A stretch of DNA of 38,607 bases. It comes from Gammaproteobacteria bacterium GWE2_37_16 (GTDB lineage: Bacteria; Pseudomonadota; Gammaproteobacteria; UBA9339). The DNA lies in the NCBI GenBank assembly GCA_001801285.1, contig MGXG01000005.1:1-38607 (forward strand). The letters run 5' to 3'. The number at the start of each line of letters is the position of its first letter. Position 1 is the first letter of the stretch. Under the pieces are notes generated by a model. It had not been told where the DNA came from. It worked only from the letters and a program-made list of their open reading frames with translations, and ran no database searches. The position numbers were made by a program, and so were the translations under genes. This document shows positions 1 through 38,607 of this stretch, in pieces.

Positions 1-1402
1 ATGCTTGTGGTCCTTCATTGGATAACAACAACAATCGTGTTTGGCAAGAATAGTTCCATAAAGGCAATAATTTTTCAGCAAAGGTGTTTTTTTCATTATC
101 GAATTCTCTAAGACGTAATGCAGTTAAATCCAGCATGATAGCTATATTAGTAGCTATTTTTTCAAATTTCTTGGGCTCACTATTAACTAAGGAGCTATCT
201 GGCACTGCAGTCGCGAGTACCGAAGAAGAACTTGATTGCGATGACGTTGGCTGCTCTATTTTGCTTTGCAATTCTTTATAAGATTTTCCAAAATCAAGCA
301 TATTAGCATGGGCTCGGAACATCTGAGCCATAATTTCCAGTTGTTCATTTTTTTGACACCATTCTCCATCCTCAGCAGTAATTTGGAGGATCGTTGTTAC
401 AGTGTTCATGGGCTGAGACGCAACAGCAGCCTGCGGCAGAGGCAACTGAGCGCCTGTGATCGCTGTGCTATTGGAAATACCAGAACTGGTAGTAGAAACT
501 GGATTAGTTACTGGTTGCGAAACGCTATTACTTGCACTTAGATCTGGGCTAGGAGATGGTGTAGCACTTACGGATACAGATTTAATCAACATCAACTCCT
601 TTCTAAATACAAATCGTTCGGCATGTTCCGTGAAAACACGAGCCAAAATTCCCAGGGTTTGTTGAAATATTTCTGATAAATCTTTAATGTCGTTTAAAGG
701 TTTTAGATCCGAACTTGCTTTTTCAATGATTGTTTTTAAAAATCGCAATATTGGTTGTGGAAAAATTTGTGCAGCCAAAGTACCAATAAACAAAGTTAGA
801 GCATTTATGTCACGCTCACAAAAAGTTAAAGTAGGCGCATCAACAGAATGGGGATCGGGATTACGACGTTGTTTCCAGTTCCAAGCTAAATCAGCGAGAT
901 TTTTTAACCTCTCGCTCGCTAACGCAGAACTTTGCTGAATTAAAGTTAATCGTTTAGAAACTTCATCTGTTTCGAATGCAGGCACTGTTGTATTTGGTGA
1001 AGTTTGTAGTTTATTTACATTACTACTTGCTGATGCTGTTTTCGCAAATTGTTTTTTTACTCTCGCTGCGTTTTCTTCTACACTTTTTTGTGCTGTAAAA
1101 AAATTAGAATATTGACCTAATAATTGGTCTAATATTTTCATTAAATCTAAAGGAACATCATTGGAAGAAGCAGGTGGGGGCAATGTTTTTAATACTTGAA
1201 GAACAGTTAAAAAATCTTCAACTTCAATCTTTGGCAATTCTGGGACTGATAAGCTTGCGGAACCAGATATTGAACTAGACGGTAAAGGTCGTAAAACTGA
1301 CGACCGCCCTGAAAAAAACAGTTCCAGCAATTTTGCATTTGCAAGTGTTCTTAATAACATATAGGTACTTATTGACGGTTTTTTTGCACTTGACGAGATC
1401 AT
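1..1402 (-). CDS. hypothetical protein, N-terminal >=467 aa (gene continues past the left window edge); contains Ser/Thr/Pro-rich low-complexity linkers
   Basis: Absent from the supplied ORF track because no stop lies in the window. I checked every minus-frame codon from ATG 1402..1400 down to position 2 and found no stop. A TAA lies just upstream (1406..1408), so 1402 is the first possible start. GGTGGG Shine-Dalgarno at 1411..1416. Translation begins MISSSAKKPSISTYMLLRTLANAKLLELFF and includes ...SVSATPSPSPDLSASNSVSQPVTNPVSTTSSG... No family recognised. Confidence 0.6.
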   Translation of the reverse strand, partial: MISSSAKKPSISTYMLLRTLANAKLLELFFSGRSSVLRPLPSSSISGSASLSVPELPKIEVEDFLTVLQVLKTLPPPASSNDVPLDLMKILDQLLGQYSNFFTAQKSVEENAARVKKQFAKTASASSNVNKLQTSPNTTVPAFETDEVSKRLTLIQQSSALASERLKNLADLAWNWKQRRNPDPHSVDAPTLTFCERDINALTLFIGTLAAQIFPQPILRFLKTIIEKASSDLKPLNDIKDLSEIFQQTLGILARVFTEHAERFVFRKELMLIKSVSVSATPSPSPDLSASNSVSQPVTNPVSTTSSGISNSTAITGAQLPLPQAAVASQPMNTVTTILQITAEDGEWCQKNEQLEIMAQMFRAHANMLDFGKSYKELQSKIEQPTSSQSSSSSVLATAVPDSSLVNSEPKKFEKIATNIAIMLDLTALRLREFDNEKNTFAEKLLPLWNYSCQTRLLLLSNEGPQA

Positions 1403-1634
1403 AATTTACCCACCTTTATTAATTAATTATTAATACATTTTCCAAAGACTTCAAACCATAACATAAAGCTATATTTTTTATAAAGTTATATAGCTAAAAA
1501 TGACACTTTGCAACAAAAAAAAAATTGTCTTAATGGTTTGTTAATAATATTCGTAGCTGTGGGTTTTAATCTGCGGCTATGTCTATTAGGTATGGATTTT
1601 GGGTTTTACTATACATATATACTCTTCGCATTTT

Positions 1635-1764
1635 GGTTTTCCGCGTTGTTGGCTACGTCGCTCGCTTGGGTCATGTATGTCTAATACACTCCCCAAGCTC
1701 GACTCCTTGCCGCCTAGCGGAATTCCCAAACTGCTCGAGTCTATTTTTGCCAACCCTGAAAACC
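1635..1764. other. GC-enriched nested-helix element (candidate small RNA or decayed inverted-repeat element) downstream of ftsW
   Basis: Four colinear nested complementary segments: 1635-1641/1758-1764 (7 bp), 1648-1653/1749-1754 (6 bp), 1657-1660/1700-1703 (4 bp), 1664-1670/1692-1698 (7 bp). There is also a CCGC-CTA-GCGG hairpin at 1710-1720. Only short overlapping ORFs with no recognisable product. Confidence 0.25.
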
Positions 1765-1805
1765 TATTTTCGTTTAGTATATAATATCGACACAACGTTG
1801 TGTGG

Positions 1806-2990
1806 TTAAAGTTGACAGTTATTAGCTGTTGGGGCAAAACACACCGCATTAACACTACCCACATGCGCATCGTGGTAAATTCTTAGCAAAATGGCAATCA
1901 TCATACAGTTAATTAACATACTGCTGCCACCGTAACTAATAAAAGGCAAAGTCAGTCCTTTTGTTGGTAACATTCCTACATTAACACCAATATTAATCAT
2001 TGCTTGCAAACAAAAACAAAGTGCAAAACCATAAGCCAAATAAGCCGCAAATGAATTTTTGGCACGCTGCATTAAGCGCCCAATATATAATGCACGCCCT
2101 ACCAAAGCAGTAAACAAACCTAAAATCACACATTCGCCAACAATACCAAATTCTTCAGCTAAAACGGCAAAGAGAAAATCGGTATGAGCTTCTGGTAAGT
2201 AAAATAATTTCTGCATACTGTTACCTAAACCAACACCCCAAAAACCGCCGCGTCCAAAAGCAATCAATGACTGAGTTAATTGATAACCAATATCAAAAGG
2301 TCGCGCCCAAGGATTTAAAAATGACGTCATGCGTGCCAAACGATACGGTGATGCTCCCGCTATAAATGCAAGGCAAGCCACAACAATGACCGCTAATAAT
2401 AAAAACTGCCACAATCGCGCACCTGCCAAAAACATCATCGCCAACGCTGTAACAACAATTACCGCCATAGCACCAAAATCTGGTTCCATTAATAATAAAC
2501 CAGCAATAATAGCAAGCAATACCATGGGTTTAATAAAACCGCTTAAACTCTGACGTATTTCCGCTTCGCGCCTAAATAAATAACCTGCTAAATAAATAAT
2601 AACGCCAAATTTAGCCAGCTCAGATACTTCAAAACCAAATCCGCCAAAGCCAATCCAACGCATACTGCCATTAATTGAACGACCAATGCCGTGCACCAAT
2701 ACTGCTATCAACAAAAACAAACATCCAAACAAAAGATAAACACCGTTTTGCTGCCAAAAAGCTATCGGTATGCGGATCATAAAAGCAATCAAAACCATGC
2801 CTAGAGCTACATATATGACTTGATGAATCAAAAAATGAAAAGCGGTACCATATTGCTGGTCAGAAATCACCATCGAAGCCGAAGCAACCATTAAAATCCC
2901 AACAGCTAAAAGCGCGAAAGTTATCAATACCAACCAAAAATCGTAGATAAAAACATTTGTTGAATTATTATTTGTTTTTAACGAAGGCAT
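1806..2990 (-). CDS. ftsW: SEDS-family peptidoglycan glycosyltransferase FtsW
   Basis: 394-aa polytopic membrane ORF with SEDS motifs (LPEAHTDFLFAVLAEEFG, KGLTLPFISYGGSS). Overlaps murD by 13 nt in the canonical mraY-murD-ftsW order. Confidence 0.9.
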   Translation of the reverse strand: MPSLKTNNNSTNVFIYDFWLVLITFALLAVGILMVASASMVISDQQYGTAFHFLIHQVIYVALGMVLIAFMIRIPIAFWQQNGVYLLFGCLFLLIAVLVHGIGRSINGSMRWIGFGGFGFEVSELAKFGVIIYLAGYLFRREAEIRQSLSGFIKPMVLLAIIAGLLLMEPDFGAMAVIVVTALAMMFLAGARLWQFLLLAVIVVACLAFIAGASPYRLARMTSFLNPWARPFDIGYQLTQSLIAFGRGGFWGVGLGNSMQKLFYLPEAHTDFLFAVLAEEFGIVGECVILGLFTALVGRALYIGRLMQRAKNSFAAYLAYGFALCFCLQAMINIGVNVGMLPTKGLTLPFISYGGSSMLINCMMIAILLRIYHDAHVGSVNAVCFAPTANNCQL

Positions 2991-4312
2991 GCAACTTCCT
3001 CCATAAAAATCCGTCCTCTTTGCTCAAAATTTTCAAACATATCCATACTGGCGCAAGCAGGAGAAAGCAAAACAACGTCTTTGGCTTGCGCAGCTTGATG
3101 GGCTTTTTGCACTGCATCATGCATTGATTCCGCCATAATAATCTCACAATAACCCTGCAAAGCGGCAGCAATTTTCGCGGCATCACGTCCAATTAAAATT
3201 ATTGTCCGCACATATTTTTTTACTACCTCCTGTAAAACTCCAAAATCGGCACCCTTGCCTATGCCGCCTGCAATAAGAACAATTTTTCCGGAAATTTCCG
3301 CACCCAAACCAGAAATTGCCGCTTGCGTAGCACCAACATTCGTTCCTTTGGAATCATTATAATAATCAATATCATCTAATCTGCGTACCCACTGGCAGCG
3401 ATGCGGCAAACCGCCAAAATTACGCAAAGTTTCCAACATCGCTTCCAAGGGAAATTGCAAAGCTGTTCCCAAAGCCAAAGCCGCCAAAGCATTGGCAATT
3501 TGATGCCGACCTTTGATTTTCAATTCAATACCGGCAATAAGCTTGCTTTCGCCATAGACTAAATAACCATCGCGATAACCAAAATTACAAACCTCAGGAA
3601 TATCTAGCCCAAAACTAATTACATGAGCGCCTAAATTAAGACCGGTATAACTCTGTGGATCATCACGGTTAATAATAGCGTGTTTTACACCACGATAAAT
3701 CAATTGCTTTGCCTTGATATACGCCGCCAAATTCGCATAACGATCCATGTGATCGGGTGTAACATTTAAAACCACAGCTACAAACGGTTTTAAAGAATAT
3801 GTCGTTTCTAATTGAAAACTCGATAATTCCAAAACATATAAATCCTGCTCCTGATCTTTTAATAAATCTAACGCCGGCATGCCTAGATTACCGCCAACTT
3901 GCACCCTAAGTCCGGCGGCTTTTGCCATTTCGCCAACCAAAGTTGTCACCGTACTTTTACCATTCGATCCAGTAATAGCAACAATTGGCGCTTTAGCTTT
4001 TCTCGCAAATAATTCGATATCGCCAATCACAGAAATACCGCGTTTTATTTGCGCAACAATGGCAGGTTCTTGTAGCGAAATACCTGGGCTAAGAATTATC
4101 TCACTAGCTTTATTTAACAAATCCTCATCAAAACGACCTAAAACAAGAGGTATTTGTGGAAAGTTTTGACGTAATTCATCTAAACCTGGCGGATTTTCGC
4201 GACTATCAACAACTGCAATATTGCAATCCTGTTTTGCCAAATAGCGCACGCAAGACAAACCCGACTTACCAAGACCCACAATAACAACCAAACCATTTAA
4301 GGGACAACGCAT
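2978..4312 (-). CDS. murD: UDP-N-acetylmuramoylalanine--D-glutamate ligase
   Basis: 444 aa. N-terminal Rossmann VIVGLGKSGLS, Mur-ligase P-loop ITGSNGKSTV, dcw synteny. Confidence 0.95.
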   Translation of the reverse strand: MRCPLNGLVVIVGLGKSGLSCVRYLAKQDCNIAVVDSRENPPGLDELRQNFPQIPLVLGRFDEDLLNKASEIILSPGISLQEPAIVAQIKRGISVIGDIELFARKAKAPIVAITGSNGKSTVTTLVGEMAKAAGLRVQVGGNLGMPALDLLKDQEQDLYVLELSSFQLETTYSLKPFVAVVLNVTPDHMDRYANLAAYIKAKQLIYRGVKHAIINRDDPQSYTGLNLGAHVISFGLDIPEVCNFGYRDGYLVYGESKLIAGIELKIKGRHQIANALAALALGTALQFPLEAMLETLRNFGGLPHRCQWVRRLDDIDYYNDSKGTNVGATQAAISGLGAEISGKIVLIAGGIGKGADFGVLQEVVKKYVRTIILIGRDAAKIAAALQGYCEIIMAESMHDAVQKAHQAAQAKDVVLLSPACASMDMFENFEQRGRIFMEEVACLR

Positions 4313-4425
4313 TGGAAAAACCCTGTATTGCTTAATTTCACAGGAAGTGAAATTAAATAAACCGCAAGAATCGGTAATTTAAGAAAATTTGAGTTTAAAA
4401 TAGTTAATTAACTATGTGAATTTTT

Positions 4426-5511
4426 TTACCTCAGTTTCAAGGTCGCCAAACCAGCTAAAACTAAAATAAAAGTTATAATCCAAAAACGCACTATAATACG
4501 TGGTTCTGGCCAACCTTTCATTTCAAAATGATGATGCAATGGCGCCATTCTAAAAATCCGTTTACCGCCTGTCATTTTAAAATAAAAGACCTGCAAAATT
4601 ACCGACATCGCCTCGGCAACAAAAATACCGCCCATAATGAATAAAAGAAATTCCTGACGAACAACAATAGCGCTAATACCAAGCGCCGCACCTAATCCAA
4701 GCGATCCAGTGTCTCCCATAAAAATTTGTGCCGGATAAGTGTTAAACCACAAAAAACCCAAACCTGCGCCAACAATAGCACTACAAAAAACTGCCACTTC
4801 CCCTACCCCAGGTATGTATGGAATAAACAAATAACGCGCCAAATAAATGTTACCCGTAACATAAGCAATAATACCAAAGGCTGCGGCAATCATTACCGTT
4901 GGCAAAATCGCCAACCCGTCCAAACCATCTGTAAGATTAACGGCATTGCTTGTGCCAATAAGTACCACATAAGAAAAAATCAAATAGAAAAACCCAAGCT
5001 GTATTACCACATCTTTAAAAAAAGGAGCGACTAATTGCGTTTCAGCTGAATAATGAGCCGTAAAAAATAAAAAAGTAACAGACATCATGGCAATACATGA
5101 TTGCCAAAAAATTTTTTCTCGCGCTTTCAAGCCAACACTATTTTTTTTCAATAATTTGCGATAATCATCAATCCAGCCAATAAAACCAAACCCTAAAGTA
5201 GTAAATAGCACTACCCAAACATAACGATTACCTAAATCACTCCAAAGTAACATAGCCAAAGTTACTGCAATTAAAATCAAAGCCCCGCCCATTGTCGGTG
5301 TACCAGCTTTACTAAAATGGCTTTGCGGACCAACGGTTCTGATTGTCTGTCCAATTTTATATTGACTAAACCAACGAATCATCCAAGGTCCAACCATTAA
5401 TGAAACACAAAGCGCCGTCAAAGCCGCCACAATGCAACGAAAAGTCAAATACTGAAAAACGTGAAAACCATGAAAATAATGTTCTAAATATTTAGCAAAA
5501 AGAAATAACAT
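4426..5511 (-). CDS. mraY: phospho-N-acetylmuramoyl-pentapeptide transferase
   Basis: 361-aa membrane ORF with [25 protein letters not shown] and APLHHHFE motifs. ATG at 5511..5509, no obvious Shine-Dalgarno. Confidence 0.95.
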
Positions 5512-5530
5512 ATTGATTTATATAGCAATT
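5503..5530 (-). promoter_or_regulatory. 28-nt box AATTGCTATATAAATCAATATGTTATTT spanning the mraY start codon (extended -10-like TGcTATATA ending 7 nt before the ATG)
   Basis: Exact 28-nt copy at 28258..28285 (+). The 23-nt core recurs at 37530..37552 (+). Promoter reading is inference. Confidence 0.3.
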
Positions 5531-5650
5531 AAACTCACATAAAAAATAAATATTAATTAACGCTTCACTTTATAATAATTGAAATCTTCTAAAAATTACC
5601 GCGCAAAGATTCGTAAATTCGTAAATTCGTAAATGAGCAATTAAAATTCA

Positions 5651-6184
5651 TTAATAATCTCTACGAAAAACCTCAATTATTAAAAACATAGCGCCAACAC
5701 AAACAGCACTGTCTGCAAAGTTAAAAGCAGGAAAATGACTGTAAAGCAATAATGAAAAATTATTCCAGTAAAAATCGAGAAAATCACGCACATAACCATA
5801 AATAGCGCGATCAATCAAATTACCAATAGCTCCACCTAAAATCAACATCAGGGAAAATTTCGCCAATTTACGTCCCGGCGGCGCAGAGTAAAGCCAATAA
5901 ATAATCGCTAAACTGATAAAAGCAGCAATACCGCCAAAAAGCCATTCCTGCCAACCGTTAGCTTTAGCTAAAAAACTAAAAGCCGCGCCAGTATTGTAAG
6001 TAAAAAAAATGTTGAAAAATGATGTAACAGGAAATGCCTGATCGAGCAGGAAATTAACACTAATCCAATACTTGCTTAACTGATCTATAGCAAGAATCAC
6101 CATAGCGATGATTAACCACTGCATGTTATGACGAACAATGAAGTTGTTTTGACAAGATATATCTGTGTTAATATTATTGGTCAT
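5651..6184 (-). CDS. lspA: lipoprotein signal peptidase II
   Basis: Motifs YNTGAAFSF, GGAIGNLIDR..GYVRDFLDF, FNFADS. An alternative, more typical start is ATG at 6124 (MQWLIIAMV...). Confidence 0.9.
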   Translation of the reverse strand: MTNNINTDISCQNNFIVRHNMQWLIIAMVILAIDQLSKYWISVNFLLDQAFPVTSFFNIFFTYNTGAAFSFLAKANGWQEWLFGGIAAFISLAIIYWLYSAPPGRKLAKFSLMLILGGAIGNLIDRAIYGYVRDFLDFYWNNFSLLLYSHFPAFNFADSAVCVGAMFLIIEVFRRDY

Positions 6185-6294
6185 GTTTTATTTCCTTTCT
6201 TAAAAAGAATTTGCTCGTTAACTATACCCAATTGACCAATAAAAACAACTGCTTATTGGGAAATATTTTTATCTATTATTTATAACCAAAAACT

Positions 6295-6425
6295 CGTAAC
6301 CGCAGGCTTTAGCTTGTGTATGAAACCCGTAGCCGCAAGCTTTAGCTTGTGTATAAAACCCGTAGCCGCAAGCTTTAGCTTGTGTATGAAACCCGTAGCC
6401 GCAAGCTTTAGCTTGCGCATTAAAC
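6295..6425 (+). repeat. tandem array of four 33-bp REP units (starts 6295, 6328, 6361, 6394)
   Basis: Unit is CGTAGCCGCAAGCTTTAGCTTGTGTATRAAACC. Units are contiguous with no spacers. Each has a GTAG head plus the CGCAAGC-TTTA-GCTTG(T/C)G palindrome. Confidence 0.9.
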
Positions 6426-6512
6426 ACAAACTCATAAACTATGATTTACATGGCATGTTTCAGTACTTCTAATAATATCTTTTCTGCCAAGGTTGGTTTT
6501 TCTGATTAAAAA

Positions 6513-6834
6513 TTACGCCGATATTGCTATTGCTGTATTTTCAGCATTCATAATAAATGCTTTTAAGTTTATTTTAGTAAGTTTACTGCGTGTTTTCTGT
6601 GCTTTCCACAAATCATAACCTGCCTGTAAATTTATCCATAGTTCTTCGGGCGTATTAAACACAATAGCTAATCTCATCGCCATTACAGGACTAATGTTAA
6701 GATGCCCATTAACCAATTGAGAGTGTTGGGCGCTATATTTTCAATAATTTAGCCGCATGAGAAACAGACAAATTCAATGGATCTAAGCATAGGCTTTTAA
6801 CCATTAAGCCAGGATGTTTGGGTTTGTATATCAT
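6513..6834 (-). pseudogene. higA: decayed HigA-family (HTH_XRE) antitoxin gene, orphan
   Basis: The 67-aa ORF (VNGHLNISPVMAMRLAIVFNTPEELWINLQAGYDLW) is the C-terminal half of a HigA-like HTH. The upstream reading from ATG 6834 gives MIYKPKHPGLMVKSLCLDPLNLSVSHAAKLLKI*RPTLSIG. That is an in-frame TAG followed by a frame change before the 67-aa part. Confidence 0.6.
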
Positions 6835-6859
6835 GCGAGTTTAACTCTTACTTTCATCA

Positions 6860-7144
6860 TTATTCAACAGAAATCCTAAGAGTTGCATTTGAAGCTATTG
6901 CTAATTTTGCTATTAACTCCAATGATGGAACACGTCTATCATTACCGCATTCTAATCGTGCAATAACTGGCTGAGTAGTCCCCGCCTTTTTTGCTAGCTC
7001 TTTCTGAGTTAAACGCGATTTTTTTCTTAACTGTACTATTAATGTTGCAATATCGTTAATTAAACATTTTCTCTGGAAAAGTTTAGCAAATTCCTTATCT
7101 TTACACTCTTCATTAATAACTTCAGTTAATGTAACAAATTTCAT
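6860..7144 (-). CDS. HTH XRE-family antitoxin
   Basis: 94 aa. HTH region SRLTQKELAKKAGTTQPVIARLECG. Overlaps the upstream toxin ORF by 23 nt. Confidence 0.8.
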   Translation of the reverse strand: MKFVTLTEVINEECKDKEFAKLFQRKCLINDIATLIVQLRKKSRLTQKELAKKAGTTQPVIARLECGNDRRVPSLELIAKLAIASNATLRISVE

Positions 7145-7475
7145 CTTTTAGTACCTCTAATAATCTTTTTTCTGCAACAGCAATTTCTTTAATTGGAGCT
7201 TTTTGAGATTTCTTTTTATAAGCATGCAATAAAACTATGGTATCACCATGCACAGCAACATAAAAAATACGATATCCATTACTATCAACACTAATTTTGA
7301 TTTCCCACAGTTTTTTTCTAATATGTCTAAATTGCACTACCGAACTATCGAAACCGAATTTTTCAATATTTTCAAGACATGACAAAATCTCAGTACGTTC
7401 ATCAGTATTTAATTTTCTAATAAAATCACGTACATAAAATTTATTTGTTTTATAAAATAAAATCCTCATATTCAT
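7122..7475 (-). CDS. type II toxin, RelE/ParE superfamily (phage Gp49/HigB-like)
   Basis: ~117 aa. The pattern ...WEIKISVDSNGYRIFYVAVHGDTIVLLHAYKKKSQKAP..EIAVAEKR is typical of the Gp49-like family. The track start at 7484 is TTG; ATG candidates are at 7475 and 7469. Confidence 0.7.
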   Translation of the reverse strand: MNMRILFYKTNKFYVRDFIRKLNTDERTEILSCLENIEKFGFDSSVVQFRHIRKKLWEIKISVDSNGYRIFYVAVHGDTIVLLHAYKKKSQKAPIKEIAVAEKRLLEVLKDEICYIN

Positions 7476-7679
7476 TATACCCAATTGGACATTAAAAACA
7501 ACATAGTTATTTATAATGCTTAAGTATAAAAATAGAATTTTATGTCAGCAATACCGTAGGTCATTTGACGGAAAGTTGAATTAGAACGCCGCAGAAATCA
7601 ACTATTTGAACTTTCAAATCCCTATGCACGATAAACACCCTAAATTTTCGCTCGTAACGAAATAGCCAATAATTTAAAT

Positions 7680-10658
7680 TTATGCGTATTTTCGTGTTTC
7701 ACATTTTCCTGAATCTTCAGAATCGGAAAGATTCCCAGCACATCTCATACAAACTTCTGGGTATTCTGGATTTTTGCCAATATCATCACGTCTATGCCAA
7801 CAACGTGGGCATTTTTGGTGTGGGGATTTGGTTACCGTTATCCAAAGTTCTGGATCATCGGTCGCAACAGCTTTTTCATCTCGCTCCGACAATGGTCTAA
7901 TTATTGCCGCTGATGTTATAAAGACAAAACGCAGCTCGTCTTTTTCTGCAAGTTTACGCAACTCCGCAAACTCATCACCACAATACAAAACAACTTCTGC
8001 CTCAAGGCTTGAGCCGATTTCGCCTGCGGCGCGATGTTTTTCTATTTCCTCATTAACTGCGTCCGCTATTCCCGGGGGAGATTCCGGCAGATAAGAAGAC
8101 CAGCATTGCTGATTTAATAAAGCATTGTTTGGATCAGAAGATATATACTCACTCAAAAAAATGGATTCGACTCGCTCTTGAGTTGGCCACATTGCACGCA
8201 TTTCCTGCCAAATTTCTTCTGCAGTAAAACTTAAAACAGGGGCAATACAACGCACCAAAATTTCTAAAACATAATACAAAGCTGTTTGAGCAGAACGACG
8301 TCCATGACTGGATTCAGGCATCGTATATAAACGATCTTTGATGATACTAAAATAAAAATTACTAAGATCGGTAAGGTGTGCTGAAATGACTGAGCGAAAG
8401 ACATAAGGAAAATCATTAGTTTTGTATAAATTACTCACTACATTTTGTGTATAAAATATATTTATTACTGTCGTTCGGTCAAATTGCAATAACTCATTGC
8501 GAGCAACTAAATCTTTTGTTGGATCAAATCCAGCTAAATTACCCAATAAAAAGCGTGCGGTATTTCTGATTAAACGATAAGTATCAATATTGCGCGCTAA
8601 AATCTCGTCTGAAACGGGTAAGTCCTCATACATATAAATCGATGCCGCCCAAAGACGTAAAATATCTGCGCCCAGCGTATCAGTAACTTTTTGCGGCAAA
8701 ATGACATTACCTAAAGATTTCGACATTTTCTTGCCTGCACCATCAACAGTAAAACCATGAGAAACAACTTGTTTGTATGGCGCTTTACCGTTGATTGCTA
8801 GAGAGGTGAGTAATGACGATTGAAACCAACCACGATATTGGTCTGAACCTTCGATATAAAGATCGGCTGGGAAATGCAATTCAGCATGTTCTTTAGCTAC
8901 GCAATAATGCGATACACCTGAATCAAACCAAACATCGAGTGTATCGGTAACTTTTGTATAATCTTCACTGGGATATTCAGGTGCATGTTGTTTTAAAAAT
9001 TCATCCTTGTTTAGTTTTTGCCAAAATTCAATTCCTTCCTGTTCGACACCATTCGCAACAATTTTCAATAATTCATGCCATTGTGGATGCATTTCATCTC
9101 GTGATTCACCACTACTCATATGTACAAAAAGCGCAATAGGCGTTCCCCAAACGCGTTGGCGTGAAATACACCAATCAGGACGATTGCCAACCATTTCTTT
9201 GATGCGTTCTTTGCCGTGCGGTGCTAGCCATTTTACAGTTTCGATTTCTTCCAATGCCATTTGGCGGAGTGATTTACCATGCACGCCTGGTTTATCCATA
9301 AACGCAAACCATTGCCTAGTTGCCAAAAAAATAAGTGGCTTTTTATGTCGCCAGCAATGTGGGTAACTATGCGTTATTTTTTCTTCTTGAATTAAGATTC
9401 CATCTTTGCGTAAATATTCAATTATATCTGGATTAGCATCGAAAACTTTTTTTCCATTAATCAAATCAGGCAAATTACTGCACCATCCTCCAAAACGACC
9501 AAATGCATCCACCATGCATAGCAACATATTCCCTAATTTATCCACGTTATTTTTGTCATAACAAGCTTTAAAATCATCCAAACCATGCATGGGTGCGGTA
9601 TGCACAGCGCCTGTACCAGCATCAACCGTAACGTGCTTACCAAATATAACTGGTACATATTGCCTTTTGTCCGTTTTTATCACAGGTGGCTCTAATCTTG
9701 CTTCATCAAATTGTTCCCCTATAAAGTTGGCAATAACTCGATAATCTTTCACCCCATATCTTTGCATCACACTTTCCAGCAACTCTTTTGCAATTAACAA
9801 TTGTTCCAATTCTCCTTCTACGCCATCCAATACAACACGACATTCAACCAACACATACTCCAACTCCGCATTCAAACACACTGCCTCATTCGCAGGCAAA
9901 GTCCATGGCGTTGTTGTCCAAATTGGTATGCTTGCATTTTTAATATTTTCCAAGCCGAATTTTTCTTGAAAGAATTTTTCAGAATCAACAAATCGAAACC
10001 GCACATCAATCGCTGGTGATTCTTTGTCCTGATATTCAACTTCCGCTTCTGCCAACGCCGAACCACAAGCAGTACACCAATGCACTGGCTTAAATCCGCG
10101 CCCAACATAACCATTTTCTATTATTTCACCTAAGGCACGAATTATATTGGCTTCGTAACTTGGCTTCATTGTTAAATATGGGTTTTCCCAATCACCAAAC
10201 ACACCTAAACGCTTAAATGCCTCACGCTGCACATCGACCTGGCTTGCCGCATATTCGCGACATTTGGCAATAAACTCCTCTTTGGTAATTTTATCCCCTG
10301 CCCGTCCGTGTTTTTTTTCAACATTTAATTCAATCGGCAAACCGTGACAATCCCAACCCGGCACATAAGGCGTTGCATAACCATCCAACATGCGCGATTT
10401 CATAATAATATCTTTGAAAATTTTATTGACGGCATGACCTAAATGAATTTCACCGTTAGCATATGGAGGACCATCATGTAGTGTGAAATTTTCTACAGCT
10501 TCCTTTTTAACTGATTGATTTATATGGCAATTTTGTTTACATATCTTTTGGTAAATGTCTATTTTTTGCCAAAATGCCAAAAACTGTGGTTCGCGTTTAG
10601 CTAAGTCAGCCCGCATGGGGAAATTAGTTTTTGGTAAATTTACTTTGTAATCTGCCAT
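7680..10658 (-). CDS. ileS: isoleucine--tRNA ligase
   Basis: 992 aa. HIGH (PYANGEIHLGHAVNK), KMSKS (KKMSKSLGN), C-terminal Zn finger CPRCWHRR...CMRCAGN. AGGAAAA RBS. Confidence 0.97.
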   Translation of the reverse strand: MADYKVNLPKTNFPMRADLAKREPQFLAFWQKIDIYQKICKQNCHINQSVKKEAVENFTLHDGPPYANGEIHLGHAVNKIFKDIIMKSRMLDGYATPYVPGWDCHGLPIELNVEKKHGRAGDKITKEEFIAKCREYAASQVDVQREAFKRLGVFGDWENPYLTMKPSYEANIIRALGEIIENGYVGRGFKPVHWCTACGSALAEAEVEYQDKESPAIDVRFRFVDSEKFFQEKFGLENIKNASIPIWTTTPWTLPANEAVCLNAELEYVLVECRVVLDGVEGELEQLLIAKELLESVMQRYGVKDYRVIANFIGEQFDEARLEPPVIKTDKRQYVPVIFGKHVTVDAGTGAVHTAPMHGLDDFKACYDKNNVDKLGNMLLCMVDAFGRFGGWCSNLPDLINGKKVFDANPDIIEYLRKDGILIQEEKITHSYPHCWRHKKPLIFLATRQWFAFMDKPGVHGKSLRQMALEEIETVKWLAPHGKERIKEMVGNRPDWCISRQRVWGTPIALFVHMSSGESRDEMHPQWHELLKIVANGVEQEGIEFWQKLNKDEFLKQHAPEYPSEDYTKVTDTLDVWFDSGVSHYCVAKEHAELHFPADLYIEGSDQYRGWFQSSLLTSLAINGKAPYKQVVSHGFTVDGAGKKMSKSLGNVILPQKVTDTLGADILRLWAASIYMYEDLPVSDEILARNIDTYRLIRNTARFLLGNLAGFDPTKDLVARNELLQFDRTTVINIFYTQNVVSNLYKTNDFPYVFRSVISAHLTDLSNFYFSIIKDRLYTMPESSHGRRSAQTALYYVLEILVRCIAPVLSFTAEEIWQEMRAMWPTQERVESIFLSEYISSDPNNALLNQQCWSSYLPESPPGIADAVNEEIEKHRAAGEIGSSLEAEVVLYCGDEFAELRKLAEKDELRFVFITSAAIIRPLSERDEKAVATDDPELWITVTKSPHQKCPRCWHRRDDIGKNPEYPEVCMRCAGNLSDSEDSGKCETRKYA

Positions 10659-10708
10659 TAGGTTTTCCTAAATATTTAATATTGAGCTTTCATTAGTTTC
10701 TTGTTGTT

Positions 10709-11026
10709 TTATGAAAATTGCACTTGATGCCTGCAATCGCACATATTACCAGTAGATAACTTATGCAAAACACTTGTAATAAAAGTTTGGTATGGCAATC
10801 CTTCCTCAACAGCCATTTTTTTAATTCTTTCCAAATCACTTTCATAAACTCTAATCGTTATTCTTTTCCCTTTTTTGGGGTAGTCCTTTGCTGCTAATTG
10901 CAACATCTTTTTTGTTTTTTCTTCTTTCTTGGTTGTTGCAGACATAAGTGATGCAAAATTATTTTCCAATTCCTGTTCATCTTCATCTAATTGCACTTGT
11001 TTTGCCTGAGTACTTTTTTTTTTCAT
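10709..11026 (-). CDS. brnA: BrnA-like antitoxin (CopG/RHH-type)
   Basis: 105 aa. C-terminal KRITIRVYESDLERIKKMAVEEGLPYQTFITSVLHKLSTG matches the BrnA pattern. ATGA overlap with the upstream toxin gene. Confidence 0.65.
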   Translation of the reverse strand: MKKKSTQAKQVQLDEDEQELENNFASLMSATTKKEEKTKKMLQLAAKDYPKKGKRITIRVYESDLERIKKMAVEEGLPYQTFITSVLHKLSTGNMCDCRHQVQFS

Positions 11027-11304
11027 AATTTACCTCCGTTTTTTAGATAATATTTTGTTGCTTCTCTACTAGCAAAAACTGTTTTAAGAAATATAAAATC
11101 ATTTTTCACCACAAATGGCATTTGATAGGCATAATTTTCTATCTGTAAAATCGCAACCCATTGGTTTGGATATTTCTTAACATTTGGGTGTTTTTTAACA
11201 TCCAAAACGCCACCTTCTGCTATAGCCAATATAGCATCCTCAAAATTTACCCCTCTTTCCATTTTGAGCTTTTTGTTTTTTTCAGGGTCGAAAATATATT
11301 GCAT
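11023..11304 (-). CDS. brnT: BrnT-like (DUF497) toxin
   Basis: 93 aa. FDPEKNKKLKMERGVNFEDA...IFLKTVFASREATKYY matches the BrnT signature (F-D-x-x-K, ..SAR.AT..E...Y). Confidence 0.65.
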   Translation of the reverse strand: MQYIFDPEKNKKLKMERGVNFEDAILAIAEGGVLDVKKHPNVKKYPNQWVAILQIENYAYQMPFVVKNDFIFLKTVFASREATKYYLKNGGKL

Positions 11305-11431
11305 ATATTATGTGGTCAAACTTACATTATTTTGTTCAGATTACATCTAATGCGCATCTTTTGTCAACAATCGGTAACTGTTTTCAGGTCAGTTAATATT
11401 CACTCTTCTTCGCCAACACATATGAGTATAA

Positions 11432-12388
11432 TCATGTAGAAAATGATTTCCTTATCTTATCAAAAACAAACTCCTTTGCCCTAGCAACATCCAAACCAAT
11501 TTGATTCTTCAATTCCATAAAATCCGCAAACTTCTTTTCATCTCTTAATTTATGCAAAAAATCCACTGTGATTTTACGTTGATAAATATTTTCCGTAAAA
11601 TCAAATATATAAACCTCAAGCAGGAGTTTTTTTCCACCAACTGTTGGTCGAAACCCAATATTAGCAACTCCATAATGTTTTTTCTTATCATCTAAGTCAT
11701 GAACGCGCGCTACATAAACACCAGCGAGTGGCAAAACCTTATGATGCAAAGCAATATTGGCAGTCGGAAAACCCAAATCACGCCCAACTTTATCTCCATG
11801 CACCACTCTTCCTGTAATACCATATGCCCTTCCAAGTATTTTCGTAGCATTTGCCAAATCACCTTTTTCTAGATAATTACGAATCCCAGTACTACCAACC
11901 CTTACACCATCGACCTTATACGCTGGCACAACAACGACAGAAAAATTATGTTTTACTCCATGTTGCAAAAGTTCACCTCCTCCTTCTTTATCACAACCAA
12001 AAACAAAATCATCACCAACAACCAGCCCTTTAATATGTAAGTTAGCTATCAATACTCGCTGTATAAAATCATCAGCCGATAATTTTGCCAACCTCTCATC
12101 AAAACGTAAACACAAAACCCGATCAATACCTACTTGGCGCAAAATCTTTATTTTCTCAACCAAAGTAGTTAAACGCGGTAGCTTTTTTTCATTCGATTGA
12201 AAATATTCTACCGGTTGTGGTTCGAAAAGAATAACGGTAGATGGCAAACCATGCGCTTGCGCACTTTGCCGTAAACGCGCCAATATTTGTTGATGTCCTA
12301 AATGGACGCCATCAAAATTACCAATAGTTGCAATGCAAGAATCAGCAAATGGAGAAAGAGAATTAAGACCGCGGATAATTAGATGCAT
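11432..12388 (-). CDS. ribF: bifunctional riboflavin kinase / FMN adenylyltransferase
   Basis: 318 aa. GNFDGVHLGHQ nucleotidyltransferase motif and a C-terminal riboflavin kinase domain (GFPTANI). Confidence 0.95.
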   Translation of the reverse strand: MHLIIRGLNSLSPFADSCIATIGNFDGVHLGHQQILARLRQSAQAHGLPSTVILFEPQPVEYFQSNEKKLPRLTTLVEKIKILRQVGIDRVLCLRFDERLAKLSADDFIQRVLIANLHIKGLVVGDDFVFGCDKEGGGELLQHGVKHNFSVVVVPAYKVDGVRVGSTGIRNYLEKGDLANATKILGRAYGITGRVVHGDKVGRDLGFPTANIALHHKVLPLAGVYVARVHDLDDKKKHYGVANIGFRPTVGGKKLLLEVYIFDFTENIYQRKITVDFLHKLRDEKKFADFMELKNQIGLDVARAKEFVFDKIRKSFST

Positions 12389-12392
12389 ACAC

Positions 12393-13145
12393 TTACATTA
12401 CAGATAACATCTCACACTCGCTATTACTTTCATAAAACAACGCAGTAGCAATGTTTTGCTCTTTTTCTTCCCATGAACCTAACACAATATGGCGCATTCT
12501 TTTGCCATCCTGATTTGTTTCCTCGATCAATGGCATATGGATATGTCCATGAATAATTTGATCGACGTTGAATTTTTGCATCATTAATAACGCTTCTTTT
12601 TGTACCGTATTTTTCAGATCCACACGCGAACGGCTCAAACCACGTATACAACTTAAGGTATGAACGAAAGAAGCAGCATTTTTACGAATACAAAAAGGTA
12701 AACTAAGAAACATTTGTTGTCGCACTTTATCACGAGTTAAAGCACGAAATTTCGCGTACAACGCATCTTTACCACAAAGCAAATCTCCGTGCGTCAATAA
12801 GGTTTTCCGCCCATAAAGGTCAATCACCGTCGGATCTTCCAAAAGAATACAATCGCTATCGTAAGCAAAATCTTTACCAAGCAAAAAATCACGATTGCCA
12901 GACATCAAAAAAACCTTAGTGCCGCTAACAACAAGCTGTTGCAAAGCAATTCTTACTTGTTTCGCTAAAATACCGCGATCATCATCACCCGCCCAAACAA
13001 CAAATAAATCACCCAAAATATATAATGCCTCCGCTTCTTTTGCCTTAGTTTGCAAAAACAAAAAAAAAGCAGCAACGGTTTTCGGATGAGATACATCTAA
13101 ATGCAAATCGGCGATAAAAAGGGTTTGTGGTTTTTTATTGTTCAT
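12393..13145 (-). CDS. lpxH: UDP-2,3-diacylglucosamine diphosphatase
   Basis: 250 aa. Calcineurin-like motifs FIADLHLD, GDLF, GNRD, THGD, GHIH in LpxH order. Confidence 0.9.
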   Translation of the reverse strand: MNNKKPQTLFIADLHLDVSHPKTVAAFFLFLQTKAKEAEALYILGDLFVVWAGDDDRGILAKQVRIALQQLVVSGTKVFLMSGNRDFLLGKDFAYDSDCILLEDPTVIDLYGRKTLLTHGDLLCGKDALYAKFRALTRDKVRQQMFLSLPFCIRKNAASFVHTLSCIRGLSRSRVDLKNTVQKEALLMMQKFNVDQIIHGHIHMPLIEETNQDGKRMRHIVLGSWEEKEQNIATALFYESNSECEMLSVM

Positions 13146-13184
13146 ATGGCATTTTAATTATGATATCGTACTAATTATAGTTGC

Positions 13185-13345
13185 GTAGCCGCAGACTGTA
13201 GCCGCAGACTTCAGTCTGCGTAACATACATCCCGTGCACGCCAATATATAATACAATTTGGTGTAGCCGCAAGCTTTAGCTTGCGTTATTATATGTACAA
13301 TAATTAACCCGCAGACTAAAGTCTGCGGCTACAGTCTGCGGCTAC
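13185..13345. repeat. REP cluster in the lpxH-cysS spacer: half+full REP (13185-13220, +), single REP (13263-13285, +), full+half REP (13310-13345, -)
   Basis: 13185-13220 and the reverse complement of 13310-13345 are identical at 35/36 positions (GTAGCCGCAGACTGTAGCCGCAGACTT[C/T]AGTCTGCG). Confidence 0.9.
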
Positions 13346-13390
13346 AAAATCCCTAAAAATAAAAATTCAATAATTTAAAATTTCCATCTT

Positions 13391-14815
13391 ATGTTACACC
13401 TATACAACACCCCTTCCAAAACCAAAGAACCTCTACAACCAATCAAACCAGGAAAAATCGGTTTGTACGTATGCGGACTCACCGTCTACAATTACTGCCA
13501 TGTCGGCAATGCACGGGTTTCCGTCGTGTTTGACGTTTTAACGCGTTATTTACGCACCTTAGGTTATGAGGTAACTTATGTCCGCAATATAACTGACATC
13601 GATGATAAAATAATACACCGCGCCCAGGTTTTGCGCATGAGTGTGCCAGAGTTAACACAACAATTCATTCTTGCTCTGCACGAAGACGAAGCAGCGCTAG
13701 GTAATATTCCACCGACTGCTGAACCACGCGCTACTGACAATATTCCGGAAATGATCGCATTAATTGATACTCTTCTTCGGGAAAAATATGCCTATATTGC
13801 AAAAAACGGCGATATTTACTATGAAGTTAGCAAATTTAAAGCTTATGGTGAATTTGCCCATCAAAATCTGGATAACTTACGCGCCGGCACACGCGTTGAA
13901 GTTGAAACCGCTAAACGCGATCCTTTAGATTTCGTACTTTGGAAAAAAGCCAAACCAGGAGAACCATCCTGGGCGTCGCCCTGGGGAGATGGTCGCCCTG
14001 GCTGGCATACTGAGTGCGTCGTTATGTCGGCTTTACACTTAGATGAACGTTTTGATATTCACGGTGGTGGAGCTGATTTAAAATTCCCACATCATCAAAA
14101 TGAAGTCGCTCAAGCGGAAGCGATTTACAACCATCCGGTAGTTAATATTTGGATGCACGTTGGTTTTGTTGAATTCAACCATGAGAAAATGTCGAAATCA
14201 AAAGGCAATTTCTTCACTTTGCGTGAAGTTTTAAAAGAATATCATCCAGAAGTTGTGCGTTTATTTTTGTTGTCGAGCCATTATCGCAGCCCTCTCGATT
14301 ATACAGTTGAGAATTTAAACATGACACACGCCTCTTTGCGACGCCTTTACACTGCTATCAAAGACGTGAAAGAAAAAATGATCATTGACGCAACTATGAT
14401 AGATCATATCCGAAAAAATAATTTGGAAATTGATGCTGTTTACCAACAATTTTTTGCTGGAATGAATGACGATTTAAACACGCCACTTGCTATATCTTAC
14501 TTATTTAACCTGGCTCACAACATCAATAAACTACGTGAACAGGGAGATATTGTGCAGGTCGAACAATACGCTACCGTTCTGCGCTATTTAGGGCGTAATA
14601 TTTTTGGTATTTTACAAAAAAACCCGGATACGTTTTTACGCGGCGACAGCAGCGGTTTGGATGTTAACAAAATAGAACAATTAATCAACGAACGCCAGGA
14701 AGCAAGAAAAAACAAAGATTGGAAAACATCTGACCAAGTTCGCGATGAGCTAACACGAATGGGTGTTGAGCTTGAAGATACCCCAACTGGAACAAGCTGG
14801 AAAAAAACAAGCTAA
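13391..14815 (+). CDS. cysS: cysteine--tRNA ligase
   Basis: 474 aa. CHVGNAR (HIGH-type), KMSKSKGN, Zn-binding Cys/His pattern. Confidence 0.97.
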   Translation: MLHLYNTPSKTKEPLQPIKPGKIGLYVCGLTVYNYCHVGNARVSVVFDVLTRYLRTLGYEVTYVRNITDIDDKIIHRAQVLRMSVPELTQQFILALHEDEAALGNIPPTAEPRATDNIPEMIALIDTLLREKYAYIAKNGDIYYEVSKFKAYGEFAHQNLDNLRAGTRVEVETAKRDPLDFVLWKKAKPGEPSWASPWGDGRPGWHTECVVMSALHLDERFDIHGGGADLKFPHHQNEVAQAEAIYNHPVVNIWMHVGFVEFNHEKMSKSKGNFFTLREVLKEYHPEVVRLFLLSSHYRSPLDYTVENLNMTHASLRRLYTAIKDVKEKMIIDATMIDHIRKNNLEIDAVYQQFFAGMNDDLNTPLAISYLFNLAHNINKLREQGDIVQVEQYATVLRYLGRNIFGILQKNPDTFLRGDSSGLDVNKIEQLINERQEARKNKDWKTSDQVRDELTRMGVELEDTPTGTSWKKTS

Positions 14816-14881
14816 CATCTCAAAGAAATCTTAGAAATCTGCAAAAGTACCCTAGACGCAGGCTTCGTAGCGCCAAGTTTC

Positions 14882-14992
14882 GTAGCCGCAGGCTTCAGCC
14901 TGCGTTATAATAAGTTTCCATCTTGTAAGGTCGGTAATAATTCCCAAGTTTAATACGCAAGCTAAAGCTTGCGGCTACGTGCTTGCGGCTAC
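14882..14992. repeat. REPIN-like pair: REP (14882-14904, +) and inverted REP plus half-REP (14956-14992, -)
   Basis: GTAGCCGCAGGCTTCAGCCTGCG, then CGCAAGCTAAAGCTTGCGGCTAC-GT-GCTTGCGGCTAC. Abuts the cvpA stop codon and lies downstream of cysS (convergent gene ends). Confidence 0.85.
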
Positions 14993-14993
14993 T

Positions 14994-15644
14994 TTATTTA
15001 GAAAACAACCCACCTAAAGATGTCCCTTGGGATTGCCCACCACTCACACCACCCATAATATTGCCTACTTGCGATTTAATCGTGCTGGTAACACTGTTCG
15101 TAATAGAATCGACATTTATATTAGGCATGGAAACATTAGGTATACTAATACCGGTAACGGAACCAAGATCGCCAATATTTTTCGGTATATAACCACGCAA
15201 CCAAGTCACAACGCCAGAAAAATGTGGTATTAAAACCGATTGTTTCCACCATGGGCTTTCAGGAAAAGATGTCATAGTACACAGTAAAAGCAATGCTCCC
15301 ACAATTAAAGAACCGCGAGCAAACCCAAAAGCTATACCTAGAATATGATCTATCCCGCCCAAACCAATCTGGGTAATAATACTACGCACTAAAAGCCCGA
15401 CGATAGCGCCCACCAATAAAACACCAATAAAAATACAGGTAAAAGATGCGGCAATTTGTAAAGATGGTGTCTGAAAATAATGACTAAAATAACCAACAAA
15501 AGCGTTGTTATATTTAAAAGCCGCCACAAATGCCAAAATCCAGGTAGTTAATGAAAGTGCTTCTTTCACAAAACCCCGCATTAAACCGATCAACACAGAA
15601 GCGCCAAGAATAAAAATAATAATGTAATCTGCTAGTGTGAACAT
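14994..15644 (-). CDS. cvpA: CvpA-family membrane protein with Gly/Ser-rich C-terminal extension
   Basis: 216 aa. N-terminus DYIIIFILGASVLIGLMRGFVKEALSL and the 4-TM layout are typical of CvpA. Confidence 0.8.
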   Translation of the reverse strand: MFTLADYIIIFILGASVLIGLMRGFVKEALSLTTWILAFVAAFKYNNAFVGYFSHYFQTPSLQIAASFTCIFIGVLLVGAIVGLLVRSIITQIGLGGIDHILGIAFGFARGSLIVGALLLLCTMTSFPESPWWKQSVLIPHFSGVVTWLRGYIPKNIGDLGSVTGISIPNVSMPNINVDSITNSVTSTIKSQVGNIMGGVSGGQSQGTSLGGLFSK

Positions 15645-15698
15645 AAGTGAAATTTTTAATTTTATGTGGCGTTGTGGAATAATTGAAAAAACTATGAC

Positions 15699-15774
15699 GT
15701 AGCCGCAGACTTTATAGTCTGCGTAACTTACAATTATTGCACCTAATATATCGCAGGCTAAAGCCTGCGGCTAC
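15699..15774. repeat. REPIN doublet (15699-15723 +, GAC-type stem; 15752-15774 -, GGC-type stem)
   Basis: GTAGCCGCAGACTTTATAGTCTGCG ... CGCAGGCTAAAGCCTGCGGCTAC. Confidence 0.85.
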
Positions 15775-15948
15775 AAAATCGTTATTAATGCGAATTATTT
15801 AACAACGCCATTTTATGTTATTAATATTGAATTAATTTTACCGAAGATGGAAAGAAATAGCTATCGTAAATGATTTATTGGTTTTTATTTTTTGGTAAAT
15901 ATTTTTTTACTGATTGTTTGCTGGTTACAATTACGTAGGCACAAACCC

Positions 15949-15971
15949 GTAGCCGCAGGCTTTAGCCTGCG
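15949..15971 (+). repeat. single REP
   Basis: GTAGCCGCAGGCTTTAGCCTGCG. Confidence 0.85.
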
Positions 15972-16136
15972 CGGTCGATTATGCGTATATATTTTGAATA
16001 ACATAATATTGTATAAATACTAAAATCTAAAACCCAAATCGGCAAATAACAACAGCCCAAATACATAAAATTAGATATATAAAATTCAGAAACCCAAAAC
16101 ATCAAAGCCAAATTAAAATTCGAGCCAAAATTGATA

Positions 16137-16192
16137 CGCAGTCTAAAGTTTGCGGCTACAAAAAGATAAATCAGGTTAAAGCCTGCGGCTAC
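16137..16192 (-). repeat. two degenerate REPs at the left border of the R-M island
   Basis: CGCAGTCTAAAGTTTGCGGCTAC (16137-16159) and CAGGTTAAAGCCTGCGGCTAC (16172-16192). Confidence 0.7.
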
Positions 16193-16210
16193 GGGATTGC
16201 GACTGGGGAG

Positions 16211-19200
16211 TTACAAATTCTCCGCCATAAGCTCAGCTTGTTTCAATACATTTTCAGTCGCCAATAATTGCATATCTGGCGGATAACCGTATTTATTTAA
16301 AATCCTTTTTACATCGCGGCGCAGTCTTGCCCGAACGCTTTCTTTAAGCGTCCAGTCAAGAGTTGCATTTCCTTCAATACTCTTAAATACCTCAATAGCA
16401 ATAACAGCTAATTGCTTATCTCCCAACACGTCTTTTGCACTTTTGTTGTTGGCAAGTGCATCGTAAAAAGCCAATTCATCTTCGCGTAAATTCAGCTCTT
16501 CTCCGCGTTTATCTGATGTCCGTATGTCTTTTGCAAGCCTGATTAGCTCCTCAATTACTTGAGCGGCAGTAATTAAGTTATTTAGATATTTCTTAATTGC
16601 ATTCCCTAGCATTTCAGAAAATTTCTTACTTTGAATAAGATTTTTTCTTGTTCTGATTTTGATCTCATCATTCAAAATCTTTTTTAAAAGTTCCAAAGCA
16701 AGATTTTTTCGCGGCATGTGTTTAATTTCTTCCAAAAACTCGTCCGATAAAATTGAAATATCTGGTTTTTTAATTCCAGCCGCATCAAAAATATCAATAA
16801 TACCTTCGGAAACAACCGCTTTGTCTACAATTTACCTAATTGCCGTTTCAATTTCAGTGTCAGACTTCCCAGATCCAACCGGCTCAAATTTAACCAGTCG
16901 CGCTTTTATCGCCTGAAAAAATCCAACTTCATCTTTAATTGCCATAGCCTTTAGATGCGGGACAGATAATGCAAAAGCTTGTAACAATAAACTCACTTGT
17001 TTAGTAAACCTGTTCTTGCCATCATCTAAACTTAAAATATGTTCTTGCGCTTCAAGTATGATAGTGAGTTTTTGGCGTGTATCAGCGCCAAAATATTTCC
17101 TATAAGCAAAACCACTAAACATTTGCTCTACAATTTCAAAATTTTCTAGCATTTTCGCAACCGCTTCTTCCTGAAGCTCGGCAGGATCACCTTTTCCGCC
17201 ACTGGCGGTATATGTTGCAAGTGCTGTTTTTAGATCCGAAGCAATGCCAATATAATCAACAATCAATCCACCTGGTTTATCTCTAAAAACACGATTCACG
17301 CGCGCGATTGCCTGCATGAGATTATGGCTGCGCATTGCTTTATCTATGTACATCGTATGCAAACACGGCACATCAAAACCCGTGAGCCACATATCGCGCA
17401 CGATAACAAGTTTCAAAGGATCAGCAATATCTTTAAATCTCTCACCAAGAGACTTTCTGTTTTTCTTGGTCGTACTATGAATTTGCCAATTTTCAGGATC
17501 GGAGGAAGACGAAGTCATAACAACTTTAATTGCCCCTTTTTTCAAATCCTGATCATGCCAATCAGGACAGATTTTTATAATTTCCTCGTACAATTCAGCG
17601 GCAATTCTGCGACTCATGCAAACAATCATTCCCTTGCCGTCTAAAACTTCGCGGCGTTTTTCAAAATGATCGACAAGATCCGCAGCAATAATTTTCAGTC
17701 TGTCTCTGTGCCCAACAATCGCTTCAAGTTGCGCCCATTTTGCTTTAGCCTTTTCTTTGGCAGTTGATTCTTCGCCTTCAGTGATTGCTTCAACTTCTTC
17801 ATCCAATTTTGCGACTTCTTCGGGTTTCAAATGAACTTTAGCTAAACGCGATTCATAGAAAATTTTCACTGTAGCACCATCTTCAATCGCCTGAGCTATA
17901 TCGTAGACATCAATATAGTCACCAAAAACAGCAGGAGTTGATACATCTTCATTTTCAATCGGTGTGCCGGTAAAGCCAATAAATGAGGCATTCGGCAAAG
18001 CATCACGTAAATATTTGGCAAAACCGTATCGGGTTAAAATTTCGCCGCCTTTTTCTTGTGTTTTAGCGCTAAAACCATATTGACTGCGATGCGCCTCATC
18101 AGCCATGACAATAATATTTTTTCTTTCCGATAATAAATCAAAATTATTAGCACCATCTTCTGGAAAAAATTTTTGCATTGTTGTAAAGACAATGCCGCCA
18201 CCAGCAACTTTTAAAAGCTTTTTTAAATCGCTTCTACTTTTTGCCTGCACTGGATCTTGGCGTAAAAGTTGTTTGCAATTGGCAAAAGTATCAAAAAGTT
18301 GGTCATCCAGATCATTGCGATCAGTAATCACAACAACCGTTGGGTTATTGAGTTCTAAAACAGTTTTCCCTGTATAAAAAACCATCGAAAGTGATTTACC
18401 ACTGCCTTGTGTGTGCCAAACTACGCCAGCTTTTCTGTCACCATTTTCGCTTGATGCTGCAAGAGTTTTTACTAACGCCTTATTGACAGCATAATATTGA
18501 TGATAAGCGGCAATTTTCTTGATGGTAATAACAGTAGCTAAATTGGTTTTGGCGTCTTCGGTTTTGCTTTTTTCAAATACGACAAAATGACAAATCAGAT
18601 CCAGCAAGGTTTCTTTTTTGAGCATTCCTTTGATAAGTGTTTCTATTTGAGGAACTGTGGTTTTGTCTTCTTTCAATCCATCAATTGATTTCCAGGCAAG
18701 AAAGCGCGAAATATCCGAAGATATTGTCCCCGTCTTCGCATCCAACCCATCGGACGCAACTAAAATACTGTTGTAATAAAAAAGTGATGGAATTGCATTT
18801 TTATAATTTTGTAATTGGGTAAAAGCTTTTTGCACCGTAGCATTTTCATCTGTCGGATTTTTAAGCTCGATTACAACAAGCGGCAAGCCATTTACAAACA
18901 AAACTACATCGGGTCTTTTTGTGTTGTTATTTTCAATGACTGTAAATTGATTGCATGCTAAAAATTCGTTATTACTCGCATTTTCAAAATCAACTAAACG
19001 TACTTTGTCGCCCTTGATTCCATCAACGCCCATTACCTCAACCTCAATGCCTTCCGTCAGCATGCGGTGAAAAGCGTCATTATTGTCAATTAAATTTTGA
19101 CTCGGTAGATTTAAAATTTGGCGTAAAGCCTGATCTTTGGCTTCTTCGGGAATATTGGGATTTAGATCATCAATGGCATGTTTTAAACGATTTTTTAAAA

Positions 19201-19321
19201 CCACTTCACCAAGATTCAACCGCTCCGATTCCTGCTCTTCTGGTGACAAATATTGCCACCCCTGATTTTGTAAAAGCTCAATAACGAATTCTTCAATTGT
19301 CGATTCAAATATGCGGGTCAT
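16211..19321 (-). pseudogene. hsdR: Type I restriction enzyme R subunit, interrupted by a single in-frame TAA (16832..16834)
   Basis: 829-aa ORF with nuclease motif [16 protein letters not shown] and helicase motifs TQGSGKS and MADEAHRSQ. The same frame continues through the TAA: ...EIETAIR*IVDKAVVSEGIIDIFDAAGIKKPDISILSDEFLEEIKHMPRK... This runs into the 174-aa ORF, which is the HsdR C-terminal (DUF3387-like) region. Confidence 0.85.
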
Positions 19322-19351
19322 TTAAGAAGCTCCATTCTTTTTGGTTGTGGA

Positions 19352-20006
19352 TCAACTACTACAAATTAAACAATTTATTTCTTCAACAAGAAAATGAATA
19401 CTTGTCGATGGATTGCCGCTACTATCCAGCATTTTGCACCAGTTGATTTCTTTATATTGTTGAGGCACAAGATATTTAGCGTTTTTTATTGCTTGATTCT
19501 GAAATGGCAGCAATGGTTGAAATACTTTCTTATTTTTTTCAAAATTACCCAACTTATATTTTTTAAAAACTTGCTGGATTTTTTTTCTCAAGATTCTTTC
19601 TTGGAATTGGAGAAGTTGGTTTTTCGAGGTGCATAAAAATCCAAAGTTCAAAACATTCGTTTATATAGGCAATTTTAATATTATTTTCGTGAGCATTTTC
19701 TATTGCTTTTAACAATTTTTCTGGTTGATTTTCATAAAAAGCATCAACATCAAAAACGCACCAAATCTGATCCCCATCTTCTTCACAAATCTCTTGTTTC
19801 CCCAACTTATCTTTTTCTTTCCAAGCGATAACTTTTTTAATTAGCTCCCATGGATCCCAACAAACTGCTTTCTTAGGTATCAACAATGCAGTTTTAAGAT
19901 GGTTTTTGAATTCCTGAAAATATTCTATTTCCGCTCTTTCAGTATGCGCCCAAACGAAAATTTTTGGATGTGTTGGACGATGATTTGTGCCTCGATAATT
20001 TGTCAT
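19352..20006 (-). pseudogene. rloB: RloB-like (TOPRIM-related) protein, frameshifted in an A8 tract (19579..19586)
   Basis: The 147-aa ORF has RloB features (KIFVWAHTERAEIEYF, WCVFDVDAF, INECFELWIFMHLE). The overlapping 99-aa ORF in another frame carries the family C-terminus (..KKIQQVFKKYKLGNFEKN...AIKNAKYL...GNPSTSIHFLVEEI). Removing one A joins them into ~217 aa. Confidence 0.7.
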
Positions 20007-21280
20007 ACTTGCTTGGAAAATTTTAAATTTTCAAAATCGGCAATATACGGTAAAGCCTTATACCTACCTTCTAAATATCTTTTAGCAAAATTTACGCCCT
20101 TTCTTTCGGAAATATCAGCTAATGAAAATAATTCAGTCGTTCCCTTTTCATCTCTATCCATAAAATAAATTTCATCTCTGCGCAGATAATCTTCGTCCAA
20201 GAGTGAAACAGCATGGGTTGTAAAAATAAATTGAGCGTTATTAGGGTTTTTTTCTTTAGAATTAAAAATTGAAACCAAATATTGGCACAAAACCGGGTGT
20301 AAATTCGCCTCAAGTTCGTCAATAAATAAAATTTTTCCGTTTTCCAGAGCATCAATAATAGGTGCTGAAAGTGCAAACATCTGCTGCGTTCCATCTGACT
20401 CTTCTGTAAAAAAATTCAAAGGAATGCTCGCTATTTCTTTTCCGTGCTTGTCGTATTTTTTATGAAAAAAAATCAAACTATGCTCAGCAATTTTGGAGTC
20501 TTCTTTAAAGAATAATTCCTTAAACTTATCAGGGATATTTTTAATCTCTTTGGCGGAAATTATTTTTTTACTGATCTTTATATCTGCGACCCCAAAATCC
20601 GCCTTAACAATGAAATCCTTAGTTTTTTCAGCCATACTGGAATTATTTAAGAATTGATCTATTGTATAGTTTAGCGTGTTAGCTCTTTCTGCCCCAGATA
20701 TTAAGCCTGTTTTCTGAATTAATTGGATTGTTTTTTTTGAGATTGGCTGATCGTAACTAGCAAGAAGCGTCAAAAATAAAACTCTTTCCGTTGTTTTCTT
20801 TTTTAAATCTCCCGATGCTTCTGAAAAGTAATTTTTATTATGCTTGATTTCCTGCTTCTTTCTTGTGAATAAAATTTTGTTTCCTTTTTTTTGTTTCAAC
20901 CATTCTGCTGTAATACTTTTTTTATCTATTTCAAATCCATAACTAAAAATATCTTCATCTAATAAAAAAGTCATTTCAAACCGTGACGATTGGTTTTCCG
21001 TATCTTCACTCAATTTAAAAAATTCATTAGGCAAATCTACTTGAGTATTACTACGTAGAAGAGATTCTAAAATCATCATGCGAAAAACTGCAAAAGCTTT
21101 AAAAATATTACTTTTTCCAGAAGCATTAGGTCCATAAATTGCTGCACATTTTAGCAACGAAACATTACCGCAATTAAAAACTGCATCCGATTTCATCGCA
21201 TCATCGCTTGTCGCCTGAAGATCAAGAACAATTTCTTCTTTAATGGAACGAAAATTTTTGACTTTGAAGTTTAGTAGCAT
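20003..21280 (-). CDS. AAA/ABC-type ATPase (AAA_21/AAA_15-like), partner of RloB
   Basis: MLLNFKVKNFRSIKEE start, Walker A GPNASGKSN, Walker B LFIDELEANLHP, FTTHA. ATGA overlap with rloB. The track start at 21358 is a TTG and gives a hydrophobic 26-aa extension, so I prefer ATG 21280. Confidence 0.8.
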   Translation of the reverse strand: MLLNFKVKNFRSIKEEIVLDLQATSDDAMKSDAVFNCGNVSLLKCAAIYGPNASGKSNIFKAFAVFRMMILESLLRSNTQVDLPNEFFKLSEDTENQSSRFEMTFLLDEDIFSYGFEIDKKSITAEWLKQKKGNKILFTRKKQEIKHNKNYFSEASGDLKKKTTERVLFLTLLASYDQPISKKTIQLIQKTGLISGAERANTLNYTIDQFLNNSSMAEKTKDFIVKADFGVADIKISKKIISAKEIKNIPDKFKELFFKEDSKIAEHSLIFFHKKYDKHGKEIASIPLNFFTEESDGTQQMFALSAPIIDALENGKILFIDELEANLHPVLCQYLVSIFNSKEKNPNNAQFIFTTHAVSLLDEDYLRRDEIYFMDRDEKGTTELFSLADISERKGVNFAKRYLEGRYKALPYIADFENLKFSKQV

Positions 21281-21329
21281 GGAAATATTTTTAATCCTTA
21301 ATTGAAGATTGGTAACGATCAGAATGTGA

Positions 21330-21358
21330 AATATAACAAGAAAATTGCCAAAAATCAA
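21330..21358 (-). promoter_or_regulatory. candidate sigma70 promoter for the ATPase-rloB(-hsdR) unit
   Basis: On the minus strand: TTGATT (21358-21353), 17-nt spacer, TATATT (21335-21330), about 50 nt upstream of ATG 21280. Confidence 0.35.
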
Positions 21359-21438
21359 TGCTTTTTAACAAAATCTTGCAAATATCGGTTGTTTTTGGAT
21401 ATTAAATCCTAAAATGCGCAACATAAAAAAATTATCAC

Positions 21439-21782
21439 GCTCTTTCAGAGCTTAATATTTCTGGGGGCTGCTTTCCCAGTCCCAGGTCCCAACCAAACCC
21501 CATGGTTCCTGTCGCAACTTCGTTGCTAAGTCACCCTGGGCTATAGTTATTATCACTACGTTGTAGTTTTTGTTCAAGCAGCTACGAAGTAGCAGCAATA
21601 ACCTATAGCCCAGTGGCGAGTTGGAAAAGAAAAAACATGTTTTTTCCCAACAAGCGCCAAAAACAAGGAGTTTTTGGCTGGCTTTTCATGTGAAACAGGA
21701 AGTGCAACAGGAAAAGGGAAACTACGCAGTAGTAACGTAACCCTGGGTTAATACCCCAAGTTTTCTGAGCTCTGAAAGAGCG
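21439..21782. other. 344-nt GC-enriched nested inverted-repeat element (candidate structured ncRNA or MITE-like element) inside the defence island
   Basis: Five colinear nested helices: 21439-21453/21768-21782 (15/15), 21462-21468/21754-21760, 21482-21487/21742-21747, 21507-21522/21700-21714, 21537-21547/21604-21614 (11/11). Also a 9-bp hairpin at 21657-21679 and the palindrome A6CATGT6 at 21631-21646. No credible ORF. Confidence 0.55.
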
Positions 21783-21860
21783 AAATAAAAAATGTTGTAC
21801 GTAAAAAATAATGTTTTTTGGATAAAAATTGCGAATATTGGGTATTTTTTGCAATCCATC

Positions 21861-24086
21861 CTAAATTGATGCTTTTAGTATAGTAAAATGCTCCGGAAAT
21901 ACGTTTTCCATCATTTCCAATAAATACTTAACATTTTTTTGTGTTTCCATCACCAATGATGGATCAAAACCTTTTCCTGTAATATGCGATTGGTCATTTG
22001 TAAATTTATAAATTGCAGTTTTTTTATTCTCATCAAAATCTAAACTCTTTAATTTTTCATAAATTTTATTGTTATTGGGAACTCTAAACATTAAAAATGT
22101 TTCCAAAACCTTTCTGGCGACATTTGGGATATGATAAATTTTCGCGATCGTTCCATCTGACTCACATTCAAATAAAAGCTTACACAAGTAATGATATTCA
22201 CTTTCATGATTTACTAATAATGAATCTAGTTTTTTAATTGTCGCCACTCTTTCATCAGTATCTATATCTATTTTATTGTATATCATAAAATATGGCTGCT
22301 TGTTTTTCTTATCTCTATTAAAAAAATTCAGCCAATTTAGTAATAGTCTTAAAAATTCAAAATTATGAGTAAATAAAAATACTTGTTTTGCGTTCGTAAC
22401 ACTATTTTTGAGAAAGGCAAACGCTTGAAAAAGTGAATTTGAATCTAAACTTGAAACTGGATCATCAATAACAATAATTCCATCCTTGATGTCAAAATTT
22501 TGGTCTTTTAAATGAACTACAAAATAAACAAAAGCAATCGCTGTCTTTTCTCCTTCGCTCAAGTTTTTTGCAACTTTTCCATTTCTTTTAATTACATAAC
22601 CACCACTTGGCGATACTTCAAAAATAATTTCTTTTCTACCAAGAAAAATTTCCAAATTTCTATTTAAATCTGCACACCCCTTATGTTCCGATGATATTAT
22701 CGCCTTATTCTCAATAATTCGCTGTTTTAATTTTGGTATACTGGCTGTTTGTTCATCCCCACTATTTAGCTTTTTTATTTCTATATCACAATCATTAATA
22801 GTATTTTTTATTTCTCTCACCTCATCAAATATTTCACTTATATAATGATTCTCTAGTTTTTTAAGCGCTTCTTCTTTTCGTTCCTGAAAGTTAGCCGTCT
22901 TCTTATTATGACTTTGAATTGTTTTATTTATATCCATCATACTTTTTTCAAATTCATTATTGGTAACAACTTCAAATTCTAAATTAACATGCTTCATGGT
23001 TTTATTTTTTTTAGCTTCTAATATCTTGATTAAATCAAAAATATGTTCTAATAGATTTGCTTTATTGCTACTAAATAGCTCACATCTTTGTGTATATTCT
23101 TGCTGAAATTCTGTATAAAAATTTGCTTTATCTATTATACATAACGACTCGATAATTTTGTAAATTTCCTTTAACTGTAATATGTTTATATCTAGTGATT
23201 TTTTTAGCTTTTGGTCTTCTTCATTAAAATAATTCATTAACTCTTGTATTCTTTCTTCTGATAAATGCTGATTACAAAATTCACATTTTTTTGCAGTATG
23301 CCGTAAATGCAAAGCAAGACCAGATTCAACCCATTGCGAAATATCAATATTATTTTTCAATCTTTCAATTACTAAAGATTCAACTATTTGCAAACATAAT
23401 TCTTTACTTTTTTGAGTGATTAAATTTAGTTTTTGAGACAAATCAGGTAAAATCATCTCATCTATTGTTGGTTTTTCCTCCTGCTTTAAATCAATAAGAT
23501 ATTTACTTACATCATGTTCACCTAAAAGTTCTTTTTTTAAAAGCAAACGAAATGCTCTTTCTGCTTCTGGTTTTCTATAGTTTCTCGATAATTCTCCCTT
23601 TATATTTGTTCCAATAATTTTTGCAACATCCGTGAATTTTCTTCCTTTTTCTGCTTCTTTTCTTGCTTTTAATTCTTCTTGCTCTTTCTTCCTATCCTGT
23701 GATTCATTTAAAGAATTTTCATCCTTTATTATTTGCTCCAAAATAACTTTATTTTCCTCCCCTAAAATTAAAATTGGTTTTGCTTTTGATCCTATAATTT
23801 CAATATGATTTGTAATATAGTCTTGATTAAAAACCCTTACTTTTTTATTAAAGACTTGGTTGTTCTTGAAACTTCCTGTTTCCGATTCTATTTCGTATTC
23901 TAAGCTAGGAAAGTCGTGCAACAATCCCTTTTCTAAAGCAGAAAATAATTTGGTAAGTGTCGTTTTTCCTGAACCATTCCATCCATAAAAAAGATTGTAC
24001 TGTTTAAAATCAGGTAAATCTTGGTTATCCCATTTATAGTCCGAAAAAATACCAAGATTATTTATTTTTATAATTTTTTTGATCAT
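21861..24086 (-). CDS. rloC: RloC-type anticodon nuclease (ABC ATPase with coiled-coil/zinc-hook insertion and C-terminal PrrC-like nuclease domain)
   Basis: 741 aa. Walker A GWNGSGKTT, long Lys/Glu-rich coiled coil, and a CxxC hook CEFC (nt 23274..23285). LSEGEKT signature, Walker B IIVIDDPVSSLD and FLFTHN are also present. The C-terminal R-x3-E...H pattern is NVARKVLETF ... TNDQSHITG. It occupies the position between hsdS and hsdR, as prrC does. Confidence 0.8.
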   Translation of the reverse strand: MIKKIIKINNLGIFSDYKWDNQDLPDFKQYNLFYGWNGSGKTTLTKLFSALEKGLLHDFPSLEYEIESETGSFKNNQVFNKKVRVFNQDYITNHIEIIGSKAKPILILGEENKVILEQIIKDENSLNESQDRKKEQEELKARKEAEKGRKFTDVAKIIGTNIKGELSRNYRKPEAERAFRLLLKKELLGEHDVSKYLIDLKQEEKPTIDEMILPDLSQKLNLITQKSKELCLQIVESLVIERLKNNIDISQWVESGLALHLRHTAKKCEFCNQHLSEERIQELMNYFNEEDQKLKKSLDINILQLKEIYKIIESLCIIDKANFYTEFQQEYTQRCELFSSNKANLLEHIFDLIKILEAKKNKTMKHVNLEFEVVTNNEFEKSMMDINKTIQSHNKKTANFQERKEEALKKLENHYISEIFDEVREIKNTINDCDIEIKKLNSGDEQTASIPKLKQRIIENKAIISSEHKGCADLNRNLEIFLGRKEIIFEVSPSGGYVIKRNGKVAKNLSEGEKTAIAFVYFVVHLKDQNFDIKDGIIVIDDPVSSLDSNSLFQAFAFLKNSVTNAKQVFLFTHNFEFLRLLLNWLNFFNRDKKNKQPYFMIYNKIDIDTDERVATIKKLDSLLVNHESEYHYLCKLLFECESDGTIAKIYHIPNVARKVLETFLMFRVPNNNKIYEKLKSLDFDENKKTAIYKFTNDQSHITGKGFDPSLVMETQKNVKYLLEMMENVFPEHFTILKASI

Positions 24087-24099
24087 TTTTAATCAGCTT

Positions 24100-25566
24100 T
24101 TATGAATTAGTAATCATTCTAACTTTCACCTCACCATTCATCAGCTTCGGCAAAAGTACATCGCGAAGATTGGAAATGGTTTGAATTTGGGAACTATTGT
24201 TAAAAATTTTCTGATCAATTGGATTTATCGTTTTTTCAAAATCATCAATAATTACAGAACATGGAATTATTACTTCAATATTTAAAAAACTATCTTTATT
24301 AATTGAACCAAAAATTGTTCCTTCTGTTTCAAAATTTTCAAAAACTTCTTTTAGAGGTTTTATTTTATAAAGTGCATAAGATTTATATTTACTTCTAACT
24401 GCTCCCAATCCTCTACCAATACAACATTGTTCAAACGCAACATTTATATCTCCTACTGGGGCACGAACGCTTACTAATGTATCAAATTTTTCCGCTATTC
24501 TTTTTGGCTCTGTAGTAAAAAGACGAGTTTTTGGGAATCTTTCTTGAAAATCTGTTCGCCCCTGAAAAAAAATCATTCCTTCTCCTTGTTCATTGTAACT
24601 TTTGCCGTCTGGAGATTGTCCCATTATAATTTCAAACTCTTCTCCCAACTTTCCAATCTTCCACCCCTCTGGAATCTCGCCAAGCTCTGAATCAATCATT
24701 TTCCCAGTTGCGCCGGGAAAATTAAAATTCACAAACCATTCTTTAAAAACCGCCTGCGCGGTAGCTTCGAGGGTTTTATTTTGTTCGCGTAGAAGTTCGA
24801 TTTTATCATCTAAAGAGGATAAGACAGCGGCAATTGCATGTTGTTCTGGGAGCGATGGTATATACCATTTTGTATTTATCAAAAAATTCCAATCAGCTCT
24901 TGGCATATGAGTTCCTGTGCTAGCTCCCATTGATTTATCAATGAACACAGGATTAGCTACAAAGTAAAATAAAAATTTCTGATCATTATTTTCTCTTGCC
25001 TTAATTACCCAAATGTCAGTTGAACATACCCCGTCAAATTTTGCTAGCCAAACTTTTCTAAAATAAGGTCTTAACTTTCCAAAAAGTATATCCCCAGTTT
25101 TAAAATAAAATTTATTACTTTCAAGTTTGTTAGAACAGCCAAAACCATTTATTGTAAGCTCTTCTTGATTGATATGTTCAAGACCAATATATTTTTGCTC
25201 TTCATCCCCAGATTTCCATTGTAACTTTAAAATCTCCGCCACATCCCCCAACTTCACCTCTTCCCACCCCCGCAAATAAAAAATCTTCCCATGTTTATCA
25301 ATCTGGTCTTTAAATTCAGTGGTATTAATATCGTGATAGTTGACTACATCAAAAAAATACGGTAACGGCAATTCTTCTAATTCGCCTTTTACTTGCGCTA
25401 AAAGACCAAAATTGATATCGCCTTTTAATGCTAAATCGATATCGGATGCGGGTTGAAAAGTGTTTATGGCACGCGAGCCAAAAACTAGCACTGTGTGAAT
25501 TGCTGGGTATTTGGCAAAAACCGACTGTATTTGCTGTATTTCCTGATCGTTCAAGCCGAATTTCAT
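24100..25566 (-). CDS. hsdS: Type I R-M specificity subunit HsdS with N-terminal MNT-type nucleotidyltransferase domain (approx. nt 25273..25566)
   Basis: 488 aa. Residues 1-98 carry the minimal-NTase signature VFGSRAINTFQPASDIDLAL ... FFDVVNY. From residue ~100 the usual HsdS begins (GWEEVKLGDVAEI), with two target-recognition domains separated by a conserved helix (LPEQHAIAAVLSSLDDKIELLREQNKTLE) and the terminal helix (NLRDVLLPKLMNGEV). Confidence 0.85.
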   Translation of the reverse strand: MKFGLNDQEIQQIQSVFAKYPAIHTVLVFGSRAINTFQPASDIDLALKGDINFGLLAQVKGELEELPLPYFFDVVNYHDINTTEFKDQIDKHGKIFYLRGWEEVKLGDVAEILKLQWKSGDEEQKYIGLEHINQEELTINGFGCSNKLESNKFYFKTGDILFGKLRPYFRKVWLAKFDGVCSTDIWVIKARENNDQKFLFYFVANPVFIDKSMGASTGTHMPRADWNFLINTKWYIPSLPEQHAIAAVLSSLDDKIELLREQNKTLEATAQAVFKEWFVNFNFPGATGKMIDSELGEIPEGWKIGKLGEEFEIIMGQSPDGKSYNEQGEGMIFFQGRTDFQERFPKTRLFTTEPKRIAEKFDTLVSVRAPVGDINVAFEQCCIGRGLGAVRSKYKSYALYKIKPLKEVFENFETEGTIFGSINKDSFLNIEVIIPCSVIIDDFEKTINPIDQKIFNNSSQIQTISNLRDVLLPKLMNGEVKVRMITNS

Positions 25567-25579
25567 TTATTTTCCCCTG

Positions 25580-26626
25580 CTATTTTTTCTTTCTTATTCC
25601 TAACATTTTTTTCACTTCTTTATCAAAATCCGACTCAAGCATATGATCTTGAATAACTCGATATTTTTCAAATTCGCCTAGTGCTAGCGCCTCTGCAACA
25701 TCGTGGCTTATCTTACCAGCATTATGCAGAATTTCTCGTTCATTAAATTTGAGAAACGCATCAAGTTTTTGAACCCAATCTTTCATATACATAATAATCC
25801 CACGTTTAGCCTGCATTTCCGCATAATCAAGATACATGGTTACAATTCTATTTAGATGGTCAAGTTCATTTTCGTTTAAATAATTTTTTGCAATTATCAC
25901 ATCTGATTCGCGAATTTTACCTTTGGGTGCATTTTTCCATGTGGTAAGTCCCATGTTAGGCTTTGTGCTGCCTGTTCTTTCATAGACGATTTCCGCCGCA
26001 GTTTTGCCAGTGATAGCAAAATGAAGTTTGTTCTGCACTGTCGCATAAAACCGTTTGGTAACATCATTTTTAGAGTCATAATCTGCGCTGCACTGCGCAT
26101 AAATATCAGTAATTTTTTGATATAGCCTTCGTTCACTGGAGCGAATATCGCGAATACGGGCAAGTTGTTCTTCGAAGTAATCTTTGCCGAAAATATAATT
26201 TGGATCCTTCAGACGCTCATCATTCATCGTATATCCTTTGATAATATACTCATGTAGTCGCTCAGTTGCCCAAATTCGAAAAAGTGTTGCCTGTCTACTA
26301 TTAACGCGATAGCCAACAGAAATAATTGCGTCCAGGTTGTAAAATTCAATATTTCGCCTTACTTGTCTTTCGCCTTCATTTTGAACTTGTGCAAAATTTG
26401 CACGAGTTGCTGCAGCACCCAATTCCCCTAATTCATAAATATTTTTAAGATGCTTAGTAATTACTGATCTATCGACGCCAAACAGTTGTGCAATTTTATC
26501 TTGAGTAAGCCAGATATTCTCATCTTTGAGAAAAATCTCTACTTTTACATTACCATCTGGTGTGTTATAGAGAATTACTTCAGTAAATGAATTATTTGGA
26601 ACAATCTTTTTAGTGTTTTTTTTCAT
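25580..26626 (-). CDS. rhuM: RhuM-family protein
   Basis: 348 aa. ...[46 protein letters not shown]... is the characteristic RhuM core. ATGA overlap with the hsdM stop. Confidence 0.8.
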
Positions 26627-28170
26627 AAAATAAACCCAACATTTTTCAGTTGTTTTTTTATTTCTTCATCCAACCTTTTCTCTTCCGCCATTTGTTCGCC
26701 AAGTTTTTTGGTTAATTCCACCATTTTATCTGCAAACAGTATTCCGTCATCCACTTCATCTTTAATACCAACATAACGTCCTGGCGTTAGAACAAAATTA
26801 TGTTTAGTGATTTCTTCTATTTTTGCGGATTTGCAAAAGCCTTTCATGTCTTCATATTTGCCATTTTGCTTGCGCCATTCGTGGTAGGTACTAGATATTT
26901 TGGCAATATCTTCTTCGCTAAAGCCACGATGGGTGCGATCTTCCATGTAACCTACATCGCTGGCATCAATAAATAAAACTTCGCCCGTGCGTTTGCGATC
27001 GCCGTTTCCCGTGCGCTTTCTGGAAATAAACCAGATACATGCTGGAATGCCTGTGTTGTAGAAAAGCTGTTTGGGAAGAGCGACAATGCAATCCACTAAA
27101 TCATTCTCAACCAAAGTTTTGCGGATTTCGCCTTCGTTGTTGGTTTGACTGGAAAGTGAACCATTAGCTAACACACACGCCATAACGCCTTTGGGCGAGA
27201 GGTGATAAATCATATGTTGCAACCAGGCAAAATTGGCATTCGATGCTGGTGGCATACCATATTGCCAACGCGGATCATTTTGTAAAAGCTGTCCTGACCA
27301 ATCACTATCGTTAAACGGCGGATTAGCAAGAATAAAATCAGCTTTAAGATCTTTGTGTTGATCGTTTAAAAAAGATCCTTCCGTATTCCATTTTACTTGT
27401 GAGCCATCAATACCGCGTATCGCCAAATTCATGCGACACAAGCGATAAGTAGTTTGGTTGCTTTCCTGTCCATAAATAGAAATATCATCAACTTTCCCCT
27501 GATGCGACTGAATGACTTTTTCGCTCATGATGAACATACCGCCAGAACCGCAACAAGGGTCAAATACTCTGCCTTTGTAAGGCTCAACCATTTCTACCAT
27601 CAGGCGCACGATAGCTTTTGGCGTGTAAAATTGCCCGCCCTTTTTACCTTCAGCATTGGCAAATTCACCCAAAAAATATTCATAAACGCGTCCAAGTATA
27701 TCTTTGCTTTTTGCGGCAGCATTACCTAAGGCGATATTGGCAATAAGATCAATAAGCCCACCAAGTGCGGCTTTGTCTAAGTTAGGGCGCGCAAAAACTT
27801 TTGGCAAAATGCCTTTGAGAGTAGGATTTTCTTTTTCGATTGCTTCCATTGCATCATCAGCATCTTTGCCGATAGATGGAAGCTTGGCACGAGAATGGAG
27901 ATATGACCAGCGTGCGATTTGTGGGACAAAAAAAACATTTTCAGCGCGGTATTCGTCTGGATCTTCCGGGTTTGAATTAGCAAATTCGCCTTCGCCAGCT
28001 TTTATTTTGGCATAAAGTTCTTCAAAAGAATCGGAAATATATTTCAAAAATATAAGCCCAAGTACGATGTGCTTATATTCGGCAGCATCCATATTTTTAC
28101 GTAACTTGTCTGCTGTTTTAAAAAGTGTTTTTTCAAAAGATTCTATTTTGGTATTGTTATTTTTATCCAT
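26623..28170 (-). CDS. hsdM: Type I R-M N6-adenine DNA methyltransferase subunit
   Basis: 515 aa. HsdM N-terminal domain, AdoMet motif [12 protein letters not shown], catalytic LANPPFN. Confidence 0.95.
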
Positions 28171-28257
28171 AAGTACACCATGCCCATATTTTATTAATGA
28201 TTAAGTATCTCTAGTCGAAGATAAGGAAACTATATTTTAATATAGATATGTAAGGTA

Positions 28258-28285
28258 AATTGCTATATAAATCAATATGTTATTT
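28258..28285 (+). promoter_or_regulatory. second exact copy of the 28-nt mraY-start box, at the right border of the R-M island
   Basis: AATTGCTATATAAATCAATATGTTATTT is identical to the reverse complement of 5503..5530. It points toward the 3' end of tsaD. Confidence 0.3.
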
Positions 28286-28316
28286 TTAATGTTGCAATTT
28301 TTTGCTTTTAAATTAT

Positions 28317-28337
28317 CAAAAAACATCGCAGAGCGAT
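28317..28337 (-). terminator. weak candidate intrinsic terminator after tsaD
   Basis: Minus strand: ATCGC-TCT-GCGAT then G TTTTTTT. The stem is only 5 bp. The same motif recurs after the murF-like gene. Confidence 0.3.
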
Positions 28338-28366
28338 TCATTAATTCAAAATTTAAAATTTAAAAT

Positions 28367-29380
28367 TCAACATTTCTTTGTCACTCCAATCTCCCACCGC
28401 GGTAAAATTTTAATGGCAAGATCGCCCTTCTGCCCGAGCAATAAATGTCTATAACCAGTGTATGCAATCATCGCACCATTATCGGTACAAAACTCTAAGC
28501 GCGGGTAATAAACGCTTGCCCTTTCATCATGTGCCAATTTTTGCAATTGTGTGCGTAAAACGAGGTTTGCGCTAACGCCACCTGCTACCACTAACCGAGT
28601 TAATTGGGTTTGTTGCAAAGCGCGTTTACATTTAATGCGCAAAGTATCAATGACCGCTTCTTGAAATGCGTAAGCAATATCAGCTTTGGTTTGTGGATCA
28701 TCACCAAATTCATGCAAAGTATTTAAAGAAAAAGTTTTCAATCCGCTAAAACTAAAATCAAGTCCTGGGCGATTCACCATCGGGCGCGGAAAGCGAAAAC
28801 GTTTTGGATTGCCAAGCTTTGCCAAATTTGCTAAAGCAGGACCACCCGGATATGGCAAACCTAAAATCTTACCCACTTTATCAAAAGCTTCACCTGCAGC
28901 ATCATCCACGCTTTCACCTAAAATTTGATATTTGCCAATATCTTCAACCTGCACTAAAAGCGTATGTCCACCAGAAACAAGTAACGCAATAAACGGAAAT
29001 TCAGGCGGATTTTCTTCCAGCATTGGTGCTAATAAATGCGCTTCCATGTGATGCACACCAATGGCAGGAATTTTACAGGCAAATGCAAAACTGGTCGCAA
29101 CTGCCGCTCCAACTAACAAGGCACCAACCAAGCCAGGACCTGCTGTATAAGCCACTGCATCAAGATCGGTTTTATTGAGATTTGCTTTCACCAAAACTTC
29201 TTCCAGAAGCGGAATTACTTTACGCACATGATCACGCGATGCTAATTCGGGAACAATGCCCCCATAAACAGCGTGCATGGCTATTTGACTATGTAAAGCG
29301 TGTGACAATAAACCGCATTCCGAATCATAAATCGCAATCCCGGTTTCATCACAAGAAGTTTCAATACCTAAAACGCGCAT
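28367..29380 (-). CDS. tsaD: tRNA N6-adenosine threonylcarbamoyltransferase
   Basis: 337 aa. [17 protein letters not shown], Kae1/TsaD fold motifs. Confidence 0.95.
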
Positions 29381-29470
29381 TTTTGCTGATGCTCCATACC
29401 ATGGATAAAGAGTTGATTATGGTAAATACCAAAAATCTGTAAATAATTAAAAAATACCGTATTGTTAAAG

Positions 29471-29563
29471 CTCAAAAATTGTTGTATTTTTTGGGGTGGG
29501 ACGGCGGGATACACTGAGCCAACCCCACCCTGCCGCCCGAATTAGAATACAGAATTTTTTGAG
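29471..29563. other. intergenic element: AT-rich imperfect inverted repeat (29471-29488/29546-29563) enclosing an 18-nt G-tract segment and its base-for-base complement
   Basis: 29491-29508 is TTGGGGTGGGACGGCGGG and 29521-29538 is AACCCCACCCTGCCGCCC. The second is the complement of the first, not the reverse complement. Confidence 0.5.
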
Positions 29564-29653
29564 ATAAACAATACCGTAGTTTTAAATTTTATCCAACTTT
29601 GCCAGAACTTTTTGATAAGTTACTAATCATATTTTTTCGCTGGCTAATATGAA

Positions 29654-31381
29654 TTAAATCTCCTGTAAATGCTCTATAATTAACTGTAAATAATAATTAT
29701 CATTGTATTCGTTTACATCCAAACGATAAACAATATGAACTTTTTTGCAACGCTCATTTGGCCAATGCTTCAAATCAGCATTAAATCGAATTGCATCACA
29801 GACCATATTACTCCCACCGGGTATTGCTAAAAACATTTTCAGATGCTTTTGTCCCACTAATTTTTGTTGCAAAACGTTAAAATCTCCTTCAAATACCGGA
29901 TCAGGAAATTCTTGTCCCCATGGACCAGCTTTACGCAATATTTTAGCTGTCGTTAAACAAATATTTTCAGGCTCTAATTCACCATCGGTATAAATTTTTG
30001 CTTGCAAATCTTCTTCCTTCAGATGCTTCTCTACTTCCGCAATAAATGCTGCATTGAACGCTTCGTAATTTTGGCGACGCAAACTTAAACCAACCGCCAT
30101 GGCGTGACCGCCAAATTTAGTAATCAAATCCGGATAAGAAGCGGCAATATTACTCAAAACATCACGCAAATGTAAACCCGTTACCGAACGCCCCGATCCT
30201 TTAATTTCCTCATCGTTCAAAGCAGCAAAAGCAATGACCGGTCGATGCACGCGTTCTTTAATACGGGACGCCAAAATACCAACAACACCAATATGCCAAT
30301 TTGGATCAAAAATACAAAGCCCATGTGGCAAGTTTTGTTGTAAAGATAAACTAGCTAAAGCTAACAAAGCCTGCTGCTGCATATCGCTTTCAATTTCGCG
30401 CCTAGTATCATTCAAATCATTTAGTGCTTTAGCCATTTGCGCTGCATGTTCAGCATCATCACTCAATAAACATTCTACGCCTAATGACATATCATCCAAG
30501 CGCCCAGCCGCATTCAGGCGCGGCGCAACTGCATATCCCAAATCAGACGTTGTAATCTGTTCATAATCACGTTTCGCTATCTGCAATAAAGCTTTAATAC
30601 CAACACGACATTCTCCGGAACGTATTCTCTCCAAGCCTTGCTGCACCAAAATTCGGTTATTGTAATCAAGTGGTACTAAATCGGCGACCGTTCCCAAGGC
30701 AACTAAATCTAAAAATTGCGCTAAATTCGGCTCAAGAATTCCTCGTTGTTGAAACCAGCCGATTTGACGTAAACGACTACGCAGAGCCAACATCAAATAA
30801 AAAACCACACCAACACCAGCTAGAGCTTTGCTTGGAAAAATATCTTCTGCTTGGCTAGGATTGATAATTGCAACAGCATCTGGTAATTCAAATGGCGGCA
30901 AATGATGATCGGTAACTAAAACTTTTATCCCCAATTGATTGGCAGCCGCAACGCCAGCATGACTGGATATGCCATTATCAACAGTAATAATTAAATCGGG
31001 TTGCATAGTTGCGGCAACAGCAACAATTTCAGGTGTTAGTCCATAACCGAATTCAAAACGATTAGGAATCAGATAGGTAACATTATGAAAACCAAAAGCG
31101 CGTAGTGCCAAAACTGCCAAAGCGGTACTCGTCGCACCATCAGCATCAAAATCACCAATAATCAAAATTCTCTCTTGTTTAGTAAGAGCCGCAATTAAAC
31201 AATCAACACCAAGGTCAATGTTTTTTAAAGCAGCAAAATGAGCCAAGTTCTTCAAATCATAAGCAACTTCATCGGGAGATGTCACTCCTCGTGCTGCATA
31301 AAGACGCTGTAGTAAAGGTGGTAAATTACTTGCCTGTAACTTTTCATCAACGATTGCTCGACGACGGAGAATTATTTTCAT
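29654..31381 (-). CDS. recJ: single-stranded-DNA-specific exonuclease RecJ
   Basis: DHH motifs IGDFDADGATS, VTDHH, and DHHA1. The track ORF begins at a TTG (31477). ATG 31381 (MKIILRRR...) gives ~575 aa, the usual RecJ size. Confidence 0.93.
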   Translation of the reverse strand: MKIILRRRAIVDEKLQASNLPPLLQRLYAARGVTSPDEVAYDLKNLAHFAALKNIDLGVDCLIAALTKQERILIIGDFDADGATSTALAVLALRAFGFHNVTYLIPNRFEFGYGLTPEIVAVAATMQPDLIITVDNGISSHAGVAAANQLGIKVLVTDHHLPPFELPDAVAIINPSQAEDIFPSKALAGVGVVFYLMLALRSRLRQIGWFQQRGILEPNLAQFLDLVALGTVADLVPLDYNNRILVQQGLERIRSGECRVGIKALLQIAKRDYEQITTSDLGYAVAPRLNAAGRLDDMSLGVECLLSDDAEHAAQMAKALNDLNDTRREIESDMQQQALLALASLSLQQNLPHGLCIFDPNWHIGVVGILASRIKERVHRPVIAFAALNDEEIKGSGRSVTGLHLRDVLSNIAASYPDLITKFGGHAMAVGLSLRRQNYEAFNAAFIAEVEKHLKEEDLQAKIYTDGELEPENICLTTAKILRKAGPWGQEFPDPVFEGDFNVLQQKLVGQKHLKMFLAIPGGSNMVCDAIRFNADLKHWPNERCKKVHIVYRLDVNEYNDNYYLQLIIEHLQEI

Positions 31382-31608
31382 GTTTTGAATGCCTTTTATT
31401 TTTTTGGGATTATGTCTATGGTTTGCATAGTTTCTAGCACCTAGCCAATTAGATCGTTTTAGATTACAAATATCCAATTGTACTTTTAAAATCTAATTTG
31501 ATCTAATTGAGTTATACGACAAAGGTATAATATATGTAAATACCGTAGTCACAAGCTTTAACCAACAATTACAAATAAAACAAAAAAAACAGCAATTTTA
31601 AGCAATCG

Positions 31609-32832
31609 TTATTTGCATTTATTTCCCAACTGAAACCCATGCAAAATATTGTTTGCATAAGACACAGTCAAATTATTTTTCTCACGATGACGTTTTAAAG
31701 CTATTTCTAACAGACGATTGGTTAGCTCGGTAAAGGTTTTACCGCGCGGCACCCAAAGATGAAAGGCTAGCGATCCGGGAATCGCATTTAACTCACAAAG
31801 ATAAATTTGATTGGTATTTTGATCAATTAAAAAATCAATTCTCACAACGCCAGCACAATTCAATCCATTAAAGGCTTGTTTGGCTAAATTTTCAATTTTA
31901 GCAGTTAACTCAGCTGATATATTGGCAGGAATTTGGCGTTTTGCACTCAGCATACCTTGTTTTTCCAGCTTTACCGTTGTATCGCAACTACCGCAACACT
32001 CTTGGCCTTTAGCTGCTATTTTACCACTACCGCAATATTTATCCTGATAGGACAAAAATTCGCCACTATTAAATAATTCTTCGCAAACAGAAGTTTCAGC
32101 AAATTCGTGGTCCCCAAGAACAGCACAATTAACTTCTTTGAGATTAGTAATTTTCGGTTCGATCAAGATACGAGAAGCCATACTCACAGCCAAATCAACC
32201 GCATCTTCCAATTCCTGGCTATTATTAACCGCACTGACACCGACACTTGAGCCAAGATTGGCTGGTTTGACCATCAAAGGATAAGGAAACTTAGCCTGAA
32301 TTTTTGTGACAACCTGATCTTTATTATCAATCCATTCCTCCGTATAAAAACAAAAATCGTCTAAAACTGGTATTTGTAAAGTCCGCAGCAATATTTTTGC
32401 CGTAATTTTATCCATACTTAACGCAGATGCTAAAACATCACATCCAACATAAGCAATATTCATCTGCTCCAACAGTCCCTGCAAGGTACCATCTTCACCG
32501 TATGTGCCATGCGTCATAGGAAAAGCAACATCAATTTTCACCAATTCTTTTTTGGCGAACAAACTTGGTTTTGCTTTATAAATAATATGTTCACCAGCAT
32601 TTTGCGAAACTAAAATCGGCTGGCATTGGGTTAAAAGCTTTTCAAGATCACGAAAATTTTCAATATTGAGCAGCTTATCACCTGTATACCAAACTCCATG
32701 TTTAGTTATATAAACAGGCACCACCTGATATTTTTCTTTATCGATCGCCTGCATACACTGCGCTGCAGAAATAATCGAAACCTCGTGTTCAACGCTGCGA
32801 CCACCAAAAATTACCGCAATATTTAGTTTCAT
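31609..32832 (-). CDS. ddl: D-alanine--D-alanine ligase (DdlA-like) with a Cys-rich insertion in the omega-loop region
   Basis: 407 aa. IAVIFGGRSVEHEVS, KPANLGSSVGVS, ELNAIPG. There is an extra segment, YQDKYCGSGKIAAKGQECCGSCDTTVKLEKQGMLSAKRQIPA, where E. coli DdlA has a short loop. Confidence 0.85.
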   Translation of the reverse strand: MKLNIAVIFGGRSVEHEVSIISAAQCMQAIDKEKYQVVPVYITKHGVWYTGDKLLNIENFRDLEKLLTQCQPILVSQNAGEHIIYKAKPSLFAKKELVKIDVAFPMTHGTYGEDGTLQGLLEQMNIAYVGCDVLASALSMDKITAKILLRTLQIPVLDDFCFYTEEWIDNKDQVVTKIQAKFPYPLMVKPANLGSSVGVSAVNNSQELEDAVDLAVSMASRILIEPKITNLKEVNCAVLGDHEFAETSVCEELFNSGEFLSYQDKYCGSGKIAAKGQECCGSCDTTVKLEKQGMLSAKRQIPANISAELTAKIENLAKQAFNGLNCAGVVRIDFLIDQNTNQIYLCELNAIPGSLAFHLWVPRGKTFTELTNRLLEIALKRHREKNNLTVSYANNILHGFQLGNKCK

Positions 32833-32905
32833 AAATTTTTAACTCTTAAAAATTATAGGTATTTTTTAACATTTCAAAAATTTCAAATAGTTAATTTATG
32901 ATTCC

Positions 32906-32993
32906 GTAGCCGCAGGCTGTAACCTGCAATATAATCTGCAATAAATCATATATATGCGCAACATTTGCCACGCAAGTTAAAACTTGCGGCTAC
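32906..32993. repeat. degenerate REPIN doublet (32906-32928 +, 32971-32993 -)
   Basis: GTAGCCGCAGGCTGTAACCTGCA ... CGCAAGTTAAAACTTGCGGCTAC. Confidence 0.75.
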
Positions 32994-33014
32994 GGTAACG
33001 TTTTAACTATTGTA

Positions 33015-33037
33015 AAATAAAAACATCGCATAGCGAT
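33015..33037 (-). terminator. weak candidate intrinsic terminator after the murF-like gene
   Basis: Minus strand: ATCGC-TAT-GCGAT then GTTTTTATTTT. Same core as 28317..28337. Confidence 0.3.
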
Positions 33038-33050
33038 ATTCGTTCATTTC

Positions 33051-34643
33051 TCAACTGTCCACAGGCAAGTCATTCTCAAACAACACCACATCATCTTTTT
33101 GCAAAAATCCTAATAAATGTCTATATGCATCCTGGAAATCTTGTGCAATAAAATAGGCTTGTTCTGAAAAATGTTTTTTCTTCAAGCCTTCTAAAATTGC
33201 TATACTCTGTTTTTTGCCAACTAAAATAGCGTAATCACAAACATCCGCTATATATTCACCAAATTTAGAGTTCAACTCATACTCTTTTTCACCAAGCTCA
33301 ACCATGCCTGGCGTAATGATAATTTTACGTGCTCCAGTCATGCTGGCAAGCACATCCAAAGCAATTTTACTGCCAATCGGGTTCGAGTTAAAAGTGTCAT
33401 CAAGCAAAGTTGCGCCAGGTCCAATTTTACGCAATTCCAAACGATGTTCAACTGGCGACAACTGGCGGATAGGGTAAAGCATATCTTTGAAATCCATTCC
33501 CAATTCTGACGCAACCGCAACTGCAGCTAAAATATTGTAAACATTATGTTTCCCTAATAATTTAGTTTGAAAGGTTGCTGTTTCACCGTTAGCTTTTTTA
33601 ACGATAAAATTACTGCCATCTGCATTAACCTGTATATTGCTGGCTTTATAATCCAAGTTATCTGCATCAACCCCATAATAAATACTTTTTCTCCTGGTTA
33701 ATTTAGCTAAAACGCGGCAGTGTTCGTTATCCATATTAAAAAATGCAGTGCCATCTTCAGGCAAAGCCTCAATCAATTCATTTTTAGTTTGTTTGATATT
33801 TTCCAGACTTTTAAAAGTTTCAAGATGTTGCTCCCCAATCGCTGTAATAATACCAAATTGCGGGTGAACTAAATTACAAAGTTCACGAATATCTCCACTT
33901 TTTTTGGCACTCAATTCCGCAACAAAAATTTCATGTGTTGGCTTAAGTTCTGTTCGGACAATTTTTGCAATCCCCATGGGCGTATTAAAACTGCCTGGTA
34001 ACGATAAAATATTGTATTTATGCCGCAAAATCTCATTCAAAATATGCTTCGTTGAAGTTTTACCAAAACTTCCTGTAATGCCAATAACTTTCAAATTACG
34101 CAACCATTGCAAACGTTTTTTAGCATCATTAAAATAATAAAATGTGATCACTTTTTCCAGTGGTGTAAGAAAATAATTACTAAAAAACAACAACAAACAA
34201 CTAAAGTAACTAAACGTTGCCAATACGATAATACTTAAAAATAAATATATCCTGGGAGTAAACCCAAGCCAAAACCAAATTACAACGTCAATAAAAGCTA
34301 AAAACAATATGCACGTCACGTAAAGCCGAACAGCACGTGGTGTAAAAACTAACGGTTTTTTCTCTTGACCCTGTTCGCGCTTTTTAAACAAAACCACCAG
34401 ATAGGCGGTAAAAAGATATAATAATACTGAAAATTTCGGTAGTAAAAGGGATAGCGGAATCGCAAACAGCGGCAATAAGTTATATTCAGGAAAAACCAAA
34501 GTCCATTTGGCACGCAACCACTGTAAACAACGATCATTGAAGTAAGAATTTAACTGCAAAATATGTAGATCTTTTTTGAGCAACCACGCGGTATAAACAA
34601 AATGGCTAAGCAATACCAATATTATGAAAACTTCATTTAACAT
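33051..34643 (-). CDS. murF: MurF-like Mur ligase (UDP-MurNAc-tripeptide--D-Ala-D-Ala ligase type) with an N-terminal ~170-aa polytopic membrane domain
   Basis: 530 aa. Residues ~1-165 are 4-5 hydrophobic helices. Then the Mur-ligase P-loop GITGSFGKTSTK, SFNTPMG, and DDTFNSNP (compare MurF DDTYNANP). Adjacent to ddl. Confidence 0.65.
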   Translation of the reverse strand: MLNEVFIILVLLSHFVYTAWLLKKDLHILQLNSYFNDRCLQWLRAKWTLVFPEYNLLPLFAIPLSLLLPKFSVLLYLFTAYLVVLFKKREQGQEKKPLVFTPRAVRLYVTCILFLAFIDVVIWFWLGFTPRIYLFLSIIVLATFSYFSCLLLFFSNYFLTPLEKVITFYYFNDAKKRLQWLRNLKVIGITGSFGKTSTKHILNEILRHKYNILSLPGSFNTPMGIAKIVRTELKPTHEIFVAELSAKKSGDIRELCNLVHPQFGIITAIGEQHLETFKSLENIKQTKNELIEALPEDGTAFFNMDNEHCRVLAKLTRRKSIYYGVDADNLDYKASNIQVNADGSNFIVKKANGETATFQTKLLGKHNVYNILAAVAVASELGMDFKDMLYPIRQLSPVEHRLELRKIGPGATLLDDTFNSNPIGSKIALDVLASMTGARKIIITPGMVELGEKEYELNSKFGEYIADVCDYAILVGKKQSIAILEGLKKKHFSEQAYFIAQDFQDAYRHLLGFLQKDDVVLFENDLPVDS

Positions 34644-34882
34644 ATTATTTTAAAAAGACTTATTGTTTTTTAAACTTGACCTGTTACACCGACTTAAAAC
34701 ACAAAGCAAATCAAAGAATGTACCACCAATAATTACCAACTAGCGAATACGTGAGCAATGTAATCCATTTTCACCTGTTTTTCAATAACACGAAAATTTC
34801 CCAAGCCGACTCTTCACCTTGTTTAATTTAACTTCCCGTTAAATTACTGTATTGCATATTTGCGTTTAATACGGTATTTTTT

Positions 34883-34899
34883 GGGGGTGGGTGGGAGGG
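34883..34899 (+). other. canonical G-quadruplex-forming motif G5-T-G3-T-G3-A-G3
   Basis: GGGGGTGGGTGGGAGGG has four G-tracts with 1-nt loops. It sits in an AT-rich divergent spacer, ~145 nt upstream of the NlpC/P60 gene. Confidence 0.6.
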
Positions 34900-34940
34900 A
34901 AGGCTGTTTTCCACGCTGTTTGATCTGTCTATGACTTATA

Positions 34941-35017
34941 CGCAGACTAAAGTCTGCGGCTACGGGTCTGCGGCTACGGATGCGGCTACGGGCCTGCGGC
35001 TACAGATCTGCAGCTAT
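34941..35017 (-). repeat. one full REP followed by four iterated half-REPs
   Basis: CGCAGACTAAAGTCTGCGGCTAC | GG GTCTGCGGCTAC | GGA TGCGGCTAC | GGG CCTGCGGCTAC | AGA TCTGCAGCTAT. Confidence 0.85.
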
Positions 35018-35043
35018 AACAACTAAAAATCTAATATCAAACT

Positions 35044-36390
35044 GTGAAAATATCTCTTAACAAAATAATCGCCATATTCTTCTGCATAATATTGTCAATT
35101 AATCTCACTGGTTGTATTAGCCAAAATGCCTTAAATCGCGAATTAAACAAAGTTCCACAAAATAACTTAGCGTTTGTACAAGAAAATCAGGCTAAACAAA
35201 AACTGATTTCAAATGAAAATGCCGCAAAACTGCGTGTTGATTATTTGAAAAAGTTTTATTTACCCTGGACCGATCCATTCACTTGGCACAGTAAAAGTGC
35301 AATAAAAAATGATTTAATCAAAATTATAAATGCTTTTAAAAGTAATCCTGGTTGGGATGCAAACCAAAACCTACATACCAAATTCTGGGCAGAAAATATT
35401 GAGCTCAATCTTAATTTAGGCAGTTTTCCCAATAAACAACATAAAGCGATTACCGTACGCATAACAGCCTTACGAGTACTGCCAACTGACAGTCCATCTT
35501 TTAGTGATTGGGACACTGCAGGCAAAGGTTATCCTTTTGATAATATGCAAACAGCATATTTAGGCGCTAATATTCCGCTTTATATTTTACATACAACATT
35601 TGATAAGCAATGGGATTTAGTCATTACTCCATATAATTGTTATGGTTGGATAAAAAGTCTTGATCTTGCGACCGTTGATAATGAATTTATCGATACATGG
35701 CGTCAACACCGCTATATCACAGCATTACAAGATGAGAAACCATTACTCGATTTGCAGCAACGCTATCGTACAAGTACTGAAATTGGCGCCATTTTTCCAT
35801 TAATCAAAACTACGCCTCTTTTTTATCATGTTTTAACTGCAATCTGCGATACCCACGGTAAAGCTCAAGCTGTTACAACGAAACTATCAAGAAAAACCGC
35901 CCAAATTTGGCCACTTGAACTTACTCAACAAAACATTGCTTCTCTTGCTAATAATTTCCTTGGTAACCCTTATGGATGGGGTGATTTATACAATTACCGT
36001 GATTGCTCCGAAACAATGCGTTCACTCTTCGCTCCTTTTGCGATTTGGCTACCGCGTAATTCAGAAGCACAAGCAAAAACAGGCAAGTTTATTTCGTTAA
36101 AAAATTTAGATAATGAGCAAAAAAGAAACTTAATTATCAAACTTGGAAAACCGTTTACTACCTTGATCTGGATGCCCGGGCATATCATGCTTTATGTCGG
36201 TGAAAAAAACGACAAAATCTATGCTTTCCATAATCCATGGGGAATACATACCGTCAACTACCTGGGTGGTAAAAGCGGTCGCGCTGTGATAGGTCGCACT
36301 GTCATTACACCACTTGATATTGGGAAAAATTATGCTAATACCGAATGGGTTTATTTAGATCTAGTTGAGGGCATAAGTATTTTGGTGTAG
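35044..36390 (+). CDS. NlpC/P60 (C40) cell-wall peptidase lipoprotein, YkfC-like architecture
   Basis: 448 aa, GTG start. Signal peptide with lipobox LTGC (Cys24). C40 core NPYGWGDLYNYRDCSETM ... PGHIMLYVG ... HNPWG. Confidence 0.85.
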   Translation: MKISLNKIIAIFFCIILSINLTGCISQNALNRELNKVPQNNLAFVQENQAKQKLISNENAAKLRVDYLKKFYLPWTDPFTWHSKSAIKNDLIKIINAFKSNPGWDANQNLHTKFWAENIELNLNLGSFPNKQHKAITVRITALRVLPTDSPSFSDWDTAGKGYPFDNMQTAYLGANIPLYILHTTFDKQWDLVITPYNCYGWIKSLDLATVDNEFIDTWRQHRYITALQDEKPLLDLQQRYRTSTEIGAIFPLIKTTPLFYHVLTAICDTHGKAQAVTTKLSRKTAQIWPLELTQQNIASLANNFLGNPYGWGDLYNYRDCSETMRSLFAPFAIWLPRNSEAQAKTGKFISLKNLDNEQKRNLIIKLGKPFTTLIWMPGHIMLYVGEKNDKIYAFHNPWGIHTVNYLGGKSGRAVIGRTVITPLDIGKNYANTEWVYLDLVEGISILV

Positions 36391-36426
36391 GGGATTATTG
36401 AATAACTCATATTAATAGTGATTTTT

Positions 36427-36493
36427 TAGCCGCAGACTGTAGCCGCAGACTTTAGTCTGCGTTAATATACCGCAGGCTAAAGCCTGCGGCTAC
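36427..36493. repeat. half-REP + REP (36427-36461, +) and inverted REP (36471-36493, -)
   Basis: TAGCCGCAGAC-T-GTAGCCGCAGACTTTAGTCTGCG ... CGCAGGCTAAAGCCTGCGGCTAC. Confidence 0.85.
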
Positions 36494-36567
36494 GTAATCA
36501 TAATTATAACACCCAAAAATTTTGAGATATTACGAAAAACAAAAAATTCCCAAAGAAGCAAGATGGC

Positions 36568-36688
36568 ATCCTTCCCCCGCCCTAGCATCATTTTAAAAAG
36601 AAATTTTTAATTTTACAACACCGTAAAAAATACCGTATTGCGCTCGCAAAATTTGCCGTTTATACTGAATTTAGGGAGGGGGATGGAT
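36568..36688. other. long-range C-tract/G-tract inverted repeat upstream of trmD
   Basis: ATCCTTCCCCCGCCCTA (36568-36584) pairs with TAGGGAGGGGGATGGAT (36672-36688) at 15/17 positions. The loop is ~87 nt. Confidence 0.45.
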
Positions 36689-36760
36689 TCCTGCGACATA
36701 TCATGTCGTTTCATGTCATAATTCCTTTAAAATAAAAACAAGTGTTTTTCAATTTATACA

Positions 36761-37507
36761 ATGAACTTCAATATCATCACCATATTTCCTGAAATGTTCA
36801 CTGCTTTAGCGAGCGGTATTACTGGTCGCGCACAAAAAAAAGATTTGATTAGCGTTAAATGTTGGGACCTACGTGAGTTTAGCGATAGCAAACATCGCCG
36901 CGTCGATGAGCGCCCCTATGGCGGTGGTCCAGGTATGGTAATGACGTATGCGCCGCTTAAAAAAGCTATAACCGCCGTTAAACAAGCTAACTCAACACCA
37001 GCACGGGTCATTCATTTATCTCCACAAGGCAAATCTGTTCAACAGGAAATGCTGCAAAATTTAGTTACAGACAACGAAGTAAAAAATCTGATTTTTCTTA
37101 GCGGGCGTTATGAGGGTATTGATGAGCGTTTAATTGCCGAAGAAGTTGATGAAGAATGGTCAATCGGTGATTATATAATCAGCGGTGGCGAGTTAGCGGC
37201 TATGGTTGTTATCGATGCTATAACGCGTCTTTTGCCAGGCGCGCTTGGCGATCCTGAATCCTCACAACAAGATTCCTTTAGTAGTGCAGGTTTACTTGAT
37301 TATCCACATTACACACGCCCTGAAGATATTAATAATCTGGCAGTGCCAGAAATTTTACTTAGCGGTGATCACGCATCTATCGCACGTTGGCGTTTGAAAC
37401 AATCTTTAGGACGCACCTGGCTACGTCGCCCTGATTTATTGGCACAAAAAAATCTAACTAATGAGGAAGAAAGAATACTGGAAGAATTTATAGCAGAGAT
37501 AAATTAA
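36761..37507 (+). CDS. trmD: tRNA (guanine37-N1)-methyltransferase
   Basis: 248 aa. [36 protein letters not shown]. Confidence 0.96.
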
Positions 37508-37529
37508 CGAGGACATGCAAAACAAATAA

Positions 37530-37552
37530 CTATATAAATCAATATGTTATTT
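37530..37552 (+). promoter_or_regulatory. third copy (23-nt core) of the mraY-start box, in the trmD-rplS spacer
   Basis: CTATATAAATCAATATGTTATTT, oriented toward rplS, ~165 nt upstream of its ATG. Confidence 0.25.
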
Positions 37553-37716
37553 AGAAAAATTGAAATTTCTCTATATTCAACCATTCATACCCAACAATTT
37601 AATTGCAGAAAATCCTTGTATTTAATGAATAATCTAATAAAATCTGTTAAAATTTAACGTTTTAGGATTATCAAAAATCTGAAAATTCACAAAAATTATT
37701 AGAAGTAGAGGTTGAC

Positions 37717-38127
37717 ATGCACCACTTAGTACAACAATTCGAACAAGAACAAATGGTAGGAAAAGTAGTTCCTGATTTTCACATTGGGGATACCGTTGTG
37801 GTTAAAGTCAAAGTAAAAGAAGGTGAACGCGAACGTTTACAGTCCTATGAAGGCGTTGTTATCGCCAAACGTAACCGCGGGATGAATTCCGCTTTTACAG
37901 TACGTAAAATATCGCATAACGAAGGTGTTGAACGTGTTTTTCAGACATACAGCCCACAAATCAGCGACATCGAAATCAAACGTCGCGGTGATGTAAATCG
38001 CGCAAAACTTTACTATTTGCGTGACTTAAAAGGTCGTAAAGCTCGTATTCAAGAAAAAATTGTCGCCAAAAAGGATATTAAGAAAAAGGCAGTAAAAGTA
38101 AAAGAAGAGACTGTTGCAGCTGAATAA
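37717..38127 (+). CDS. rplS: 50S ribosomal protein L19 with Lys-rich C-terminal extension
   Basis: 136 aa. [32 protein letters not shown]...[21 protein letters not shown]. Confidence 0.95.
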
Positions 38128-38138
38128 ATCCGTAGGCC

Positions 38139-38161
38139 GTAGCCGCAAGCTTCAGCTTGCG
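38139..38161 (+). repeat. single REP downstream of rplS (possible terminator hairpin)
   Basis: GTAGCCGCAAGCTTCAGCTTGCG. Confidence 0.8.
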
Positions 38162-38184
38162 CATAAGCGGTTACAAAATTAAGA

Positions 38185-38607
38185 TTATTCCATCTCCGTC
38201 GATTCCAAAAAAGTTTCTGCTGATGTTTTGCTGCTTTCTTCCTTGATCAACCAGCGGTTGACCGTGCCTCTATAAATACAAGCATCAACTGTATCAGTAA
38301 TATTTGCTAATACCGCCAAGCCAACACAGATTTGTGCAACAATTAAGTAATCAGCAACATAGGGTATGAATAAACCCAAATCAGTCAAAGCAAAACATAA
38401 TGCTTCCCGTCCCATGCGGTTTTTTCCCGCTAACATTTCAGGATTTGAGACTTTAAAAGTAAAATATCCTTGTGCCGTTAAAACTAAAAGCGCCGTAATA
38501 ATGACAAAAAAACCGGCGGGACCAATGCGCTCAAGATAAGGAGCTAGATTTTTTACCAAAATCATTGATGAGAAATTGGAAGATACTCCAATAATAGCCA
38601 CCAAGTT
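38185..38607 (-). CDS. hypothetical membrane protein, C-terminal part (gene starts beyond the right window edge)
   Basis: The frame is open to the last base of the window, and the track start is a TTG. Hydrophobic segments are followed by an acidic tail ...KEESSKTSAETFLESTEME. No family recognised. Confidence 0.5.
   Translation of the reverse strand, partial: NLVAIIGVSSNFSSMILVKNLAPYLERIGPAGFFVIITALLVLTAQGYFTFKVSNPEMLAGKNRMGREALCFALTDLGLFIPYVADYLIVAQICVGLAVLANITDTVDACIYRGTVNRWLIKEESSKTSAETFLESTEME

Follow-up and report, generated by a model that had tools for sequence, protein, structure and literature searches.

A tail-to-tail doublet of hairpin-rich units in a gammaproteobacterial defence island, probably a decayed REPIN/BIME-type repeat

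Introduction

REPINs and BIMEs, which are doublets of REP sequences, form REPtrons together with the RAYT (TnpA-REP) genes (PMC3116915, PMC3337134, PMC6006769), and REP sequences can dampen transcription and make mRNA more stable (PMC3733652). Repeats of the TIRtron type have been reported from Acidobacteria, Planctomycetes and Bacteroidetes (PMC3733652, PMC6006769), and Y1 proteins of subclass 1.2 are listed in a published survey without an associated REP (PMC6006769). A further relative, the Acido-Lenti-1 motif (Rfam RF01687), was originally filed as a likely RNA with no function assigned to it (PMC2864571); it is built from an 8-bp hairpin with a 4-nt loop (P1), a 12-nt linker and a 5-bp hairpin with a UUC loop (P2).

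The window analysed here, i.e. the whole stretch of 38,607 nucleotides from Gammaproteobacteria bacterium GWE2_37_16 (contig MGXG01000005.1), carries an element within a defence island which we regard as a decayed, non-autonomous doublet of the REPIN/BIME type, with a probability of roughly 0.72. Judged by IleRS, the nearest relatives that bear a name are Gammaproteobacteria, with an identity of about 53%.

The element and its surroundings

According to the ORF and Pfam calls, a spacer of 580 nt (21281-21860) separates rloC, the upstream gene (AAA_13; 21861-24086, minus strand), from the downstream gene, which encodes an AAA_21 ATPase (20003-21280, minus strand). The initial annotation had described this gap as enriched in G+C, and rightly so: the content is 0.41-0.43 across 21400-21800 against 0.25-0.34 in the DNA on either side. 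Within the spacer, the element (21432-21788) is made up of two units of several hairpins each, called arm B and arm A, which are inverted relative to each other and meet tail to tail; this description is based on a 21-nt inverted repeat, on its fold z-scores and on homologues in the loci L170, L049 and L095. An inverted-repeat search located its perfect 15/15 terminal inverted repeat CGCTCTTTCAGAGCT, with the left arm at 21438-21452 (plus strand) and the right arm at 21768-21782 (minus strand); this helix had been recognised before, with the left arm placed one base off. The repeat extends to 21 nt at 90% (21432-21452 / 21768-21788) and its 13-mer core occurs at two places only within the window, compared to 0.04 expected. 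The inner structures reported earlier are likewise present, several of them shifted by one base: an 11/11 helix (21536-21546 / 21603-21613), a helix at 91% (21506-21516 / 21703-21713), a 9-bp hairpin (21656-21678) and the 16-nt palindrome AAAAAACATGTTTTTT (21630-21645). Both strands of the element fold equally well, the minimum free energies being -136 kcal/mol (plus) and -145 kcal/mol (minus) with z-scores of -9.0 and -9.4, respectively. Its sole ORF is the TTG-initiated 83-mer already noted (21603-21854, minus strand), for which no Pfam match was obtained.

No second copy of the element was found within the 38.6-kb window, and no tRNA or tmRNA was detected. BLAST searches against phages and plasmids gave no match; in viral contigs the search for the paired-end pattern yielded nothing, the 15-mer alone giving 39 single matches and 0 paired ones. 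Strain variation was of no use for covariation: eight contigs carry the window's rloC, and the spacer is identical in all 8. Contig breaks in or near the element (L005-L008) were considered as a repeat signal and set aside, because they do not lie where contigs running into a repeat would be expected to break. An RT domain is absent from all annotated ORFs of the window, and a retron msr/msd, a DRT-type or another RT-linked ncRNA was therefore rejected.

Neither a short target-site duplication at the ends of the element nor a clean empty site was found; what is duplicated instead is a promoter block of about 80 nt, with one copy on each side of the element. The proximal copy (21329-21410, minus strand), consisting of TTGATT (21358-21353), a 17-nt spacer and TATATT (21335-21330), is kept in L170 and also in the element-free loci L174 and L173, in agreement with the previous statement that the ATPase unit is separately promoted. 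The distal copy of this ATPase promoter block (21783-21862, minus strand), identified by alignment, is degenerate and abuts arm A, and no promoter-like site was called in it.

Arms and local hairpins

Arm B, the ATPase-proximal unit (21432-21567, plus strand), is composed of H1, H2, a P1 stem enclosing H3, a linker of about 12 nt and H4. The arm alignment assigns the same architecture with other hairpin sequences to arm A, the rloC-proximal unit (21581-21788, minus strand), which is interrupted by a 100-nt insertion; a short centre (21568-21580), defined by comparison with L170, lies between the two. One unit measures about 110 nt, and its P1 is a CCCAGG/CCTGGG stem around H3. H1 of arm B (GCTCT-TTC-AGAGC; 21439-21451, plus strand) is the motif common to repeat units flanking Y1 genes, where it represents the gene-proximal hairpin hp0. 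H1 of arm A (21769-21781, minus strand) accounts for the partial and best RF01687 match of the window, which spans 21769-21792 on the minus strand and model positions 22-45, and reaches 15.9 bits (E 0.45), below the gathering score of 37.

H2 reads CTGGGGG..CCCAG in arm B (21461-21479, plus strand; arm alignment and single-arm fold) and TTGGGGT-ATTA-ACCCAG in arm A (21743-21759, minus strand; arm alignment). The covarying H3 is GCAAC-TTC-GTTGC in arm B (21514-21526, plus strand) and ACTAC-TGC-GTAGT in arm A (21721-21733, minus strand). The local hairpin H4, which in arm B (ACTAC-GTT-GTAGT; 21555-21567, plus strand) occupies the place of P2, the outermost small hairpin of the related three-hairpin units, has the sequence GCTAC-TTC-GTAGC in arm A (21581-21593, minus strand). 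The 3' half of the P1 stem together with the linker is represented by CACCCTGGGCTATAG in arm B (21532-21546, plus strand), which is kept in all arms and in the units of Planctomycetota, and, according to the arm alignment, by CACTGGGCTATAGG in arm A (21602-21615, minus strand).

Single arms fold on their own, arm B alone into H1, H3 and H4, and the outer part of this arm is 100% identical to L170. Across the arms the local hairpins are 97% paired, compared to at most 55% in slid controls, and compensatory double changes are seen at six of the pairs that form H3 and H4. The long-range helices, unlike these local mini-hairpins, do not covary: arms A and B have lost their mutual complementarity at H2-H4, while each has kept its own hairpins. 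The one long nested hairpin proposed in the initial annotation holds as a fold far beyond that of shuffled sequences (0 of 100 as stable), whereas the conserved and covarying structures are local. It should also be noted that covariation cannot separate DNA hairpins from RNA hairpins.

Two insertions distinguish the window from its closest relative L170. One is an 18-nt stretch in arm B (21486-21503, plus strand); the other is the 100-nt block in arm A (21617-21716), which contains both the palindrome and the 9-bp hairpin. These two features of the right arm are real, but belong to a block absent from L170 and without a homologue among the 178 loci or elsewhere in the window.

Homologues and presence among ATPase cassettes

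Full-length homologues lie between GT9 glycosyltransferase genes in L049 and between EamA and asnA in L095; they are 80% identical to each other and situated in unrelated housekeeping contexts. A 245-nt version without the 100-nt block is found in L170, whose ATPase is 89% identical and which has a Trypsin_2 gene in place of rloC and Bro-N in place of rloB. The element is absent from the ATPase cassettes of L174 (86% identical ATPase, accompanied by RloB) and L173 (77%). A local duplication-inversion that happened once, or a chance palindrome belonging to no family, might be suspected from the single copy in the window and from the duplicated promoter block adjoining it; given the homologues at three other loci, the terminal motif in at least 119 genome stretches (see below) and the lack of any shuffle of comparable stability, such an origin is hardly credible.

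The initial annotation had considered a structured ncRNA of the island acting as regulator, RNA antitoxin or decoy. A trans-acting RNA of this kind, whether it were to regulate the island, to serve as an antitoxin or to divert the nucleases RloC or RloB as a decoy, would be in line with the high G+C content and very stable fold within an AT-rich spacer, with the covarying hairpins and with the filing of the related Acido-Lenti-1 motif as likely RNA in the first instance (PMC2864571). A conserved association with rloC, the ATPase or rloB was, however, not found in L174, L173, L170, L049 and L095: the element is linked neither to rloC (Trypsin_2 in L170) nor to rloB (Bro-N), it is missing from the ATPase-RloB cassette of L174, and its homologues adjoin glycosyltransferase genes, EamA and asnA. 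It has no dedicated promoter, the distal promoter copy being degenerate and not called, and folds on either strand alike. No Rfam family matched in the window at the gathering threshold, and nothing meaningful appeared at E<=10; for RF01687, L170 and L095 gave no match at E<=0.05 and L049 none at E<=0.01. Matches of plant miRNA precursors on L049 and L095 were discarded, being below threshold and reflecting long hairpins only. The proposal of an island ncRNA consequently finds little place among these data, and we consider it very unlikely.

The copies of the window and of L170 are 98-100% identical (2 differences in 164 element bases), compared to 76-79% for flanks and third codon positions, and 100-nt and 18-nt indels separate these otherwise near-identical copies. 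Such identity is compatible with recent spread or homogenisation and also with a function under purifying selection. The element might accordingly be read as a functional structure in cis which the ATPase cassette has kept and which may have started out as a repeat that became domesticated. Acting as an RNA leader, as an insulator or terminator, or at the level of DNA structure, it would separate transcription of rloC from that of ATPase-rloB-hsdR or tune the latter unit. Besides the high identity, this reading is favoured by the unchanged placement of the element, which precedes the ATPase gene in like orientation in two type I R-M islands whose neighbouring genes differ, by the run of seven T that follows the closing stem on the operon strand and by the precedent of REP sequences in attenuation and mRNA stabilisation (PMC3733652). 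Against it, the T run is not kept in L049 or L095 and no terminator-like site was called on the operon strand; the ATPase cassettes that are 86% and 77% identical do without the element, insertions of 100 and 18 nt are tolerated, and homologues occur in unrelated housekeeping contexts. Moreover, rloB and hsdR are themselves disrupted in the window, hence the island is not under tight selection. On balance we judge a kept cis-acting structure to be unlikely, although an insulating role of the element before the ATPase unit, as suggested initially, is possible. Its more specific version is a doubtful one: selection in type I R-M islands would have retained the doublet in front of the AAA_21 ATPase gene as a domesticated repeat, serving at the DNA or RNA level as an insulator or switch that uncouples, or under certain conditions couples, transcription of rloC and of ATPase-rloB-hsdR. 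This would explain why only 2 of 164 positions differ while flanks and silent sites are 76-79% identical.

Repeat units and Y1 transposases

The terminal motif TTWCGCTCTTTCAGAGCT matched at least 119 genome stretches, compared to about 35 expected by chance in the whole collection according to our own estimate, which assumes uniform base composition. Among the matches listed, Bacteroidota, Planctomycetota, Acidobacteriota and Ignavibacteria prevail; the motif is often multicopy or arranged in tandem arrays, and several MAGs were matched on 3-5 contigs. It is part there of a three-hairpin unit, which is partly catalogued by Rfam as the orphan Acido-Lenti-1 motif and shows a simpler order than the arms described above, namely hp0, P1, linker and P2. 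Units in L048, L050, L056, L062, L075, L113 and L177 reach 37-56 bits with RF01687, i.e. at least the gathering score, and the RF01687 matches adjoin Y1 genes and fall in repeat clusters. A CRISPR-like or guide array was rejected, because the sequence between the hairpins is constant in the tandem arrays (L137, L080, L083, L062); the window holds a single doublet.

The commonest Pfam family next to the motif is Y1_Tnp (6 of 150 ORFs). These Y1 proteins match ISHp608 TnpA and the IS200/IS605 model NF033573, on which they score 53-67 bits (cut-off 55); on the model of RAYT proper, NF047646, they remain at or below 33.8 bits against a cut-off of 80. Their signature DH[VIL]H / WQ / YI.NQ.EHH is that of subclass 1.2 (PMC6006769). 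In all ten cases examined, all from other genomes, repeat units flank the 150-aa Y1 gene (IS200/RayT-like, subclass 1.2) in inverted orientation, and four of these loci, which had been picked by protein similarity and length of contig only, all have inverted hp0-P1-P2 units on both sides. L176 and L178 are related genomes in which the Y1 gene is syntenic. The element of L049 shares its 28 terminal bases without change with the unit that adjoins the start codon of a Y1 gene in Ca. Scalindua rubra, and GTGATAATTTTTTTATG beside H1 of arm B (21422-21438, minus strand) seems, by direct comparison with L175-L178, to resemble the leader between hp0 and the ATG of Y1 genes. H1 is outermost in the element, compared to innermost (as hp0) around the Y1 genes. 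The 38.6-kb window itself contains no Y1 gene.

These associations also bear on a classical MITE, that is, a deletion derivative of an insertion sequence with a DDE transposase, moved via its terminal inverted repeats and leaving a short target-site duplication. The perfect 15-bp terminal inverted repeat, the small size, the lack of coding capacity and the variable presence are all reminiscent of such elements. The ends, however, lack a short flanking direct repeat, no DDE family is among the 25 families listed for the 150 motif-adjacent ORFs, in which Y1_Tnp is the commonest, and each 'terminal repeat' consists of about 110 nt of covarying, self-complementary hairpins, as is typical of recognition on single-stranded DNA. 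We therefore regard a MITE of this type as highly improbable. The MITE/PATE-like element of the initial annotation survives in its PATE/REPIN form, considering the dispersed multicopy motif and the flanked Y1 genes (10/10), and not as a DDE-type MITE with a short duplication.

Proposed origin and its meaning

Rather than an RNA of the island, the element is most likely a passenger copy from a dispersed, hairpin-rich family whose members move along with small tyrosine transposases of the IS200/RayT type. It consists of two inverted, tail-to-tail copies, representing subtypes A and B, of a hairpin-string unit of about 110 nt, whose family appears also to flank the genes of Y1 enzymes (HUH tyrosine, IS200/RayT-like, subclass 1.2) and to be scattered singly, in pairs and in arrays across several phyla. 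By analogy with the biochemistry of IS200/IS605 and RAYT, a Y1 enzyme acting in trans would recognise the folded hairpins on single-stranded DNA, cut at the hairpin foot and copy or move the unit. A passenger copy may then have become inserted on the -10 side of the promoter block of the ATPase, and the ATPase-rloB-hsdR unit would now be read from the second, intact copy of this block. Any effect on the island would be a by-product in cis, such as attenuated read-through from rloC or protection of the 3' end of rloC mRNA.

For the defence island the outcome is deflationary: the structure most likely is selfish repeat DNA and should therefore not be counted as a defence component or an RNA antitoxin. 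As a by-product, the terminal hairpin ties the element to a very widespread three-hairpin unit flanking genes for 150-aa Y1 proteins of subclass 1.2. If this is true, it would offer an explanation at the DNA level for the orphan Rfam motif Acido-Lenti-1, with which the unit overlaps, and REP/RAYT-like systems would extend well beyond the Proteobacteria. It would also call for caution when annotating such repeats as sRNAs.

Comparison with known systems

Correia, RUP and ERIC MITEs resemble the element in being small, intergenic and RNA-foldable, with terminal inverted repeats and the ability to alter expression of neighbouring genes, but the element, unlike them, lacks a target-site duplication and is not linked to any DDE transposase. 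PATEs, which derive from IS200/IS605, resemble it in lacking autonomy, in carrying hairpins and in relying on a Y1 transposase that acts on single-stranded DNA; the ends of IS200/IS605 are, however, not inverted repeats of each other and carry their hairpins on one strand, whereas the ends of the element form a true inverted repeat. TIRtrons / TIRYT (PMC3733652), like TnpA-Y1 subclass 2.6 and class 3 with their 'atypical secondary structures' (PMC6006769), have in common with the present family that Y1 genes lie between long terminal inverted repeats which are self-complementary in part and whose copies make up moderately abundant families, occurring as dimers or clusters. Going by their description, they are set apart by the Y1 signature, which is YI.NQ.EHH (subclass 1.2) here as opposed to YIH[QN]NP in subclass 2.6 and YV..EQ in class 3, and in the units studied here no CnGA foot like that of class 3 was observed.

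The likeness to Acido-Lenti-1 lies in H1 and the bases 5' of it, which match the P2 half of the model, and in the linker of about 12 nt. H1, H3 and H4 all have 5-bp stems, the loop being TTC in 3 of the 6 copies of the window and either TGC or GTT in the remaining ones. In contrast to the tetraloop of the model, the CCCAGG/CCTGGG stem of the window encloses about 30 nt including the extra hairpin H3, and the model therefore does not fit as a whole. Judging from where it lies in the genomes compared, the Acido-Lenti-1 unit itself acts here like repeat DNA that accompanies Y1 genes.

REPtrons differ from the present family in several respects. Their REPs are single palindromes of 20-40 nt, whereas the units described here contain 3-4 hairpins within about 95-120 nt; they are associated with a Y1 protein of 150 aa that is IS200-like and belongs to subclass 1.2, for which no REP is listed (PMC6006769); and in place of the 5' GT[AG]G tetranucleotide of REPs the hairpin foot is TTAYWWC-like, H1 being preceded on its 5' side by TTATTAC in L049, L095 and L158, and by either TTATCAC or TTATTTC in the window. 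The likeness to REPINs and BIMEs lies in the following: two palindromic units are present in inverted orientation, can form one long hairpin and lack coding capacity; units of the family are dispersed singly, as doublets or as clusters; different subtypes are combined in one doublet, in the manner of Y and Z REPs in E. coli; and, in other genomes, inverted units of the family lie on both sides of a small Y1 HUH gene of low copy number.

Structure of the element

The 580-nt spacer between rloC (AAA_13; 21861-24086) and the AAA_21 ATPase gene (20003-21280) does contain the GC-rich inverted repeat described in the initial annotation, with a G+C content of 0.41-0.43 compared to 0.25-0.34 in the sequence either side. 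Its ends form a perfect 15-bp terminal inverted repeat, CGCTCTTTCAGAGCT, at 21438-21452 and 21768-21782, which can be extended to 21 nt with 90% complementarity. The 13-nt core of this repeat has two sites in the 38.6-kb window, both at the element ends (0.04 expected by chance), and the fold of the element on either strand surpasses those of dinucleotide-preserving shuffles by about 9 sd. Inner helices, a 9-bp hairpin and a 16-nt palindrome had also been described; all were found, several of them one base away from the positions first assigned. The 83-aa TTG ORF has no Pfam match.

Alignment with L170, another locus carrying a version of the element, revealed two window-specific insertions, which are absent from L170: an 18-nt block (21486-21503) and a 100-nt block nested in arm A (21617-21716). 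The latter holds the palindrome and the 9-bp hairpin, includes a tandem 12-mer (GTGAAACAGGAA / GTGCAACAGGAA) and has no homologue in any locus fetched. Minus both insertions, what remains is a pair of inverted units flanking a 13-nt centre: arm B on the + strand (21432-21567) and arm A on the - strand (21788-21581). From the outside inward, the order in each arm is H1 (GCTCT-TTC-AGAGC), H2, a CCCAGG...CCTGGG stem around H3, a linker of about 12 nt (CTATAG.TATTA) and H4, whereby H1, H3 and H4 each have a 5-bp stem and a 3-nt loop, TTC in most. A regular expression for this 5-bp/3-nt hairpin shape matches four times in the whole window, both strands included, and all four matches lie within the element.

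Conservation of local hairpins

We aligned eight arms (A and B of the window and of L170, left and right arms of the homologous elements L049 and L095). Pairing in the four local hairpins reaches 97% across them, as against at most 55% in slid-partner controls, and compensatory double changes occur at six pairs of H3 and H4 (H3 variants: ACCAC/GTGGT, ACTGC/GCAGT, GCAAC/GTTGC, ACTAC/GTAGT). H2, H3 and H4 differ between arm A and arm B, both in the window and in L170, so that long-range A:B pairing is broken there, yet each arm retains its own hairpins; isolated arms fold into H1, H3 and H4 with z values of -2.5 to -4.5 (DNA parameters). The helices of the nested five-helix hairpin originally proposed exist, but it is the string of local mini-hairpins which covaries and is constrained, not the nested fold. 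This covariation is equally compatible with DNA or RNA hairpins. H1 variants of the form GTTCT..AGAGC (L170 3587-3610, L095 2297-2320) show a T-G wobble on the TTC-loop strand, corresponding to an A-C mismatch on the opposite strand, which with n=2 may give a weak hint as to which strand folds.

Distribution of the element

Scanning metagenome contigs for the two terminal hairpins, appropriately spaced, yielded three further loci. Full-length homologues lie in L049 (1573-1932), adjoining GT9 glycosyltransferase genes, and in L095 (2294-2646), between an EamA transporter gene and asnA; they are 80% identical to each other, with near-perfect arms of about 105 nt each. The plant miRNA-precursor models MIR5048 and MIR7533 of Rfam match the long hairpins of both (L049 1607-1907, L095 2325-2617) with strong E-values, yet under the gathering scores, and could mislead automated annotation of such hairpins.

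Homologues of the ATPase protein led to three informative cassettes. In L170 the ATPase (89% identical) belongs to a different type I R-M locus, with a Trypsin_2 gene in place of rloC and a Bro-N gene in place of rloB, and a 245-nt version of the element occupies the same position. The element is absent from the cassettes L174 (ATPase 86%, intact rloB) and L173 (ATPase 77%). Its presence thus varies between related cassettes and its gene contexts are unrelated. Because L170 swaps both genes and L174 has rloB without the element, the latter is tied to neither rloC nor rloB, and L174 and L173 show it to be dispensable for the ATPase cassette. Together with the homologues in unrelated contexts, this argues against the suggestion of an island-specific ncRNA. 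The suggestion of a separately promoted ATPase unit fared better: a promoter-like block, TTGATT-17-TATATT, is kept in the window and in L170, L174 and L173, also where the element is missing, and the unit is predicted to run from this promoter of its own.

No short target-site duplication flanks the element; what lies on each side is a copy of the promoter block, about 80 nt long (proximal copy 21329-21410, distal copy 21783-21862). The distal copy is degenerate and stops at its -10 position, where arm A takes over. L170 likewise has the block on both sides (3510-3578 and 3866-3934). Over 164 element bases, window and L170 differ at 2, whereas identity outside the element amounts to 79% in the distal flank, 76% in the proximal flank and 79% at third codon positions. 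Recent spread or homogenisation of the repeat would explain this disparity, and would suit the large indels between the two copies as well. Less probably, purifying selection for a cis function of the element may underlie it, and the main alternative to a repeat origin builds on this.

The defence island

The operon reads, on the - strand, hsdM, rhuM, a nucleotidyltransferase-hsdS fusion, rloC, the element, ATPase, rloB and hsdR; its neighbours are tsaD and cvpA, within a stretch of housekeeping genes that includes mur genes, ileS and cysS. Among named sequences, the nearest relatives of the IleRS are gammaproteobacterial, at only about 53% identity. The window contains no reverse transcriptase and no tRNA gene. 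Eight contigs with this rloC, all from Rifle groundwater metagenomes, have an identical spacer. An in-frame TAA interrupts hsdR at 16832-16834 (ORFs 16832-19321 and 16211-16735), beyond which the frame stays in phase into the remaining T1RH-like C-terminal domain, so that a nonsense mutation seems to have inactivated the restriction subunit. Two overlapping ORFs make up rloB (19352-20006), one of 147 aa covering Pfam positions 2-131 and one of 99 aa covering 128-195; the homologue in L174 is intact (218 aa). A frameshift is likely. In the region 24100-25566 and 25580-26626, the specificity subunit carries a fused N-terminal Polbeta-type nucleotidyltransferase domain and a RhuM-family gene lies between hsdM and hsdS; L170 encodes the nucleotidyltransferase partner (NTase_sub_bind) as a separate gene.

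Acido-Lenti-1 and the three-hairpin units

Rfam returned no match in the element at gathering thresholds and, at E<=10, a single informative one: a partial match to Acido-Lenti-1 (RF01687; 15.9 bits, threshold 37) aligning the right terminal hairpin with the 3' half of this motif, for which the literature consulted gives no function. A second scan, of genomes, with the 18-mer TTWCGCTCTTTCAGAGCT gave at least 119 stretches versus about 35 expected by chance over the whole collection if uniform base composition is presumed. Among the matches listed, the main groups are Bacteroidota, Planctomycetota, Acidobacteriota, Ignavibacteria and Verrucomicrobiota / Lentisphaerota, and several MAGs have matches on 3-5 different contigs. 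These genomes share a simpler unit, in which the hairpins hp0 and P1 are followed by a 12-nt linker ending in ..ATTTC and the hairpin P2. The stems vary by compensation (GCTCT/AGAGC, GCCCT/AGGGC, GCCCC/GGGGC, GCGCC/GGCGC, GCACT/AGTGC), and P1-linker-P2 is a true Acido-Lenti-1 match (37-56 bits) in L048, L050, L056, L062, L075, L113, L055, L125 and L177. Besides single units, there are convergent and divergent pairs as well as tandem arrays, the latter repeating every 38, 41, 63, about 90 or about 400 nt. Arrays with the 5-bp/TTC hairpin (L137 6520-6815; L080 1686-2020 and 3734-3870; L083 6040-6300; L062 6400-7640) have constant inter-hairpin sequence, without variable spacers, and are therefore not CRISPR-like.

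Y1 transposase genes

The commonest Pfam family among 150 ORFs adjoining the motif is PF01797 (Y1_Tnp; six ORFs). The six proteins (129-153 aa) match ISHp608 TnpA (PDB), four exceed the cut-off of the IS200/IS605 model NF033573, and matches to the RAYT model NF047646 are weak. They bear DH[VIL]H, WQ and YI.NQ.EHH, the signature of TnpA-Y1 subclass 1.2 (Quentin et al. 2018, PMC6006769), described as low-copy, occurring in Bacteroidetes and Cyanobacteria, without IS200-type ends and without REP (PMC6006769).

All six genes lie between or beside inverted units with hp0 adjoining the gene, and RF01687 matches directly adjoin several. Inverted hp0-P1-P2 units were also present on both sides of four out of four further Y1 homologues, chosen by protein similarity and contig size alone. 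Y1 genes of 150 aa that bear the subclass 1.2 signature and are flanked by such units, with Acido-Lenti-1 as the P1-P2 part, were located in L050 (1706-2344), L177 (1478-2044), L158 (5005-5580), L064 (1557-2057) and, around 1400-2100, in L175, L176 and L178. The Y1 site is syntenic in L176 and L178, from different assemblies (M48 peptidase, Y1, acyltransferase, gatC), suggesting vertical inheritance, as with RAYTs. In L168 (2930-3000) the Y1 gene between the units is reduced to its first codons (ATGTACCAATCG...); this is apparently a deletion derivative of a Y1-bearing element. The window itself contains no Y1 transposase; L048, a contig from the same metagenome encoding the Y1 protein P0241, appears to derive from an Ignavibacteria-like organism, not the window's host.

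The L049 element begins with 28 bases, TTTTATTACGCTCTTTCAGAGCTTAAAA, that recur without change in the unit abutting the Y1 start codon of Ca. Scalindua rubra (L158) as well as in units from two more Planctomycetota MAGs. Besides H1, window-type arms and these units have in common an ACCCAGG...CCCTGGGCT stem, the linker of about 12 nt and a terminal 5-bp mini-hairpin; the window-type arm thus seems an elaborated version of the Y1-flanking unit, with H2 presumably added and H3 inserted into the P1 loop. The sequence directly outside arm B, GTGATAATTTTTTTATG (21438-21422, - strand), resembles the hp0-to-ATG leader of Y1 genes, e.g. GTGATAGTA-ATG in L175, although this may be resemblance only.

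Proposed origin and comparison with known repeats

The element is one of a dispersed family of hairpin repeats, whose units are linked to Y1 genes in other genomes. We consider it, with a probability of roughly 0.7, a decaying non-autonomous doublet of such Y1-linked repeats. By analogy with the established reactions of TnpA from IS200/IS605 and of TnpA-REP from E. coli (PMC6006769, PMC3733652), a Y1 HUH enzyme would recognise the folded hairpins on single-stranded DNA and cut at the hairpin foot, whereby units would be amplified or moved; the window copy would since have decayed through the nested 100-nt insertion, the 18-nt insertion and divergence of its arms. Of the earlier proposals, the MITE/PATE-like element is favoured, as a Y1-associated repeat, by the dispersed homologues and the Y1-flanking units. 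Its influence on the island is probably incidental, though it may impede rloC read-through or shield the 3' end of the rloC mRNA.

The units around Y1 genes have hp0 innermost, unlike the tail-to-tail pairs of the window, L049 and L095, where it is outermost. Such convergent pairs also adjoin the Y1 gene in L050 and L048, and for REPs head-to-head as well as tail-to-tail dimers are on record (PMC3733652). The element is real but ordinary in kind: most likely it joins the Y1-associated repeats of the REP/REPIN/TIRtron class and is no part of the defence system. The more interesting lead is that Acido-Lenti-1 and its companion hairpin hp0 may represent the repeats that flank subclass 1.2 Y1 genes in inverted orientation, a subclass which the 2018 survey lists without REP (PMC6006769).
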